Program-made: the position numbers and the translations under genes
Assembly (NCBI GenBank): GCA_903842795.1
Contig: CAIMNJ010000012.1
Location: 14,180 to 78,179 of the forward strand
Direction: 5' to 3'
DNA from: an uncultured bacterium
GTDB taxonomy: Bacteria; Patescibacteriota; Microgenomatia; UBA1400; PJMF01
DNA length: 64,000 bases
The notes under the pieces: model-generated
Seen by the model: only the letters and a program-made list of their open reading frames with translations
Told to the model about the DNA's origin: nothing
The model's database searches: none
Part shown: positions 1 through 64,000 of the stretch, piece after piece
Layout: each line of letters starts with the position of its first letter
How positions within the stretch are numbered: the stretch's first letter is position 1

Positions 1-951
1 ATCAGCATTGCCTTTGTGAATAACATTTTCTAAGGCTGCAGGGACCAAAATATCGACATTGAGTTCCAATAGCTCTTCGTTGGCGATATTTTTGGTGTAG
101 CATTTACCGAGCGAACCCTGTTCTTTTTTGCAGGATAGCGCTTTGGCAGCGTCGATACCTTTTGGATCAAAAACTCCACCCTTAGAATCAGAAATAGCTA
201 CCACTTTATAGCCGCGGTCAGCGGCGTGTTTGGCAAACCAATAACCAACATTACCGAAACCTTGCACGGCGATGGTAACTTTCTTTTTATCTTTAAAACC
301 CATTTTGGCTACCAATTTTTCCAAAACCATTACTCCACCCAATCCAGTAGCTTCATCTCGACCTTCTGAACCGCCAAGAGTAAGTGGTTTGCCGGTAAAA
401 GTGGCAAGAGGATTCTCTTGAATCAGGCCTTTTTTAGCTAAGTTTTTTTGGTATTGATCGACCATCCAAGACATGATTTCACCAGTGGTATTAACATCTG
501 GAGCAGGTACATCAACCCAAGGACCAATTTTTGTGGTCAAAAAGTCTACATAGGCGCGGCTCAATCTTTCTAATTCTCTTTTGGAAAGTTTTCTTGGATC
601 AACAATAATACCACCTTTACCGCCGCCATAAGGAATACCAGTGACGGCACATTTCCAGGTCATCCAGGTAGATAAAGCTTTGACTTCTTCCAAAGAAACA
701 TCTTGGTGAAAGCGAATGCCACCTTTGTATGGTCCACGCGCATTATTATGTTGAGAGCGATAAGCTTGGAATTGTTTTTTCTTGCCATTGTCCATCTTAA
801 TAGTGAGTTTTTTTTGGTGGACAAAATCCGGTTTTTTAAGACGCTTGATGATGACATCAAAAGCTTTTTCTTGACCTTCATAGTCAACTCGTAAAAGTTT
901 GGCAACTTTTTCTAATTGTTTAATAGCATTGGCATGGGGATTATTTGACAT
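1..951 (-). CDS. gdhA: NAD(P)-glutamate dehydrogenase (Glu/Leu/Phe/Val dehydrogenase family), partial. The C-terminus runs off the window start
   Basis: Manual translation of the minus strand from the ATG at 951..949 gives MSNNPHANAIKQLEK...GIPYGGGKGG...VQGFGNVGYWFAKH.... This carries the GDH catalytic-lysine motif and a Rossmann GxGxxG. The frame is open to position 1, so there is no in-window stop, which is why it is missing from the ORF track. Confidence 0.85.
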   Translation of the reverse strand, partial: MSNNPHANAIKQLEKVAKLLRVDYEGQEKAFDVIIKRLKKPDFVHQKKLTIKMDNGKKKQFQAYRSQHNNARGPYKGGIRFHQDVSLEEVKALSTWMTWKCAVTGIPYGGGKGGIIVDPRKLSKRELERLSRAYVDFLTTKIGPWVDVPAPDVNTTGEIMSWMVDQYQKNLAKKGLIQENPLATFTGKPLTLGGSEGRDEATGLGGVMVLEKLVAKMGFKDKKKVTIAVQGFGNVGYWFAKHAADRGYKVVAISDSKGGVFDPKGIDAAKALSCKKEQGSLGKCYTKNIANEELLELNVDILVPAALENVIHKGNAD

Positions 952-1067
952 ATGTTTCTTAATGTACCCCCAACGGGTATATGGTGTCAACAAAGAAAAT
1001 TTTTTAAAGAATAATTTGACAGATTACCTGATTTGCCATTCACTTTTTTTTCATTTATAATTTTGGT

Positions 1068-2867
1068 ATGCCTACAGACACTCGCCTGCTCTATATCCTT
1101 GCTGATCTAGCTTACATCACCAAATTGGTGCCTAGCAAAAAAGCTCATGAATTTGTTTTATCTGATTTCCGCCAGATTAATGGTGAATTTTTGGATGAAA
1201 ATACTTTGATTCAAAAAAATTTAGCCAAACTTTTTTCCAAATTAGAAGCTGGCAGTTACAAATTAATTTTGCCTGACTTTTTATTTACTAGTACGATTGT
1301 GAACATCGAGTTGGATAATGAAGAGGCAGTCAAAGAACATCTAAAGAGTAAATTACTTCCAGAATTAGGTATTAATGATGCTGATTTTTATTTAGATACA
1401 ACTGTTCTTAGTAATTACAAAGGCTCTTTTAAGGTACAGCTAACTGCTTTGGAAAAATCGGTAGTTGCTCCTTTGACAGAGGCACTCAAAGATCACAAGG
1501 ATGTAAAAATTGATGGAATTTCTCCCCTAAGTTGGACCACTAAATCCATTATTAGCCTGGAGCCATCGGTGGCTATTTTGCAAATGGGTAATCACCTTTT
1601 CTTGGCAGAACACTATATTGGTGTTGATCAATGTTATTCCGTTGATGTCGCAGAAGCAGAGAACTTTACCGAAACAGTCAAAACTCTTAAAGGTGTGGAA
1701 TCTAGCTTGCAAACTGTTTATCTTCTAACTAATAGTTTGGTTGATGATGCCATCAAAGACAAGCTAAAAGAAACATTGCCAGTTCAACAGCTTGCTGATT
1801 TGGCTAGTGAAGGCGGTAATATGCCTTCTTATGTTAGGCAAATTATTGAGGCTGGTGCCAAAACTTATTCTATTCCAGAATTTTTATTACCCCAATTTAC
1901 TTTAGACAAAGACTACGAAGTAAAAGCTGACAAAAAAGACAATAATGAAACTGAAGATTTGAGCAATTTAGTCAAGCCAGCAGTGGTTGGTGAAGCTGTT
2001 TTGCCTGCACCGCTTGAAGTCAAAGCCGAAGAAATTGCCGCCTCTGTGGAGAGCTTAGATGAAGAGGATGAGGAAGAAGCTGAAGACAAAGTCGAAGAGA
2101 TTAAAGAGGTGAAGGAAACCAAGAAGGCAGATGATGTAGAATTAGAAGAAGTCAAAGCTTGGCCAGATTTTCCAACAGCTAAAGTTGAGGCCAAACAGGA
2201 AGTCAAAATGCCAGAGTTAGAAAAAGAAAAAGATATTGATTTTAGTCAGTTCGCCAATTTAGCTCTTGATCCATCAGTATTTAGCAAAAATAAGTCTGTT
2301 GCCAATAGTCAGTTGGCCAAAGACGGAAAGGGAGAGATGAAAATTACAGATCTTCCAGAAAAAACAGTCATCAAAAATCACAATGACGGCGCTTCTGTGA
2401 GTAAAATGATTTTAATTGGTCTTTTGAGTTTTGTGATTACCATTGCTTTGGGAGCTGGTTTGGCCTTCACTTATGTTAAGTGGACTGCTACTAGTAGTAA
2501 TACTAAGCCGGTTGTGGAAGTTCAGCCAAGCGTTACTCCAGTTGCCACTACTACCCCAACTTTGACTCCAGAAATTGTCAAAGCTGATTACACCATTCTG
2601 GTGGTTAATGCTACTACTAAGGCTGGTTATGCTGGCACCATTGTCGCTAAGGTTAAGGAAGGTGGATTTGATAATGTTTCCGCCAAAAATGCCAAAGGCA
2701 TTTATGAGCCTGGTGATTATTTATTAGTGCAAGAAGACAATGCCATCAATCAAGCCTTACTTAAGGAATTGGAGAAAGCGACTTCTTTAACTCTAACTCT
2801 TAAGGCGGATATTGCCACTGAAGATAGCAGCAGTAAATCAAGTGCAGTAATCGTCCTCGGTCAATAA
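1068..2867 (+). CDS. Membrane protein with an N-terminal cytoplasmic domain, a long acidic E/K-rich linker, one TM helix and a C-terminal LytR_C-like domain
   Basis: 599-aa ORF. There is a low-complexity EEDEEEAEDKVEEIKEVKE region and a hydrophobic segment MILIGLLSFVITIALGAGLAF. The C-terminus, YTILVVNATTKAGYAGTIVAKVKEGGFDNVSAK...YLLVQEDN, resembles the LytR cell-envelope regulator C-terminal domain. Confidence 0.5.
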   Translation: MPTDTRLLYILADLAYITKLVPSKKAHEFVLSDFRQINGEFLDENTLIQKNLAKLFSKLEAGSYKLILPDFLFTSTIVNIELDNEEAVKEHLKSKLLPELGINDADFYLDTTVLSNYKGSFKVQLTALEKSVVAPLTEALKDHKDVKIDGISPLSWTTKSIISLEPSVAILQMGNHLFLAEHYIGVDQCYSVDVAEAENFTETVKTLKGVESSLQTVYLLTNSLVDDAIKDKLKETLPVQQLADLASEGGNMPSYVRQIIEAGAKTYSIPEFLLPQFTLDKDYEVKADKKDNNETEDLSNLVKPAVVGEAVLPAPLEVKAEEIAASVESLDEEDEEEAEDKVEEIKEVKETKKADDVELEEVKAWPDFPTAKVEAKQEVKMPELEKEKDIDFSQFANLALDPSVFSKNKSVANSQLAKDGKGEMKITDLPEKTVIKNHNDGASVSKMILIGLLSFVITIALGAGLAFTYVKWTATSSNTKPVVEVQPSVTPVATTTPTLTPEIVKADYTILVVNATTKAGYAGTIVAKVKEGGFDNVSAKNAKGIYEPGDYLLVQEDNAINQALLKELEKATSLTLTLKADIATEDSSSKSSAVIVLGQ

Positions 2868-2915
2868 AATTAAGGATTGCCAAAGAAAAAAAGTTATTTA
2901 TACTAGGCGACTGTT

Positions 2916-3383
2916 ATGACAGATCAAATTACAATTACTCAATCTGGATTCGAAGAGCTTCAACAAGAAGTTCTTGAGTTGAAAAACGTCAAAATTCCAA
3001 AAGTTATTGAGCGCATTGCCAATGCTAGAGAGCAAGGCGATCTTTCTGAGAATGCTGATTATCATAGTGCTAGAGACGAGCGAGATATTTTGCAGGCTCG
3101 TATCAATGAAATTGAAGAGATTTTGCTCAACGCAAAAGTGACTGCTTCCACTAAAACTGCCGGCATAGTAAATATCGGCTCGATTGTTACTTTGGAAATC
3201 GTTAGCAAAGGCAAGAAAATTACTTACCAAATGAGTGGTGAATATGAATCTAATCCAGCTGAAGGCAAAATTTCCGTCGAGTCTCCAGTGGGTAAAGCCT
3301 TGCTTAAGAAAAGCAAAGGTGAGGTCATAGAAGTGAAAACCCCGGCGGGCACCATCACTTACAAAATCTTAGAAGTCAAATAA
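2916..3383 (+). CDS. greA: Transcription elongation factor GreA
   Basis: 155 aa, MTDQITITQSGFEELQQEVLELKNVKIPKVIERIANAREQGDLSENADYHSARDE... This is the canonical GreA coiled-coil plus FKBP-like C-terminal domain. Confidence 0.9.
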   Translation: MTDQITITQSGFEELQQEVLELKNVKIPKVIERIANAREQGDLSENADYHSARDERDILQARINEIEEILLNAKVTASTKTAGIVNIGSIVTLEIVSKGKKITYQMSGEYESNPAEGKISVESPVGKALLKKSKGEVIEVKTPAGTITYKILEVK

Positions 3384-3398
3384 AATAACAAATCAAGA

Positions 3399-3427
3399 AA
3401 AGCCCCGCCAAAAAGCGGGGCTTTTTA
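3399..3427 (+). terminator. Rho-independent terminator after greA
   Basis: AAAAGCCCCGCcaaaaaGCGGGGCTTTTT is a perfect GC-rich 8-bp stem followed by a T-run. Confidence 0.7.
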
Positions 3428-3446
3428 GTATAATCAAAGGATATCT

Positions 3447-5096
3447 ATGCAAAAACAAATCGCACAAAGTAAACACTGGTTGGACAAGGTGGTTGACGGC
3501 ATTCTAAAGTGGCAAGAAAAAAACAATATTGTCCAATTGCACGTTGATGATATGAAAACTCCATCTGGTCGTGTTCATACTGGTGCTTTGCGTGGTGTTT
3601 TACTGCATGACCTAGTGGCTCAAGTTTTACGTGAGCGAGGTGTGATTGCTGAGAGCACTTATGTCTTTAATGATATGGATCCTATGGATGGTTTGCCATC
3701 TTATCTGGAGGAAAGCGTTTTTGCAGAGCATATGGGCAAGCCACTTTATAAAATTCCTAAGCCAGATTTGGAAAAGTGCGGTATTGATTTGAGTCGCGTT
3801 TCGGTTGAAGAATTGGAAGATCTCAAAAATGCCAAAAATTTTGCCGAAATTTATGCCTTTGATTTTATTCATGCCTTCCGCTCCCTTGGTTGTAGTCAGG
3901 AAATCGTTTGGAGTCATGAACTTTATGAATCTGGCAAAATGGATGAACTCATTCGTTTGGCTCTCAACAGCGTTGAGCCAATGCGCAAGATTTATCAAGA
4001 TGTTGCCAAGTATCAGTTGCCAGAAAATTGGTATCCTTTCCAAGTGATTTGTCCTGTTTGTGGTAAATTGGGCACTACTCTGGTGACCGATTGGGATGGC
4101 AAGGAAGTAACTTTTGAATGTCAAGAAAATAAGGTTGCATGGGCCAAAGGCTGCGGTCATAAGGCCAAAATTAGTCCTTTTGGTGGCACAGGCAAGCTAC
4201 TTTGGAAGGTTGATTGGCCAGCTCATTGGACAGCAATGGGAGTCAATGTAGAAGGTGCTGGCAAAGATCACTCAAGTGCTGGCGGGTCTCGCGATATGGC
4301 CAATGCAGAATGTGAGCAAGTTTTTAAGATTCCAGTGCCTTTCAATATTCCTTATGAGTGGATTTTGATTCGTGGTGCCAAGATGAGTTCGAGCAAGGGT
4401 GTTGGTACTTCAGCACGCGAATTTACCAAGCTTTTCCCACCAGCAGTGGGACGTTTCCTTTTTGCCAGTCGCAATTATGCTCAAGTAATTGATTTTGATC
4501 CAGCCACCATGGCTATACCTGATCTTTTTGATGAATATGATCAAGGTGCTAGAATCGCTTGGGGGCAAGAAGAAGGTGATGAAAGATTGGCTCGTGCTTT
4601 TGTTTTATCTCAAGTTGCGCAAGCTCAACAAGTTTCTTTCTTGCCAAGATTCCGTGATGTGGCATTATGGATGCAATACCCAGACAAAGATTTGTTGGAG
4701 GAATTTGCTAAAGTCAAAAACGCTCCTCTCAACGAATTAGAACAAGCTTTGCTCAAAGAACGTATGGCTTATGCTGAAATTTGGTTGGAAAATTATGCTC
4801 CAACAGATTATCAACTTCGTCCAAGAGCAGAATTGCCGGAAGAAGCTAAGAATTTGAGTGAGCAGCAGCGAGCCTTTCTCAAGGAATTGCAGGTTTTGCT
4901 TGACGAGAAAAAAGACTTAGCACCTGCTGATTTACAGCAACAAATTTTTGAATTATCCAAAAAAAGTATCGGGCCAAGACCTGCTTTTGAGAGTATTTAT
5001 CTGCTTTTACTTGGCAAAAAAGCTGGTCCTAGAGCAGCTTGGTTGCTTCAGGCAACTGCTCTAGAATTACTAAAAAGTCGTTTTGAGGAAATTTAA
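3447..5096 (+). CDS. lysK: Lysine--tRNA ligase, class I (archaeal type)
   Basis: 549 aa. The N-terminal ...MKTPSGRVHTGALRGV... fits the class I LysRS PSG.VH.G..R signature and GAKMSSSKGVG is a KMSKS-like motif. The size fits class I LysRS. Confidence 0.7.
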   Translation: MQKQIAQSKHWLDKVVDGILKWQEKNNIVQLHVDDMKTPSGRVHTGALRGVLLHDLVAQVLRERGVIAESTYVFNDMDPMDGLPSYLEESVFAEHMGKPLYKIPKPDLEKCGIDLSRVSVEELEDLKNAKNFAEIYAFDFIHAFRSLGCSQEIVWSHELYESGKMDELIRLALNSVEPMRKIYQDVAKYQLPENWYPFQVICPVCGKLGTTLVTDWDGKEVTFECQENKVAWAKGCGHKAKISPFGGTGKLLWKVDWPAHWTAMGVNVEGAGKDHSSAGGSRDMANAECEQVFKIPVPFNIPYEWILIRGAKMSSSKGVGTSAREFTKLFPPAVGRFLFASRNYAQVIDFDPATMAIPDLFDEYDQGARIAWGQEEGDERLARAFVLSQVAQAQQVSFLPRFRDVALWMQYPDKDLLEEFAKVKNAPLNELEQALLKERMAYAEIWLENYAPTDYQLRPRAELPEEAKNLSEQQRAFLKELQVLLDEKKDLAPADLQQQIFELSKKSIGPRPAFESIYLLLLGKKAGPRAAWLLQATALELLKSRFEEI

Positions 5097-5098
5097 TC

Positions 5099-5632
5099 AT
5101 GAGTTTACCAAGTCGCGATCAAAGTCAAAATTTACTCAAGAAATATATGGAAAATGAAGCTCTGCTCCGCCATTCTCGCATGGTGGCTGCGGCCATGGAG
5201 GCTTATGCAAAAGCTTTGGGACAAGATGTGGAGTTGTGGTATGCCACAGGTTTGTTGCATGATTTGGACTGGGAGAAATATCCGGATGAGCACCCAATGA
5301 AAGCAGTGGCCGATTTTTTTGCAGATTATCCAGCCGAAATGAAGCAAGCTATTTTGGCTCATGCTCCAGGAAGAACTGGTGCTAAAGCTGAGAGCTTATT
5401 GGATAAGTACCTTTTTGCTTGTGATGAGCTAAGTGGTTTGATGAATGCAGTTTCGCTGATGCGTCCCAATGGTTTCGCTGATATGGAAAGTAAGTCGGTC
5501 AAGAAAAAAATCAAAGACAAATCTTTTGCGGCCAATGTTAGTCGTGAGGATATTGCTCTTGGTTTCGAATTAATTGGCAAAACCCCAGATGAACACATTG
5601 AATTTCTAATTAAAGTATTTGCGCAATTTTAG
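5099..5632 (+). CDS. HD-domain (HDIG-like) phosphohydrolase
   Basis: 177 aa with H...HD metal motif context (RHSRMVAAAMEAYA...LLHDLDWEKYPDEHP). It starts 2 nt after the lysK stop, so it is probably co-transcribed. Confidence 0.65.
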   Translation: MSLPSRDQSQNLLKKYMENEALLRHSRMVAAAMEAYAKALGQDVELWYATGLLHDLDWEKYPDEHPMKAVADFFADYPAEMKQAILAHAPGRTGAKAESLLDKYLFACDELSGLMNAVSLMRPNGFADMESKSVKKKIKDKSFAANVSREDIALGFELIGKTPDEHIEFLIKVFAQF

Positions 5633-5646
5633 CAAAGGAGTTAATT

Positions 5647-6903
5647 ATGCTAGACATCAATTATGTCCGCCAAAATAAAGATCAGGTTAAAGAAGCCTGC
5701 GTTCATAAAAATCTTGACTCCTCCATCATCGATCAATTGTTAGCTGTGGATGAAGAGCGTCGCAGCTTGCAAAAAGAAATGGATGCTTTGCGCGCAGAGG
5801 CTAATGTCAACGCTGAAGCGATCAAAAAAATGGTCGCCGAAGGTGGTCGTCCTAGTGCTGATTTGGTCGAAAATGGCAAACAAATCAAAGCCAAACTTAA
5901 AGAATTTGAACCAAAAGATCAGGAAATTAACGCTAATTTTTTTGAACTATTAAGTAGCGTGCCAAATGTACCAGCAGCTGATGTGCCGGTTGCCAAAGAT
6001 GAATCTGGCAATCAAGTAATTAGACAGGAAGGTACCAAACGCGAATTTGATTTTGCCCCAAAAACTCATGAAGAAATCATGAATGGTTTAGATTGGTTGG
6101 ATACAGAGAGAGCTACCAGAATAGCTGGATTCAGAGGTTATTTTCTCAAGAATGACGCCCTCTTTTTGGAGCAAGCTCTATTACTCTATGCTCTTTCGAT
6201 TATGAAAAAGCATGGCTTTACCGCCATGTCTGCACCAGTTTTGGTCAATAAAGAAGCTATGTTCGGCACTGGTTATTTCCCATGGGGAGCCCAAGATCAT
6301 TACTATACTCAAGATGGTCAAATTTTGGCGGGGACTGCGGAAGTGGCTCTCACCTCTTACTATGGTGGTGAATTGCTCCGTGAGAAGGATTTGCCAATCA
6401 AAATTTGTGGCATTTCTCCTTGCTTCCGTCGTGAAGTTGGTACTTACGGTAAAGACACCAAAGGAGTTGTGCGCGTGCATCAATTCAATAAAGTCGAACA
6501 AGTGGTTTTGACCGTAGCCGATGAAGAAGAAACTCGTAAATGGCATGAGCAAATGCTCGGTTTTTCTGAAGAATTGTTGCGCGGCTTGAATTTGCCTTAT
6601 CAAGTTTTACTAATGTGTACTGGCGATATGGGTGCAGGACAACGTAAGAAATATGACATTGAGACATGGTTCCCTGGTCAAGGAAAATATCGCGAAACTC
6701 ATAGCGCTAGTTATTTTAACGACTTTCAAGCTCGCCGCTTAAATATTCGCTATCAAGCCAAGGATGGCAGTACCAAGTTTGTTTACACTTTGAATAATAC
6801 CGTCGCCGCTTCCCCTCGTTTATTGGCGGCAGTGATTGAGAACTATCAGCAGGCTGATGGCTCAGTTGAAATTCCGGAAGTGTTAAAACCATTTATGGTT
6901 TAA
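5647..6903 (+). CDS. serS: Serine--tRNA ligase
   Basis: 418 aa, MLDINYVRQNKDQVKEACVHKNLD... (N-terminal coiled-coil arm), followed by class II motifs (FRREVGTYGKDTKGVVRVHQFNKVE, GAGQRKKYDIETWFPGQGKYRE). Confidence 0.9.
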   Translation: MLDINYVRQNKDQVKEACVHKNLDSSIIDQLLAVDEERRSLQKEMDALRAEANVNAEAIKKMVAEGGRPSADLVENGKQIKAKLKEFEPKDQEINANFFELLSSVPNVPAADVPVAKDESGNQVIRQEGTKREFDFAPKTHEEIMNGLDWLDTERATRIAGFRGYFLKNDALFLEQALLLYALSIMKKHGFTAMSAPVLVNKEAMFGTGYFPWGAQDHYYTQDGQILAGTAEVALTSYYGGELLREKDLPIKICGISPCFRREVGTYGKDTKGVVRVHQFNKVEQVVLTVADEEETRKWHEQMLGFSEELLRGLNLPYQVLLMCTGDMGAGQRKKYDIETWFPGQGKYRETHSASYFNDFQARRLNIRYQAKDGSTKFVYTLNNTVAASPRLLAAVIENYQQADGSVEIPEVLKPFMV

Positions 6904-6960
6904 TCTCAGATTAAAATAGCAAAATCGTGCTAGAATTTAATCTCGTTTGGAAAGAAAATT

Positions 6961-9900
6961 ATGTTTAAATTTTTAAAAAGCTTCTTTGATGAAGAGGCCA
7001 AAAAACTCAGCAAATATCAGGCAGTGGTTGATCAGATCAACGCTTTTGAACCAACCATGCAGGAGTTAAGTGATACTGAATTGGCAGCTCAAACAGAAAA
7101 ATTCAAATCAAGAATAGCTGAAGCTGTGTCTGGTGTTAGCGCAGAAAATTTACATGCTGCAGAGCAAGCAATTTTAAGCGAAATTTTGCCAGAAGCTTAT
7201 GCCACTGTGCGCGAGGCTTCGCGTCGTATTTTAGGCATGCGTCACTTTGACGTTCAGCTTTTGGCTGGTGTAGCGCTAAACAATGGCAACATCACCGAAC
7301 AGAAAACTGGTGAGGGTAAGACTCTGACTGTGACCTGTCCGCTTTATCTCAATGCTTTGCTTGGTAAAGGCGTGCAGTTGATCACCGTCAATGACTATTT
7401 GTCAGAAATTGGTTTGGGTTGGATGGGTCCACTCTATCATTTTTTAGGGATGAAGGTGGCGGTTATTGTTCATGATCATGCTCGTCTTTACAATCCAGAT
7501 ATAGATAGTGAGGAACGTGGTGACGAACGTCTAGAGCATTTTCAAGAAATTGCTCGTCAAGACGCTTATTTGGCCGATATCACTTATGGTACCAATAACG
7601 AATTTGGTTTTGATTATTTGCGTGACAATATGGTCCAAAGCTTGGATCAAATGGTTCAGCGTCAAGATACTCCACACTATTTTGCCATTGTTGATGAAGC
7701 TGACTCTATTTTGATTGATGAAGCTCGTACTCCTTTGATTATTTCCGCTCCAGATAGTGAGCCGACAGATAAATATTTTGAACATGCCAAAATGGTACGT
7801 TCTTTAGTGATTGATCAAGATTATAAATTGGATGAAAAAGCTAAAACCGCCACACTAACTGATCTGGGTGTAAAGCGTATCGAAGCCAAATTAGGAGTCA
7901 AGAATCTTTACGAAGAAAGTTTTGATACCATTCATCATGTCGAATCTGCCTTAAAAGCAGCCACTCTTTATAGGCGCGATAAAGAATATATTGTCAAAGA
8001 CAATCAGGTGGTAATTGTTGATGAGCACACTGGACGCTTGATGTTCGGTCGTCGTTATAGTGATGGTTTGCATCAAGCAATTGAAGCCAAAGAAGGCGTA
8101 CCGATTCAACAAGAATCTCGTACTTTAGCGACAGTTTCCTTGCAGAACTATTTCCGTATGTATGCCAAACTTTCTGGTATGACTGGTACTGCTTTGACTG
8201 AAGCAGAAGAGTTTAATCAAATTTATCATGTTGATGTTTTGGCGATTCCTACCAATCAGCCAGTTCTGCGTCAAGATTTGCCAGATCAAGTTTACAAAAA
8301 TACAGCCGCTAAGTATTCGGCGATTGTCAAAGCTGTGGAAGAAATTCATGCGGCTGGTCGTCCGGTTTTGATTGGCACACGCTCAATTGAACACAATCAA
8401 ATTGTGGCTAATTTCTTGAAACGCAAAAATATTCCTCATCAAGTGCTTAATGCTAAAAATCATGAGAAAGAAGCTTTTATTATTGCCGATGCTGGTCGCA
8501 GAGGAGCAATTACTGTGGCTACAAATATTGCTGGTCGTGGTGTTGACATTGTTCTTGGTGGAGCGAAGCCAGAACTTAAGGATTTCTTGAAGGCAGAGCG
8601 TTCCAAGAAGCATATCGCTTTGGCTAAGAAATATGAAAAACTTGGTTTGCCAACTTCGATTAATCCAGCTAATTATGATTTAGATGCTTATGCTAGCGCT
8701 TTGGCTAAATGGCAGACCGATCACGAGGAAGTGGTTGGGGTTGGCGGTTTGGCGATTGTCGCGACTGAGCGTCACGAATCTCGTCGTATAGATAATCAGC
8801 TGCGTGGTCGCTCTGGTCGCCAGGGTGATCCTGGTACATCTCAATTTTTTGTGGCTTTGGATGATGAAATTATGCGTATTTTTGGTGGTGAGCAAATTGC
8901 CAAAGTGATGGATTTTCTTAAGATTGATGAAGATCAAGCGATTGAGAATCCGATGGTTAGCAAAGCAATCGAGTCTGCTCAGGTCAAAGTGGAAACTTTC
9001 TTTTTTGATCAACGTAAACGCTTAGTGGAGTTTGATGACGTGATGAATAAACATCGCGAAATCATTTATAAGCGCCGCCGCCGTTTGCTTGAAGCTGGCA
9101 CAATCAAAATTGAAGCCACCAAAAAATCTGATGATCATTTAGCTACAGTGATGTTGGATGACCAAGGTGAAAAAATTACTCTCAAAGACCAAATCATGGA
9201 TTATTTGAGTAATGAAATCACTGGTTTGGTTTCTTTGCGTGCACCAGAGAATTTCACCGATGATGAATTTGCCGCTATCAGTAAAGAATTTGTGCGCATT
9301 ATTCCTTTTGATGATGCTTCGCAATCTAGATTAACTACCAAGCTAAGCAAACTTTCTAATACAGATGAAATCACTTCTGAATTGATGGATGTAGTCAGCA
9401 AGACTTACGAATCAAGAGAAAAAGTGCTTGGTGAAGCCATTATGCGCGAGTTGGAAAAATATGTGGTCCTTTCTACTATTGATGAAAAATGGATGGATCA
9501 CTTAGACGGCATTGAAGATTTACGTGAAGGCATTTGGTTGCGTGGTGATAAAAACACCGTTTTGGCTGAATACAAAAAAGAAGCTTTTGCCATGTTTGAA
9601 AATTTGATTGCCAACGTTGAAAGCACCATTGCAGCTCGTATTTTCCGTGTCCAGCCAATGATGCAACGTGCTACCATGCCAGAAAAAATCAACTTACAAG
9701 CTCCTTCGGAAGCTACCCCAAGTTTGGGTCAAGCTGTACAGGTGGAAAAAAGACAAGAAAACGCTGGCAGCATAGGTGGTGTCAAAAAATCTGGCAATTC
9801 TGGGGATTTGGCTGCAGCTCTCGGAAATTTAGGCGGCAATCGTCAAACTCAGTCAAGCTCTTCAGTTGTCAGTTCTTCTGATGATAAATATGCCAAAGTT

Positions 9901-9984
9901 GGTCGCAATGATCTTTGTCCTTGCGGCTCAGGTTTGAAATACAAGAAGTGCGGTCTTATTAATGCAGCAAGCCATAAAGCTTAG
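6961..9984 (+). CDS. secA: Preprotein translocase ATPase SecA
   Basis: 1007 aa with Walker A GEGKTLTVTCPLYLNAL, a DEAD-like motif (DEADSILIDEARTPLIIS) and the C-terminal zinc motif CPCGSGLKYKKCG. Confidence 0.95.
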   Translation: MFKFLKSFFDEEAKKLSKYQAVVDQINAFEPTMQELSDTELAAQTEKFKSRIAEAVSGVSAENLHAAEQAILSEILPEAYATVREASRRILGMRHFDVQLLAGVALNNGNITEQKTGEGKTLTVTCPLYLNALLGKGVQLITVNDYLSEIGLGWMGPLYHFLGMKVAVIVHDHARLYNPDIDSEERGDERLEHFQEIARQDAYLADITYGTNNEFGFDYLRDNMVQSLDQMVQRQDTPHYFAIVDEADSILIDEARTPLIISAPDSEPTDKYFEHAKMVRSLVIDQDYKLDEKAKTATLTDLGVKRIEAKLGVKNLYEESFDTIHHVESALKAATLYRRDKEYIVKDNQVVIVDEHTGRLMFGRRYSDGLHQAIEAKEGVPIQQESRTLATVSLQNYFRMYAKLSGMTGTALTEAEEFNQIYHVDVLAIPTNQPVLRQDLPDQVYKNTAAKYSAIVKAVEEIHAAGRPVLIGTRSIEHNQIVANFLKRKNIPHQVLNAKNHEKEAFIIADAGRRGAITVATNIAGRGVDIVLGGAKPELKDFLKAERSKKHIALAKKYEKLGLPTSINPANYDLDAYASALAKWQTDHEEVVGVGGLAIVATERHESRRIDNQLRGRSGRQGDPGTSQFFVALDDEIMRIFGGEQIAKVMDFLKIDEDQAIENPMVSKAIESAQVKVETFFFDQRKRLVEFDDVMNKHREIIYKRRRRLLEAGTIKIEATKKSDDHLATVMLDDQGEKITLKDQIMDYLSNEITGLVSLRAPENFTDDEFAAISKEFVRIIPFDDASQSRLTTKLSKLSNTDEITSELMDVVSKTYESREKVLGEAIMRELEKYVVLSTIDEKWMDHLDGIEDLREGIWLRGDKNTVLAEYKKEAFAMFENLIANVESTIAARIFRVQPMMQRATMPEKINLQAPSEATPSLGQAVQVEKRQENAGSIGGVKKSGNSGDLAAALGNLGGNRQTQSSSSVVSSSDDKYAKVGRNDLCPCGSGLKYKKCGLINAASHKA

Positions 9985-9994
9985 CTAAATTATT

Positions 9995-10858
9995 ATGCCA
10001 GAATTACCAGAGGTTGAATCTATTCGTCGTAAACTTGACGTGGTTTTACGTCAACGTCAAATTGCCAAAATTGAAGTTTTACGCGACAAAAGTTTTCTCT
10101 CCTTCTCTACTTTGGGAAATGAGTTTATCGGGCAAACTGTTTTAGAAGTGAAACGTCGTGCCAAAATTTTGCAAATTGTTTTGAGTGATAAATATGATTT
10201 TCTCATTCATCTTAAAATGACTGGACAATTGATTTTTGTAGACAAAAATGGTCAACGTGCTGGCGGTGGCCATCCCTCCGCTGATTGGGTTAATGATCTT
10301 CCCGGTCGTCATACTCGAGTGATTTTTCATTTTATTGATGGCTCGCGGCTCTTCTTTAATGACATGCGCGTCTTCGGTTGGATCCGCTCGCCACTAAAAC
10401 AAGAAGTAAAAAAAGAATTTGTTAATTATGGTCCAGATATCAATGATCCAAATTTGACTGCCAAATATTTGTTGGAAGCTGCCAAAAAGCGCCAAATACC
10501 GATTAAACAATTTATTATGGATAACAAAGTCATTTGTGGGGTTGGCAATATTTATGCAAGTGAGTCTTTATTTATGACCGGCATCGACCCTACTATTTCA
10601 GCTAGAAATATTAATCCAAAAGACATGGAAAACCTTTTGCAAGCTATGCAATCAATCATTGAACGTTCCACACAGCTGGGCGGGACTACTTTTGATGGTA
10701 AATATGTGGGAGTTGACGGTTTTGCTGGTGGTTTTCAAAATGAATTGCAAGTTTATGGACGAGATGATCAGTCGTGTCTTAAATGTGGCAATAAAATTTC
10801 TAAGATTAAGCAAGGTGGTCGTGGGACATTTTATTGCTCTTTTTGTCAGCAAAAATAG
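9995..10858 (+). CDS. mutM: Formamidopyrimidine-DNA glycosylase (Fpg/MutM)
   Basis: N-terminal MPELPEVESIRRKL (catalytic P2/E3) and the C-terminal zinc finger CLKCGNKISKIKQGGRGTFYCSFCQ. Confidence 0.9.
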   Translation: MPELPEVESIRRKLDVVLRQRQIAKIEVLRDKSFLSFSTLGNEFIGQTVLEVKRRAKILQIVLSDKYDFLIHLKMTGQLIFVDKNGQRAGGGHPSADWVNDLPGRHTRVIFHFIDGSRLFFNDMRVFGWIRSPLKQEVKKEFVNYGPDINDPNLTAKYLLEAAKKRQIPIKQFIMDNKVICGVGNIYASESLFMTGIDPTISARNINPKDMENLLQAMQSIIERSTQLGGTTFDGKYVGVDGFAGGFQNELQVYGRDDQSCLKCGNKISKIKQGGRGTFYCSFCQQK

Positions 10859-11906
10859 CTGCTAAAAAAGTAGTGATAGGTACAGCTAAAATTAAACCTA
10901 TACTTCCAACTAAAGTTCTTACTATCTCATCAGCAATTAATTCGTAATTAACGATTTCTGCAAATGGTTTGGCTGAACTATTGAAGAGTAATAGTAAAGG
11001 CAGTGACGCTCCAGCATAGACTAATACAAGGGTGTTCACTACTGAAGAAATATGATCATGTCCAACCTGCATAGCTCGAAAATATAACTCAGCTGTTTTT
11101 AGTTTGGGATTTGCAATTTTGAGTTGTTGGACAATTGAAGCTTGAGAAACTGTAACGTCATCAAGAACTCCAAGTACACCAATAATAATTCCTGCCAAAA
11201 GTAAGCCTTTCATGTTGTAAAGTTCAGGATTCATGGTTTGCAAAAAGCCAGCTTCTTCTGAAGACAAGCCGCTTAGTTTGGTAAAATCAATGAAAAAGTT
11301 TGCCAAAATTCCTGTAACCAACAAGGCTATTAAGGTGCTAAAAACGGCAATGGTGGTTTTGCGATTAATTCCATGCGATGGATAAAAAGTAGCTGGAATA
11401 ATAGCCAATGACCCAAGAATGGCGATTAGAATTGGATTGCTGCCAGTGGCAATTTTTGGCAAAATAAAATAAATAATTACCAAAAATGAAAAAAACATTC
11501 CAATAAGTGAGCCAAGACCTTGCCACTTTGAAATAAATAAAACCATTCCAATAAAAATAGTAAATAAGATTAATAATGAGTTTGTTCTAACTTGGTCAGC
11601 AATAAAAAAAGTTTTTTCATCAGCTTGATAAATCATGAGCTTATCATTGATTTTATATTCTATTTTTGGATTGGTATTATCTATAACCACTAACTGTTGA
11701 TTGAGCTCACCTTTGCTCGTGATTTTTATTTCTAATTTCTGGAACATTTCTCCCATATTGAATGTGCCAGAAGTCTTTTTTTCTAAAATTTGAGTGACAA
11801 TTCCTTGATAATTTTTTGGCTCGATATTTTCTTGTGCTTTAATTTTTTGATTAAACATTAAAATAAAAGCAAAAATAAAAAAGATTGATATAAATATTTT
11901 TTTCAT
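10806..11906 (-). CDS. YibE/F-family-like polytopic membrane protein
   Basis: 366 aa. It has a signal-like N-terminus, a ~100-aa extracytoplasmic domain, and then 6-7 hydrophobic helices rich in GxxxG/small residues. Its 3' end overlaps the mutM 3' end by 53 nt (convergent). Confidence 0.45.
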   Translation of the reverse strand: MKKIFISIFFIFAFILMFNQKIKAQENIEPKNYQGIVTQILEKKTSGTFNMGEMFQKLEIKITSKGELNQQLVVIDNTNPKIEYKINDKLMIYQADEKTFFIADQVRTNSLLILFTIFIGMVLFISKWQGLGSLIGMFFSFLVIIYFILPKIATGSNPILIAILGSLAIIPATFYPSHGINRKTTIAVFSTLIALLVTGILANFFIDFTKLSGLSSEEAGFLQTMNPELYNMKGLLLAGIIIGVLGVLDDVTVSQASIVQQLKIANPKLKTAELYFRAMQVGHDHISSVVNTLVLVYAGASLPLLLLFNSSAKPFAEIVNYELIADEIVRTLVGSIGLILAVPITTFLAAIFADKKSNKMSHDHLA

Positions 11907-12877
11907 GAATTTATTTTTTTCTTTTTTTCTAAAACTAATTTTGCTTTTTTGATGATCGCTAATTTATCTAAACCGTGTTTGTGATATAAATCATCTTCAC
12001 TTCCTGATTCGCCGAAAATTTCTGTGACACCCATAAATTCAAAAGCAATTGACTTGGTGATTTTTTGACCAGCTTCGTTAGCAACAACTTGAGCGAGTAA
12101 GCTATTCAAACCGGAGAAGGTTTGATGTTCTTGGATGACGATGCCGGCACCAGTTTTGTTAAGGCTTTCAATAATTGTTCTTTGATCTAATGGTTTAACG
12201 GTATGCAAATTAATCAATTCCACAGATAGGCCAATTTCTTCAAGTTCTTTGGTAGCTTCTACGGCAGTTTGAGTCATCAAGCCACAAGCAAAAATAGTCA
12301 AATCTTTGCCTTTATTTAAGACCAAGCTTTGGCCTAAAATTATTGGTTGGCTGTCGACAATTGATGGTCTGGCTAATCTAGAGAGACGCAAATAGGTGGG
12401 TGTTTTTAAGGTGTGGAGCTGCTTGGTTAGCGCAAAAGATTGCTTGTAGTCAGCCGGCACAGCTGCAGTAATGGTTGGCAAAGAACACATAATTGCGAGA
12501 TCTTCTAAAGCTTGATGTGTAGAACCATAGCGACCAGTAGCTAAGCCAGTGTGACCACCGACGATTTTTAAATTTAGTTGACTGTAAATAGCGGTGCGCA
12601 GCTGATCAAGATTTCTTTCTGGATTAAAGACAGCATAACTAACTACCCAAGGAGTTTTGCCTGCCAAAGCCAAACCACTAGCCACACCCATCATGTTTTG
12701 TTCAGAAACCCCACATTCGACATAGCGATCAGGAAAAAGCTTTTTAAACTCCGTGAGTTTCATCGAATCAGAAAGATCACCACATAGAACTACTAAATTT
12801 GGATCAATTTTGGCTAATTCTACAATGGCTTCGCCAAAGCCTTCGCGATTACCTTTGATAGTAGAATCACTTGACAT
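11903..12877 (-). CDS. Transketolase, C-terminal (pyrimidine-binding plus C-terminal domain) subunit of a split enzyme
   Basis: Contains ...ECGVSEQNMMGVASGLALAGKTPWV.... The track ORF starts at 12979, but the in-frame ATG at 12877 (MSSDSTIKGNREGFGEAIVEL...) lies 5 nt after the upstream subunit's stop and is preceded by AAGGA. That start is preferred. Confidence 0.85.
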   Translation of the reverse strand: MSSDSTIKGNREGFGEAIVELAKIDPNLVVLCGDLSDSMKLTEFKKLFPDRYVECGVSEQNMMGVASGLALAGKTPWVVSYAVFNPERNLDQLRTAIYSQLNLKIVGGHTGLATGRYGSTHQALEDLAIMCSLPTITAAVPADYKQSFALTKQLHTLKTPTYLRLSRLARPSIVDSQPIILGQSLVLNKGKDLTIFACGLMTQTAVEATKELEEIGLSVELINLHTVKPLDQRTIIESLNKTGAGIVIQEHQTFSGLNSLLAQVVANEAGQKITKSIAFEFMGVTEIFGESGSEDDLYHKHGLDKLAIIKKAKLVLEKKKKINS

Positions 12878-13727
12878 CGCTTTTTTCCTTGATTTGTAAT
12901 TCTTTAATTGCTTGCGAGTATTCGTTTTCACTGGGAATATGGGAATGCCATTTGCTGTCATTTTCCATAAAAGAAACACCTTTGCCAGCTAGACTGCTGG
13001 CCAAAATGATGGTGGCTTGACTCTTATTCTCTTTGGCGTGAGTAAGCTTCTTCTCTAAATCAGCAAAATCATGCGCATCAGCTTCCAAAACCCGAAAGCC
13101 AAAACTCATCAGTTTGAGCTTGAGGTCACGCAAAGGCATTACTTTTTTGATGGGACCAGAAATTTGAATGTTATTACAATCAATGATACCGATGAAATTA
13201 TCCAAGTGGTGATAATTAATAAAAGTATAAGCTTCCCAAACTTGACCCTCTTGTTGTTCGCCATCACTCATCATGCAAAAAACTTGATTATTTTTGCCGT
13301 CCATTTTCATTGCCCAAGCAATGCCAGCAGCTTGAGAAATTCCTTGTCCAAGTGAGCCTGAGGTATTTTCTAAGCCTGGTAAGTTGTCTTTGCTGCCAAA
13401 AGCGAAGTGCGGATGACCTTGTAGACGTGAGCCGAGTTGAGCATAAGTATCTAATTCTGCTACGTCAAAAAAGCCGCTACGAGCCAACACTGCATAAAGA
13501 GCTGGACAAGTGTGACCATTGCTGAGTAAAAAATAGTCGCGCTTGTCCCAATTTGGTCTTTTTGGATCAAAGCGTAAAATTTTGGAAAAATACAAAGTGA
13601 CTAAAACATCAGTAATGCTAAAAGAGCCAGCGATATGACCACTGCCGGAAAGCACTGTCATACGCAAAATATCTTGGCGAACTTTGCAAGCAATTTTATT
13701 TAGCTGTTGGTTGATATTGGCAGGCAT
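12867..13727 (-). CDS. Transketolase, N-terminal (thiamine-diphosphate-binding) subunit of a split enzyme
   Basis: 286 aa with ...GSGHIAGSFSITDVLVTLYF...GHPHFAFGSKDNLPGLENTSGSLGQG...MMSDGEQQEG.... These are TPP-binding motifs. Confidence 0.85.
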   Translation of the reverse strand: MPANINQQLNKIACKVRQDILRMTVLSGSGHIAGSFSITDVLVTLYFSKILRFDPKRPNWDKRDYFLLSNGHTCPALYAVLARSGFFDVAELDTYAQLGSRLQGHPHFAFGSKDNLPGLENTSGSLGQGISQAAGIAWAMKMDGKNNQVFCMMSDGEQQEGQVWEAYTFINYHHLDNFIGIIDCNNIQISGPIKKVMPLRDLKLKLMSFGFRVLEADAHDFADLEKKLTHAKENKSQATIILASSLAGKGVSFMENDSKWHSHIPSENEYSQAIKELQIKEKSDVK

Positions 13728-13754
13728 ATCAATTTCTTTTATGATTTATTTTTT

Positions 13755-16700
13755 TTAAAGTAAAATTTCTTCAATTTTTTTAATCAATGCTTCATCATAA
13801 TTGACTTTGTAAGGCAAAACAATTCTTTCTGCTTTGGTGTCATTGGGAATAACGATGACAATTTTATCGCTGCCCAAATTGGCCTTGAGTAGAGCGCCTA
13901 ATTTTTTGAGAGTTTCTGGAGTGGTTTTGCGAGGCACAAAAATTTCTTGAAAATCTTGATCTTTGACAAATTCTACCTCTTCATCTTTAGGGATGATAAT
14001 TTTTTCAGCAATAATTTTAAATTCTTCTTCCTCGTGTTGAACTTTGCCACGCACCAAAACTACCTGATCTTGTTCAAGTTGAAAACCAAGTTCTTGATAA
14101 GTGCGAGGGAAAATAATTAATTCAGCTTTGCCAGATTGATCTTCCAAAGTGGCAAATGCCATTTTTTGCCCTTTTTTGGTCATGATTTCTTTGAAGCGAC
14201 TAAGTAAACCACCAAACAAAAAGACCTGATCCTGACTGAATTCTGGATCAAGCTCACCAATTTTCATATTTGATCTTTTGTTGACCAAATTAAGCGCATC
14301 AGCCAAAGGATGATCAGTTAAGTAAAGACCAAGCAAATCTTTTTCAAAGGATAATAATTCAGCTTCAGGGTATTCTTTGACTTTGGGAAAGTTGTCTTTG
14401 ATCTCTGTACTCTTCTCGCTAACGCTAGCGAACAAATGATCCTGGCCATCAATTTCTGATTGGAATTGACCAGCATTTTGACGAATCATTTCCAGGTTTT
14501 CTAGCATTGAAGCTCTGGTGGCAAAGCGATCCATGGCACCAACTTTGATCAAGCATTCTAAAGTAGTTTTATTAACTTTGCGACTATCCGTGGCTTGAAT
14601 AAAATGAGTAAAAGAAGCAAATCTTTTTTCTTTGGCGCGAGTTTCTAAAATATTCTCAATCGAAGCTTTGCCTACATGTTTAATGGCAGTCAAACCGAAG
14701 CGAATAGCCATATTTTCTTTGGAACTCTTATCCTCCTCAATGGTAAAGTCTTGACCAGAAAGGTTGATGTCTGGAGCTAAAATTTTGATGCCCATTTTAC
14801 GACAATTTTCGATGGCCACAGCAATTTTTTCATCACGATTCATACCGTGAGAGTTAGATTCAACACTCATGAGAGCAGTCATGTATTCGACCGGATAATT
14901 AGCTTTGAGCCAGGCAGTTTCGTAGGCAATCATGGCATAACAGGCAGCGTGGGCTTTATTGAAACCGTAGTTTGCAAAGGCCTCAATGAAGCCCCAAATT
15001 TTTTCAACAGTTTCTTTTTTATAGCCTTTTTCAACCGATTGAGCGATAAAGCGACTCTTATTTTTATCCAAGATTTTTTTCTTTTTCTTACCAATGGCGC
15101 GGCGCAACATGTCGGCTTCGCCCATAGTGTAACCAGCCATAAAGTGGACAATTTCCAAGATCTGCTCTTGGTAGACCATAATGCCGTAGGTTTCTTTTAA
15201 AAACGGCTCAAGTGATTCGTGAGGGTATTCAATAGAAGATGGATTGTGTTTGCCTTCAATAAAACGCGGAATAAGATCCATTGGACCAGGACGATATAGA
15301 GCCACCATAGCGGTAATATCTGAAAAAGCACTAGGCTTGAGTGATTTTGCTACGCGACGCATACCAGCTGATTCAAGCTGAAAGACGCCAGTAGTTTCGC
15401 CAGAGGCCAAGAGTTCAAATGTTTTTTGATCATCGATCGGAATTTTATCAATTTCAATTTCTTTATGTTTGTATTTTTTTATTAGCTTAAGTGTTTCTTG
15501 GATGATGGAAAGGTTGCGCAGACCAAGGAAGTCAAATTTCAACAAGCCAACTGCATTGTCGTCAATATTGCAGTCCATTGAGTACATGTCTAATTGAGTA
15601 AGGGTTTTGCCAGAACGGGAATCTTTTTGAATAGGAGTGTAATTATCCAAACCCTTATCAGCAATAATAATGGCACAAGCATGCATGCCAGAATGACGAA
15701 TAGTGCCCTCTACTTTGCTGGCTAGATCCAGTAGGCGTTTAAATTTATCTTGTTTATATAAACTTCCAAGCTCGGGAATAGTTTCTATGGCAGATTTGAT
15801 GGAGACTTTTTTTCCTGGTTCATTGGGAATAAGCTTGGCAATACGATCGGGGTCTTCATAGGGCAAACCAAGAACGCGGCCGATATCACGCACTGCCACT
15901 CTGGCTTCCATACGACCAAAAGTAATTACAGCTGCAACGTGATCTTCACCATATTTTTTGGCTACATAATTAATCACTTCGTCACGTTTGATATCAGCAA
16001 AGTCCATATCGATATCTGGAGGTGTGGGGCGTTCTGGATTTAGAAAGCGTTCAAATGGTAAGCCATGTTGCAACGGATCTAAAGTAGTAATATTTAATGC
16101 GTAAGAAACAATTGAACCAGCAGCACTTCCTCTACCTGGACCAACAGCAATGCCATTGTTTTTGGCCCAGTTCACAAAATCTTGAGTAATCAGAAAGTAG
16201 GCTGGATAGCCTTTGCCATTAATAATATCGATTTCATATTCTAGCCTTTTTTTGATTTCTGGAGTGATTTCGCCATATTTCTTTTTAGCACCTTCGAAAC
16301 TTAGTTTGCGCAAATACGAATCATAGGTCTCACCTTTTGGCAGATCATAGCTTGGGAAAATTAGCTTGCCTGTGGGGATTTCAAGTTCACAACTATCGGC
16401 AATTTTAATGGTATTCTCAATTGCCTCTGGCACATCAGCAAAAAGTTCGATCATTTCTTCAGTAGATTTGAAGTAAAAATCTGGCTTATCAATCATCTTC
16501 ATGCGTTTTTCATCAGCAATTAAATGTCTGGTTTGCACGCACAAGAGCGCATCTTGTGCTTCAGCATCTTCTTTTTCCAGATAGTGAATGTCATTGGTAG
16601 CAACTAGTGGCAAGTCGAGTTGACGTGCAATTTTGATTAGTTTGTCTCGCAAGCCCTTCTCTTCTGGAACATGAGGATGATTTTGGATTTCAATGTAAAA

Positions 16701-17213
16701 ACGATCCTTAAAGATCTTTTTGTATTTAGTCAAAATTTCGATTGCTTGTTCATCCTTATCATCTAGTAAAAGACGATTGGCGCGGCTGCTCATGCAGCCG
16801 CTAAGCAGGATGACGCCTTCACTATATTTTTCCAAAGTTTCGTCGTCAATTCTTGGTTTGTAAGAAAAACCTTCAAAATTGGCAACGGTGACCATTTTCA
16901 TTAGGTTTTTGTAACCTACATAATTTTGAGCCAAAAGAGTGAGGTGAGTTTGATCGGCACCCATGCGAATTTGTTTGTCGAAACGGGAATTTTTGGCCAG
17001 ATAAAGCTCTACACCAACAATGGCCTTAATGCCTTCTTTTTTACACTCATTATAAAAAGCAATATTGCCGTGCATATTGCCATGATCAGTAATGGCAACG
17101 GCTTTTTGACCAGAATCTTTAACCTTCTTAATTAGGTCAGGAATTTTGCTCAAACCATCCAGCATCGAATACTCGGTATGGACATGTAAATGGACGAAAT
17201 CTTGCTTAGACAT
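13755..17213 (-). CDS. dnaE: DNA polymerase III alpha subunit
   Basis: 1152 aa with an N-terminal PHP domain, MSKQDFVHLHVHTEYSMLDGLSKIPDL..., and the polymerase core. Confidence 0.95.
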   Translation of the reverse strand: MSKQDFVHLHVHTEYSMLDGLSKIPDLIKKVKDSGQKAVAITDHGNMHGNIAFYNECKKEGIKAIVGVELYLAKNSRFDKQIRMGADQTHLTLLAQNYVGYKNLMKMVTVANFEGFSYKPRIDDETLEKYSEGVILLSGCMSSRANRLLLDDKDEQAIEILTKYKKIFKDRFYIEIQNHPHVPEEKGLRDKLIKIARQLDLPLVATNDIHYLEKEDAEAQDALLCVQTRHLIADEKRMKMIDKPDFYFKSTEEMIELFADVPEAIENTIKIADSCELEIPTGKLIFPSYDLPKGETYDSYLRKLSFEGAKKKYGEITPEIKKRLEYEIDIINGKGYPAYFLITQDFVNWAKNNGIAVGPGRGSAAGSIVSYALNITTLDPLQHGLPFERFLNPERPTPPDIDMDFADIKRDEVINYVAKKYGEDHVAAVITFGRMEARVAVRDIGRVLGLPYEDPDRIAKLIPNEPGKKVSIKSAIETIPELGSLYKQDKFKRLLDLASKVEGTIRHSGMHACAIIIADKGLDNYTPIQKDSRSGKTLTQLDMYSMDCNIDDNAVGLLKFDFLGLRNLSIIQETLKLIKKYKHKEIEIDKIPIDDQKTFELLASGETTGVFQLESAGMRRVAKSLKPSAFSDITAMVALYRPGPMDLIPRFIEGKHNPSSIEYPHESLEPFLKETYGIMVYQEQILEIVHFMAGYTMGEADMLRRAIGKKKKKILDKNKSRFIAQSVEKGYKKETVEKIWGFIEAFANYGFNKAHAACYAMIAYETAWLKANYPVEYMTALMSVESNSHGMNRDEKIAVAIENCRKMGIKILAPDINLSGQDFTIEEDKSSKENMAIRFGLTAIKHVGKASIENILETRAKEKRFASFTHFIQATDSRKVNKTTLECLIKVGAMDRFATRASMLENLEMIRQNAGQFQSEIDGQDHLFASVSEKSTEIKDNFPKVKEYPEAELLSFEKDLLGLYLTDHPLADALNLVNKRSNMKIGELDPEFSQDQVFLFGGLLSRFKEIMTKKGQKMAFATLEDQSGKAELIIFPRTYQELGFQLEQDQVVLVRGKVQHEEEEFKIIAEKIIIPKDEEVEFVKDQDFQEIFVPRKTTPETLKKLGALLKANLGSDKIVIVIPNDTKAERIVLPYKVNYDEALIKKIEEILL

Positions 17214-17280
17214 AAAATTAAACAGAATTAGACTTAACTAACCTCTGGAAAAGTCTAGCATTAATAAGGCAATTTGTAAA

Positions 17281-17538
17281 TTAATTTTTGGATATTTTTT
17301 TAACAACATGCCAAGTGTTATTGGCTTTATCCATAGCAAAATACTCGATGAGCTCTAAATCGTGTTTTGCCAATTCTTTATTTAAGTCAGAAATAGAGTC
17401 TTTAAGCATGTAGCTTAGAACAATGCCTGTTACATCGGTATTTACTTCGGTGTTTGGATGTCTACGTTCAAAAATAACCACTTGAGCAATTAATTTGTCG
17501 ACAATTTGCTCGATACCAATTTGGAATTCAGGTTTCAC
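17281..17538 (-). CDS. Hypothetical small protein (85 aa)
   Basis: ORF between dnaE and gatB on the same strand. It has a GTG start and a weak ribosome-binding site, and no motif I recognise. Confidence 0.3.
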   Translation of the reverse strand: MKPEFQIGIEQIVDKLIAQVVIFERRHPNTEVNTDVTGIVLSYMLKDSISDLNKELAKHDLELIEYFAMDKANNTWHVVKKISKN

Positions 17539-17625
17539 AATAATCTTTTCTAGGCAGACTTATTTATAATTGGTTACTAAATTGTAACTCTTTAGCCAAG
17601 TTGTGTCAAACCAAAAGTAGATTAA

Positions 17626-18966
17626 TTAGCCAAGAGCAATGATGATTTTTTCTTTGACAAAGTTAACATCAGCTTTTTTGCCTAACTCGCGCATGACTTG
17701 TCCAATTAAAAAGCCAATGATTGCAGTTTTACCTGCCTTATATTTCTCCACAGCGTCTTGGTTGGCGCTTAAAACTTTGTTGATAGCATTTTGTAATTCA
17801 CCATCTCCAACATTTTCACTAGTGTTAGCTTCCTTAAAATTGGCAATAATCTGTTCTACAGAATCAGCGAAAGAAAAAGCAATTTTTTTATTAAGCAAAG
17901 CATTGATTATTTTTTGGCAATCAATTTTTTCTTTAGTTGCAGCCAACATTATTTTTTCGTAAAAATCAGACTCTGTTTTATTTTTAGTCAAATCAATAGC
18001 CACTTTTTCATTGAGTTTATAATCGGCCATGAAGCGTTTAGTTTTGGCTTCTGGCAATTCACCAATTTGAGCGCGAATTGCTTCCACTTGCTCAGCTGTG
18101 AACTCAACCGGTGGTAAATCTGGATCTGGGAAATAACGGTAATCAGCTGCATCTTCTTTGGTGCGTTGAGAAAAAGTCTTAGAGGTTTCTGGATTGTAGC
18201 CGCGAGTTTCTTGAATTGGAGTTTCGCCGTTTTCTAGAATTTTTGTTTGGCGATCAACCTCATATTGGATAGCTGCTTCTAAAAATCTAAAGGAGTTGAT
18301 GTTTTTGCATTCTACTTTGTAGTTTGGTAGTTCGGCTTGACCATCTTTGGCGAGAGAAATATTGGCTTCCAAGCGCATGCCACCTTTTTCCATATCGCAG
18401 TCAGCAATATCCAAGTAGCGCATAATTTGGCGCAATTTCTGACCATATTCTTTGGCTTGTTTGGCTGAGATGATGTCTGGTTCAGTGACAATTTCGATCA
18501 GTGGCACGCTGCTACGATTGAAGTCGATTAGAGTGGCTTTGTCCAACTCTCCGTCGCCGTCCAAATCAATATCCTGATGACTTAATTTGGCAGTATCTTC
18601 TTCCAAATGAATGCGAGTGATGCCGACTCTGCCTTCGCTAGTTTCGATGTAGCCACCGTAACAGAAAGGAATGTCATACTGACTAATCTGATAACCTTTT
18701 GGCAGATCTGGATAAAAGTAATTTTTGCGATCAAATTTGGAGAAAAGATTAATTTTGCAGTTCAATGCTAATCCCAATTTAATTGTCAGCTCGATGGCTT
18801 TACGATTGGCCACCGGTAGAGCGCCTGGCATACCCAAACAAACAGGACAAGTATTGATGTTTGGTTCGCTGGCACCAAAAGGGTCGTTTTTACAAGAACA
18901 AAACATTTTGGAAGCGGTTTTGACTTCAGCGTGAATTTCTAATCCACAAACAAGTTTGTATGACAT
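17626..18966 (-). CDS. gatB: Asp/Glu-tRNA(Asn/Gln) amidotransferase subunit B
   Basis: 446 aa, MSYKLVCGLEIHAEVKTASKMFCSCKNDPFGASEPNINTCPVCLGMPGALP... Confidence 0.95.
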   Translation of the reverse strand: MSYKLVCGLEIHAEVKTASKMFCSCKNDPFGASEPNINTCPVCLGMPGALPVANRKAIELTIKLGLALNCKINLFSKFDRKNYFYPDLPKGYQISQYDIPFCYGGYIETSEGRVGITRIHLEEDTAKLSHQDIDLDGDGELDKATLIDFNRSSVPLIEIVTEPDIISAKQAKEYGQKLRQIMRYLDIADCDMEKGGMRLEANISLAKDGQAELPNYKVECKNINSFRFLEAAIQYEVDRQTKILENGETPIQETRGYNPETSKTFSQRTKEDAADYRYFPDPDLPPVEFTAEQVEAIRAQIGELPEAKTKRFMADYKLNEKVAIDLTKNKTESDFYEKIMLAATKEKIDCQKIINALLNKKIAFSFADSVEQIIANFKEANTSENVGDGELQNAINKVLSANQDAVEKYKAGKTAIIGFLIGQVMRELGKKADVNFVKEKIIIALG

Positions 18967-20348
18967 TATTTATTTCTCCATGAATTCCACTTAGTGTTTT
19001 TTTCAAATGCGTCAGCAATTTTGATGATCTTTTCTTCTTGCCACATTGGGGCTATAAAGTTGGCTCCCAAATAAAGATTGGTTTTCTGATCGTGATAAAA
19101 AGGCACATTGATACCTGGTAAACCAGACACGGAGCTAGCTTCTACTAGCATGTCTTCTAGTTCACCGAACATAGCTGACTCAAAAGAGGCGCCAATTTTT
19201 TTGGCGTAAGATGGTGAAGTGGGTGCTACCAAGACGTCATATTTGCTGAATAATTCTTTATAATTTTCTAGGTAAAGAGTGCGAACTTTTTGGGCCAAAT
19301 TGTAATATTTATCAGCATAGCCTTTGGTCAAAGTATAGGTGCCAAGCATAATACGGCGTTTGCTTTCATCGCCAAAGTGACTTCGATCATTGCCATAACG
19401 AATGCCGTCATATCTGGCTAAGTTACTGCTTACTTCAGCACGCTGAACCACAGTGTAAACGCCAATGGCATGATGAGGATCCATAGCTTGGGCAATTTCG
19501 ACTTCTGCCCCCAATTCTTTGAGAATTTCGAGTTCTTTAAGTAGTTTTTCGTTTGTTTCGCCGATTTCTCTGACATCTTGATAAATTACACCAATTTTCA
19601 TGCCTTTGATACTTTGACCAAGAAAACTAGTGAAGTCAGGAGCTTTTTCTTGATTACAGGTGCCATCTTTTTCGTCTGGACCAGCAAAAGAATTGAGTAA
19701 AATACAGGCATCTTCAACAGTTTTAGTAAGTGGTCCTGGACTATCAGTGGAAGAGGCCATGGAAACCACACCAAAGCGACTGACTCTGCCATAACTTGGT
19801 TTAAGTCCAACTACGCCACACCAAGCGGCAGGCTGTCTAATAGAACCAGCTGTTTCACTACCGATTGCCGCGATACTCATATCTGCTGCAATGGCGGCGG
19901 CGCTGCCGCCGCTAGAACCTCCTGGCAAATGCTCTGGGTTGCGAGGATTTAGAGTACGACCAAAATCACTGGTTTCGGTGGATGAACCATGAGCCCAAGC
20001 ATCCATATTGGTTTTGCCATAAATGATGCCACCATTTACTTGTAATCTCTTGGTGACTGTAGATTCATAAGTTGGCATAAAACCCTCCAAAACTTTGGAG
20101 GAAGCTGTGGTGGGCAAGCCAACAGTACAAAAATTATCCTTGACCGCAATTGGCAAGCCACGCAGTGGTTTGTCACTGGCAGCTTTGGCTTGATTCAAAG
20201 CTTCTTTATTGGTACTTAGATAAATATTTAGTTTGGAATTCTCTGCTTCACAAGCTTGATCGACTGCTTGATAAATTTCCTCAATTTTGACTTCTTTTTT
20301 ATCTAAGGCATCAATGCTCTCTTTGAGAGTGAGTTGATTGAGTTTCAT
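18966..20348 (-). CDS. gatA: Glutamyl-tRNA(Gln) amidotransferase subunit A
   Basis: 460 aa with the amidase signature GGSSGGSAAAIAA and a Ser-cisSer-Lys triad context. Confidence 0.95.
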   Translation of the reverse strand: MKLNQLTLKESIDALDKKEVKIEEIYQAVDQACEAENSKLNIYLSTNKEALNQAKAASDKPLRGLPIAVKDNFCTVGLPTTASSKVLEGFMPTYESTVTKRLQVNGGIIYGKTNMDAWAHGSSTETSDFGRTLNPRNPEHLPGGSSGGSAAAIAADMSIAAIGSETAGSIRQPAAWCGVVGLKPSYGRVSRFGVVSMASSTDSPGPLTKTVEDACILLNSFAGPDEKDGTCNQEKAPDFTSFLGQSIKGMKIGVIYQDVREIGETNEKLLKELEILKELGAEVEIAQAMDPHHAIGVYTVVQRAEVSSNLARYDGIRYGNDRSHFGDESKRRIMLGTYTLTKGYADKYYNLAQKVRTLYLENYKELFSKYDVLVAPTSPSYAKKIGASFESAMFGELEDMLVEASSVSGLPGINVPFYHDQKTNLYLGANFIAPMWQEEKIIKIADAFEKNTKWNSWRNK

Positions 20349-20350
20349 GA

Positions 20351-20656
20351 TTAGTTGTCCTTGTTTTGTAAAACGTATGGCACCACAAAATAACCTTTGT
20401 AAGTCACTTTGGCATTGGCGAGAGCTTCTTTTTGGCTGAAGCTATTTTTTTCTTTAGCAATGTCTTCACGCAAAACATTTTTGAAACCAGTCACCTGGTG
20501 TGTAGTTTTAACTTGTGAAACATCGGCTTTTTTAAGATTATCAACCACTTCCAAAGTTTCACTAAAAGCTTTGGCTAAGGTTTGACTTTCCTCTTCACTA
20601 ATAGGAATATTGGCTAATTTGGCAATATGTTTGACTTGGGTGTTATTAACTGACAT
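20351..20656 (-). CDS. gatC: Glutamyl-tRNA(Gln) amidotransferase subunit C
   Basis: 101 aa, ...HIAKLANIPISEEESQ.... It is first in the gatC-gatA-gatB order, and the gatA start follows its stop by 2 nt. Confidence 0.85.
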   Translation of the reverse strand: MSVNNTQVKHIAKLANIPISEEESQTLAKAFSETLEVVDNLKKADVSQVKTTHQVTGFKNVLREDIAKEKNSFSQKEALANAKVTYKGYFVVPYVLQNKDN

Positions 20657-20696
20657 ATATCTTGATTCAGTTGCTTAGTTTAGCACAAATTTATTC

Positions 20697-21614
20697 TTAA
20701 TTTCGGCTCATTTCTCTTAGAACAGCTATTCTTTCTGCGACTGGTGGATGAGTGTTGAAAAGCTTTGCAAAAGCATGAATTGCTCCTTTGGTATTTTTGA
20801 GCGGATCACTGATGTATAGGTGCGCAGTAGCTTTATTTGCTGCTTCAAGTGGCTCAGTGTCGGCAGAAATTTTTTCTAAGGCTTTAGCCAATCCTTCTGG
20901 ATTTTTGGTCATTTCTACTCCACTGGCATCAGCGAAGAATTCTCGACGACGTGAGATAGCGAGTTGAATTAATTGAGCAATAATTGGGGAAAGAATAGCC
21001 AAAACAATGGCTAAAATAGCAATAATCGCTTCAATTTTATTGTCATCACTGTCTCCACTCCTTCTGCGGCGTCTACCCCAGAAAGAATTACGCAGCATCC
21101 AGTCTGCCAAAAGAGCGATTAGTCCCACTAGTACAGAAACAATTGACATAAGTAAGATGTCATAATTTTTAATATGACTCAATTCATGAGCAACAACAGC
21201 TTCGATTTCACTGCGATTGAGCCTAGTTAGTAGGCCAGTAGTGGCGCAGACGACGGCATGCTCCGGATCTCTTCCAGTGGCAAAAGCATTCATAGCAGTA
21301 TCTTCAATCACAAAGAGCTTAGGCATTGGCATTTTTTGACCAAGGCAGATGTTCTCAGTAACAGTGTAAAAATCAAAAAATTCTTGACGCTTTGCTTCTC
21401 TTGCTCCTGAAATAGTCAGAATGATTTTGTCACTGTAGTAATAGCTAAAAAATGATGTTCCACCAGAAAAAATCAGAGCCCAACCAACTAGGCTAAGTGG
21501 ATAATCAAAACCTCTAGCCATAATGTAGGTGGCGACAGTAATAAAAGCGATAAAAAAAGCCACAATCAAAAAAGAGCGTTGCTTATTTTTTGCGACCAAC
21601 TGGTAATGAGTCAT
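20697..21614 (-). CDS. htpX: Zinc metalloprotease HtpX (M48)
   Basis: 305 aa with HELSHIKNYD (HExxH), N-terminal TM helices and a basic RRRRR loop. Confidence 0.85.
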   Translation of the reverse strand: MTHYQLVAKNKQRSFLIVAFFIAFITVATYIMARGFDYPLSLVGWALIFSGGTSFFSYYYSDKIILTISGAREAKRQEFFDFYTVTENICLGQKMPMPKLFVIEDTAMNAFATGRDPEHAVVCATTGLLTRLNRSEIEAVVAHELSHIKNYDILLMSIVSVLVGLIALLADWMLRNSFWGRRRRRSGDSDDNKIEAIIAILAIVLAILSPIIAQLIQLAISRRREFFADASGVEMTKNPEGLAKALEKISADTEPLEAANKATAHLYISDPLKNTKGAIHAFAKLFNTHPPVAERIAVLREMSRN

Positions 21615-21626
21615 ATTTCTAATATC

Positions 21627-22208
21627 TTAGAGATTAACTTTTGGACTTTTGGTTTCTTCACTACTGACCTCCAAATGTGAACCCATATCTGGAGTGACTA
21701 AACCCTTTTCTTCTTTGAAACCAAACATATTGGCAATCAAATTAGATGGAAAAACGACTAGCTTTTCGTTGAAGTCTTGAGATAAATCAATAACACTACG
21801 GCGAGCGTAGCTTAATTTGTCTGCGGTATCAGTGAGTTCGTCCATAAATTTGGTAATAGTTTCATTGGCTTTGAGCTCAGGATTGCTTTCGACCACTACT
21901 TGAATTTGTGGTAACAAATTTTGAATCTTGGAGACAGCTTGATCGATGTCTTTGGCTGAGCCAGAACTATCTGCTTTGGCAACAGATTGACGAGCTTCGG
22001 TTAGCATCTTGTAGATACCCTCTTCATGTTTAAGCTGACCTTTGACGGCAACTTCCAGGTTTGGAATTAAACCAGCTTGGCGTTTGAGTTGATTGCCAAT
22101 TTCTTGAATACTGGCTTTGATTTGAGTCTTGAGGGTTTGTAGGGAGTTGTAAACGCCAACAGCGTAAAGAACGACAAGGGCCAAAATAATAAGTGGTAAA
22201 AACATCAT
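21627..22208 (-). CDS. lemA: LemA family protein
   Basis: 193 aa with an N-terminal TM helix then LemA-like LQTLKTQIKASIQEIGNQLKRQAGLIPNL. The lemA-htpX pairing is a common arrangement. Confidence 0.8.
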   Translation of the reverse strand: MMFLPLIILALVVLYAVGVYNSLQTLKTQIKASIQEIGNQLKRQAGLIPNLEVAVKGQLKHEEGIYKMLTEARQSVAKADSSGSAKDIDQAVSKIQNLLPQIQVVVESNPELKANETITKFMDELTDTADKLSYARRSVIDLSQDFNEKLVVFPSNLIANMFGFKEEKGLVTPDMGSHLEVSSEETKSPKVNL

Positions 22209-22268
22209 AAGATCCTTTTTTACTTATATTAGATTTTGATTATAGCACCTTGCTTTTGAAAGTAACTG

Positions 22269-22297
22269 CTGACAAAGTGTGTTTTTTTAGATATAAT
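22269..22297 (+). promoter_or_regulatory. Sigma-70-like promoter for tRNA-Asp
   Basis: CTGACA, a 17-bp spacer, then TATAAT, ending about 25 nt before the tRNA 5' end. Confidence 0.45.
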
Positions 22298-22321
22298 AAC
22301 TTCTCTTAACAAACAGAAAAT

Positions 22322-22397
22322 GGCCTCGTGGTGTAGTGGTTAACATGTCTCCCTGTCACGGAGAAGATCGTCGGTTCGATCCCGATCGAGGTCGCCA
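22322..22397 (+). tRNA. tRNA-Asp (anticodon GUC), CCA encoded
   Basis: GGCCTCG acceptor stem, D-arm GTGTAGTGGTTAACA, anticodon loop CTGTCAC, T-arm GTCGGTTCGATCCCGAT, and 3' CGAGGTC-G-CCA. The cloverleaf was folded manually. Confidence 0.9.
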
Positions 22398-22402
22398 TTA
22401 AA

Positions 22403-22428
22403 AGACGTCAGCAATGACGTCTTTTTTT
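22403..22428 (+). terminator. Rho-independent terminator after tRNA-Asp
   Basis: AGACGTCA-gcaa-TGACGTCT is an 8-bp perfect stem followed by TTTTTTT. Confidence 0.7.
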
Positions 22429-22441
22429 AGTCCTATAATAA

Positions 22442-22470
22442 TTGACTTTTTGCCATTTTTTTGCTATGAT
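22442..22470 (+). promoter_or_regulatory. Sigma-70-like promoter of the micropeptide transcription unit
   Basis: TTGACT, a 17-bp spacer, then TATGAT. The predicted TSS is near 22478, giving a ~100-nt leader with two GC-rich hairpins (CTGTC-ttcttc-GACAG at 22472-22487 and GGCTG...CAGCC at 22491-22509). Confidence 0.45.
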
Positions 22471-22576
22471 ACTGTCTTCTTCGACAGAGTGGCTGCGGGC
22501 TTTTCAGCCTGCAATTATTCCTAGAGGAAGCTCTTTCTACATGCTGGATCTTTGTAAAAAACTGCGAGGTGAAACT

Positions 22577-22741
22577 ATGCAAAATACAGATCCAAAAGAT
22601 CATTTCTGCCAGGAAGATGGTAATACTGGTCGCTGCATTGTATGCGGCGATAAAATGCCAACCCAACCAAAAGATCATTTCTGCCAGGAAGATGGTAATA
22701 CTGGTCGCTGCATTGTATGTGGCGATCCGATGCCCTCTTAA
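22577..22741 (+). CDS. 54-aa His/Cys-rich micropeptide made of two tandem 25-aa repeats (PKDHFCQEDGNTGRCIVCGD[K/P]MP..). It is a putative metal-binding (zinc-knuckle or rubredoxin-like) peptide
   Basis: The ATG at 22577 is preceded by GAGGTG with a 5-nt spacing. Its own promoter and terminator flank it. The peptide is MQNTDPKDHFCQEDGNTGRCIVCGDKMPTQPKDHFCQEDGNTGRCIVCGDPMPS, and each repeat has H-x-C-x8-C-x2-C-G. The track ORF at 22442 (TTG start) would add a non-repeat N-terminus, which is less likely given the promoter position. Confidence 0.55.
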   Translation: MQNTDPKDHFCQEDGNTGRCIVCGDKMPTQPKDHFCQEDGNTGRCIVCGDPMPS

Positions 22742-22760
22742 TCAACCCAACCAACATGTA
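22592..22760. repeat. 75-bp tandem repeat: two near-identical 60-bp cores plus a degenerate third start
   Basis: The cores at 22592-22651 and 22667-22726 differ at one base (tgc/tgt). The linker CAACCCAACCAA recurs at 22659-22670 and 22744-22755, followed by a degenerate ...agatgg, indicating a partial third unit beyond the stop. Confidence 0.8.
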
Positions 22761-22772
22761 GATGGAAAAGAA

Positions 22773-22797
22773 AGCTCAGGCTAGTCCTGGGCTTTTT
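22773..22797 (+). terminator. Rho-independent terminator after the micropeptide gene
   Basis: AGCTCAGG-ctagt-CCTGGGCT (8 bp including one G-U) followed by TTTTT. Confidence 0.55.
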
Positions 22798-22865
22798 CCT
22801 TTTATTAAGGTTTTTTCTTTCTTTTTTGATATATAATTTCCCTTAAAATACATTAAAAATATAAC

Positions 22866-22936
22866 GCGACCGTAGTTCAGCGGTAGAATGCCAGCTTCCC
22901 AAGCTTGAGGTGAGGGTTCGACTCCCTTCGGTCGCT
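22866..22936 (+). tRNA. tRNA-Gly (anticodon CCC), no encoded CCA
   Basis: The cloverleaf was folded by hand. It has GCGACCG acceptor, a GTTC/GAAT D-stem, anticodon loop TTCCCAA, T-arm GAGGG-TTCGACT-CCCTT, and 3' CGGTCGC-T. There is one C-U mismatch in the anticodon stem. Confidence 0.75.
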
Positions 22937-23072
22937 CAGAAAATATTTCAGCAAAGCTGAATATTTTTTGAGAGAGCGAGTGAAAGAAGACACAAGCAGA
23001 GGGTTCTGCCGCAAAGCGAAGCGTGGCTAATACCCGCAGGGTGGACTCCCTTCGGTCGCTCAGAAAATATTT
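22920..23072. repeat. 29-bp direct repeat that duplicates the tRNA-Gly 3' end plus 12 nt downstream
   Basis: GACTCCCTTCGGTCGCTCAGAAAATATTT occurs at 22920-22948 (tRNA-Gly T-arm/acceptor 3' half plus trailer) and again exactly at 23044-23072, immediately 5' of tRNA-Thr. The repeats flank a 95-bp, comparatively GC-rich spacer. Confidence 0.8.
22939..22969 (+). terminator. AU-rich hairpin plus T-run terminator after tRNA-Gly
   Basis: GAAAATATTTCAGC-aaa-GCTGAATATTTTTT, about a 12-bp stem with a 1-nt bulge, running into a T-tract. Confidence 0.45.
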
Positions 23073-23074
23073 AT

Positions 23075-23147
23075 GCCAAAGTAGCTCAGTTGGTAGAGCA
23101 ACGGTATCGTAAACCGTCGGTCGTGGGTTCGACTCCCACCTTTGGCT
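23075..23147 (+). tRNA. tRNA-Thr (anticodon CGU), no encoded CCA
   Basis: GCCAAAG acceptor, D-arm GCTCAGTTGGTAGAGC, anticodon stem ACGGT/ACCGT with loop ATCGTAA, T-arm GTGGG-TTCGACT-CCCAC, and 3' CTTTGGC-T. Confidence 0.9.
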
Positions 23148-23185
23148 CAAGTTAAGTAATAAGCAAATTGTGCTAATATAAAGTT

Positions 23186-23938
23186 ATGTTCAATTCTCGT
23201 CGCTATTCCTCTATTTATGATAAAAAAACATTAGCTACTTCTCGTTTAGCCAAAAGAGAAAAAAGCCAAATAGAAAAACAAACTTTTTCTTACATTTTTT
23301 TTGGTATTGTGATTCTCTTGTTTTTTATCTTTTTCTTAGTGCCAAACCTAATCAAGTTGTTTTTTGCAGTGATTGATAAAGAATCTCCTTTTGTGGAAAA
23401 GGACACCGTTCCTCCCCAAGTACCAATTTTGTCTGCCAATCCTGTTGAAGCCACTTATTCTGCCACCTTAAACCTGAAGGGTTTTGCTGAACCAAAAAGC
23501 AAGATAGTGTTTTTGCTTAATGCAGCTAAAAGTGCGGAGGTTCAGGCTGGCGAAGATGGGCAATTTGAATATGAGTTGTCTTTGGCAGATGGAGCCAATG
23601 AGCTTTCTCTTTTTGGCGTAGATGAGGCAGGTAACGAGTCTTTGAAAACCAAAACTTATTTGATTGCTAAAGATTCAGAAGCACCTTCTCTAGAAGTCGA
23701 AGAACCAAAAGATGGCAGTGTAATTGAGCTCAAGAAAAATCGCACCACTTTGATTAAGGGTAAGACGGAACCGTTTGCCAAAATTATGATGAATGATCGT
23801 TTGCTTCTTGCTGACAAAGACGGCAATTTTTCCACCAATTATTATTTAGCTGAGGGTAAAAACGAGCTTAAATTTATTGTCACAGATAAAGCAACAAATA
23901 AAACAGAGCGCACGATTGAAGTTGAATTTAGACTCTAA
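23186..23938 (+). CDS. Membrane-anchored extracytoplasmic protein (beta-rich, Ig-like?), hypothetical
   Basis: 250 aa with an N-terminal TM helix, FSYIFFGIVILLFFIFFLV, then a hydrophilic beta-rich domain (…TLNLKGFAEPKSKIVFLLN…ELKFIVTDKATNKTERTIEVEF). Confidence 0.45.
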   Translation: MFNSRRYSSIYDKKTLATSRLAKREKSQIEKQTFSYIFFGIVILLFFIFFLVPNLIKLFFAVIDKESPFVEKDTVPPQVPILSANPVEATYSATLNLKGFAEPKSKIVFLLNAAKSAEVQAGEDGQFEYELSLADGANELSLFGVDEAGNESLKTKTYLIAKDSEAPSLEVEEPKDGSVIELKKNRTTLIKGKTEPFAKIMMNDRLLLADKDGNFSTNYYLAEGKNELKFIVTDKATNKTERTIEVEFRL

Positions 23939-25053
23939 TCTTTTTCTATTGTTAGACAGAAACCAAAGAAAATCAAAACGACAAAGCTTTGAGTAAGGTT
24001 GTTATTAAACATTGCATTGGTGAGTAGACTTGTAAGTAAAATCCAATTTTCTTTTTTGCCAGCGCGCATAATTTGCCAAATAAAAATAGCAAATATAAAT
24101 GAACCAATAATTCCCAAATTGCTTAGTAAGAACACTAGTAAATTATCGGCAAAATGGGAATGACTTGGAATATTGTCGACAGTTTGTCTATTTTGGTTTG
24201 GTACAAATAAGCCCTGACCAACTAACCACTGTGCTCCTTTTATGTTTTTCAGAATTTCCTGATCATTGCTAACGCGAGCCACAGCAGAAGTAGTGCGTAG
24301 TAAATTGACTCCATCTCCACCGCTATTCTTTGGTAAAAGTGGCAAACTGCATAGGAAAACAATAGTAATTGTTGCAAGTATTTTTTTAGTATTTTTATTG
24401 GCGATTAGAAATGCTACTAAATTACTAAGCAGAAAAGCTAAATACGATGATCGTGAATAAGTTAGTAACAATCCAAGAGCAAAAAAGAAAATTAGTAACC
24501 AGTTTTTTTTCTTTTGCCACAAATAATAGTTAAGGTTAAAAACAAAAATTAAACCAGTAAAAGCTGGATCTAAGATGGTGCTAGTCAATCTATAAAAATG
24601 ATCATCGTAACCAGAATAAATTAAAAATCTTAAATCAGGTAAAAATAAATACTGTACAAAACCAAGAATAAGAATGTCTAAAGAAATCACTTTCCATAGC
24701 CAATTTTGTTTTGGAAGTTTTTTGTTGAGCAAGTAAACAAAAAAAACATAACTAATGAAACGAGTCAAATATAGAATTGCTTTAAAATCAAAGCGATTTT
24801 GCAATAAAGCCAATATCCAAGAGATAATTATTGAGCCAGTAAACAAAAAAAAGATTTTTTTATGATTTTCTTCTATTTTTTTTGCTTTTTTTTGAATTTT
24901 TTTTCTTTGCATAATTGCAGAAAAAAGTTCTTTGAGCAAAAATCCTACAATTAATAAATCATGCAAATAAAAAGCGATACTATTGGTAACTTGAATACGC
25001 TGCAATTGTCCTAATGAAATCAGGAAGATGAAAGCGATTAAAAAAAATTGCAT
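23935..25053 (-). CDS. O-antigen ligase/polymerase-like (Wzy_C) polytopic membrane protein
   Basis: 372 aa, about 10 TM helices, with a ...LLLTYSRSSYLAFLL... motif typical of the Wzy_C/O-antigen ligase family. Confidence 0.5.
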   Translation of the reverse strand: MQFFLIAFIFLISLGQLQRIQVTNSIAFYLHDLLIVGFLLKELFSAIMQRKKIQKKAKKIEENHKKIFFLFTGSIIISWILALLQNRFDFKAILYLTRFISYVFFVYLLNKKLPKQNWLWKVISLDILILGFVQYLFLPDLRFLIYSGYDDHFYRLTSTILDPAFTGLIFVFNLNYYLWQKKKNWLLIFFFALGLLLTYSRSSYLAFLLSNLVAFLIANKNTKKILATITIVFLCSLPLLPKNSGGDGVNLLRTTSAVARVSNDQEILKNIKGAQWLVGQGLFVPNQNRQTVDNIPSHSHFADNLLVFLLSNLGIIGSFIFAIFIWQIMRAGKKENWILLTSLLTNAMFNNNLTQSFVVLIFFGFCLTIEKD

Positions 25054-25054
25054 A

Positions 25055-26278
25055 TTATTCTAAACTCTTTTTTGCTCCAAATAGAGCAATTGGCAAAGCA
25101 ATAATTCTGGCTAGCAAAATACCTGTAACAGCTCCGATCAAACCATGACCCTTTCCAAGAAAAATAATTCCCGCAATCATTAAAGACAGGGAAACAGTCA
25201 TGTGTAAATTAAGATAAAGATACTTTTTTTTGGCAATAATTAAAGAGTAAGTCATGTTGGCAATAGTGTGAATCAAGCCTGCAAAAGTGAGGATGCGTAA
25301 AATTTCAATTGCATCTAACCATTTTTCTCCAAGCAAGAATTTGATTAATAATTCTGGGAAAAAAAGTAAAGGTATGGAAACGATAGAGGTAATTAGCAGA
25401 GTTGAAATCATTGATTTATAGAAAGCACGACGCAAGCGACCCTTTTCATGCTCTTCTGTCATCTTGGTAAAGATAGGGATAACACCATGATAGGCAGATT
25501 TGGAAAGTTCGTAGTTAGCTTTATGACTGAGAGCATAGGCATTGTGGTATATGCCCAATTTGTAAGTGCCAACAATTTTGCCAAGTAAGAAATCATCAAC
25601 ATTGTCATTGAGATAATTAAGAATGCTACTCAAACTTAACCAACGAGCGTTTTTGAAAATTATTTCTCCACGACTTTTAATGTAATGGAAACTTGGCTTT
25701 TCTCTAAGCATTAAGAAGGAAAGCAGCACTTCAAAAAGTGCACCAATGATTACTCCCAAGCAAAGTGCCCAGACAGAATGAGTCAAGAATGCTAAAGCAA
25801 TTTGTGCCAAAGTTTCTATAAATAAACGTGCAGCACCGTAAAAACTATCTCTTTGAAATTGAAAATTTTTTTGCCAACTAACAATGGCAGGATTGATAAA
25901 ACCTTTAATTATTGGTACCAAGGCAACAATGCTAATCATTGGAAAAAGACTTGGCTCGTTGTAGTAATTACTCATAAAGTAACCAAGACCAATCATCAAA
26001 GAACCGATCACAAAACCTCTAATAATGGCAATCACAAAAGCAGTGTCCAAAAAATATCTGATTGGTTGTTTGGATTGCAACATGGTGATGTTTACACCAG
26101 TTTGAGTAATGCTCTCTGTGGTACCAAGAGCAATCATAATTAGGGAGAATAAACCAAATTGTTCTGGACTAAGTAGTCTCGCTAAGATAAAAATTTTAAG
26201 AAAACTTAAACCAGTGGTAAAAACCTTTTCCAAAGTTTGCCAACTGAAACCAGCGATAGCATGTTTTTGATAACTCAC
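25055..26278 (-). CDS. Oligosaccharide/polysaccharide flippase (Wzx/MOP superfamily)
   Basis: 407 aa, about 12 TM helices, with an N-terminus …FGLFSLIMIALGTTESITQTGVNITMLQ… typical of the polysacc_synt family. Confidence 0.65.
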   Translation of the reverse strand: MSYQKHAIAGFSWQTLEKVFTTGLSFLKIFILARLLSPEQFGLFSLIMIALGTTESITQTGVNITMLQSKQPIRYFLDTAFVIAIIRGFVIGSLMIGLGYFMSNYYNEPSLFPMISIVALVPIIKGFINPAIVSWQKNFQFQRDSFYGAARLFIETLAQIALAFLTHSVWALCLGVIIGALFEVLLSFLMLREKPSFHYIKSRGEIIFKNARWLSLSSILNYLNDNVDDFLLGKIVGTYKLGIYHNAYALSHKANYELSKSAYHGVIPIFTKMTEEHEKGRLRRAFYKSMISTLLITSIVSIPLLFFPELLIKFLLGEKWLDAIEILRILTFAGLIHTIANMTYSLIIAKKKYLYLNLHMTVSLSLMIAGIIFLGKGHGLIGAVTGILLARIIALPIALFGAKKSLE

Positions 26279-26349
26279 AAACCCTATTCTAGATGAGGAC
26301 TGCTAGTGCTTGCAAGCCACCTTATAAAAGTAGTAATATTCCTCTATCT

Positions 26350-26937
26350 ATGAGCAGTTCTTTTGAAAAAATTGGTGCCACTTTTTTAGATCTAATTGAA
26401 ACAATGGCAATTTCTTTTTCTATTTTTTTAGTGGTTTATTTGTTTTTTTTACAACCACATCAGGTCAACGGTCAATCAATGGTGCCAAATTTTCAGAGTG
26501 GCGAGCATGTTTTGACTGATAAAGTAACTTTCAAGATGCGTAACCCACAAAGAGGTGAAGTGGTAGTTTTTCATGCCCCTCCAGAAGCTCATTGTCCAGA
26601 AGGCACAGGATGTGACTTTATCAAAAGAGTTTTAGGAGTTCCCGGTGATACAGTTGGAGTCAAAGACAATGCTATTTGGGTTAATGGTAATAAATTGCCA
26701 GAACCATATATTCCTGAGGATTATGTGATTTTGCCAGGAAATGCTACCAAAGGCAAAGATGTTTATTTAGGCCCAAATGAGTATTTTGTTTCTGGTGACA
26801 ACAGGCCATACTCTAGTGATTCCAGAGCTTGGGGTGCAATTACCAAAGATATGATTGTTGGTCGCGTTTTTTTCCGCTATTGGCCAGTAACTGCAATTAG
26901 TCCAATCGGTAAAGCTAGTTATCCCAGTCCATTTTAA
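26350..26937 (+). CDS. lepB: Signal peptidase I
   Basis: GQSMVPNF (catalytic Ser box) and GDNRPYSSDSRAWG (box E). The track start at 26293 adds 19 aa. The MSSSFEK start at 26350 is preferred, since it leaves an N-terminal TM helix followed by the Ser box. Confidence 0.85.
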   Translation: MSSSFEKIGATFLDLIETMAISFSIFLVVYLFFLQPHQVNGQSMVPNFQSGEHVLTDKVTFKMRNPQRGEVVVFHAPPEAHCPEGTGCDFIKRVLGVPGDTVGVKDNAIWVNGNKLPEPYIPEDYVILPGNATKGKDVYLGPNEYFVSGDNRPYSSDSRAWGAITKDMIVGRVFFRYWPVTAISPIGKASYPSPF

Positions 26938-27634
26938 ATAATTCTCTTTCCAGTTTGATGGCTTTTTTCACGTTGAATTTATCTATTTTGGTGCGGCGCA
27001 ATCCAATAACTGTGGCGCCGCAGCCTAAATCTATGCCTAGATCATGAACCAAAGAACGAATATAGGTGCCGCTTGAACAAGATACATTGAGTTGGCAAGT
27101 TATTTGTTCTTTTTTCACGTCTTTTTTGAAATTTTTAAGAGTAATTTTTTTGATTTTAATTTGGTGAGTTGGCAAATCAACAATTTGTCCTTTTTTGGCT
27201 TTTTGATAAAGTTTTTGTCCATTTATTTTGATGGCTGAAAAAATAGGGACAACTTGATCAATTTGACCTTTGAATTTTTTGATGCTTTTTTGTAAGTCTT
27301 TTTTACTCAATTCTTCGTATTCTGTCCACTTTTTTTGTTGAAGGATTTTGCCAGCCACATCATAAGAGTCAGTTTCTGTTCCAAACAAAACTTCAACTTG
27401 ATAATCCTTATCTTTTTTTAAATAAGTTGCTTGATTTCTAGTGAATTCTCTACCAACTAAAATTATTAATAAACCTGAAGCTATTGGATCAAGTGTGCCG
27501 CAATGCCCTACTTTTTTGATACCACTTTTTCTGCGGAAATAACTGACCACATCATGGCTACTTGGACCGCTGGGTTTATCTACCAAATAAAGACCTGGTC
27601 TAACGTTTGGTTTTATGTCTGGCACGTTTAGCAT
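26915..27634 (-). CDS. truB: tRNA pseudouridine(55) synthase TruB
   Basis: …GLYLVDKPSGPSSHDVVSYFRRKSGIKKVGHCGTLDPIASGLLIILVG… contains the catalytic Asp in GTLDP. A start at 27634 (MLNVPD) or at 27667 is possible. Confidence 0.85.
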   Translation of the reverse strand: MLNVPDIKPNVRPGLYLVDKPSGPSSHDVVSYFRRKSGIKKVGHCGTLDPIASGLLIILVGREFTRNQATYLKKDKDYQVEVLFGTETDSYDVAGKILQQKKWTEYEELSKKDLQKSIKKFKGQIDQVVPIFSAIKINGQKLYQKAKKGQIVDLPTHQIKIKKITLKNFKKDVKKEQITCQLNVSCSSGTYIRSLVHDLGIDLGCGATVIGLRRTKIDKFNVKKAIKLERELFKMDWDN

Positions 27635-27665
27635 TATAACCCTTCGTGATAGAATTAATTTGATC

Positions 27666-28628
27666 ATGAATCTAGAACAACTTTTTACTCAGCATTTTCC
27701 TGGCTATAATTTTTTGTTTAATTATTCTTTGCAAAATAAAAGTTATTTCAAGATTGGTGGCCCTGCTGAAGTTTTTTTTGCCGCCAAAAAAGCACAAGAA
27801 GCAATCGATCTTTTAGTCTTCTGTAAAGAGAAAGATATTCGTTTTACCATAATCGGAGGAGCTAGCAATGTAGTAATTGCTGATGAGGGAATTTCAGGTT
27901 TAGTTTTGAGCTTGGATTTTGCTGATTTTTCCGTTATTTCTGAAACAGATCAAGATTTATTAATTCGTGCAGAAGCAGGTATAAAAACTGCTAATTTAGT
28001 AGGTAAGGCAGCTGCCCTAGGTGGTAGTGGTTTGGAAGGTTTTATTGGTGTTCCTGGAGTTTTGGGAGGAGCAATTTATAACAATGCTCATTATCTTAAA
28101 GCTTTGATTAGTGATGTAATTGTAGAAGTTGAAGCATTTGATTTAGAAAGTAATAATATTATCAATATTTCACGTGAAAAATGTGAGTTTGCTTATGAGC
28201 AATCTATTTTTCAAAAAAACAAAAACTTCATCATATTTTCCGCAACTTTTGCATTAAAAAAAATTTCTCCAGATCAAGTCAAGCAATTGGTCAGGGATTC
28301 AATCGCTAAACGTGAAAAGACTCAGCCTCTGGATCTCCCCAGTTGTGGTTGTGTTTTTCAAAATCCAGCCAATACCGATGGCTTGCGCCAGCTTTTTCCT
28401 CAATTCGCACAATTAGAATTTGTGCCCGCTGGTTTCTTAATTGAAGCGGCAGGACTAAAAGGAATCAAAGAGGGAGATATTCAAGTTAGTGAAAAGCATG
28501 CGGCTTTTTTTGTCAATTTGGGTCATGGTACTGCCAAAGATGTAGTTAAATTGGTTGAGAAAGTCAAGGCTGTCGTTTTAGAGAAATTTGGTGTTATTCT
28601 AAAAGAAGAAATTTTTTATTTAAAGTAA
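27666..28628 (+). CDS. murB: UDP-N-acetylenolpyruvoylglucosamine reductase MurB
   Basis: FAD-binding N-terminus …SYFKIGGPAEVFF…TIIGGASNVV…. The track start at 27615 is an upstream TTG/alternate. The ATG at 27666 overlaps the truB start inside the palindrome TGATCATGA. Confidence 0.85.
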   Translation: MNLEQLFTQHFPGYNFLFNYSLQNKSYFKIGGPAEVFFAAKKAQEAIDLLVFCKEKDIRFTIIGGASNVVIADEGISGLVLSLDFADFSVISETDQDLLIRAEAGIKTANLVGKAAALGGSGLEGFIGVPGVLGGAIYNNAHYLKALISDVIVEVEAFDLESNNIINISREKCEFAYEQSIFQKNKNFIIFSATFALKKISPDQVKQLVRDSIAKREKTQPLDLPSCGCVFQNPANTDGLRQLFPQFAQLEFVPAGFLIEAAGLKGIKEGDIQVSEKHAAFFVNLGHGTAKDVVKLVEKVKAVVLEKFGVILKEEIFYLK

Positions 28629-28645
28629 TTAGAAAGAAATAGCTT

Positions 28646-29971
28646 ATGAGCAAGGCAAGTTTTGTAGTTACTGGTGGGACTCCTCTTTATGGTTCTGTTA
28701 GAGTTGGCGGAGCCAAAAATGCCTCATATAAGTTAATGATTGCTGCTTTGCTTGGTAGTAAAGAAAGTCGTTTATTAAATTTACCAGATATTTCCGATGT
28801 TGATTTGGTGGCGCAAATTATCAACGAGTTGGGAGCCAAGGCTTATCGTGTGGGTGAACGTACTTTTTTTATTGATACTCGTAATTTGCGTTTTCACGCT
28901 GTTCAAGCCAAGCATGGCGAGCAATCTCGCGCTTCTACTCTATTTATTCCTGTACTATTGGCAAAATTTGGACATGCCGAGGTGCCTCTTCCTGGTGGAG
29001 ATAAAATTGGTAAGCGTCCTCTAGAACGTCACATGATGGGTTTGGAAATGATGGGCGCAAAATTTGACCAAGAGAATGGAATTTTGAAAGCTAGCTGCAA
29101 AGAATTAAGAGGTTGCACCTATCGTTTTGAAAAAAATACTCACACCGGTACAGAAACTCTAATTATGGCAGCAGTTTTAGCCAAAGGTAAAACTATTTTG
29201 GAAAATGCTGCTGAAGAGCCAGAAATTGATGATCTCATTTCATTTCTAAATCAAATGGGCGCCAAAATTCGTCGTCGCTCTTTCCGTAAAATTGAAATTG
29301 AGGGAGTTGAAAGTCTGGGTGGTGCGATTCATAAAATTATGCCTGATCGCAATGAGGCAGTTAGCTATGCTTGTGCCGCTATAGCTACTAAAGGTGACAT
29401 CGTAGTAGAAAACGCCAGACACAAAGATCTCAAGGCTTTCTTAGATAAATTAGATGAAATTGGAGCTGGTTATGAAATTGGTGATTATGGCATTCGTTTT
29501 TACTACAAAGGTCAATTGACCGCGACTGATTTGGAAACAGAGATCCATCCTGGTTTTATGACTGATTGGCAACCTCTTTTTGCTACTCTACTTTGTCAAT
29601 GCCATGGTGAGAGTATTATTCATGAAACAGTGATGCAAAATCGCTTCCAATATGTTGAAGACTTGCGCGCTATGGGAGCTAAGATCGAATATTTTAATCC
29701 AACTATTAAGAATCCTGATGCTTTTTATAATTTTAATTGGCGCGATCATAGTGAGGCTGATCATCATGCAATCCGTATTTTTGGACCAACTGATTTTGTT
29801 GGTGGTGAGTTTACCATTCATGATTTGCGTGCTGGAGCCACTATTCTCTTGGCCGCCATCGGTGCCAAAGGTAAAACTATTTTGCATAATATTGAACAAG
29901 TAGAGCGTGGTTACCAAAAAATCGATGAGAAATTGATTTTGATGGGTGCTAAGATAGAAAGAGTTAATTAA
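28646..29971 (+). CDS. murA: UDP-N-acetylglucosamine 1-carboxyvinyltransferase MurA
   Basis: 441 aa, MSKASFVVTGGTPLYGSVRVGGAKNASYKLMIAALLG…, with the EPSP-synthase fold family signature. Confidence 0.9.
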   Translation: MSKASFVVTGGTPLYGSVRVGGAKNASYKLMIAALLGSKESRLLNLPDISDVDLVAQIINELGAKAYRVGERTFFIDTRNLRFHAVQAKHGEQSRASTLFIPVLLAKFGHAEVPLPGGDKIGKRPLERHMMGLEMMGAKFDQENGILKASCKELRGCTYRFEKNTHTGTETLIMAAVLAKGKTILENAAEEPEIDDLISFLNQMGAKIRRRSFRKIEIEGVESLGGAIHKIMPDRNEAVSYACAAIATKGDIVVENARHKDLKAFLDKLDEIGAGYEIGDYGIRFYYKGQLTATDLETEIHPGFMTDWQPLFATLLCQCHGESIIHETVMQNRFQYVEDLRAMGAKIEYFNPTIKNPDAFYNFNWRDHSEADHHAIRIFGPTDFVGGEFTIHDLRAGATILLAAIGAKGKTILHNIEQVERGYQKIDEKLILMGAKIERVN

Positions 29972-29979
29972 GGAACTTT

Positions 29980-31023
29980 ATGGGATCACTAGCGCTTTTT
30001 TTGGGAATTTTAATTTTTTCTTTTACTTTGACTAGCGGCGCAGTGGTGCCATTTATTAATTTACTTTATCAATTGCGTTTTCGTCGTGCCAATCAAGAAA
30101 CCTTAGATGCTTTTGGTAAAAGAACACCGATTTTTGATAAATTTCATTCTAGTAAAGCTGGGGTGCCAGTGGGCGGTGGTCTTTTGGTTGTAATTATTGT
30201 TTCTTTGTTTTTTGCCCTGATGGTTCCAACCCTTAAATATTTTGGGATTGAAGTTACCAGTATTCATCGTAATAGTCAGGCTGAGATCAATGTTTTATTC
30301 TTCACTTTTTTATCATTTGCGATTCTTGGGCTTTATGATGATATTAAGAAGTTTTTTCGCTTTGATGATAGCAAGTTTTTTGGTTTGAAGATGCGTCAAA
30401 AATTAATTTTGCAAATTATTTTAGCGACTGTTATTGCTTGCATGATTTACTTCCAATTGGAAATATCAATTTTACACATTCCTTTTGTAGGTACTTTTAG
30501 CTTAGGCTATTTTTACATTCCTTTTGCTGCTTTTGTAATTGTTGCTTTTGCTAATGCAGTCAACATCACTGACGGCTTGGATGGTTTAGCTGCTGGCTTG
30601 CTTTTATTTTCTTTGTTTGGGTTGTGGATTTTGTCCTCCACAATTTTGGATATTCCGCTATCTGTTTTTATTGCTCTTTGGCTTGGTTCTTTGATTTCTT
30701 TCTTGTACTTCAATGTTTTTCCAGCCAGAATTTTTATGGGTGATGTTGGATCTATGGCTTTTGGAGCCACTTTGGCAGTGATTGGTTTGTTGCTTGGCAA
30801 GGTTTTAGCCTTAGTTATTATTGGTTTTATTTTTGTAGCTGAAATTTTCAGCTCTTTACTTCAATTATTTTCAAAAAGATATTTTAAGAAGAAAATTATA
30901 CCTGCTGCTCCACTGCACCTCACTTTTCAAGAGCGAGGTTGGCCTGAGCCAAAAATTGTCCAAAGAGCTTGGTTGTTGCAAATAATGTTGACTATTTTTG
31001 GGGTGTGGCTGGCAGTAATTTAA
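29980..31023 (+). CDS. mraY: Phospho-N-acetylmuramoyl-pentapeptide transferase MraY
   Basis: 347 aa with a …NAVNITDGLDGLAAG… signature, about 10 TM helices, and a DD…MGDVGS motif. Confidence 0.9.
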   Translation: MGSLALFLGILIFSFTLTSGAVVPFINLLYQLRFRRANQETLDAFGKRTPIFDKFHSSKAGVPVGGGLLVVIIVSLFFALMVPTLKYFGIEVTSIHRNSQAEINVLFFTFLSFAILGLYDDIKKFFRFDDSKFFGLKMRQKLILQIILATVIACMIYFQLEISILHIPFVGTFSLGYFYIPFAAFVIVAFANAVNITDGLDGLAAGLLLFSLFGLWILSSTILDIPLSVFIALWLGSLISFLYFNVFPARIFMGDVGSMAFGATLAVIGLLLGKVLALVIIGFIFVAEIFSSLLQLFSKRYFKKKIIPAAPLHLTFQERGWPEPKIVQRAWLLQIMLTIFGVWLAVI

Positions 31024-31030
31024 AATATTC

Positions 31031-32104
31031 ATGTCATCTAGTTCAAAAATTTTCTTGACTTTACTAACAATCCTATCTTTGATTGGTTTATTTTTTGTTT
31101 TTGAAGCTTCCACAGTTGAGAGCTTTAAGCTTTTTGGACATCAGTATTATTTTTTTAGGCAGCAAGCACTTTGGTTGGTTTTGTCTTTTGTTGTTATGTT
31201 TGTAGTAAGCAAATTTAAAGTGGGTTTTTTTGAAAAATATGCCTTGCCAATTTATTTTTTTGGTATTTTGCTTCTTTTTTTAACTTTAATTCCTGGAATT
31301 GGTTTGAAACTAAATGGGGCTCGTCGTTGGATTATTTTGCCTTTTGGAACATTGCAAACAGTTGAAGTTTTCAAATTTGCCATCATTAATTTTTATGCTT
31401 GGCTTTTGGCTAAAAAATTAAATATTATTAGTTTTTTATTTTTTCTTTTTTGGCCAGTGCTTTTAATTTTATTGCAACCAGACTTTGGTTCTTTGATGGT
31501 TTTGGTGGCCAGCAGCATTATCATGTATTTTTTAGCCGGAGGACCAATTAAATTTTTAACAATGCTGTTTGCTGGTGGTTTTTTGTTGGGGCTACTTATT
31601 GTGATATTTAGTCCCTATCGAAGAGACCGTTTGATGACTTTTCTAAATCCAGAAGAAAATGTGCAGGGCGAATCCTACCATGTACGCCAAATCACTTTGG
31701 CTTTGGGGGGTGGCTCTTGGTTTGGTCGCGGTATTGGTAATTCACAACAAAAATATTCTTATGTTCCAGAAGCTAGCAGTGATTCTATTTTTGCAATTGT
31801 GGCAGAAGAGATTGGTTTTATCGGTTCATTGTTTATTATTTTTTTGTTTGTTGGTTTTTTTGTTAGCGCAAATTTGATGGTGCGCAATAAAGTTTTGGAA
31901 AGCTATGACTATTTGCTTTTTTATGGAATTTTGAGTTGGATTGCCATCCAATTGCTTTTTAATTTGTCTGCCGTGGTGGTTGTTTTGCCTTTAGCTGGCA
32001 TGCCTTTGCCATTTTTTTCTCAAGGAGGTTCTTCTCTTTTGATGCTGTTTTTTGCAAGTGGGGTTTTACTCTCGATCACCTCACATGCTAAGATGAAGAA
32101 ATGA
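31031..32104 (+). CDS. ftsW: SEDS-family peptidoglycan glycosyltransferase FtsW
   Basis: 357 aa SEDS topology, …SDSIFAIVAEEIGFIGS…PLPFFSQGGSSLL…. It sits between mraY and murG. Confidence 0.8.
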   Translation: MSSSSKIFLTLLTILSLIGLFFVFEASTVESFKLFGHQYYFFRQQALWLVLSFVVMFVVSKFKVGFFEKYALPIYFFGILLLFLTLIPGIGLKLNGARRWIILPFGTLQTVEVFKFAIINFYAWLLAKKLNIISFLFFLFWPVLLILLQPDFGSLMVLVASSIIMYFLAGGPIKFLTMLFAGGFLLGLLIVIFSPYRRDRLMTFLNPEENVQGESYHVRQITLALGGGSWFGRGIGNSQQKYSYVPEASSDSIFAIVAEEIGFIGSLFIIFLFVGFFVSANLMVRNKVLESYDYLLFYGILSWIAIQLLFNLSAVVVVLPLAGMPLPFFSQGGSSLLMLFFASGVLLSITSHAKMKK

Positions 32105-33231
32105 GAATTCTGCTTAGTGGCGCTCACCTTACTCCCGCTTTAGCGATGATTGATTTTATTCAGGTCAATCATCCTGAACACGAATTATTTTTTGTTGGAC
32201 GTCTTTATAGCCAAGAAAAACTTGGCCAGAAAGCGGTTGAAAAAGATGAGGTTGGCAAAAGAGGAGTTAAATTTATTCCTTTTTCTGCTGCTAAATTTGT
32301 CAATTATTCTTTACTTAATAAAATTAGCACATTCTTCACTTTTCCAAGTACGGTTGCTCGCGCTCGCAGAATTTTGATTGAAGAAAAAATTGACCTTTTT
32401 CTTTCTTTCGGTTCTTATCTGGCTGTACCGTTTGCTTTAGCTGCTAAAAGCTTGGGAATTCCTGTAATAACTCATGAGCAAACAGTGGTAATGGGCAAAG
32501 CTAATCAGTTTATTTCTACTATCGCTGATAAAGTAGCTATTTCTTATCAGGAAACGAGTCGTTATTGCAAGAGAAAAGATTTAATTTTGACAGGCAATCC
32601 CGTAAGAGCAAGATTATTTGCCAAAGATTTAAAAAGACCAGAATGGTTATCTAAAGAAGCTAAAGGAATTTTATTGATTATGGGTGGCAATCAGGGTTCA
32701 TTCGTAATTAATGAAGTAATTAAAAATAATCTGAGTCAATTATTATCTAACTATTTTGTAATTCATCAATGCGGTCGAGCCAATAAGCTCAAAAATTCTT
32801 TGAAAGAGCTCGAAAATTTTAAAAAGATTTTGCCAAAATCCTTGCAGGAAAAATACTTTATTAAAGAATGGATTGAAGGTGAAGATCTATTTTGGATTTA
32901 TCAGCATAGTAAATTTGCTATTTCCAGATCTGGTGCAAATGCTGTTTTGGAATTAAGCTTGGCTCCATTGCCAGCAATCTTAATTCCTTTGCCAGGAACT
33001 TACCAAAATGAACAAATGGCTAATGCCATGGTAATGCAAAAAATTAATGGAGCTTTAATTTTGCCGCAAGAACATCTAAATACTAATACCCTTATTGATA
33101 GTGTTTCTCATTTGGAAAAAAATTATAAAGAAATGCGTTTGAGTTTGGCCAAGAATCAATCTTATCAGGATGCGAGCGCAAAACTTTATCAACTTATTTT
33201 GCATGTTTATAAAGAAAAAAAACGTTTGTGA
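32101..33231 (+). CDS. murG: UDP-GlcNAc:undecaprenyl-PP-MurNAc-pentapeptide GlcNAc transferase MurG
   Basis: 376 aa, MRILLSGAHLTPALAMIDFI… (a GT28 N-terminal domain) with a C-terminal …GGNQGS…SRSGANAVLEL… motif. Confidence 0.85.
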   Translation: MRILLSGAHLTPALAMIDFIQVNHPEHELFFVGRLYSQEKLGQKAVEKDEVGKRGVKFIPFSAAKFVNYSLLNKISTFFTFPSTVARARRILIEEKIDLFLSFGSYLAVPFALAAKSLGIPVITHEQTVVMGKANQFISTIADKVAISYQETSRYCKRKDLILTGNPVRARLFAKDLKRPEWLSKEAKGILLIMGGNQGSFVINEVIKNNLSQLLSNYFVIHQCGRANKLKNSLKELENFKKILPKSLQEKYFIKEWIEGEDLFWIYQHSKFAISRSGANAVLELSLAPLPAILIPLPGTYQNEQMANAMVMQKINGALILPQEHLNTNTLIDSVSHLEKNYKEMRLSLAKNQSYQDASAKLYQLILHVYKEKKRL

Positions 33232-33917
33232 AAATTTTGCGTTTAATAATTTTTTTTGTAGTTTTGGTTGTATTTTTTAATTTTGTTTTTGTTTTTAAAA
33301 AAATTGACTGTGAAGCTGAGGGGGTTTTAATTGAAAGTGGTGTTTGTGAATCAATTAATCAAAATTTTAAAGGCAGATCTTTATTTTTTACTGATTTAGA
33401 AAATGACGAAATTTGGAATGAATTGTTGATTTCTCAACAATATAGTCAGGTTTACCAATTCAAAAAAATAAAAAAATCTCTTTCTGGTGAAGTAAAATTA
33501 TTACTTTTAACTAAGTTGCCAGATTATAGGTTAATCATTGGTCAAGATCGTTATTTAATTAATCAAAACAACAAACTTAAGGACAACCAAGAGAAACTAC
33601 TTTTACCAAGCATTGAATATTTAGGTGATCAAAATATTAGAGAACATGAGTATCTACGTGATGATTATCATCAGAAATTTCTTGCTTTAAGCAAAGCGCT
33701 CAAAAAATATGATATAAACACCAATAAAATTGTTTGGCAAAGTGATCAAGAGATTCATCTTTTTCTTAAAGAAACGGAAGTAATTATTGATGATTTAAAA
33801 GATTTTGATTTTCAAATTGAGAGATTGTCTGTGGTTCTCAAAGAAGATAAACTACAAGCGGTTTTACCAAATAAAAAAGTTCTTGATATGCGCTTTAATT
33901 TGCCAGTGCTCAAATAG
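33228..33917 (+). CDS. ftsQ: FtsQ/DivIB-like cell division protein
   Basis: 229 aa with a GTG start overlapping the murG stop. It has an N-terminal TM helix then a periplasmic POTRA-like domain. The call rests mainly on its murG-ftsQ-ftsA-ftsZ position. Confidence 0.5.
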   Translation: MKILRLIIFFVVLVVFFNFVFVFKKIDCEAEGVLIESGVCESINQNFKGRSLFFTDLENDEIWNELLISQQYSQVYQFKKIKKSLSGEVKLLLLTKLPDYRLIIGQDRYLINQNNKLKDNQEKLLLPSIEYLGDQNIREHEYLRDDYHQKFLALSKALKKYDINTNKIVWQSDQEIHLFLKETEVIIDDLKDFDFQIERLSVVLKEDKLQAVLPNKKVLDMRFNLPVLK

Positions 33918-33977
33918 ATAGACATTGCTGGCAAAATTTTGTATAGTCTATATAAGATTTCTTGTGAAAATAAAACT

Positions 33978-35288
33978 ATGAGCAAAGAACAAATTATCTC
34001 CGCCATTGATTTAGGAAGTGACAAATGCACTACGCTGATTTCCAGAGTGACTGAAGCTGGTAAACTGCAGGTTTTGGGTTTTTCCGTAGTCCCTTCCAGA
34101 GGAATTAAGCGTAGTATGATCATCGATTTGGAGCAAGCGCTTAATACCGTCAGTCAGGGTTTGGACGCGGCTGAGCGCATGGCAGGTTTTAGTGTCAAAA
34201 GCACCGTGGTCTCAATTTCTGGAGTACATATCAAATATAAAAATTCTAAAGGCGTAGTGGCTGTTGCTTCACCTACTCAAGATATCGCCCAAAGTGATGT
34301 TGATCGCGTCATTGAGGCAGCTAGAGCTGTTTCAATGCCACCAGACAAAGAAATCATTCATGTGATTCCTAAGGATTTTAAAGTTGATTCTCAAGATGGA
34401 GTCAAAGATCCAGTTGGTATGAAGGGAGTTCGTTTGGAGGCTGAAGCCCACATCGTAACATGTCTTAGCACAGCGATGCGCAATTTGGAAAAATGCATTG
34501 GTGACATGGGAATCAAGGTGGACACTTTTGTTTTTTCTGCTTTGGCTGCCTCACAAATTGGTTTAACAGAAACAGAAAAAGAATTAGGCGCCGTTTTGGT
34601 TGATATCGGTGCCGGCACCACCAGTATTGTTGCTTATGTTGAGGGAGCTATGGAATTTTCGGCCGTTTTGCCGATTGGTGCCAAGCATATCACTCAAGAC
34701 ATTGCTCTTGGCTGTCGTATTCCTATGGATGATGCGGAAAAACTCAAGCTTTATTTGACCGATAATGGCGTTGATGACATGCGCCCTCATCCAGGAGAAT
34801 CAAAGGTAGATTTCACTAAGCGTAAGAAAAAATTAGATGCAATTGATCCATCAAAAGTTGGCATTGCTCACGAAGATCAGCTTTCAAAAAAAACTCTTAT
34901 CAACGGCATCATGGAGCCTCGTTCTAGAGAAATTTTCCGTTTAGTGATGCAAGAGTTAGATAAAGCAGATTTGCTTTCTGGCAATAAAGTTCCAGCTGGT
35001 CTTATTTTGACGGGTGGTGGAGCAATGACCGCTTCTTTGGTCGAAGTCGCTAAAAAAGTTAGTAATTTGCCAGTGCGTGTGGCTGCTCCAGAAGAAATTG
35101 AGGGTTTAACTGAAGATATTAAGAAGCCAAATTTTGCTGTAGCCGTTGGTTTACTTGAGTATGCTCTCAAACAAGGCAATGTCACCACTGTTACTGAGGA
35201 TTTCAATTGGCAAGCTCTTTTGCCAAAAGATTTGTTTAAAAATATTATTGAAAAAATCAAAAAAACTAGCAAGTCAATCTTGCCTTGA
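33978..35288 (+). CDS. ftsA: Cell division protein FtsA
   Basis: MSKEQIISAIDLGSDKCTTLISRV… has actin-like ATPase motifs. The track ORF starts 13 codons earlier, at 33939. Confidence 0.85.
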   Translation: MSKEQIISAIDLGSDKCTTLISRVTEAGKLQVLGFSVVPSRGIKRSMIIDLEQALNTVSQGLDAAERMAGFSVKSTVVSISGVHIKYKNSKGVVAVASPTQDIAQSDVDRVIEAARAVSMPPDKEIIHVIPKDFKVDSQDGVKDPVGMKGVRLEAEAHIVTCLSTAMRNLEKCIGDMGIKVDTFVFSALAASQIGLTETEKELGAVLVDIGAGTTSIVAYVEGAMEFSAVLPIGAKHITQDIALGCRIPMDDAEKLKLYLTDNGVDDMRPHPGESKVDFTKRKKKLDAIDPSKVGIAHEDQLSKKTLINGIMEPRSREIFRLVMQELDKADLLSGNKVPAGLILTGGGAMTASLVEVAKKVSNLPVRVAAPEEIEGLTEDIKKPNFAVAVGLLEYALKQGNVTTVTEDFNWQALLPKDLFKNIIEKIKKTSKSILP

Positions 35289-35349
35289 TTTTTATGTTGC
35301 AGTTTGATATGTTTCTATAAGCATAAGCCTGCCAAGAAAGCCGTCACAT

Positions 35350-36660
35350 ATGGGACTCGTTAAACCTTCAAATACAACCTTTGCCAAAATCAAAGTAATC
35401 GGTGTAGGTGGTGGTGGTAGTAATGCTGTCAATTCCATGGTTTTATCAAGACAAATTAATGGTGTGGAATTTATCACTGTTAATACTGATGCTCAGGCTT
35501 TACTCACTTCCAAAGCCGAAACCAAAATGCAAATTGGTAGTAATTTTACTCGCGGTCTTGGAGCTGGTGCTGATCCAGAAGTGGGTCGCACTGCTGCTGA
35601 AGAGAGTCGTGAAAAACTCAAAGATTTATTGTTTGATACCGACATGGTTTTTATTACTGCTGGTATGGGCGGTGGTACTGGCACTGGAGCTGCCCCCATC
35701 ATCGCTGAAATTGCCAAAGAAGCTGGCGCTTTGACGGTGGCTGTGGTCACCAAGCCATTTGCTTTTGAAGGTATCCGCCGTATGCAAACTGCTGATGAGG
35801 GCATTGAAGCTCTTGGCGACACAGTTGATACTTTGATTGTGATCCCCAATCAGCGCTTGCTCGAGGTAGTTGATAAGAAAATGACTTTTATTGATGCTTT
35901 CCGTTTGGCAGATAATGTTCTTGGTCAAGGCGTCAAAGGAATTTCCGATCTCATCACTGTTCCCGGTATGATCAACGTTGACTTTGCTGACGTCAAAACC
36001 ATTATGGTTGACTCTGGTTCTTCTCTGATGGGCATTGGTGAAGCCTCAGGTGAAGATCGTGCAGTGGTGGCAGCTCGTATGGCTGTTTCTTCTCCTCTTC
36101 TCGAGGTTTCGATTGATGGTGCCAAAGGCATTCTATACAACATTACTGGTGGTCCAGATATGACTATGAGCGAAGTCTCAGATGCTTCGGCTGTGATTGC
36201 TGACAGTGCTGATCCAGACGCCAACATCATTTTTGGTGCCACCATCGATGAAAATATGGGTTCTAAGATTAAGATTAGTGTGATTGCCACTGGTTTTGGT
36301 GATAATTATGCTGGTTCTGGTCCAAGAGCAATGTTTGGTTCTTATGGCAGGGAATCTCGTCGTAAGATGACTGGCCCAACTGCTACTTACAAGAAGCAGG
36401 AGGAAGAAGTCAGAATTGAGCCAGAAGAAGAAAAAATCGACCGTACTCCAAGTGGTTATACTCAACCACAAATTGTGACTGCCAAACCCAAAAAAGAAGA
36501 AGAACAAGAAAGTCATAATCCTTTTGTGCGCTCTGCTCTTTTCAACTTGAGAAAAAAAGATGAACAAAAGCGCGAAGATAAAAGTGACAAAAAAGAAGAT
36601 ATTGATAGCGATGATGAGTTTGCAGAGTTTGATGTGCCAGCTTTTTTGAGAGATAGATAA
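35350..36660 (+). CDS. ftsZ: Cell division GTPase FtsZ
   Basis: [13 protein letters not shown] (tubulin signature GGGTGTG further on: [12 protein letters not shown]) with an acidic C-terminal tail ending …[16 protein letters not shown]. Confidence 0.95.
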
Positions 36661-36674
36661 AAAAGTGGTACAAT
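36646..36674 (+). promoter_or_regulatory. Strong sigma-70 promoter overlapping the ftsZ stop, driving the ileS leader
   Basis: TTGAGA, a 17-bp spacer, then TGG-TACAAT (extended -10). The predicted TSS is near 36681. Confidence 0.5.
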
Positions 36675-36681
36675 ATCACAA

Positions 36682-36888
36682 GTTTACAAAACCGTTCGAG
36701 CCATAATCAATGGTGAGGTGCCTGAAGAAACTTTTCATAAAAGTTGTAGACCAGGTCGGGATTAGCCCGTAATCGCTTGAATTAAGTAAAGATTTCGTAA
36801 GAAGTCTTAAAAAGCGGCTGGTACCTTTATCTTAAATAAGATAAGCCTGCTTAGAAACGAAAAGTTCGTTTTTAAGCAGGCTTTTTTG
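36682..36888 (+). promoter_or_regulatory. Candidate T-box-like (Ile) transcription attenuation leader for ileS
   Basis: A long stem with base GUUCGAGC (36694-36701) pairing GCUUGAAU (36775-36782) carries AUC (36772-36774) on its 3' side. A1 AAGCGG/CUGCUU flanks a bulge C-UGGUACC (36819-36825), followed by A2 hairpin UUAUCUU-aaau-AAGAUAA. The A1 3' strand is contained in the 5' arm of the terminator, so the two folds are mutually exclusive. Confidence 0.45.
36843..36888 (+). terminator. Intrinsic terminator (attenuator) 50 nt upstream of the ileS start
   Basis: AAGCCTGCTTA-(gaaacgaaaagttcgtttt)-TAAGCAGGCTT followed by TTTTTT is an 11-bp perfect stem. Confidence 0.65.
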
Positions 36889-36937
36889 GTATTATGAAGG
36901 TATAGAAAAACATACAACATCTTTTGTAAAGGAAAAA

Positions 36938-39772
36938 ATGAAAATCAAAGATTTTAGACAAGTGCCAAATTTTCCAGAATTAGAAAAAGAAATTTTGGAG
37001 TTTTGGGACAGAGATCAGACTTTTCAAAAATCAGTAGATCAAAGAAGCGAAGATCAATCCTTCTCTTTTTATGATGGTCCACCATTTGCCACTGGTTTGC
37101 CACACTATGGCCACTTAATGCAATCTATCATCAAAGATTTGATTCCTCGTTATCAAACCATGCAGGGCAAAAAAGTCCGTCGTGTTTGGGGTTGGGACTG
37201 TCATGGTTTGCCAGTTGAAAATATCATTGAAAAAGAACTCAAACTAGATAGCAAAAAAGACATTGAGGGTTATGGAGTGGATAAGTTTAATGAAGCCTGT
37301 CGCCAGACGGTTTTGACCTATGCAGAAGAGTGGAAAAAGACCATTCGCCGTATTGGTCGCTGGATTGATATGGACCACGCTTACAAAACTATGGATAAGG
37401 AATTCATGGAAACAGTTTGGTGGGTTTTTCGTCAGTTGTGGGATAAAGGCTTGATCTATAAGAGTCATAAATCCATGCACATTTGTCCACGCTGCGGCAC
37501 ACCACTTTCCAATTTTGAGGTCACTCAAGGTTACAAGGATGTCAAAGATATTTCTGTTTTTGTAAAATTTGAATTACAAAATGCTGCCTCAGCGTTAGGT
37601 GTTGATGTGGATGAGCCAATTTATGCTGTGGCTTGGACCACCACTCCTTGGACTTTACCAGGCAATGTTTTGTTGGCGGTTGGTAAAGAATTGGAGTATG
37701 CCTTGGTTAGAATTGTTGGGGAAAAAGGCCTATTAGTAGTAGCTAAAACTCGTTTAGCTGAAGTAATTGCTGACAAGGATTTTGAGTTGGTGGGAGGAGA
37801 TTTCTTGGGTGCTAAATTGGTGGGTCTAACTTACCAGCCTGTTTTCCCATATTTTGCTGATTGGGCCAAGGCTTTTCGTGTGGTTGCAGGAGATTTTGTC
37901 AGCACAGAAGAAGGTACCGGCATTGTCCATATCGCTCCAGCTTTTGGTGAAGATGATTATAAAACTGGTCAAGCTGAAGGCATTGAGCTTTTGCAACATG
38001 TTGGCATGGACGGCCGTTTTATCAAGGAAGTGATTGATTTTGCTGATATGGAAGTCAAGCCAAAGGATAATCCTCAGGTTACAGATATTGAAATTATTAA
38101 ATATTTAGCTGCTTCTGGGGCACTTTTCGCCAAGAAGAAAATTGAACACAGTTATCCACATTGTTGGCGTTGCGATACTCCCTTGCTTAATTACGCTACT
38201 GATAGTTGGTATGTCAAAGTGAGCGCTTTCAAGGATCAATTGCTGGCTAATAACGAGAAAATTAATTGGCAGCCAGACCATATTAAACATGGTCGTTTTG
38301 GCAAATGGTTGGAGGGTGCCAGAGATTGGGCTATTTCTCGCAATCGTTATTGGGGCACTCCTTTACCAATTTGGGAAAGTGAAAATGGAGACTTTATTTG
38401 TGTTGGTTCTATTGAAGAATTAGAAAAACTTTCTGGTCAAAAAGTGAGTGATTTACACAAACACATTGTTGATAAAATCACTTTTGAAAAAGATGGCCAA
38501 ACTTATCGTCATATCCCAGAGGTTTTAGATTGCTGGTTTGAATCTGGCTCGATGCCTTATGGCGAATTGCATTATCCATTCAATAATCAAGAAGCTTTTA
38601 AGCGTTCTTTCCCAGCCGATTTTATTTCTGAGGGTCAAGATCAAACGCGTGGATGGTTTTATACCTTGCACGTTCTAGCCACTGCTCTCACTCTCGGCAG
38701 TGAAAAAGAAACCAGTTCTTTTAAAAATGTGATGTGCACTGGCCTAATTATGGCTGAAGATGGCAAAAAGATGAGCAAGCGCCTCAAAAATTATCCAGAG
38801 CCAGGCGCAATTTTGGAAAAGTATGGTGCAGATGCCTTGCGCCTTTATATGATGTCCTCACCTGCAGTCAAGGCAGAGACACTGAATTTTGCTGAAAAAG
38901 ATGTGGCCAATTTGCGTCGCCGCGTTTTTGTAATCTGGTGGAATGTTTTGGCTTTTTATAAATCATTTGCTCAGCAAGAAGCCGGTTTCTTCGATCTTGC
39001 TGCCGGCGAAATGCCAAAGGACTTATTGGATCGTTGGATTTTGAGTCGTTTGCAAAGTGTCATTAGAGAGCTCAAGCAAAATCTCGATGCTTATGATGTG
39101 ATGAAGGCTAGTCGTTTATTAGCACCATTCATTGATGAGCTTTCTACCTGGTATTTACGTTTGAGTCGCGAACGTCTCAAGATAGAAGACAACCAAGAAG
39201 TTAGTCAAGTTTTTGCCACTGTAATTTATGAATTAGCCAAGGCTTTTGCTCCGGTGGTGCCATTTTTTACTGAATTGATTCATCATAATATGATTGATGA
39301 AAATAGCTCTATTCATTTGCAGGTCTTCCCAGAATATCAAGCTAAGTTTTTTGATTCAAAATTAGAAGCAGCAATGACTACTGTTCGTAAAATTGTTGAA
39401 CTTGGTCATAGTTTACGTAGAGATAAACAACTTAAGGCTCGTCAACCTTTAGCTAGTCTCAAAGTAAATGGTTATGCTGATTTGGAATACAAAAATGAAT
39501 TAGAAGTATTGCTACTAATGGAGCTTAATGTTAAAAAAGTTGAATGGCTAGATCAATCTGGAGATTTAAAAGTAGATTACGATTTTGTTTTGACTGATGA
39601 GTTACGAGCAGAAGGTGAAGCAAGAGAGATTATTCGCTCTATTCAAGATCAGCGTAAAGAAGCGATGCTAGATATCAATGAAGTTATTGAGATAGAGCTA
39701 GCTTCTTGGCCAGAGGCTTTTACTAAAGAAATCGAAGAAAAAACCAATACAAAATTAATTAAAAAAGTTTAA
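36938..39772 (+). CDS. ileS: Isoleucine--tRNA ligase (type 2, eukaryote/archaea-like)
   Basis: 944 aa with …FYDGPPFATGLPHYGHL… (HIGH region of the IleS type) and KMSKRLKN (KMSKS). Confidence 0.9.
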   Translation: MKIKDFRQVPNFPELEKEILEFWDRDQTFQKSVDQRSEDQSFSFYDGPPFATGLPHYGHLMQSIIKDLIPRYQTMQGKKVRRVWGWDCHGLPVENIIEKELKLDSKKDIEGYGVDKFNEACRQTVLTYAEEWKKTIRRIGRWIDMDHAYKTMDKEFMETVWWVFRQLWDKGLIYKSHKSMHICPRCGTPLSNFEVTQGYKDVKDISVFVKFELQNAASALGVDVDEPIYAVAWTTTPWTLPGNVLLAVGKELEYALVRIVGEKGLLVVAKTRLAEVIADKDFELVGGDFLGAKLVGLTYQPVFPYFADWAKAFRVVAGDFVSTEEGTGIVHIAPAFGEDDYKTGQAEGIELLQHVGMDGRFIKEVIDFADMEVKPKDNPQVTDIEIIKYLAASGALFAKKKIEHSYPHCWRCDTPLLNYATDSWYVKVSAFKDQLLANNEKINWQPDHIKHGRFGKWLEGARDWAISRNRYWGTPLPIWESENGDFICVGSIEELEKLSGQKVSDLHKHIVDKITFEKDGQTYRHIPEVLDCWFESGSMPYGELHYPFNNQEAFKRSFPADFISEGQDQTRGWFYTLHVLATALTLGSEKETSSFKNVMCTGLIMAEDGKKMSKRLKNYPEPGAILEKYGADALRLYMMSSPAVKAETLNFAEKDVANLRRRVFVIWWNVLAFYKSFAQQEAGFFDLAAGEMPKDLLDRWILSRLQSVIRELKQNLDAYDVMKASRLLAPFIDELSTWYLRLSRERLKIEDNQEVSQVFATVIYELAKAFAPVVPFFTELIHHNMIDENSSIHLQVFPEYQAKFFDSKLEAAMTTVRKIVELGHSLRRDKQLKARQPLASLKVNGYADLEYKNELEVLLLMELNVKKVEWLDQSGDLKVDYDFVLTDELRAEGEAREIIRSIQDQRKEAMLDINEVIEIELASWPEAFTKEIEEKTNTKLIKKV

Positions 39773-40869
39773 TGCGTAAGTATTTTTTGTTGGGCATTTT
39801 ATTTCTTTTTACTGTTTTGTCGTTGACGACTATTCGTAGTATTGTGCCAGAATTGCTTTATAAACAAGGAATTTCTTTCATTCTGGCATTTATGGTCTTT
39901 TTAGTTGCTTGGAATTTGCCATTTGAGTTGCATCTGAGTTTGAGTAAGTGGTTGTATTTTGGCCTAATTTTTTTACTTTTTTTCCTTTTACTTTATGGCA
40001 AAATTACCAGAGGTATTTCTGCTTGGTTGGTTTTACCATTTGGTTTTAAATTTCAGCCTTCTCAATTGGCTGTGCCGGTCACAGCTTTATATTTAAGTAG
40101 TTTTTTTGGTAAAGAAAGAAATTTTACTTGGTTTTTGTTAATAAAAACTTTATTTATTATTGCTTTGCCAGCAATTTTAATTTTGCTAGAACCAGATTTT
40201 GGAACCGTTCTAGTCTTTGCAGCAAGCATGATGGTTTTTCTGTTTTTTAATCGTTTGAACTGGCAACAGTTTTTATCTTTATTTTTGCTAGGTTTTCTTG
40301 GCTTATTGAGTTTGTGGTTTTTTGTTTTCAAAGATTATCAGAAACAGCGCTTGATGAGTTTTCTGCATTTACAACGCACGAGTGTTGTCGCCATCAAGGA
40401 ATCAACAAAAGAAAGCAACAGTGCTTATAATGCTAGGCAAGCTCTTATCGCTGTTGGTAGTGGCAAGTTTTTTGGGAGAGGCATTGGTCAAGGGGTTCAA
40501 TCGCATTTGCGTTTTTTGCCAGAAAGACAAACTGATTTTATTTTTGCTTCATTTTCTGAAGAATGGGGCTTTGTGGGTGCTTTTTTTCTCCTCACGCTTT
40601 ATTTCCTTTTGCTTTTTTTTCTTTTGTATGTGGCACATGGTATTGAGGATTTCCAAAAAAGAATTTATTTGCTTGCAATTTTTTTGATGTTCTTGGTACA
40701 AATTTTTATCAACATTGGTATGAATTTGGCGATTTTGCCAATTACTGGCATTACTTTACCATTTTTGTCCTATGGCGGCAGTAGCGTAATTTCTTTATTT
40801 TTTGCACTTGGAGTGGCAGCTTCAATTATTAATAATTTTAGAAAAAAAGCTCTTCACAGTTTCTATTAA
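39772..40869 (+). CDS. rodA: SEDS-family protein (RodA/FtsW paralogue)
   Basis: 365 aa and 10 TM helices, with …TDFIFASFSEEWGFVGA…ITGITLPFLSYGGSSVISL… conserved SEDS motifs. It is the second SEDS gene in the window. Confidence 0.7.
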   Translation: MRKYFLLGILFLFTVLSLTTIRSIVPELLYKQGISFILAFMVFLVAWNLPFELHLSLSKWLYFGLIFLLFFLLLYGKITRGISAWLVLPFGFKFQPSQLAVPVTALYLSSFFGKERNFTWFLLIKTLFIIALPAILILLEPDFGTVLVFAASMMVFLFFNRLNWQQFLSLFLLGFLGLLSLWFFVFKDYQKQRLMSFLHLQRTSVVAIKESTKESNSAYNARQALIAVGSGKFFGRGIGQGVQSHLRFLPERQTDFIFASFSEEWGFVGAFFLLTLYFLLLFFLLYVAHGIEDFQKRIYLLAIFLMFLVQIFINIGMNLAILPITGITLPFLSYGGSSVISLFFALGVAASIINNFRKKALHSFY

Positions 40870-40916
40870 TTTTGTATGTTCTTTTTCTCCTAAGTCTGAT
40901 ATAATTCAACCTCGTT

Positions 40917-41231
40917 ATGTCAAAGTACGCAATCATTCAATTACAAGGCAAGCAATACCAAGTCAGCGAAGGTGACACTTTTTTGGTCGATCAACTCGAT
41001 AAAGAAGCTGGCAGCAAATTCGATGTTACTGATGTTTTATTAGTTGTTGAAGGCTCAGAGCGCAAAATTGGTCAACCAATTGTTGAAGGTGCTAAAGTTT
41101 CTTGTGAATTAGTTTCCAATCAAAGAGGCGAAAAAATTCGTGTCGCCAAATATAAGTCTAAATCTAGATACAGAAAGGTGCATGGTCACCGTCAGTATCA
41201 GAGCACTGTTAAAATTCTTAAGATTGCTTAA
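40917..41231 (+). CDS. rplU: 50S ribosomal protein L21
   Basis: 104 aa, MSKYAIIQLQGKQYQVSEGDTFLVDQL…. Confidence 0.9.
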   Translation: MSKYAIIQLQGKQYQVSEGDTFLVDQLDKEAGSKFDVTDVLLVVEGSERKIGQPIVEGAKVSCELVSNQRGEKIRVAKYKSKSRYRKVHGHRQYQSTVKILKIA

Positions 41232-41260
41232 AAATTTTAAGTGGTGCTTGATCGCCTGCT

Positions 41261-42421
41261 ATGTCCAATTTTTTAATTCTTTTTGGCAACACCACTCTCT
41301 TATCCAAGCTAGAGTTTGAGTCTTTGTATCCAGGTCTAAATTTAAAACAATTAGATGAACATCTTTTTCTTTTTGCAGCAGAAAATGCCGTGGCAGAAAA
41401 AATGATGGACATCTTAGGCGGCACAGTCAAGCTTTACGAAGTTGTTAAAGAATTCTCTAATCAGATTTCAGATAAAGAATTGATTGAAGAAATTGTGGCT
41501 TTTTTACTTAATCAAAGTAATGAGCCTTACTTTAGTTTGACTCAAATTGGCAAAGGTCAGCGTTCCATTAGTAATGCTGATATTAAAGATTTGATCAAAG
41601 AAAACGGCAAAAAAGCTCGTTATTTTTCCAGTAATCCAAGCGAAAGTGCTTTGCTTTCTCACAAAAGTAGAGCCACTGAATTATTGACTTTTAATACCAT
41701 GCAAGAAGGCAAGCTGCTTTTGGCTTCTATCAAGGGTGTGCAAGATATCGATGATTGGACCAATCGCGATCGCAATAAGCCTTATGCTGATCGCAAAAAA
41801 GGTATGTTGCCACCAAAAGTGGCTCGTATGATGATCAATATTGCTCTTGGTGTTTGGCAGCAAAAAAAATCTGGTAAGCCCATGCTTTATGATCCATTTT
41901 GTGGCACAGGTACTGTTCTACTTGAGGCAGGCATGAGAGATCTCGCCGTTCATGGTTCTGATATAGATCAAAAAGCAGTTTTTGGTAGCAGAGATAATAT
42001 GGAATGGTTTAAGCAAGAATATGGCAGAGATATTACTAGCAAAATTTTTTATATGGATGCCAGTCATATCAATCCGGAAGAATTTACTAGCAAAATTGAT
42101 TTATTGGTAACAGAGCCATTTCTTGGCAAACAAACTCCTCATGATGGTGAATTAGCCAATGTTTTTAAGGGTTTGGAGAAAATGTACTTAGGCTCTTTTA
42201 AATCATTTACTAGTATCTTAAATGATGGAGCTGTAATTGCTATTGTTTTTCCAAGAGTGCAATTAAGCAAAAGAACTTATTCTCTTGAGGGTTTAATTGA
42301 CAAATTGAAGGCAAAAGGATACAATCTTTTGGTCGATCCGGTCCTCTATGCTCGAGAAGGAGCAAGAGTTGCTAGACAAATTTGTTTGTTTAGTTACAGT
42401 CGTCAAACAAATAATACATAA
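41261..42421 (+). CDS. Class I SAM-dependent RNA methyltransferase with an N-terminal THUMP-like domain (putative)
   Basis: 386 aa with motif I MLYDPFCGTGTVLLEAG and a later TEPFLG motif. It lies between rplU and rpmA, where Firmicutes carry the Prp protease. Confidence 0.5.
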   Translation: MSNFLILFGNTTLLSKLEFESLYPGLNLKQLDEHLFLFAAENAVAEKMMDILGGTVKLYEVVKEFSNQISDKELIEEIVAFLLNQSNEPYFSLTQIGKGQRSISNADIKDLIKENGKKARYFSSNPSESALLSHKSRATELLTFNTMQEGKLLLASIKGVQDIDDWTNRDRNKPYADRKKGMLPPKVARMMINIALGVWQQKKSGKPMLYDPFCGTGTVLLEAGMRDLAVHGSDIDQKAVFGSRDNMEWFKQEYGRDITSKIFYMDASHINPEEFTSKIDLLVTEPFLGKQTPHDGELANVFKGLEKMYLGSFKSFTSILNDGAVIAIVFPRVQLSKRTYSLEGLIDKLKAKGYNLLVDPVLYAREGARVARQICLFSYSRQTNNT

Positions 42422-42436
42422 AAAAGGTCAAAATAT

Positions 42437-42694
42437 ATGGCACACGTCAAAGGTTCAGGTAGCGTTAATCAGCATTCACAAGGCGCCCGTCACGGTAAGC
42501 GTTTTGGTATCAAAAAATATGCTGGTGAAAAAATTTCTGTTGGTCAAATCATTGTTCGTCAAAAAGGCGCCAAATACAAAGCCGGCAAAGGTGTTGCTTT
42601 TGGTCACGACTGGACTGTTTTTGCTATGATTGAAGGTGTAGTTAAATTCACCAAAAAATTTGGCAAAACTGTCGTCAACGTTGTAAAGAGTTAA
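42437..42694 (+). CDS. rpmA: 50S ribosomal protein L27
   Basis: 85 aa, MAHVKGSGSVNQHSQGARHGKRFGIKKYAGE…GHDWTVFAMIEGVVKF. It has no N-terminal propeptide extension. Confidence 0.9.
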   Translation: MAHVKGSGSVNQHSQGARHGKRFGIKKYAGEKISVGQIIVRQKGAKYKAGKGVAFGHDWTVFAMIEGVVKFTKKFGKTVVNVVKS

Positions 42695-42721
42695 ATTCTC
42701 TAGATTTTTCAGATTGATTTC

Positions 42722-43021
42722 ATGAGCAGAATAATAGAAGCTTCAAATAGAAGTAGTGGTGATTGGTTGCCTGGTGTAAGAAATTGCATCAACAGGGCTA
42801 TTCCTTGTGGCAATCCTCTTTGCGCAGATGAGGCAATGCGTAGTGGTGCAATTGAAAGTGGAGCCGGACAAGAAACACATGGGTCAATTCAAGCAATGAA
42901 TCATGCAATCAAAATAGCAATGAATTGTGAAGATGGTGGCAACTGTCCTCTTGAGAGAATTGGCTTGGGAGACAGAGAAACTGTTCTGAAAATTATTCAA
43001 GCGAATCACGCTGAAAATTAA
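42722..43021 (+). CDS. Hypothetical Cys-rich small protein (99 aa)
   Basis: It is the only long ORF in a 409-bp gap. It has five Cys (…RNCINRAIPCGNPLCADEAM…AMNCEDGGNCPLER…), a weak Shine-Dalgarno, and no family I recognise. Confidence 0.35.
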   Translation: MSRIIEASNRSSGDWLPGVRNCINRAIPCGNPLCADEAMRSGAIESGAGQETHGSIQAMNHAIKIAMNCEDGGNCPLERIGLGDRETVLKIIQANHAEN

Positions 43022-43103
43022 TTTTTTCCAATTTTAGCAAAAATATTTTAATTTCGTGAAAAGCGCTTGTGAAAATTTTGATGCATTGTGTTATATATAG
43101 TGT

Positions 43104-43925
43104 ATGACACAAAATGTACAAAAACTTGCCATAAATTATTTACAGCCAAACCCATTTCAGCCAAGAGATAAAGTCAAAAAAGAAGATATTGAAGATCTAG
43201 TTGAATCAATTCGCATTCACGGAGTTCTTGAGCCTCTAGTGGTAGCAGAAACCCCTGCTGGTTATCAAATTATTGCTGGTGAAAGACGTTGGCGTGCAGC
43301 TAAAGCTGTTGGTCTTGAAGAAGTTCCAGTTTTCATTAAGAAGACTAGTCCTCAAGGTATGTTGGAATTAGCGATTGTGGAAAATGTCCAGCGCTCCAAC
43401 CTCAATCCAATTGAAAGAGCACAATCTTTCCAAAGATTGCAAAGAGAGTTTAATTTGCCAACCAGTGAAGTAGCCAAAAGAATTGGTAAATCCCCTGCTT
43501 ATATTAGTAATAGTTTGAAACTACTTAGTTTGCCAGATGCTATTAGTGATGGTTTGCTTAGTGAGCAAATTAGTGAAGGTCATGCCCGCGCTCTAGCTAG
43601 TATTAGTCCTCAAGAAGCGATGATCGCCTGTTACAAAATGGTGCTCAAGGAAAACGCTTCTGTGCGTCGCACTGAAGAACTAGTTAGAAGATTTAAAAAT
43701 AATGAGCTTACCACCAGTAAAAAGGATGACGGTCGTGGTCGTCCTCTCTCTCAAGATGATCAGCAAGTTGCTGTCTGGGAAAATAAATTACAAGAATATT
43801 TTAAAAATAAATCAACTCTCAAGGTAATTCGTTCTCGCAAGCAAACTAAAGTAACCATTACTCTTAATGGATCTCCAGACAAAACACAAGAAGACTTGCA
43901 GAAATTAATGAAAATTGCTGCTTAG
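43104..43925 (+). CDS. parB: ParB/Spo0J-family chromosome partitioning (or Noc-like) protein
   Basis: 273 aa with …LEPLVVAETPAGYQIIAGERRWRAAKAVGL… (ParB box II GERRxRA) and an HTH, …TSEVAKRIGKSPAYISNSLKLL…. Confidence 0.85.
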   Translation: MTQNVQKLAINYLQPNPFQPRDKVKKEDIEDLVESIRIHGVLEPLVVAETPAGYQIIAGERRWRAAKAVGLEEVPVFIKKTSPQGMLELAIVENVQRSNLNPIERAQSFQRLQREFNLPTSEVAKRIGKSPAYISNSLKLLSLPDAISDGLLSEQISEGHARALASISPQEAMIACYKMVLKENASVRRTEELVRRFKNNELTTSKKDDGRGRPLSQDDQQVAVWENKLQEYFKNKSTLKVIRSRKQTKVTITLNGSPDKTQEDLQKLMKIAA

Positions 43926-43963
43926 TTTGATATTAGGCTAGTTAATTGGTCTATTTATCTGGT

Positions 43964-45712
43964 CTATTTATCTGGATTGATATTCAGAAGAATCATTAGT
44001 TTATCAGCCACACTGTACCACAGTGGGGCGGCCGTTTCGGCCGCCCAAGGACTACTCTTTGGATTTTCTAATTTTACTAACATTGTGAAAGTGGGATTGC
44101 TGGCCGGAGCAAAGCCAACAAAGCTGGCAATAGTTTCATTTTCTTTGTAGCCACCATTTGGATCTGGAATTTGAGATGTGCCAGTTTTGGCAGCTACAGT
44201 GTATTTATCAGAGGCAATCCATTGCGCTTCTCCATGGAGTGCGGCTTCAATCATCATTTCTGTTACAGTTTTGGCAGTTTCTTCAGATATTACTTGAGGA
44301 CCTTCTTTAATTTGAGTTGTGATTTCTTCTTGTTTTTGCTGATCAAAAACTTTATCAACAATAATTGGTTCTAAGATTTTTCCTCGATTGGCAATGGTAT
44401 TGATAGCACGAACCAGCTCTAAACTATTGGTGCTAATGCCCTGTCCAAAAGAGATGGTTGCAGTTTCAACTGGGCCAATTTTTTCTGGAAAAGGTGTGCG
44501 GGTATCATCCTGCAAATCAATGTTAATCCTATTGCCAATTTCAAATTTTTTAAGGTAACTAACCAAACGGTCTGTGCCGAGTAAGTCGCTAATAAACATC
44601 ATGGCTGTATTATCTGATTTAGCATAGCCAGCAATCATGGAAATATTTGGATTGTATTGATCATTCCAAGTTTTGATTGAATAGCCAGCAATTTGTCTTG
44701 GTCCAGAACATTTGGTGCAAACAGTTTCCTTATTAATGACTCCCGTATCGATACCTGCGGCGATGGTTAGGGTTTTGAAAGTAGATCCTGGCTCATAAAG
44801 TCTGGTTAGACTTGGATTTTTAAGAACTTCACCATCATATTTAAAATATTGCCATTGTTTGTAGCTTGGCCAAGCAGCTAGAGCCAAAATTTTGCCAGTT
44901 TTACTGTCCATGACAATAATTTCACCTCGATCAGCCTGATATTTTTCAATACCTTGTTCTAATTTTTTTTCGATCAAGTTTTGAATGTCACGTCTAATGG
45001 TCAGGGTAATGTCTCGTCCATTTAGATTTTTACTTTCATATTTTTGGCCAGCCAAAATAAAACCAAGTGCATCCATCTTGAGTAAATGATTCTCTGATCT
45101 CGCTTTTAATTCATCTTCTAAGGCTCCTTCAATTCCATAGCGACCTATTTCATTAGCATTTTCATCTCTACCAACAAAACCGGTCAAATGCGCAGCCATC
45201 GAAGCTTCTGGATAGAATCTTTCATAGTTTTCGTCAAAAAATAGATATTTGTCGTTTAAAGCTTCAACTTTTTTTTTGCTATTTTCACTTAGATTGTCTA
45301 AAAGTTTTGGCCAATTTCCTTTGCTAGAAAATTTCGTAATAATTTCTTGCTCAATGTTTTTTCTTAGTTCCTCTTTTAGTTTATTATCAAAAGGGTCTGC
45401 TTCTTGATATTGCCAATTGTCTTGAAGTGCAATTTCACTTAATTTATAGGCTAAATAGCCCTGATCTCCTTGGAAATTTTTTTTGTCTAATTTAAGATCG
45501 TAAACACGTTTGTTGCCAACTAATAGATAGCCGTCGCTTGTAAAAATTTGTCCACGCAAACCTTGATTTTTGAGTTGACGCAAAGTTTGTGATTCAGAAG
45601 CCTCTCTGAGTTCTTGGCTTTTGTAAATTTGCCAATAAAAAAGTCTTACTACAATGAGTAACAAAAACAAATAAAAAACTAAAAAGAAAATATTTTTTCT
45701 TGACTGATTCAT
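43964..45712 (-). CDS. ftsI: Penicillin-binding protein transpeptidase (FtsI/PBP2 class B)
   Basis: 582 aa with an N-terminal TM helix, then STFK (PGSTFKTL), SDN (KSDNTAMM) and KTGT (AAKTGTSQ) active-site motifs. It lies downstream of ftsL. Confidence 0.85.
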   Translation of the reverse strand: MNQSRKNIFFLVFYLFLLLIVVRLFYWQIYKSQELREASESQTLRQLKNQGLRGQIFTSDGYLLVGNKRVYDLKLDKKNFQGDQGYLAYKLSEIALQDNWQYQEADPFDNKLKEELRKNIEQEIITKFSSKGNWPKLLDNLSENSKKKVEALNDKYLFFDENYERFYPEASMAAHLTGFVGRDENANEIGRYGIEGALEDELKARSENHLLKMDALGFILAGQKYESKNLNGRDITLTIRRDIQNLIEKKLEQGIEKYQADRGEIIVMDSKTGKILALAAWPSYKQWQYFKYDGEVLKNPSLTRLYEPGSTFKTLTIAAGIDTGVINKETVCTKCSGPRQIAGYSIKTWNDQYNPNISMIAGYAKSDNTAMMFISDLLGTDRLVSYLKKFEIGNRINIDLQDDTRTPFPEKIGPVETATISFGQGISTNSLELVRAINTIANRGKILEPIIVDKVFDQQKQEEITTQIKEGPQVISEETAKTVTEMMIEAALHGEAQWIASDKYTVAAKTGTSQIPDPNGGYKENETIASFVGFAPASNPTFTMLVKLENPKSSPWAAETAAPLWYSVADKLMILLNINPDK

Positions 45713-45993
45713 TTAAGTGCCAAATTACTAGAATCTCTATTGACAGAAATAACATCGGAAATAGGAATAAATCCGTCATTTTCTGTTTGCTCTAATTTTT
45801 TAATAGCAATTATTTGAGCCAATTCTTGACTAATTTGGTTTTTTTCAACAGCAATGTTCTCTCTTTTATTCTCTAGATAGCTAATTTTTTGACCATATCC
45901 AATATTTTGACTAAGAGTAAAAACAGTCAAAACAACTTGTACTAAAACTGTGAGACTTAATAATCCGTAGTAGATGGACAGGTTTTTTTTCAT
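45709..45993 (-). CDS. ftsL: FtsL-like septation protein
   Basis: 94 aa with a TM helix (IYYGLLSLTVLVQVVLTVFTL) plus a coiled coil, positioned between rsmH and ftsI. Confidence 0.5.
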   Translation of the reverse strand: MKKNLSIYYGLLSLTVLVQVVLTVFTLSQNIGYGQKISYLENKRENIAVEKNQISQELAQIIAIKKLEQTENDGFIPISDVISVNRDSSNLALK

Positions 45994-46000
45994 TTTATTT

Positions 46001-46921
46001 CTATAGAGCTAAGGCTCTCAATTTAGCGCTTCTGCTGCGAGGATTTATTTTTAGTTCTTCCTCGCTGGCTTGAAGAGCCTTTTTGTTAATAAGCTTGCCG
46101 ATATTTTCGGCTTCAATTTTTTTAAAAAAAGTTTTAACCAAGCGATCCTCACCTTCATGAAAAGCGATGCAAACTAGTCTCTTATCAATTGCTTTGCTTT
46201 CTTGCAAAATCTTGAGAGCTTTGGGCAGGACTTCTTCAATATTGCTTAATTCATCGTTCACAATAATTCTCAAAGCCTGAAAGGTTTTGGTGGCGACATT
46301 GATTTTGCCTTTGGCGCGAAAGCCTTTAACGCTGTCAATGATGTCGACCAAAGTGCCGACTTTATCAAGACTATTGGGGTCTCTTCTGCGTACAGCTACG
46401 ATTTTTTTAGCAATGGCACGAGCATCAGTTTCTCCGCCGTACTCAAAAATCATATTGGCGAGTTGCTTTTCATCAATGAGCTTGAGTAAATCGCAAGCCT
46501 TTACTCCAAGGCGATCGTCCATGCGCATATCCAGGATTTCTTCTCTAGCTTCAAAGCTGAAGCCTCTATCTTTGGACATGAGTTGATCGGTTGAAGTGCC
46601 GAAGTCAAATAAAATTCCGCTTATTTCTAGGTTTAAACTTTTTTTAAGGTTCGATATGCTGGCATCCATTTTGCTAAAGTTCTCTCTAATCAAAATGAGT
46701 TGCTTGCTATCAATTTCTTTGCTAAAAAGCTTTTTCGCGTTTTCAATACTTTGTTGATCAAAATCAAAAGCAATTACTTTGGCGCCTTTTTTTAAGATTT
46801 CTCTACTGTGACCACCTCGACCAAAAGTAGCATCAATGTAATAGGCGTCTTTTTGAGGGTTAAGAGTTTCCAGAACTTCTTTGATTAAAATAGCTTGATG
46901 TTCTTGATTGTTTTTATTCAT
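46001..46921 (-). CDS. rsmH: 16S rRNA (cytosine1402-N4)-methyltransferase RsmH (MraW)
   Basis: 306 aa, …HQAILIKEVLETLNPQKDAYYIDATFGRGGHSREIL…. Confidence 0.9.
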   Translation of the reverse strand: MNKNNQEHQAILIKEVLETLNPQKDAYYIDATFGRGGHSREILKKGAKVIAFDFDQQSIENAKKLFSKEIDSKQLILIRENFSKMDASISNLKKSLNLEISGILFDFGTSTDQLMSKDRGFSFEAREEILDMRMDDRLGVKACDLLKLIDEKQLANMIFEYGGETDARAIAKKIVAVRRRDPNSLDKVGTLVDIIDSVKGFRAKGKINVATKTFQALRIIVNDELSNIEEVLPKALKILQESKAIDKRLVCIAFHEGEDRLVKTFFKKIEAENIGKLINKKALQASEEELKINPRSRSAKLRALAL

Positions 46922-46926
46922 ATTTT

Positions 46927-47346
46927 TTATAAAACAATACTTTCGGCCAGGCTTTCAGCTTGGCCTTCGATCTGATCGATGTAATTGTGGTATTTGTCTT
47001 GATCCCAAATTTCTAAGTGATCTAAACTACCAACAATCACTACATTTTTTTGCAATTTTGCAAACTTGATCAAGTAATCGGGCAGATTTACTCGACCGTT
47101 CTCATCAGCAGATAATTCTTGTGCCTCGTTGGTCATCAATCTGACCAAATCGCGATTGGCTTTTTTTGTAAAAGAGCTTTGAGCAATTTTTTCTAATTCT
47201 TTTTTAAAGTTGCTCTCTTGTAATAAAAATAAGCAGCCATCTAAACCTCTAGTAATTATCCAATTCTTATTCACCTCACGGAATTTGGCTGGTAAGGAGA
47301 GCCTGCCTTTTTCCTCTAAGTGGTGATAATATTTTCCAATTAGCAT
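46927..47346 (-). CDS. mraZ: Transcriptional regulator MraZ
   Basis: 139 aa, MLIGKYYHHLEEKGRLSLPAKFRE…ITRGLDGCLFLL…, with duplicated DUF-MraZ halves. Confidence 0.85.
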   Translation of the reverse strand: MLIGKYYHHLEEKGRLSLPAKFREVNKNWIITRGLDGCLFLLQESNFKKELEKIAQSSFTKKANRDLVRLMTNEAQELSADENGRVNLPDYLIKFAKLQKNVVIVGSLDHLEIWDQDKYHNYIDQIEGQAESLAESIVL

Positions 47347-47675
47347 TTTGTTAAGTTTATAAGCCTATTTACCATTTATTACCATAGTCAAGTTTATAGA
47401 AGAAAAAAAGTCTTGTAAATACGAAGTTTGCTTCGGGTTTTCAATTCACTTTTTTTAAGTCCTCTTTCCATAAACTATTTGGACTAAAAATGTCACAAAA
47501 AAGATACAAGAAAACAAAATAAATTTATCTTGAAAGATTAAAATTTTACTTGATATATAAAACAATATCAAAATATATCAAAAAACATCTTGATACATCA
47601 ATTAAAAAAAATTAATCTTGAAATTAGCAGAATATCTATTCGACTGCTAAATGATGATTGAGGAGATCTCCTAAT

Positions 47676-48476
47676 TTATTTAGTGATGAGTAAATAGGTA
47701 TCCATTAGAGGTCCGGAAGCCTTCACAACTCCATCACTGTATTTGCTGTCCATTTTCTGCCATTTGGAGCCGTCATAGCCCATGATTGTAGCTTCAGCGC
47801 TGGATCGAATTTGCACATCGAAATTGCTGCTGATGGTTTTTAATGATTTTTCAGCAGTCAAAACGTAGGGGTCAGAAATAGGAGTGTCTTTTAGGGTACC
47901 TGGATATCCTGGAGAATTATAAATAATCAAATAAGCATATTTGCTTAAATCTTTATTGCTGATGGTAAATTTGGTATCTTGAGAACTAAATTCGCTTGCT
48001 TTGTCTTTGTTGGCAAAATAGCGCCAAGATGATTTAACGGCATAATTTTCTGTGCCAGTAAATTGAGCTAAAAGATTGCCACCCTTAATATCTTCGTGGT
48101 AAGTAATAGCACCGCCGGCAGATTGAGAGCCAAAGAGTTTCTTTTCAGAAATTGGCAATTTACTTACTTCAATTAGGCCACCAAAGCCCTGCAGCATTGA
48201 GCCTGTTTGGTATTCCATGGTGTAATCTAACTGACTGGCAGGCTTTTTGACTTCTTTGACCAAAATGGTAATGTAGTGGCCATCAGCACTGGGTTCTAAT
48301 TCAAGATAGGGTCTTTCGGCTACAGCAATAACATTAACAGGACTTTGCACTTTCTTTTTGGTTGGTGTGGCAACTGGGGCAACTTTTTTGTTTTTATTGA
48401 CCAAAAAAACTGTGCCAACAATAAGAAGCACGACAATAGGTAAAATTATTAATAATTTCTTTTTCATATTTTGCAT
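47676..48476 (-). CDS. Hypothetical secreted/membrane-anchored protein
   Basis: 266 aa with an N-terminal signal/TM segment (KKKLLIILPIVVLLIVGTVFLV) and a beta-rich hydrophilic body. No motif recognised. Confidence 0.45.
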   Translation of the reverse strand: MQNMKKKLLIILPIVVLLIVGTVFLVNKNKKVAPVATPTKKKVQSPVNVIAVAERPYLELEPSADGHYITILVKEVKKPASQLDYTMEYQTGSMLQGFGGLIEVSKLPISEKKLFGSQSAGGAITYHEDIKGGNLLAQFTGTENYAVKSSWRYFANKDKASEFSSQDTKFTISNKDLSKYAYLIIYNSPGYPGTLKDTPISDPYVLTAEKSLKTISSNFDVQIRSSAEATIMGYDGSKWQKMDSKYSDGVVKASGPLMDTYLLITK

Positions 48477-48481
48477 ACTCT

Positions 48482-49885
48482 TTAGGCTAACATAAGAGCG
48501 AGCTTTTGTTCAAGCTCCGCTAACTCGACTATCTCTTGAGAAGCGTCATCGCGACGACGAATAGTGACGGTTCCTTTTTCTAAAGTATCAAAGTCGATAG
48601 TCACGCAATAAGGGGTGCCAAGCTCGTCTTGTGAAAGATAGCGTTTACCAATATTACCGCGTTCATCCCAGGCAACACGATATTTTTTGCTTAGATTAAC
48701 AAAAACTTCTCTTGCTTTGGCAACTAGTTCTTCTTTGTTTTTGAGCAAAGGAAAAACTGCCAGTTGGTAGGGAGCCAATCTTTGATCTAGTTTAAGAACT
48801 AAACGGTTTTTGCTTTCGTCTTGATGGAAAGCATCACATAAAACCATTAAGAATAAACGATTGATACCAACTGCTGGTTCAATGACATGGGGCACAAATT
48901 TTTTCATGGTGAAAGGATCTGTGTACTCCAGGTTTTTGCCAGAAAATTGCATGTGTTGTTTGAGATCATAGTCAGTGCGATAAGCAATGCCCCAAAGTTC
49001 TTTCCAACCAAATGGATAAAGATATTCTAAATCGTAAGTATCTTTGCTATAAAAACTGCGCTCACTATCTTCATGGCGACGCCAACGCAAGCGGCTAGCG
49101 TCAATGCCGAGAATTTCTGTGACAAAGTACCACATTTTTTCTTGCCAGTCATTAAAAAGAGCTTGCCAATCACTGGTTTCTGGATCAAAGAAATATTCAA
49201 TTTCTGCTTGTTCAAATTCCAAAGTGCGAAAAACAAATTGACCAGTGGTAATTTCGTTACGAAAACTCTTGCCTACTTGTCCGACACCAAAAGGCAATTT
49301 AACGCGATTGCTGTCCAAAATTTGTTTAAAGTTGGAAAAAATACCTTGAGCAGTTTCACCACGTAGGTAAACTTTGCTACTTTCGTCAGCCACTACGCCA
49401 ATTGAGCTTTCAAATAAGAGATTAAAATTTTTGACCTCACTAATTTCGTTGCCATCTGGAGATTTGACTTTGTTTTCTTGAAGAAAACGATTCATTTCCT
49501 CGCTTTTCATGGATTCAACGCTGGGAGGATTATTGATTGGGTTTTTTGCCAACCAAGCTTCGATTAAGTGGTCAGCGCGATAACGCTTATGACTAACTTT
49601 ATCTTCCACCATTGGGTCGGTAAAAGAACCAACATGGCCAGAAGCTTCCCAAGTTTTGGGGTGTAAAATTATCTGACTGTCCAAACCAAGCATGTCTTCT
49701 CTTTTGCTAATAAAAAAGTCCCACCATAAATTTTTTATTTTGCGCAAAATTTCTACGCCAGCAGGACCATACTCATAGGCATTGGCCAAACCACCATAAA
49801 TTTCTGAAGTTTGATAAACAAAACCTCTACGTTTGGCGAGGGAAACGATTTCTTCAAGACTAGTGGTGGGTTTAATATCTGGCAT
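48482..49885 (-). CDS. glyQS: Glycine--tRNA ligase (dimeric alpha2 type)
   Basis: 467 aa, MPDIKPTTSLEEIVSLAKRRGFVYQTSEIYGGLANAYEYGPAGVEILRKIKNLWW… with class II motifs. Confidence 0.9.
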   Translation of the reverse strand: MPDIKPTTSLEEIVSLAKRRGFVYQTSEIYGGLANAYEYGPAGVEILRKIKNLWWDFFISKREDMLGLDSQIILHPKTWEASGHVGSFTDPMVEDKVSHKRYRADHLIEAWLAKNPINNPPSVESMKSEEMNRFLQENKVKSPDGNEISEVKNFNLLFESSIGVVADESSKVYLRGETAQGIFSNFKQILDSNRVKLPFGVGQVGKSFRNEITTGQFVFRTLEFEQAEIEYFFDPETSDWQALFNDWQEKMWYFVTEILGIDASRLRWRRHEDSERSFYSKDTYDLEYLYPFGWKELWGIAYRTDYDLKQHMQFSGKNLEYTDPFTMKKFVPHVIEPAVGINRLFLMVLCDAFHQDESKNRLVLKLDQRLAPYQLAVFPLLKNKEELVAKAREVFVNLSKKYRVAWDERGNIGKRYLSQDELGTPYCVTIDFDTLEKGTVTIRRRDDASQEIVELAELEQKLALMLA

Positions 49886-49902
49886 ATGATGTATTTGATT
49901 AT

Positions 49903-50023
49903 ATTTCGGACCCTGTCTTTTTGCAATTTATTGCAAAAAGCAGCTGGTACGAAAGATACCTTGTGTGAATTTCGGACCCTGTCTTTTTGCAATTTATTGC
50001 AAAAAGCAGCTGGTACTAAAGAT
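49903..50023. repeat. Two tandem copies of a 66-bp unit (55-bp cores, one mismatch). Each contains a perfect 24-nt palindrome CTTTTTGCAAT-tt-ATTGCAAAAAG
   Basis: The cores lie at 49903-49957 and 49969-50023, with palindromes at 49917-49940 and 49983-50006. The element sits in the 141-bp recO-glyQS intergenic region. Confidence 0.85.
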
Positions 50024-50026
50024 GCT

Positions 50027-50566
50027 TTAGACAACTTTCAAAAAATCAAAACTCTTCATTTTCTTTTCTGTGATTTCTGCCACATAGTCCAAAATATTTT
50101 GGTGAGCAGTATTTTTGAGATCTTGATAGCCAAGCTTGGTAATTAATTCTTGAAGTAAGGCTTTAATTGTATTGTTTCTTTTTGTCTCACTTAGTAATTC
50201 TGCATGAATGGCAAAAGCTAATTCACTGGTTTCTTCATCAATAAAATCCTCTACAAACAGGCGATCAAAAATTTCCAAGATTTGTGAGAGCTGTGAAATG
50301 CCGCTCAGTGATTGGCGAATATGACTAGCTTCTTTAATTAGCTTGCTTTGAGTAAGAATTGGCAATGATTTAGTTTCGATTAGAAAAACAGTGGCGGAAT
50401 TACCTGGTTCGAGTACTGCACGGTTGCTAGACTTGAGTTTACGTACTCCCTTAGCAACACAAACAATCTTGCCTCGATCCTTTGACAAAAGTGTGACAAT
50501 ACGATCTGTTTCACCAGTATTAACTCTTTTGAGGATAAGAGCCTCAGTTTTGAAAGAATGATTCAT
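50027..50566 (-). CDS. recO: DNA repair protein RecO (short form lacking the C-terminal zinc-finger region)
   Basis: N-terminal OB fold ALILKRVNTGETDRIVTLLSKDRGKIVCVAKGVRK (compare E. coli [35 protein letters not shown]). Only 179 aa. Confidence 0.7.
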   Translation of the reverse strand: MNHSFKTEALILKRVNTGETDRIVTLLSKDRGKIVCVAKGVRKLKSSNRAVLEPGNSATVFLIETKSLPILTQSKLIKEASHIRQSLSGISQLSQILEIFDRLFVEDFIDEETSELAFAIHAELLSETKRNNTIKALLQELITKLGYQDLKNTAHQNILDYVAEITEKKMKSFDFLKVV

Positions 50567-50574
50567 ACTTCTTT

Positions 50575-52590
50575 TTAGAAGGCAGTGCTATATTCCAAGT
50601 CTTTGGTTACATTGAGTTGTTCTTCTCCGCCGGTTACATCAATTAGCATAGGGATGAGATCAATTCCACCTTGTTTCCACATCTTAAGATTGTAATTAAT
50701 TTTATCGGTGTAAGGAATAGTGTAAGTTAATTTAATTTTGGCTAAACCCATTGGTTCTAAACTGAAGTAGCCATCAATAACGGTTAGGCCACCTTCTTCA
50801 TAGGTGCTAGCTTCATTGCTAATACCTTGAATTTCTACCAATTTGGAATCTTTTGGTAGATAAATTCTTAGCCAGTCATTAAGGGTGGAATTCAAGCAAA
50901 GTTGACCAGCTTCAAGATTACAGTTGTCAGCTTTACGGGTGTTTTTGTAGGTGATTTCTACTGTTTTCTCTAGGCGGCCATCGACTGGAGCTTGGATAGT
51001 TTGCTTAACTTCATAGTTGGTGAAAAGGTTAGATTTGGCACCGCCAAGATTGGCATCTACAATGGCTAGGAAGTCCATGTTTTGACCCATTTGCCAATCT
51101 TTAAGGTTGCCTTTAAGCTCATAGAGGCGACCAGCAGCATTTATTTGCTCGGCGGCTTTTTGGGTGGCTTCATCCATGAAATACATCTGAACGTGACGAC
51201 CTTCCATACTTGACATGGCGACCTGGAATAACTCACCAAAGCGGGCTTTATCTAAGTCATAGGTTTTGGCAAGAATGGATTTCATCAATGGGCCAAGAAC
51301 ACCTTTGCGATCTTCTCGCAAATATGGAGTTGGTTTGGTAATAATTTCTGACAAAGCATAAACCACTTGAGGACAGTCGCACTTAATATTGTTTTCAGCT
51401 GAAAATACGCCGTATCCTGGAGCCTCAACTGGGCCAATTACTCTCAAGAGTTCACTAAGAACATAGGTGTCTACGGCAATAATGCCGTCAATATCTTTGC
51501 TTTCACCCTTGATGGTTGAGTAATTTTTATAAAACTCTTCCATGGAAGTTTTAAAGTCTGGAGAAATATTCATGTCACGCAAATGATAATATTTTTCTGT
51601 GATCAAATATTTACCTAAAACAGGAGGAATGGCAATTTTTTGTTTGAATTTTTGATCTAATTCATAAATGTCATCAGATTTTTCTGAGGTAACGACGCCT
51701 TTTTCAATATTAATAATGGCATAAGCAGTTAAGAAGCCTCCGGTTGGACGGAGTTCGTTGTCATTTTGGAAAAGTACTAAGTATTTTTGTTTTTTTTCTG
51801 CTCCAGCCATTTTACCTAAAGAAGCGATGACTGGCTTGTAGTCTGAGAAGGTTTGGCTAAAAAGTTTTGCTTGCTTTTGAACATCCACGACTTTTGCGCG
51901 AATCTCTTGACCAGCTACTTTTTTTGGGTAGTGATTTGCATCGATTTCATTTAATGTAGATGCGATTATTTTGGTTTCGTTGTCAATTTCATCAATGGTT
52001 GGTTGAATTTGCTTAAGTGTTTCAAGGATCAAAACGATGCGATCCTGAGTAGTGCCGCCAGTGAAAGAGCCTTCACCGCTAAATCCAAGTAAATCTAAGT
52101 AAGGAATTAAAGCATCGGTGCCTTTAGTGGCAATAATGAAACCATGATCAGCTACTTCAAGGAGTTTTTGTCCATCTTGATAGTAATTTTTTAAAACTGG
52201 CAAATAATTGTAAAAAGACAGTTTTTGGTATTGAGCTAAAATTTTATTTTTGCTTGTCTGTAATAGACCTATTTTTTCTGGTAAAGCCTTGAGGTTTTGA
52301 GCAGCAATTAAATTTTTAGCTTCAAAAGCAATTGGTTTGGCTTGGTCAATTTCTTTTTTGATGGAGATGACCATAATTAGGGTATAGGTGATTAGGCTGG
52401 CTGTAATAATGATTGCAATCAGGGCAAAGGCAAACAGTACTTTTTGCCATGGTTTATTTAAAAAATTTGGCATTTTCATTTTATTCTTTGGAAGGCTTTC
52501 TTTGTTTGGAATTGTTTCAACTTGAGTTTGATCTTTTTGTAGATCAACTGCAGCAAATTGACTAAGAATTTTCTCTTGTTCCATGTCCAT
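50575..52590 (-). CDS. DUF4012-like membrane-anchored extracytoplasmic protein
   Basis: 671 aa, one TM helix near residue 50, and an …NDNELRPTGGFLTAYAI… motif that I recall as characteristic of DUF4012 proteins found beside polysaccharide loci. Confidence 0.5.
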   Translation of the reverse strand: MDMEQEKILSQFAAVDLQKDQTQVETIPNKESLPKNKMKMPNFLNKPWQKVLFAFALIAIIITASLITYTLIMVISIKKEIDQAKPIAFEAKNLIAAQNLKALPEKIGLLQTSKNKILAQYQKLSFYNYLPVLKNYYQDGQKLLEVADHGFIIATKGTDALIPYLDLLGFSGEGSFTGGTTQDRIVLILETLKQIQPTIDEIDNETKIIASTLNEIDANHYPKKVAGQEIRAKVVDVQKQAKLFSQTFSDYKPVIASLGKMAGAEKKQKYLVLFQNDNELRPTGGFLTAYAIINIEKGVVTSEKSDDIYELDQKFKQKIAIPPVLGKYLITEKYYHLRDMNISPDFKTSMEEFYKNYSTIKGESKDIDGIIAVDTYVLSELLRVIGPVEAPGYGVFSAENNIKCDCPQVVYALSEIITKPTPYLREDRKGVLGPLMKSILAKTYDLDKARFGELFQVAMSSMEGRHVQMYFMDEATQKAAEQINAAGRLYELKGNLKDWQMGQNMDFLAIVDANLGGAKSNLFTNYEVKQTIQAPVDGRLEKTVEITYKNTRKADNCNLEAGQLCLNSTLNDWLRIYLPKDSKLVEIQGISNEASTYEEGGLTVIDGYFSLEPMGLAKIKLTYTIPYTDKINYNLKMWKQGGIDLIPMLIDVTGGEEQLNVTKDLEYSTAF

Positions 52591-52613
52591 AGAACTTCAG
52601 TATAGCAGATTGA

Positions 52614-53240
52614 CTACCATTTGGAGAGCATTGCTTTAGGAGTACGAAGAAGGATTAAGATATCATTTTTGATATTTTTATTTTTAGCGTAGGCAGCATC
52701 CATTTCTGCTCTTTTATCGAATGGAATTTCATTACGACCACTAGTCTGCCATGGGCCAGTTATTCCTGGTTTAACAGAAAGAATGTAAGGAATATGTTTC
52801 TTGGTGCTTGGGTATTTCTTACTTTGTTCTTCCAATTCTTTACGTACATAAGCCCTTGGACCAACCATACTCATTTGACCTTTAAGGACATTGAACAATT
52901 GTGGAAATTCATCAATGGTGAAAGAACGTAAAAATCTACCAAGCGGAGTAATGCGAGGATCTTCTTTGGCTTCAATTTTCCAATCACCACTTTTGAATTT
53001 TTTGAGCAACTTGTGGTTTTTTTGGTGCAGAATTTCATCAGCATTTAAGACCATAGAGCGGAATTTAAAAAGTTCAAAGTCAGCGCCGCCCTTACCCACT
53101 CTTTTGTGAGTAAAAATTACCGGCCAACCAGAATCAATTAGAATTAAAATGGGAATAAGAATCCAAAACGGGGCAAAAACAAGGATGAGGGTTGTGGCCA
53201 CAATTAAATCTATAATTCTTTTCTTTTGATCGTAGGACAT
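52614..53240 (-). CDS. Initiating phosphoglycosyl transferase (bacterial sugar transferase family, WbaP/PglC-like)
   Basis: …RIIDLIVATTLILVFAPFWILIPILILIDSGWPVIFTHKRVGKGGADFELFKFRSM…DEFPQLFNVLKGQMSMVGPR…. Start at 53240 chosen; the track start 53285 would overlap the upstream gene. Confidence 0.75.
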   Translation of the reverse strand: MSYDQKKRIIDLIVATTLILVFAPFWILIPILILIDSGWPVIFTHKRVGKGGADFELFKFRSMVLNADEILHQKNHKLLKKFKSGDWKIEAKEDPRITPLGRFLRSFTIDEFPQLFNVLKGQMSMVGPRAYVRKELEEQSKKYPSTKKHIPYILSVKPGITGPWQTSGRNEIPFDKRAEMDAAYAKNKNIKNDILILLRTPKAMLSKW

Positions 53241-53244
53241 AAGT

Positions 53245-54348
53245 TTATAAATATTCTTTTTTATTTTCTTCTTTAAGACGTTCAACTAATTTTTTGACAT
53301 CCTGACTTTTGTCTTTTGGACAGATCATTAGTATCTCACTGGTGTCAATAACAATTAGATCGTCAATACCACAAATGGCCACCAAGCGACCATCAGTGTG
53401 AATTAAATTCTTATGGGCGTTGACTGCTAAAGTGCGAGTTTCTTTTTCGTCACCAATGGTAACATTGCCAGAAAGATCTTTTTTGCCCAAGTCATAGACT
53501 ACTTTCCAGTCACCGACGTCATTCCAACCAAAGTCACCAGGTATCAAGACAAGATTATCAGCCTTTTCACTAATAGCATAATCTATAGAGATGCTTTCAA
53601 TTTCTTTGTAAACTTTTGGTAAAGCTTTATGAAAATCCTCGCTATTTAATTTGTCCAGATCACCACAAGTTTTTAGCATATCTGGCATAAATTTTGCAAA
53701 AGCAGCCTTAAGCTCTTTCGCTGACCAAACATACATGTTGGCGTTCCAGAAATAGGCGCCAGTAGAAATAAATGCAATTGCAGTTGCTAAGTTTGGTTTT
53801 TCGGTAAAGCTATCAACTTTAAAAAGCATCAAGTCTCTTTTGATTTTTTTGATGTCTCTGCCAACTTTAATGTAACCGAATGCACTGGTTGGATAAGCTG
53901 GTGTGATGCCGACGGTAACCAAATAAGGGTTTTCTGTTACGGTTTCGATAGCAGCTCCCATTACTTTGATAAATTCTGGAATATTTTCCACCACGTGATC
54001 GCTAGCTGCATTTAAGACAACAGCGTCTTCATCTTTACTTTTGGCGTACAAAGCTCCGATTAGCATGGCAGCAGCAGTATCTTTTTTCTCTGGTTCAGCG
54101 ATGATATTTTCTACTTTAATTTCTGGAAGTTGTTTTTTAACTTCTTCCAAATAAATATGATTGGTCACAACAATAATGTTTTCCCAATCAACTAATTTAT
54201 TGATGCGTGAGGCTGCAACTTGCATCATAGTTTGATTGCCAGTTAATTTGAGGAATTGTTTGGGTGTTTGGGTTCTGGATTTTGGCCACAATCTGGTGCC
54301 ACCACCGCCAGCGAGTAGAACGGCATAAATGTGTTTTTTGTCGATCAT
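53245..54348 (-). CDS. manC: Mannose-1-phosphate guanylyltransferase (nucleotidyltransferase)
   Basis: 367 aa, MIDKKHIYAVLLAGGGGTRLWPKSRTQTPKQFLKL…. Confidence 0.75.
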   Translation of the reverse strand: MIDKKHIYAVLLAGGGGTRLWPKSRTQTPKQFLKLTGNQTMMQVAASRINKLVDWENIIVVTNHIYLEEVKKQLPEIKVENIIAEPEKKDTAAAMLIGALYAKSKDEDAVVLNAASDHVVENIPEFIKVMGAAIETVTENPYLVTVGITPAYPTSAFGYIKVGRDIKKIKRDLMLFKVDSFTEKPNLATAIAFISTGAYFWNANMYVWSAKELKAAFAKFMPDMLKTCGDLDKLNSEDFHKALPKVYKEIESISIDYAISEKADNLVLIPGDFGWNDVGDWKVVYDLGKKDLSGNVTIGDEKETRTLAVNAHKNLIHTDGRLVAICGIDDLIVIDTSEILMICPKDKSQDVKKLVERLKEENKKEYL

Positions 54349-55523
54349 AAAATTCCTTCTATTTTTGCTTGATAAGCTTTTTGCAAAGCATAATCAAAAT
54401 TTGACGCGAACTCATTTGTATCATATTTTAGCGTATTTTTGCTGATTTGTTTCGAATCAAACACAGTTTTTTGCATTTTTTGGATACTAGCAACCAAATT
54501 TTTGACGGTTTCTTTGACTTGGTCTCCTTCTTCATATTGCAAATGAATTCCTTGTTTACCATTTACAATTAGTTCAGTAGCACCAGCCAGTTTATTGATA
54601 ATAACAGGCTTGCCAAAAAGATTTGCCTCTAAAGCAACAATTCCAAAATCATCTAGTCCAGGGCTAAGTACTGCTTGGCAATGGCGATAAAGATTGGCTA
54701 ATGTTTTATTATTAACTTTATTTTTAAAAACAATTAAATCATCCGCTAAGTTTTTTAGATTTTCTAATTCTGGACCTCCGCCAACGATAATGAGTTTTAA
54801 TCCTAATTTTTGACAAGCCAAGATGGCTGGAGCAATATTTTTGTAAGGTACTAAACGGCTTACCAAAAGCAGGTAATCTCCGTATAAATTTGGTAATTTT
54901 TTTTCTTTTAAAAGTTCAGTATTAATTGGTGGATAGATTACTTTTTCTAATTTAAGATTGGAATAATATTTTTTGGCTCTTTTCTTTACGATTTCTGCAA
55001 TTGGGATAACAAGATCTGGTCTATATATCGCAATTTGATCCCACTTTTTTAAATAATTGAGAGCAGCTTTGGCCAAATCATTAATGATTGGCAAATTTAG
55101 TAATTTATTTTGTTTTAAATATTCTGCCTGATAATGATATAGGTAACGTGGAGGGCTAAGTAGATAACAAAGATGGAGTTGATCTCTTCTCGTCACTACT
55201 CCTTTGGCTTCAGCACTGGTAATAGAAATAACAATATCATATGCTGATAAATCTAGGCATTCGAAGGCTAGCGGCATTAAGGCTGCTAAATAACGATGCA
55301 AATTTTTGGTAAAAGGTATTTTTTGTAAGAAGGAGGTTTTGACTCTGAAATTTTTAGCCCATTTGGCTTTTTTTTGATCATAGACAGAAGTGAATAAAAC
55401 TGCATTTGGATATTTTTTTAATAAAGCCAATAAAACTTGCTCAGCTCCACCATAAGTGGTGTTTACCCGATCGTAAATCAAGGCTATTTTTGGGTTCATA
55501 ACTGTTTCAGAAGTTGTTGCCAA
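54345..55523 (-). CDS. Glycosyltransferase family 4 (GT-B, group 1)
   Basis: 392 aa with a C-terminal …GLDDFGIVALEANLFGKPVI… EX7E-like motif. Confidence 0.7.
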   Translation of the reverse strand: MATTSETVMNPKIALIYDRVNTTYGGAEQVLLALLKKYPNAVLFTSVYDQKKAKWAKNFRVKTSFLQKIPFTKNLHRYLAALMPLAFECLDLSAYDIVISITSAEAKGVVTRRDQLHLCYLLSPPRYLYHYQAEYLKQNKLLNLPIINDLAKAALNYLKKWDQIAIYRPDLVIPIAEIVKKRAKKYYSNLKLEKVIYPPINTELLKEKKLPNLYGDYLLLVSRLVPYKNIAPAILACQKLGLKLIIVGGGPELENLKNLADDLIVFKNKVNNKTLANLYRHCQAVLSPGLDDFGIVALEANLFGKPVIINKLAGATELIVNGKQGIHLQYEEGDQVKETVKNLVASIQKMQKTVFDSKQISKNTLKYDTNEFASNFDYALQKAYQAKIEGIL

Positions 55524-56641
55524 ATTTCTTTGGCCATTTTCTCAAAGCTATATTGACCAGCCACTTTCAAACCTTGCTCGATAATTTTTTTACGATCTGC
55601 AAGCTCCAGATTTTCTAAAGTTTTTATGAAGCTTTCACAAGAATTTGGATCAAAAAACAAGGCAGCGTCTTGGTAAATTTCTCTAAAAATTTCGATATCT
55701 GATGCCAGGACTGGTGTGTGACTCGCCATAGCTTCTACGCCAGTTAAGCCAAATCCCTCTGAGAAAGATGGTTGAACTAAAGCCATCGATTCTTGATAAA
55801 GTTGAACAAGTTTTTCGTCTGGCACATAGCCAAGTAGCTCAACTTGTTTTTTGACTTTATAGTGCGAAATCATTGTTTGGACTTGATCTTGAAAAATATT
55901 TCTAGAAGAAACAATGAGTAATTTGTATTTAGGTAATTTACTGAGGCTTTTGATAATCAATTTAAGGTTTTTGTGCGGATAAAGCGAGCCAGTATAAATC
56001 AACTGTTTCTTAGTTCTCTTGTTAGTTTCAGTTTTCTCTTTAATCGTTTTTTCGTAGGTTTTAGCAATGCCCTCTTTGGCGATAATGATTTTATTTTTAG
56101 CAAAAGGATAATATTTTAAAATTGTTTTTTTGATTGTTTCTGCTGGCACAAAAATAACTGTAGCTTTTTTGATCGCCTTTTTGCTAATGCGACGATAAGC
56201 TAAGTATTTCAGTAAATATTGCCAAGATTTAAGAGTGGTCGCTTTAGTGCCTTTTTGTTCATGCCAAAGAAGGTCGTGGATGGTAATTGCCAATCTACCA
56301 CGATAAGAAATCGGCACATTCCAATGAGGAACGTAGAGCAAATCCAATTTGGCTTGATTGTAAAATTTTGGCAAAATGAATTGTTCTTTTAAGCCATAGT
56401 GCTTGATGCCAGTAATAACAACTTCAATATTGATGGCATTGAAAGACTGACCGAGGACGTTTTTGGCCTGTTCTAGGTCGAAAAAAAATAAAATAAATTT
56501 AATTTCAACTTTATTATATTTTTGAAGAGAAAAATCAATTAATTTGTGGATTAGATTTTCACTATAACGACCAATGCCGGCATGCTTTATGCCGGAAAGT
56601 CGAGCGTCAATGCCAATTCTAAAGGTTTTTTTAACGGCCAT
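55496..56641 (-). CDS. Glycosyltransferase family 4
   Basis: 381 aa with …SFSEGFGLTGVEAMASHTPVLASD…. Confidence 0.7.
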   Translation of the reverse strand: MAVKKTFRIGIDARLSGIKHAGIGRYSENLIHKLIDFSLQKYNKVEIKFILFFFDLEQAKNVLGQSFNAINIEVVITGIKHYGLKEQFILPKFYNQAKLDLLYVPHWNVPISYRGRLAITIHDLLWHEQKGTKATTLKSWQYLLKYLAYRRISKKAIKKATVIFVPAETIKKTILKYYPFAKNKIIIAKEGIAKTYEKTIKEKTETNKRTKKQLIYTGSLYPHKNLKLIIKSLSKLPKYKLLIVSSRNIFQDQVQTMISHYKVKKQVELLGYVPDEKLVQLYQESMALVQPSFSEGFGLTGVEAMASHTPVLASDIEIFREIYQDAALFFDPNSCESFIKTLENLELADRKKIIEQGLKVAGQYSFEKMAKEIWQQLLKQL

Positions 56642-57521
56642 CTGTTTTGATTAAGACGAAATATTTCACTATTTCTCTTAAGAATTTAGGATATTTATCT
56701 TTGTAATGCTTATCATAGTATTGCAACATGGTTTTGTAAAAATATTGCTGAGTGATGGAAGCAGTTTTTTTGTTGCTACTTTTGATGCCAGATTTATTTT
56801 TGTAGTGAATGATCTTAATTTTTGGATAAAAAATAATTTTATAACCAGCATCACGGAAACGTTTGCACCAATCTAAATCTTCGGCGTACATGAAAAAACC
56901 TTCATCAAGCATGCCAACTTTTTTGATGGCGTTGTTTCTAACGATCATGGCAGCCCCTGTGCAAGCATCAATCTCATGAATTTCTGCCATATTTTTGTAA
57001 CTTTGGTGATATTGAGCAAAAAATTTTACCTTTGGGAAAAGATCTTCTAATTTGGCAAAATAAGTAAAACTGGCCCAAGGAGTCGGTTCTCCGCGGTGGG
57101 AAGCCTGATCTAAGCTGCCGTCGCCCAATTCAACTTTTGGAGTCGCTACAGCCACTTCTGAGTTTTGATCCATGTAGCTGATGATTTCATCTAGATTTGA
57201 TTGGTTATTTGGTAGAAATTCAGTGTCACTATTAAGTAGCATAATGTAACGAGCATTATTGTTTTTTATGGCAACGTTGTTACCAAAAGCAAAGCCACCA
57301 TTTCTGCCTGATTCGATGGTAGTAGCCCAAGTAAAATCTTTATGCATTAACTTAACTGAATCATCGGTGCTGTCATTATCAACCACTATCAATTCAACCT
57401 TATACTTACTTTTGTCCATGTAATTTTCTTTTAGCGTGGGTAAAAGTTTTTTGAGCCAAAATTGACCGTTATAGTTTAGAACAATGATGCTTAAATCCAT
57501 TTGTTTTTTATTTTTTTGCAT
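56631..57521 (-). CDS. Glycosyltransferase family 2
   Basis: 296 aa with …LSIIVLNYNGQ…LIVVDNDSTDDS… and DxD-like (LNSD) motifs. Confidence 0.7.
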   Translation of the reverse strand: MQKNKKQMDLSIIVLNYNGQFWLKKLLPTLKENYMDKSKYKVELIVVDNDSTDDSVKLMHKDFTWATTIESGRNGGFAFGNNVAIKNNNARYIMLLNSDTEFLPNNQSNLDEIISYMDQNSEVAVATPKVELGDGSLDQASHRGEPTPWASFTYFAKLEDLFPKVKFFAQYHQSYKNMAEIHEIDACTGAAMIVRNNAIKKVGMLDEGFFMYAEDLDWCKRFRDAGYKIIFYPKIKIIHYKNKSGIKSSNKKTASITQQYFYKTMLQYYDKHYKDKYPKFLREIVKYFVLIKTDGR

Positions 57522-58707
57522 AGTTACCTATTTCTTGATAAATTCTATCTAATTTCTGGGAAATTAAATCCCAGTCATAATTTTGAGCAACAAATTCTTT
57601 GCCATTTTCTGAAAGTTTTTGCCAAAGATTTTTATCATTAAGCACCTTGACTGTCAAATCAGCTAGAACATCAGCTTCATTGCTGGTCAAGACGTGCTGG
57701 CCGTCAATGACATCCAAACCTTCTACGGCTATTTTACTCGCAACTACGGGTGTTCCGCTAGCCATGGCTTCTAGAATCTTGTATCGAGTCCCTTTGCCGC
57801 TAAAAACAGGAGCCAATAGGACATGGGCGCTTTGAAAAGCGTCGCGTATATCTTCTACTCTACCAGCAACAGTAATTTGTGAATCATTTTGGCCATAAGC
57901 AATAACTTTATTGGTCGGAGCATTGCCAACAATCAATAAATTAACGTTGTTTACCTTATTTTTAATTGCTGGCCAAATTTTTTCTACCAAAAAATCAACT
58001 GCTTCGATATTTGGAAGCCATTTAAAAGTGCCAACTGATAAAATTGTTGGTTTACTTGAAAGCTGACGCTGCTTTTCTGCAAACCATTTAGTGTCTACTC
58101 CATTTGCAACCACATCAATTTTTTCTTTATCTAATTCTTTGGAAATAAATTGCCTATCTTCTTCGCTCATAACGATAAGACGTTCAGCTTTTTGCCAATA
58201 ATGCTTTTCCCATCTGCCAATTTTTCTAACATCAATATTAAGCAAAGGTCGTAAAAACCACGGGGCTTTTTTGGCGTAACTTTCGTAACCTAAATATTCA
58301 ATTGTTTGTTCAACCAAAATAATAGGAATTTGACATTCTGGAATATGAGGCATCATGTAAAAAGTTTCAGCATGAATCAGGTCGTATTTTTCTTTAGCAA
58401 TTTCTTCTTTGACAGCTTCCAAACTGCCTTCTGCTTGATTACGAATAACTAAGAAAGGGAAATTGGAAGTGACTGTTTTAAGAACGTTTTTTAGAGTAAA
58501 GGGTTTTTCACTACGTTTAAAAACTCTTACCTTGTAACAATATTTCTCTAATTCTTGAACATATTGTTTTTCTTCTTCATTTTTGATCAAAGAGAAAAGA
58601 GTGATTTGATGTTTAGTACTGAGTTTTTTAAGTAAGTTGTAAGTACGAATTTGACCGCCAGAAAGCAACGGATAAGGTAAATAAGGAGTGAGCATTAAAA
58701 TTTTCAT
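57508..58707 (-). CDS. Glycosyltransferase family 4
   Basis: 399 aa with …VFSGKGTRYKILEAMASGTPVVAS…. Confidence 0.7.
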   Translation of the reverse strand: MKILMLTPYLPYPLLSGGQIRTYNLLKKLSTKHQITLFSLIKNEEEKQYVQELEKYCYKVRVFKRSEKPFTLKNVLKTVTSNFPFLVIRNQAEGSLEAVKEEIAKEKYDLIHAETFYMMPHIPECQIPIILVEQTIEYLGYESYAKKAPWFLRPLLNIDVRKIGRWEKHYWQKAERLIVMSEEDRQFISKELDKEKIDVVANGVDTKWFAEKQRQLSSKPTILSVGTFKWLPNIEAVDFLVEKIWPAIKNKVNNVNLLIVGNAPTNKVIAYGQNDSQITVAGRVEDIRDAFQSAHVLLAPVFSGKGTRYKILEAMASGTPVVASKIAVEGLDVIDGQHVLTSNEADVLADLTVKVLNDKNLWQKLSENGKEFVAQNYDWDLISQKLDRIYQEIGNYAKK

Positions 58708-60140
58708 GGTTTTGGTGCTTTCAAGTCGATGATGATAACGTCGTTATTCTTGATTATAGTTTGGTATTTTTCTTCCAAAGCTTTGGCTTCCCAATCGTAA
58801 TTGGCGCTAACATAAGCACTAGCTCCTTTTTTGATTTTGTCTTCAATTTCAAAACCAATTGGCCAGCCACGACGGTTGGTTTGGAAAAGAAATTGAGTGT
58901 CACCCATGGCAGGAGCAATTACTAGGGCATCGTGGGCAATTTTTTTATCAGCGATTTGTCCAGCTTTAATGTATTCCCAATGATTAACACTAAAATAACC
59001 AGCAATTTGCTGCCAAGAAAAAAACAATCCACCCAAAGCAAAACAAAAAATAATTGGCCAAGCTATCTTTTTTGATAGTTTCTCATTAATGACAACAATG
59101 CCACGGGCTACAGATATTGCCACAATTGGCAAAATAAAATTTTGATAGTAATCGTGTTGAACATTGCCGGTAGCAATAACGATAAAGTAAAGTAAAACAG
59201 CTAACCACCAGGCAGCATAAAGATAAAAGTCTTGGCCTTTTTTCCACAAATTGCTTAGCAAAAAGACCAAGCCGAAGTAGCCTAAAAAAAGCTTGCTAAG
59301 TCGCTCATAAAATAACCAGCGAAACCAAGCCGGACGGAAACGAATATCATTACCATTAAAAAGCCAATCTGAAACAGGAATTCCACTTGGAAAATTTTTA
59401 ATCCATTCACGCCACAATAGCATGGGTGTAAAAGCTAAGACCGGTAAAAGATAAATCAATGGATTTTTCCAGATTTTGTTTTGGCGGAATTGCCAAATGA
59501 TAACCAAGTAAACTGGCGCTAGAAAAACAACAAATGGTTTTAGTAGAGCCGCTAAAGCTAGGTTAATTATGGAAAATAAGTAATGAGACAAGTTTCTTTT
59601 TTTAGCAAACAAATAAAATTGCCAAATTGATAAAGTTGAAAAGAATAGAAAATATGGTTCCGGCAGAATTACTCTGGAGTAGTAAATGCTATATGGTAAG
59701 AGAGTGTAAACAAGAGCTGTTAGAAGTGCGGTTTTGGTGCCAGAAAATTCTTTTACTAATTTATAGAGTACTAAAATTGTACCAAGAGAAATAAAAACAG
59801 AAGATAGGCGACTAAAGAGCACTAAGTCTAGGTTTTTGAAAGTACGCAAGAAAATAGCCAAGAAGGCATTAACGAAAGGAAATTCCACCATACGATAACC
59901 ATCAAGATTGTCTAACCCAGATTGAATATTGGAAAGATCTTGGTAATGTGGTCGCAACAAGTCAATTTTATCTGCTTTAACATATTCTCTGGTTACAGAG
60001 GCTGTGTCGGCTTGACGAAAAGAATGCCAGTCAGCAACAGGGTTGTTTATCTTGTAAAGACGAACAAAAAAAGCTAGTAACAGAATCAAGCTTAAATATG
60101 AAGCTGGCTGATTAAGAGCCTTTTTTAGTTTTTTTAACAT
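58704..60140 (-). CDS. GT-C membrane glycosyltransferase (GT39/ArnT/PMT-like)
   Basis: 478 aa, about 11 TM helices, with an N-terminal …FFVRLYKINNPVADWHSFRQADTASVTREYV… typical of the ArnT/PMT family. Confidence 0.5.
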   Translation of the reverse strand: MLKKLKKALNQPASYLSLILLLAFFVRLYKINNPVADWHSFRQADTASVTREYVKADKIDLLRPHYQDLSNIQSGLDNLDGYRMVEFPFVNAFLAIFLRTFKNLDLVLFSRLSSVFISLGTILVLYKLVKEFSGTKTALLTALVYTLLPYSIYYSRVILPEPYFLFFSTLSIWQFYLFAKKRNLSHYLFSIINLALAALLKPFVVFLAPVYLVIIWQFRQNKIWKNPLIYLLPVLAFTPMLLWREWIKNFPSGIPVSDWLFNGNDIRFRPAWFRWLFYERLSKLFLGYFGLVFLLSNLWKKGQDFYLYAAWWLAVLLYFIVIATGNVQHDYYQNFILPIVAISVARGIVVINEKLSKKIAWPIIFCFALGGLFFSWQQIAGYFSVNHWEYIKAGQIADKKIAHDALVIAPAMGDTQFLFQTNRRGWPIGFEIEDKIKKGASAYVSANYDWEAKALEEKYQTIIKNNDVIIIDLKAPKP

Positions 60141-61707
60141 GATTATTGTAAGCTAGGATAGCTCCAGCTAAAGCCCAGTAAGTAAAAGCAACTTTAGATG
60201 AAGCAAAAACATCAATATATGTAGCATTTAAAAGTAAACCAATTGAGGCTGCAGTAAAAGCAATATTAATAACTTTTAGTTGATTGAGTTTCTCCCCTTT
60301 TTGATTTTGATAAAGAATTATCAATAAAGTAATAATTGCTCCATAAAAACTAATTAAACCAAGTAAACCTGTTTCTCCAAGAGTACGTAAGAAATTATTG
60401 TCGGTACTTTCAGCCTCGGTAAATTGATAAAATTCTTTTTTGTTTAAGGTGGCATATCCAGAGCCAAGTAAAGGATTTTTCATAAATCCATTGATGGCAT
60501 TTGGCCATAATTCATCTAGGCGAATAGCGAAGGATAAGCCGTATTTAATAGCATTTGCTGACCAAGTACGTGGTCTTTCTTCGTAAACAATTGCTCCAGC
60601 GGTGGCCACAGCAACCTTTTCTGGAATATCCACATAGACATCAATTGGCTTGGTGACGACTGGTTGTTCATCAGTCGGAGTTAAGGTGTTGTCAAAAGCA
60701 ATGCCATTTTTTGGCTTTTTTGATTCCTGAATTTCTTTGATGCGAGCAATAGGATCTTTGAAGAAGCTTAATTGTTTGATAGTGAAATCTCTAGTTGTCT
60801 CATAATTTTTGTAAGTTTCCGGATAAGCGCGTAGAACTTGTTCAAAACGTTCACGCATATCTTCACCAAAAGAATACATGAGGATGGAAACCAGCAATAA
60901 ATAAGTAAAGCTTTTTTTGGCAAAGTAAAAAACTTTATTCAAAAATTTTTCTTTGGATAAAGAGAAAAGTAATATACCAACCAAAACTGCTCCTATGTAA
61001 GCAATGAAAGAAGTGCGAGAGGCACTCATTACCAGTAGCCACAAACCAACAACATGAACGAAGTGTAAGCCAAATCTTTGCCATTTATTTTTGATATTGA
61101 TTGCCAGCAAATAAAGAATTGGCAAAACGATAGTCAAATAAGCTGCTAAATCATAGTGACCACCAAAGGTAGATTGAACTCTGGCGTGCTCAGTTAGATA
61201 AAGAACAATGCCCTTACTAAATTCGCGGTTCATTGTTGAGAAAACTGGCCAATACCAATATCTCTGGCCATAACCATAGACGCTGACCGCCATTACCGTA
61301 AAAATCAAAGCATAGAGCACAACCTTAATGTCTTTAGGTTTTTTGATCGAAGAAAACATGATAAAAAACAAAGAAAAATATTCGGTGTAACGGAATAAAT
61401 GTAAAACAGATTTACCAACGTGAAGTAACTGTAACGGGATTGTTTTAATTAAAAATACGGCTGACAAGATAGATAAACTAGCTATACCTAAATAAGCAAA
61501 AATCCAAGGAGTTACCTTGTTTTTGAAATCAATTTTTTTCTTAAATAATAAGTACAAATAATAAATAAAAGCAAACAAGACTAATAGATCTTCTGCCCTC
61601 ATTCTAACGATGTATCCAGGCAGGATATCTAAAAGTGGAATTTTAGGAAAAAGTGGAATAAAAACCAAAAGAAAACTAGCAATAATTAGTAAAGAATTTT
61701 GTAACAT
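60112..61707 (-). CDS. Wzy/O-antigen ligase-like polytopic membrane protein
   Basis: 531 aa, many TM helices, with …LLVMSASRTSFIAYIGA… and a large extracytoplasmic loop. Confidence 0.45.
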   Translation of the reverse strand: MLQNSLLIIASFLLVFIPLFPKIPLLDILPGYIVRMRAEDLLVLFAFIYYLYLLFKKKIDFKNKVTPWIFAYLGIASLSILSAVFLIKTIPLQLLHVGKSVLHLFRYTEYFSLFFIMFSSIKKPKDIKVVLYALIFTVMAVSVYGYGQRYWYWPVFSTMNREFSKGIVLYLTEHARVQSTFGGHYDLAAYLTIVLPILYLLAINIKNKWQRFGLHFVHVVGLWLLVMSASRTSFIAYIGAVLVGILLFSLSKEKFLNKVFYFAKKSFTYLLLVSILMYSFGEDMRERFEQVLRAYPETYKNYETTRDFTIKQLSFFKDPIARIKEIQESKKPKNGIAFDNTLTPTDEQPVVTKPIDVYVDIPEKVAVATAGAIVYEERPRTWSANAIKYGLSFAIRLDELWPNAINGFMKNPLLGSGYATLNKKEFYQFTEAESTDNNFLRTLGETGLLGLISFYGAIITLLIILYQNQKGEKLNQLKVINIAFTAASIGLLLNATYIDVFASSKVAFTYWALAGAILAYNNHVKKTKKGS

Positions 61708-61711
61708 ACTT

Positions 61712-62704
61712 TTATTTAAGCAGAGCTCTGGCGTCTTTGTAAATGGAAGCCGGCACTTCTTGACGCATAATTGTATAAATAATTTGGCGAAGTACCACGC
61801 CTTTCCATAAAATTAGTTTAAGGATTGGCAATTGCCAGGTTGGTTTATGTTTTTTCCAAATATATAAATAACCTTTAATTTCTCCATGAATGGCGTTGCG
61901 AGATGATGAGCTAGCGCAACCAAAATGAGTGATTTTGGCTTTAGGATGAATCGCAATATCCCAGTGATGGTTACGAGCACGCATGCAGTATTCTTGATCT
62001 TCACCATACATAAAAATATTTCCATCCAGCATACCAATGTCGTCGATCATTTCTCGGCGAATCATCATAGCGGTGCCGGCAATCCAACCTTTGGAAATTA
62101 GGGCTGGCGTATTTTCATCATAGCTTTGGAAGGCAAAATCACTCATACCAGTGTGCTGAGTAGAGGGAAAAAATTTACCAATAAATGGAATATCATCTAA
62201 GAATAGCATTTGTGAAGCGACCGTCATTAGACTTGGTAATGATCCTCCTTGATTTTGAATACTGCCGTCTGGATTAAGCAGAGTTGGGGCGATCATGCCT
62301 AATTTGTCTAGCTCAGTGCTATTTTTGGAATTAGCGGTGATTTCACCAATGCCATTATTATCCATCGCTTCTACCAAAAGACTGAGCCCGCCTTTTTGAG
62401 TAATAGTGTCTGAATTAAGTAGGATAATATATTGACCTTTAGCAACTTCAGTTGCCTGGTTATTGGCACGAGCAAAGCCTAAATTTTCTTTGTTAGCAAA
62501 AACTTTGTAGTGAGGAAATTTGAGTTTTTTAAATAATTCTTCACAGGCTTTAGGTGAGCCATCTTTGGAGTCGTTATCTACCACAAAGATTTCAGTTTGA
62601 TCCTTTAGATTCTTGGAGGAGTTAATTTCTTTGATTGCTGTTTCCAGAGTTTGTAGCGTTAATTCTTTAGTATTGTAGGAAACGGTAATAATAGAGAGTT
62701 TCAT
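61712..62704 (-). CDS. Glycosyltransferase family 2
   Basis: 330 aa, MKLSIITVSYNTKELT…FVVDNDSKDGS…ILLNSDT…. Confidence 0.7.
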   Translation of the reverse strand: MKLSIITVSYNTKELTLQTLETAIKEINSSKNLKDQTEIFVVDNDSKDGSPKACEELFKKLKFPHYKVFANKENLGFARANNQATEVAKGQYIILLNSDTITQKGGLSLLVEAMDNNGIGEITANSKNSTELDKLGMIAPTLLNPDGSIQNQGGSLPSLMTVASQMLFLDDIPFIGKFFPSTQHTGMSDFAFQSYDENTPALISKGWIAGTAMMIRREMIDDIGMLDGNIFMYGEDQEYCMRARNHHWDIAIHPKAKITHFGCASSSSRNAIHGEIKGYLYIWKKHKPTWQLPILKLILWKGVVLRQIIYTIMRQEVPASIYKDARALLK

Positions 62705-62727
62705 TTGAGTCCTTAAACTGCTTTTCT

Positions 62728-63369
62728 TTACTGAAAAAGTCTGGGGCGACCTAATTTGTAATTTAGATTTTTATTTTTGCGCTCACCAATTTCTTTGGCT
62801 GGCACACCGGCAACAATTTTCATTGTTTCAACATCCTTGGTAACTACTGAACCACCAGCAACAATTGCTCCCCGGCCAATTTTTACTCCAGGCATAATGA
62901 TGGAGCGTGGGCCAATAAAAACATAATCACCGATTTCCACTTCTTCTTCTATGGTGGCCATATTTTCAGAGTGAATGTCGTGTTGGCTTGTCCAAATCAT
63001 TACTTCAGAAGCTATATCAACATGATCACCGATTTTTAATCCTCCGTGTGAGTTTTTGAGTTGTCTGCGCCCATCTAATGTAGCTTTTTCGCCAATTAGT
63101 GTGCCCTCGCCAATTTCTATGCCATTTGGATAATAAATTCTGGCTCCCATATGAATGGTAGATTTAGAGCCAATTCGCATGCCTGCCAATCGATAACAAA
63201 ATTTACGAAATAAATGAGATGGAATAGCCCCCACAAACCACCATAAAAAGCCAGTAATTAACTCTAAATAGATGGTTCGTATACGTATTAAAATTTTTTC
63301 TAAAATTTCTGAAATTGATAAAATGTTGCCGTCTTTATCTGTAATTGCCATGACTTTAGTATACAACAC
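62728..63369 (-). CDS. Hexapeptide-repeat (left-handed beta-helix) sugar O-acetyltransferase
   Basis: 213 aa. The N-terminus is hydrophobic and imperfect [LIV]-G-x-x-x-x hexapeptide repeats follow (IGSKSTIHMGARIYYPNGIEIGEGTLIGEKATL…IGDHVDIASEVMI…IGDYVFIGPRSIIMPGVKIGRGAIVAGGSVV). Confidence 0.65.
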   Translation of the reverse strand: MLYTKVMAITDKDGNILSISEILEKILIRIRTIYLELITGFLWWFVGAIPSHLFRKFCYRLAGMRIGSKSTIHMGARIYYPNGIEIGEGTLIGEKATLDGRRQLKNSHGGLKIGDHVDIASEVMIWTSQHDIHSENMATIEEEVEIGDYVFIGPRSIIMPGVKIGRGAIVAGGSVVTKDVETMKIVAGVPAKEIGERKNKNLNYKLGRPRLFQ

Positions 63370-64000
63370 TAGTCTTGTTTAGGAAATTTAACTCCAAAAT
63401 GTTTATAGGCAGCTTCGCTCAAAACTCTACCTGATGGGCTGCGTTTGATAAAGCCAATTTGAATTAAATACGGCTCTAAAACTTCTTCGATGGTGCCAGG
63501 ATCTTCATTGATGGAGGCTGATAAGGTTTTAAGACCAACTGGCCCACCATGGTGTTTTTCAATGATTGATTTAATGAGGCGGCGATCATTTTCATCTAGA
63601 CCCAATTCATCAATTTCAAAAATGCTCAAAGCTTGCTGTACCAAAGATAAATCAATACTTTTCTTTTCCAAAACTTGAGCAAAATCACGAACTCTCTTAA
63701 ATAATTTCAAAGCAATGCGAGGTGTTCCTCTAGAGCGTGTAGCAATGGCATTGGCAGCCTCCGCATCTAAGGTGGTGCCTAACTTTTGACTGGCAGCTTG
63801 CAAAATTTTTCCTAATTCTAGCGGTTTATAGAATTCAACTCGATGAATCAACCCAAAACGATCTCGGAAAGGTCCAGTCAGTAGTCCAAAACGAGTGGTG
63901 GCTCCAACTAGAGTGAATTTGGCTAAATCTAGACGTACAGTGCGTGCCGAAGGTCCTTTACCAATAACTATATCCAAAGCAAAGTCTTCCATGGCAGGAT
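63369..64000 (-). CDS. ruvB: Holliday junction ATP-dependent DNA helicase RuvB, partial (N-terminus beyond window end)
   Basis: …ALDIVIGKGPSARTVRLDLAKFTLVGATTRFGLLTGPFRDRFGLIHRVEFY… (sensor 2 and winged helix). The frame stays open to 64000. Confidence 0.85.
   Translation of the reverse strand, partial: PAMEDFALDIVIGKGPSARTVRLDLAKFTLVGATTRFGLLTGPFRDRFGLIHRVEFYKPLELGKILQAASQKLGTTLDAEAANAIATRSRGTPRIALKLFKRVRDFAQVLEKKSIDLSLVQQALSIFEIDELGLDENDRRLIKSIIEKHHGGPVGLKTLSASINEDPGTIEEVLEPYLIQIGFIKRSPSGRVLSEAAYKHFGVKFPKQD

What the first reader, a model, noticed from the sequence alone, without database searches (positions are those of the whole stretch)
36646..36937. T-box-like riboswitch candidate (Ile specifier) controlling ileS
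A strong promoter (TTGAGA-17-TGGTACAAT) overlapping the ftsZ stop launches a ~255-nt untranslated leader. An intrinsic terminator with an 11-bp stem plus U6 ends it 50 nt before the ileS ATG. Upstream of the terminator is a canonical antiterminator architecture. Helix AAGCGG/CUGCUU surrounds a bulge containing UGGU-ACC (complementary to a tRNA-Ile ACCA 3' end), then comes a small hairpin, and the helix 3' strand lies inside the terminator 5' arm. A long 5' stem (GUUCGAGC...GCUUGAAU) places an AUC triplet where a specifier codon would sit. The T-box core matches the consensus only partially (GGCUGGUACC against GGGUGGNACCGCG), so this may be a divergent variant in a lineage not known for T-boxes.
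Basis: partly seen in the sequence, partly recalled or inferred. Interest (0 to 1): 0.55.

Follow-up and report, generated by a model that had tools for sequence, protein, structure and literature searches.

The report
Short-stem T-box riboswitch controlling ileS
The untranslated leader in front of the isoleucyl-tRNA synthetase gene of this candidate-phyla-radiation bacterium is a genuine tRNA-sensing T-box riboswitch, but of an unusual build: it pairs the very short tRNA-decoding stem known from actinobacterial translation-controlling T-boxes with a transcription terminator, a combination the field has regarded as atypical.

Summary
The specifier is AUC 36706-36708 (+A36709) in the terminal loop of a 5-bp hairpin on a K-turn-like base. 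Rfam RF00230 misses the element. A covariance model built only from high-GC, actinobacterial-type short-Stem-I ileS leaders finds it as the single hit in 64 kb (50.4 bits, E~1e-12). About 30 low-GC relatives, mostly Patescibacteria MAGs, show strong covariation (93-96% of cells paired against 29-47% in slid controls). Related leaders carry GUC before ValRS and GAC or AAC before AspRS. Most likely mechanism: uncharged tRNA-Ile binds the AUC and the UGGU bulge, stabilises a weak antiterminator (-10 against -27 kcal/mol) and allows read-through into ileS. The new points are the short Stem I combined with a terminator, the CPR lineage, and invisibility to the standard model. Nothing was tested biochemically.

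The parts
36646..36674 (+). Sigma-70-type promoter: -35 TTGAGA (36646-51), 17-nt spacer, extended -10 TGgTACAAT (36666-74). It overlaps the ftsZ stop codon (36658-60). Inferred start of transcription is near 36681.
   Evidence: 10 of 12 matches, TG present. In 23 of 31 related leaders a comparable promoter ends 16-31 nt (median 25) before the Stem I hairpin, with three outliers at 40-57 nt.
36691..36719 (+). Ultrashort Stem I. Closing C-stem ACC (36691-93) / GGU (36717-19); K-turn-like bulge GUUC (36694-97) with tandem GA (36698-99) opposite GA (36715-16); hairpin GCCAU (36700-04) / AUGGU (36710-14); terminal loop AAUCA (36705-09).
   Evidence: C-stem plus Stem I: 9 pairs, 98.8% of cells paired, 8 pairs with changes on both sides. 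Same in the model-made alignment. RNAalifold recovers both from an unfitted alignment. The K-turn is inferred from the GA/GA arrangement only.
36706..36709 (+). Specifier codon AUC (36706-08, Ile) followed by the conserved purine A36709. Predicted to pair with anticodon GAU of tRNA-Ile.
   Evidence: AUC occupies this loop position in 28 of 28 ileS leaders. Related leaders have GUC before ValRS and GAC or AAC before AspRS-type genes.
36720..36756 (+). Stem II. Proximal helix GCCUG (36720-24) / CAGGU (36752-56); S-turn-type internal loop AAGAAA (36725-30) / UAGAC (36747-51); distal hairpin 36731-46.
   Evidence: Proximal helix: 5 pairs, 98% paired, all 5 with changes on both sides. AGAA and UAGA are near-invariant. 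The distal helix covaries.
36757..36779 (+). Stem IIA/B pseudoknot.
   Evidence: IIA is invariant in 29-30 of 30 sequences. IIB: two fixed pairs (G-C, C-G) plus three partly covarying pairs, 67% paired overall. F-box equivalence follows review PMC7583486.
36780..36811 (+). Conserved purine linker AAUUAAG (36780-86), then Stem III AAGAUUUC (36789-96) / GAAGUCUU (36801-08), then an A-rich joiner.
   Evidence: AAUUAAG or a near variant occurs in most leaders. Stem III is present in only about a quarter of low-GC leaders and covaries where present. It corresponds to the RRRNG-Stem III-AA motif quoted in PMC7778990.
36812..36852 (+). Discriminator (antiterminator). A1 AAGCGGC (36812-18) / GCC-U-GCUU (36845-52); 7-nt T-box bulge UGGUACC (36819-25), whose UGGU should pair with the tRNA 3' end ACCA; A2 hairpin UUAUCUU-AAAU-AAGAUAA (36827-44).
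   Evidence: UGGUACC is invariant in all 28 ileS leaders except L158, which has UGGAACC. A1 top four pairs: 95.8% paired, and the pair flanking the bulge is AU 10, GC 9, CG 8, UG 2, UA 1. A2 base pairs are 98.9% paired and all covary. Energy is -9.4 to -10.1 kcal/mol.
36843..36887 (+). Intrinsic terminator: 19-pair hairpin 36843-36883 with a U run at 36882-36887. Its 5' arm contains the whole A1 3' strand, so it excludes the antiterminator.
   Evidence: 19 pairs, 7 G-C; -26.8 kcal/mol. A hairpin of -10 kcal/mol or stronger followed by a U-run is found in 20 of 28 low-GC ileS leaders and in none of the high-GC ones.
36938..39772 (+). Regulated gene ileS (isoleucine--tRNA ligase, 944 aa). Shine-Dalgarno AAGGA at 36929-33.
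   Evidence: TIGR00392 ileS 916.5 bits; Pfam tRNA-synt_1 and Anticodon_1.

Best explanation
Window 36685-36887 is a T-box riboswitch that controls ileS by transcription attenuation. Transcription starts about 7 nt after the -10 element (near 36681). The 5' half folds into a compact decoding module: an ultrashort Stem I on a K-turn-like base that presents AUC-A in its terminal loop, docked against the S-turn of Stem II and organised by the IIA/B pseudoknot. tRNA-Ile (anticodon GAU) pairs with the AUC. If the tRNA is uncharged, its 3' ACCA end pairs with UGGU of the 7-nt bulge and stabilises the otherwise weak A1/A2 antiterminator, which holds 36845-36852 away from the terminator, so RNA polymerase reads through into ileS. 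If the tRNA is charged or absent, the much more stable terminator forms and transcription stops at the U run, 50 nt before the ATG. Shown here: the sequence elements, their conservation and covariation, the mutual exclusion and energy gap of the two 3' structures, homology to the short-Stem-I ileS T-box class, and agreement between specifier and downstream gene across amino acids. [quoted passage not shown]
For: (1) A covariance model built only from 38 high-GC short-Stem-I ileS leaders gives one hit in the 64-kb window, 36685-36830, 50.4 bits, E about 1e-12, full-length. It hits every related low-GC leader and none of 7 IleS loci that lack the motif. (2) Covariation: curated 30-sequence core alignment, 92.6% of cells paired against 29-47% in slid controls, 24 of 29 pairs changed on both sides, 0 of 500 shuffles as high. 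Model-made alignment, 95.9%, 22 of 26 pairs, score 0.628 against 0.097 or less. RNAalifold on an unfitted alignment recovers the C-stem, Stem I, Stem II, IIA and A2. (3) The terminal-loop triplet matches the downstream synthetase: AUC-IleRS, GUC-ValRS, GAC or AAC-AspRS. The bulge base N is U for Ile and Val and C for most Asp and Asn leaders, matching the A73 and G73 discriminators known for those tRNAs (my own knowledge). (4) The 7-nt bulge register is the one that covaries. (5) The antiterminator (-10 kcal/mol) and terminator (-27 kcal/mol) share 36843-36852. (6) Sister leaders L026 and L111 lack a terminator, and their A1 3' strand is complementary to the Shine-Dalgarno sequence, so the same switch strand is wired to a different output. 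(7) The leader stays with ileS when ftsZ is not adjacent. (8) Relatives L160, L084 and L172 score significantly on RF00230 below its gathering score (66.7, 41.2 and 37.7 bits).
Against: RF00230 does not detect the window's leader even at E<=10. No tRNA-Ile gene is present in the window or in the fetched loci, so the anticodon and discriminator of the partner tRNA could not be checked. The elbow-binding distal Stem I platform, described as essential for transcriptional T-boxes (PMC7583486), is absent, so co-transcriptional sensing here needs some compensating feature that I have not identified. IIB is only 67% paired across the family and forms just 3 Watson-Crick pairs in the window. The curated alignment was partly fitted to the structure: the C5, II5 and A2/A1 registers were chosen to maximise pairing. 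A TGnTATTAT extended -10-like site follows the terminator (36887-36895), so some terminator-independent ileS transcription is not excluded. There is no experimental evidence of any kind.
Confidence: 0.87

Rival explanations
1. The element is a real T-box aptamer, but the main control point is translation or RNA stability, as in actinobacterial ileS T-boxes. On this view the hairpin plus U run is not an efficient terminator in this organism, or it is bypassed by a promoter lying between it and the ATG.
For: The decoding module belongs to the class so far tied to translational control. Two sister leaders, L026 and L111, appear to sequester the Shine-Dalgarno sequence instead. TGgTATTAT at 36887-36895 resembles an extended -10. 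Intrinsic termination has not been studied in Patescibacteria (my own knowledge).
Against: The window's hairpin is a textbook terminator: 19 pairs, -26.8 kcal/mol, U6. Its 5' arm is exactly the A1 3' strand, and the same arrangement recurs in L007, L020, L024, L054, L083 and L160. The window's Shine-Dalgarno (36929-33) is 45 nt beyond the switch region and has no conserved partner. The -10-like site is not conserved and has no -35. No high-GC translational leader has a hairpin plus U run.
Confidence: 0.08
2. The terminator is simply the end of the ftsA-ftsZ operon, ileS is expressed independently, and the T-box-like features are incidental or a decayed remnant.
For: The terminator follows ftsZ by about 225 nt, and RF00230 does not recognise the leader.
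Against: A strong promoter sits between ftsZ and the leader. The leader and terminator accompany ileS in 23 loci where ftsZ is absent or 0.4-2.4 kb away. Covariation in every helix shows selection on the structure. The model hit has E about 1e-12.
Confidence: 0.02
3. One reading: a long Stem I closed by GUUCGAGC/GCUUGAAU, with the specifier at AUC 36772-36774.
For: 8 of 8 complementarity in the window. The triplets at that position are often Ile codons (AUC, AUA or AUU in 21 of 31 leaders).
Against: The stem averages about 4 of 8 pairs in relatives. The triplet is ACA, AAC, AAA or CCC in ten leaders, and it is no Val codon in the three GUC/valS leaders. The segment is loop L3 of the pseudoknot (F-box). 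RNAalifold and the covariance model both place Stem I at 36691-36719. The MFE folds of the window leader alone do not contain the long stem either.
Confidence: 0.01

Closest known systems
Actinobacterial ileS T-box riboswitches with ultrashort Stem I (Mycobacterium smegmatis and M. tuberculosis, Nocardia farcinica; Sherwood et al. 2015; structures 6UFG and 6UFM as cited in PMC7583486)
   Same: Same regulated gene and same AUC-A specifier in the terminal loop of a 4-5-bp hairpin on a GA/GA base. Same 5-nt spacing to Stem II, same S-turn strands (AAGAA / UAGA), same CGG...CCGU.A pseudoknot/F-box, and the same UGGUACC bulge. A covariance model built only from high-GC leaders of this type finds the window's leader at 50.4 bits.
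   Different: The output is an intrinsic terminator rather than Shine-Dalgarno sequestration: no high-GC leader has a hairpin plus U run, against 20 of 28 low-GC leaders. The lineage is Patescibacteria, not Actinobacteria. The T-box core is GGC-UGGUACC-UUUAUC rather than GGG-UGGUACC-GCGG. Stem III is optional in the family. That the high-GC contigs are actinobacterial is my inference from GC content and architecture, not a checked taxonomy.
Canonical transcriptional T-box leaders (Rfam RF00230; for example Firmicutes ileS, tyrS, valS)
   Same: Same logic and same 3' half: antiterminator A1, 7-nt UGGN bulge, A2, competing with a terminator that contains the A1 3' strand. Same Stem II, S-turn and IIA/B pseudoknot. 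The specifier matches the regulated synthetase. Canonical examples recovered in the same scan (L154 ileS, 114.7 bits; L192 and L105 valS, 75-79 bits) share the central blocks.
   Different: There is no long Stem I: no specifier internal loop, no AG bulge or distal-loop platform for the tRNA elbow, and only about 10-20 nt between the transcription start and the hairpin. RF00230 gives no hit for the window at E<=10.
glyQS-type minimal T-boxes
   Same: Also a reduced T-box architecture acting at transcription (PMC7583486).
   Different: glyQS leaders keep the long Stem I with its elbow contact and lack Stem II and IIA/B. This leader does the opposite: it keeps Stem II and IIA/B and lacks the distal Stem I.

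Membership tests
T-box riboswitch (general) | A specifier trinucleotide that matches the amino acid of the regulated gene, followed by a purine | tested here: met
   AUC-A at 36706-36709 before IleRS. AUC in 28 of 28 ileS leaders. GUC before ValRS, GAC or AAC before AspRS-type genes.
T-box riboswitch (general) | A 7-nt T-box bulge 5'-UGGNACC-3' between helices A1 and A2 | tested here: met
   UGGUACC 36819-25. The A1 pair flanking the bulge covaries (AU 10, GC 9, CG 8, UG 2, UA 1) and A2 covaries. The alternative register is not supported.
T-box riboswitch (general) | N of UGGN complementary to the discriminator base of the cognate tRNA | not testable with these tools
   No tRNA-Ile gene in the window or fetched loci. 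Indirect support: N is U for Ile and Val leaders and C for most Asp and Asn leaders, matching the A73 and G73 discriminators known from E. coli and B. subtilis (my own knowledge).
T-box riboswitch (general) | An antiterminator (or antisequestrator) mutually exclusive with a terminator (or sequestrator) that shares the A1 3' strand | tested here: met
   36845-52 lies in both structures; -10 against -27 kcal/mol. Terminator confirmed. Same layout in relatives; L026 and L111 use the Shine-Dalgarno sequence instead.
T-box riboswitch (general) | Stem II with an S-turn, and a Stem IIA/B pseudoknot containing the F-box | tested here: met
   Stem II: 5 of 5 pairs covary. AGAA and UAGA near-invariant. 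IIA invariant. IIB partly covarying, 67% paired. The S-turn fold itself is inferred.
T-box riboswitch (general) | A K-turn (GA motif) at the base of Stem I | tested here: inconclusive
   The window has a C-stem, a 4-nt bulge and tandem GA/GA. The C-stem covaries. The first G of the 5' GA is variable in the low-GC family (G 17, U 6, A 5 and C 1 of 30, plus L017 with UC at these positions). The fold cannot be tested here.
T-box riboswitch (general) | Binding of uncharged cognate tRNA that increases downstream expression | not testable with these tools
   Needs biochemistry or genetics.
Canonical class I T-box (Rfam RF00230) | A long Stem I with a specifier internal loop and a distal platform (AG bulge plus distal loop) that binds the tRNA elbow | tested here: not met
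   Stem I is a 5-bp hairpin with the specifier in its terminal loop. The promoter ends 25 nt before it. The structure is supported.
Canonical class I T-box (Rfam RF00230) | A score at or above the RF00230 gathering score (93 bits) | tested here: not met
   No hit at gathering or at E<=10. None of 17 related genome loci hit at gathering. Relatives L160, L084 and L172 hit below gathering.
Short-Stem-I ('class II', actinobacterial ileS) T-box | An ultrashort Stem I with a terminal-loop specifier, together with a Stem II and IIA/B decoding module | tested here: met
   Same element order and spacing as the high-GC leaders. Model R1, built from those only, hits 36685-36830 at 50.4 bits, E about 1e-12, full length.
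Short-Stem-I ('class II', actinobacterial ileS) T-box | An expression platform that sequesters the Shine-Dalgarno sequence (translational control) | tested here: not met
   The window has an intrinsic terminator 50 nt before the ATG and no partner for its Shine-Dalgarno sequence. No high-GC leader has a terminator.

The most novel reading that the evidence does not exclude
Patescibacteria (CPR) carry a previously unrecognised subclass of T-box riboswitch. It acts at transcription but lacks the tRNA-elbow-binding half of Stem I altogether, and it controls at least ileS, valS and aspS. That would show that the Stem II/pseudoknot 'anticodon pincer' alone is enough for co-transcriptional tRNA sensing. 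It would give these host-dependent, biosynthetically poor bacteria a direct read-out of tRNA charging. It would also suggest that the short-Stem-I design is old and widespread rather than an actinobacterial specialisation tied to translational control.
Probability: 0.45. Interest if true: 0.68.

Novelty: new variant of a known kind. Interest (0 to 1): 0.55.

Why it matters
T-box specialists currently link Stem I length to the mode of control. The long Stem I with its elbow contact is described as essential for transcriptional T-boxes because tRNA must bind before the polymerase reaches the terminator, and ultrashort Stem I is described as a feature of translational, mostly actinobacterial, ileS leaders (PMC7583486). 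This family supplies dozens of natural leaders with an ultrashort Stem I followed by a strong terminator, plus close relatives that use Shine-Dalgarno sequestration. The kinetic argument can therefore be tested directly on natural sequences. The family also shows that standard annotation (RF00230 at its gathering score; TBDB's class II model was run only on Actinobacteria and on truncated RF00230 hits) misses T-boxes in a whole radiation of bacteria whose gene regulation has been called virtually unknown (PMC11665869). Finally, it points to tRNA-charging surveillance of ileS, valS and aspS in organisms that depend on hosts for amino acids.

Tried and rejected
Rfam at gathering on the window and on 34 loci, and at permissive E-values. 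There was no RF00230 hit for the window, and the weak hits (SpF19, Srn266 and others) are all driven by the terminator hairpin and were discarded. A plain MAFFT alignment of 18 full leaders (A1) was too gappy for pair counting, so I replaced it with an anchor-based core alignment (A2) and a model-made alignment (A7). My first automatic A2/A1 parse picked over-long helices for L020, L023, L054 and L070 and was redone with a stiffer loop penalty. L084 was left out of A2 because its A2/A1 could not be parsed. RNAalifold on the high-GC set paired the invariant specifier loop GCCAUC with GGUGGU of the T-box; I rejected that as a structure because nothing in it varies. RNAalifold's alternative A1 register in the window clade was rejected. 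The tRNA-Ile search in the window and 32 loci found nothing. Sherwood et al. 2015 and Suddala & Zhang 2019 (IUBMB Life) are not held, so I could not check whether short-Stem-I leaders with terminators were already noted there. Literature searches for T-box plus CPR or Patescibacteria returned nothing. A regex scan of the window for a second leader found only chance 10-mers. My U-run finder stops at U runs inside the terminator stem for the window's own clade, so for those leaders I rely.
Full report
WHAT IS THERE. The window comes from a Patescibacteria (CPR) genome. The closest IleS loci (77-87% amino-acid identity) are MAGs named Candidatus Pacebacteria or Microgenomatus, and the next tier (45-56%) is mostly 'Patescibacteria group', Peregrinibacteria, Gracilibacteria and Paceibacterota. 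The local gene order is murG, an unassigned ORF, ftsA, ftsZ (35350-36660), the leader, ileS (36938-39772), then an ftsW/rodA-family gene.

There is a promoter, TTGAGA-17-TGgTACAAT, at 36646-36674 over the ftsZ stop. There is a 19-pair hairpin at 36843-36883 with a U6 run ending 50 nt before the ATG. Upstream of that, a helix encloses UGGUACC and a small hairpin. The leader folds far better than shuffled versions (z = -5.85).

FIRST TEST, RFAM. RF00230 (T-box) does not hit the window at its gathering score, and not even at E<=10 on the 361-nt region. It also misses all 17 related genome loci at gathering. This is weak evidence, because the gathering score is 93 bits. In a control run only one clearly canonical ileS leader (L154, 114.7 bits) passed. 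Canonical valS leaders scored 75-79 bits. Three short-hairpin low-GC relatives of the window's leader scored significantly below gathering: L160 66.7 bits (E = 3e-12), L084 41.2 and L172 37.7.

CONSERVATION. The sequence upstream of ileS in 17 of 80 genome loci, all of the CPR type, shares a fixed series of blocks with the window, and none of the Lentisphaerae or Verrucomicrobia loci do. In order, the blocks are:
- a short hairpin whose stem sequence varies freely but whose terminal loop always contains AUCA;
- GAG;
- a helix flanking AAGAAA ... UAGA;
- CGG-N-CCGU.A..GC;
- AAUUAAG;
- sometimes a hairpin;
- G.UGGUACC followed by a hairpin;
- a terminator.

I then scanned metagenomes with a DNA pattern made only of the central blocks (TAGA-N6-CGGG-N4-5-CCCGT-N24-54-TGGNACC), which contains no specifier, no ileS sequence and no fixed base at the N of the bulge. 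It returned 120 loci:
- a large high-GC set (0.6-0.76) with IleS 100-170 nt downstream, the hairpin (U)CCGG-CCAUCA-CCGG(G) at the same spacing, and no terminator. I take these to be the known actinobacterial translational ileS T-boxes (an inference from GC content and architecture);
- canonical long-Stem-I leaders;
- a dozen more low-GC ileS leaders of the window's type;
- low- and mid-GC leaders of the same short design with other loop triplets.

STRUCTURE AND COVARIATION. An anchor-based parse of 31 short-hairpin leaders gave a 99-column core alignment of 30 of them (A2). On the T-box architecture, including the IIA/B pseudoknot, 92.6% of cells form standard pairs, against 29-47% when partners are slid by 1-3 columns. 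Of 29 pairs, 24 change on both sides. The covariation score is 0.75 against 0.07-0.18, and no shuffle of 500 reaches any observed measure.

By helix:
- C-stem plus Stem I: 98.8% paired, 8 of 9 pairs with changes on both sides.
- Stem II proximal helix: 98% paired, 5 of 5.
- IIA: invariant.
- IIB: 67% paired, with two fixed and three partly covarying pairs.
- A1: 95.8% paired.
- A2: 98.9% paired.

Parts of that alignment were fitted to the structure, so I added two less dependent checks. First, RNAalifold on an unfitted MAFFT alignment of eight real sequences recovers the C-stem, Stem I, both parts of Stem II, IIA and A2. Its different register for A1 performs no better than shuffles on the diverse set. 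The T-box register has a flanking pair that switches among AU 10, GC 9, CG 8, UG 2 and UA 1 and is never unpaired. Second, an alignment of 29 low-GC leaders made by a covariance model trained on a different clade gives 95.9% paired, 22 of 26 pairs changed on both sides, and a score of 0.628 against 0.097 or less.

MEMBERSHIP. I built model R1 from 38 high-GC short-Stem-I ileS leaders only. Its structure holds in them (97.5% paired). In the 64-kb window, both strands, R1 gives exactly one hit at E<=1: 36685-36830, 50.4 bits, E about 1e-12 (the calibration is rough), covering all 152 model positions. The printed alignment reproduces my parse element by element. R1 also hits every low-GC leader, and none of seven IleS loci that lack the motif. 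The window's element is therefore homologous to the short-Stem-I ileS T-box class.

THE SPECIFIER. That stem is perfect in the window but averages about 4 of 8 pairs in 30 relatives. The triplet varies (AUC, AUA, ACA, AAC, AAA, CCC), and the segment is loop L3 of the pseudoknot, which is the F-box region.

The conserved AUC is at 36706-36708, followed by A36709, in the terminal loop of hairpin 36700-36714. It is present in 28 of 28 ileS leaders. An independent check supports it. In leaders of the same design, a GUC loop precedes ValRS (L172, L182), GAC precedes AspRS or the AspRS type that also charges tRNA-Asn (L089, L161, L168), and AAC precedes AspRS-type genes (L188, L155). The bulge base is U in the Ile and Val leaders and C in most Asp and Asn leaders. 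That is what the A73 and G73 discriminators of those tRNAs require (my own knowledge of tRNA identity elements).

STEM I REALLY IS SHORT. In 23 of 31 leaders a good promoter ends 16-31 nt (median 25; three outliers at 40-57) before the hairpin. In the window it ends 25 nt before. That leaves about 10-20 nt of RNA ahead of the hairpin, enough for the 3-bp closing stem and the bulge plus GA of a K-turn-like motif. It is not enough for a long Stem I with an elbow-binding platform.

THE SWITCH. In the window the antiterminator (36812-36852) is worth -9.4 to -10.1 kcal/mol and the terminator (36843-36883) -26.8. They share 36843-36852. Termination is therefore the default, and the antiterminator needs outside stabilisation, which is the T-box logic.

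In L007, L020, L024, L054, L083 and L160 the terminator starts at the first nucleotide of the A1 3' strand. By my scan, 20 of 28 low-GC ileS leaders have a hairpin of -10 kcal/mol or stronger followed by a U run, and none of the high-GC leaders do. L026 and L111 lack a U run, and their A1 3' strand (CCCUCU, CCCUUU) is complementary to the Shine-Dalgarno sequence just ahead of the start codon. The same switch strand is thus wired to two different outputs within one group, which supports its role as the switching element.

RIVALS. The 'ftsZ terminator' idea fails. A strong promoter separates ftsZ from the leader. ftsZ abuts the leader only in the window, L001, L022 and L004. It is 0.4-2.4 kb away in seven loci and absent from the available upstream DNA in sixteen. 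A promoter in the 50-nt gap is not found by the scan. The window does have TGgTATTAT at 36887-36895, an extended -10 look-alike with no -35, but it is not conserved and the gaps in relatives are only about 32-37 nt. A weak constitutive start there is not excluded. A purely translational mode is unlikely for the window, because its Shine-Dalgarno sequence lies 45 nt beyond the switch and has no conserved partner.

COMPARISON WITH WHAT IS KNOWN. The 3' half is a standard T-box discriminator with a divergent core: GGC-UGGUACC-UUUAUC against the consensus GGG-UGGNACC-GCG. The 5' half is the 'ultrashort Stem I plus Stem II S-turn plus IIA/B pseudoknot' decoding module described for actinobacterial ileS T-boxes, where it regulates translation.

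[quoted passage not shown] TBDB ran its class II model only on Actinobacteria and on truncated RF00230 hits (PMC7778990). Full-text searches for T-box with Candidate Phyla Radiation or Patescibacteria found nothing. A 2024 perspective calls regulation in these bacteria virtually unknown and mentions riboswitches only as a possible engineering tool (PMC11665869).

I could not read Sherwood et al. 2015, so prior mention of short-Stem-I leaders with terminators cannot be ruled out.

VERDICT. This is a genuine T-box riboswitch for ileS. The element is a new variant of a known kind: a short-Stem-I decoding module joined to an intrinsic terminator, in CPR bacteria, invisible to RF00230, with sister leaders on valS and aspS. 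All mechanistic steps that involve the tRNA are inferred.

Noticed in passing
L172, L182, L084 (GUC); L089, L161, L168, L169, L175 (GAC); L188, L155, L145, L180 (AAC): Low- and mid-GC metagenomic leaders with the same short-hairpin design but other loop triplets, followed by terminators. Where checked, the downstream gene matches the triplet: ValRS after GUC, AspRS or the AspRS type that also charges tRNA-Asn after GAC and AAC. AAC (Asn) specifiers in front of AspRS-type genes suggest control by tRNA-Asn in organisms that make Asn-tRNA indirectly.
   Followed up: partly
L026:2946-2997 and L111 (oriented 3271-3345): Two ileS leaders of the CPR group have no terminator. Their A1 3' strand (CCCUCU, CCCUUU) is complementary to the Shine-Dalgarno sequence a few nt before the start codon, so they look like translational variants among transcriptional relatives.
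   Followed up: partly
window 36887-36895: TGgTATTAT directly after the terminator U run resembles an extended -10 element with no -35. It is not conserved, but relatives share (A)GUA after the U run. GGUAUU could also pair with the palindromic bulge GGUACC.
   Followed up: partly
L081-L200 high-GC leaders (alignment A5): The invariant specifier-loop sequence GCCAUC is complementary to GGUGGU of the T-box, and RNAalifold pairs them. Nothing varies, so it cannot be judged. It could be coincidence, since both blocks are fixed for tRNA binding, or a tRNA-free self-contact.
   Followed up: no
L005, L007, L008, L023, L191 (between Stem I and Stem II): A 13-20-nt extra hairpin is inserted between the 3' GA of the K-turn-like motif and the C-stem 3' strand, turning the base of Stem I into a three-way junction.
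   Followed up: no
L160, L111: Stem II has almost no distal helix (5 nt between the two S-turn strands), so the S-turn loop is nearly terminal. These are the most compact decoding modules seen here.
   Followed up: no
L006, L008, L023, L109, L173; L191: In this subgroup the terminators are only 5-6 bp and overlap just the last 1-3 nt of an extended A1. In L191 the extended A1 helix itself directly precedes the U run. How the switch works in these leaders is unclear.
   Followed up: no
L020:1815-1909: A DUF3800-V RNA (RF02964, 62.8 bits against a gathering score of 37.4) lies about 0.9 kb upstream of the ileS leader in a Paceibacterota MAG.
   Followed up: no
L001, L004, L006, L026 (record titles): MAG records titled 'uncultured Pseudomonadales' or 'uncultured Gammaproteobacteria' encode CPR-type IleS (up to 83% identical to the window's) and the CPR-type leader. 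The names look like mislabels.
   Followed up: no
window 36938-39772: The IleS scores 727 bits on the MupA (mupirocin-resistant IleRS) model, below its cut-off. It carries a DUF5915 C-terminal region, and its nearest non-CPR relatives are Lentisphaerae and Victivallales (45-49%). It looks like the type-2, eukaryote-like IleRS.
   Followed up: no
window 32101-40869: ileS is embedded in the cell-division cluster (murG, unassigned ORF 33228-33917, ftsA, ftsZ, ileS, ftsW/rodA-family gene whose start overlaps the ileS stop). ftsZ-ileS linkage, sometimes with an inserted gene, recurs in 11 of 27 related loci.
   Followed up: partly
window 22322-23148: A cluster of three tRNA genes (Asp-GUC, Gly-CCC, Thr-CGU). 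There is no tRNA-Ile in the window.
   Followed up: no
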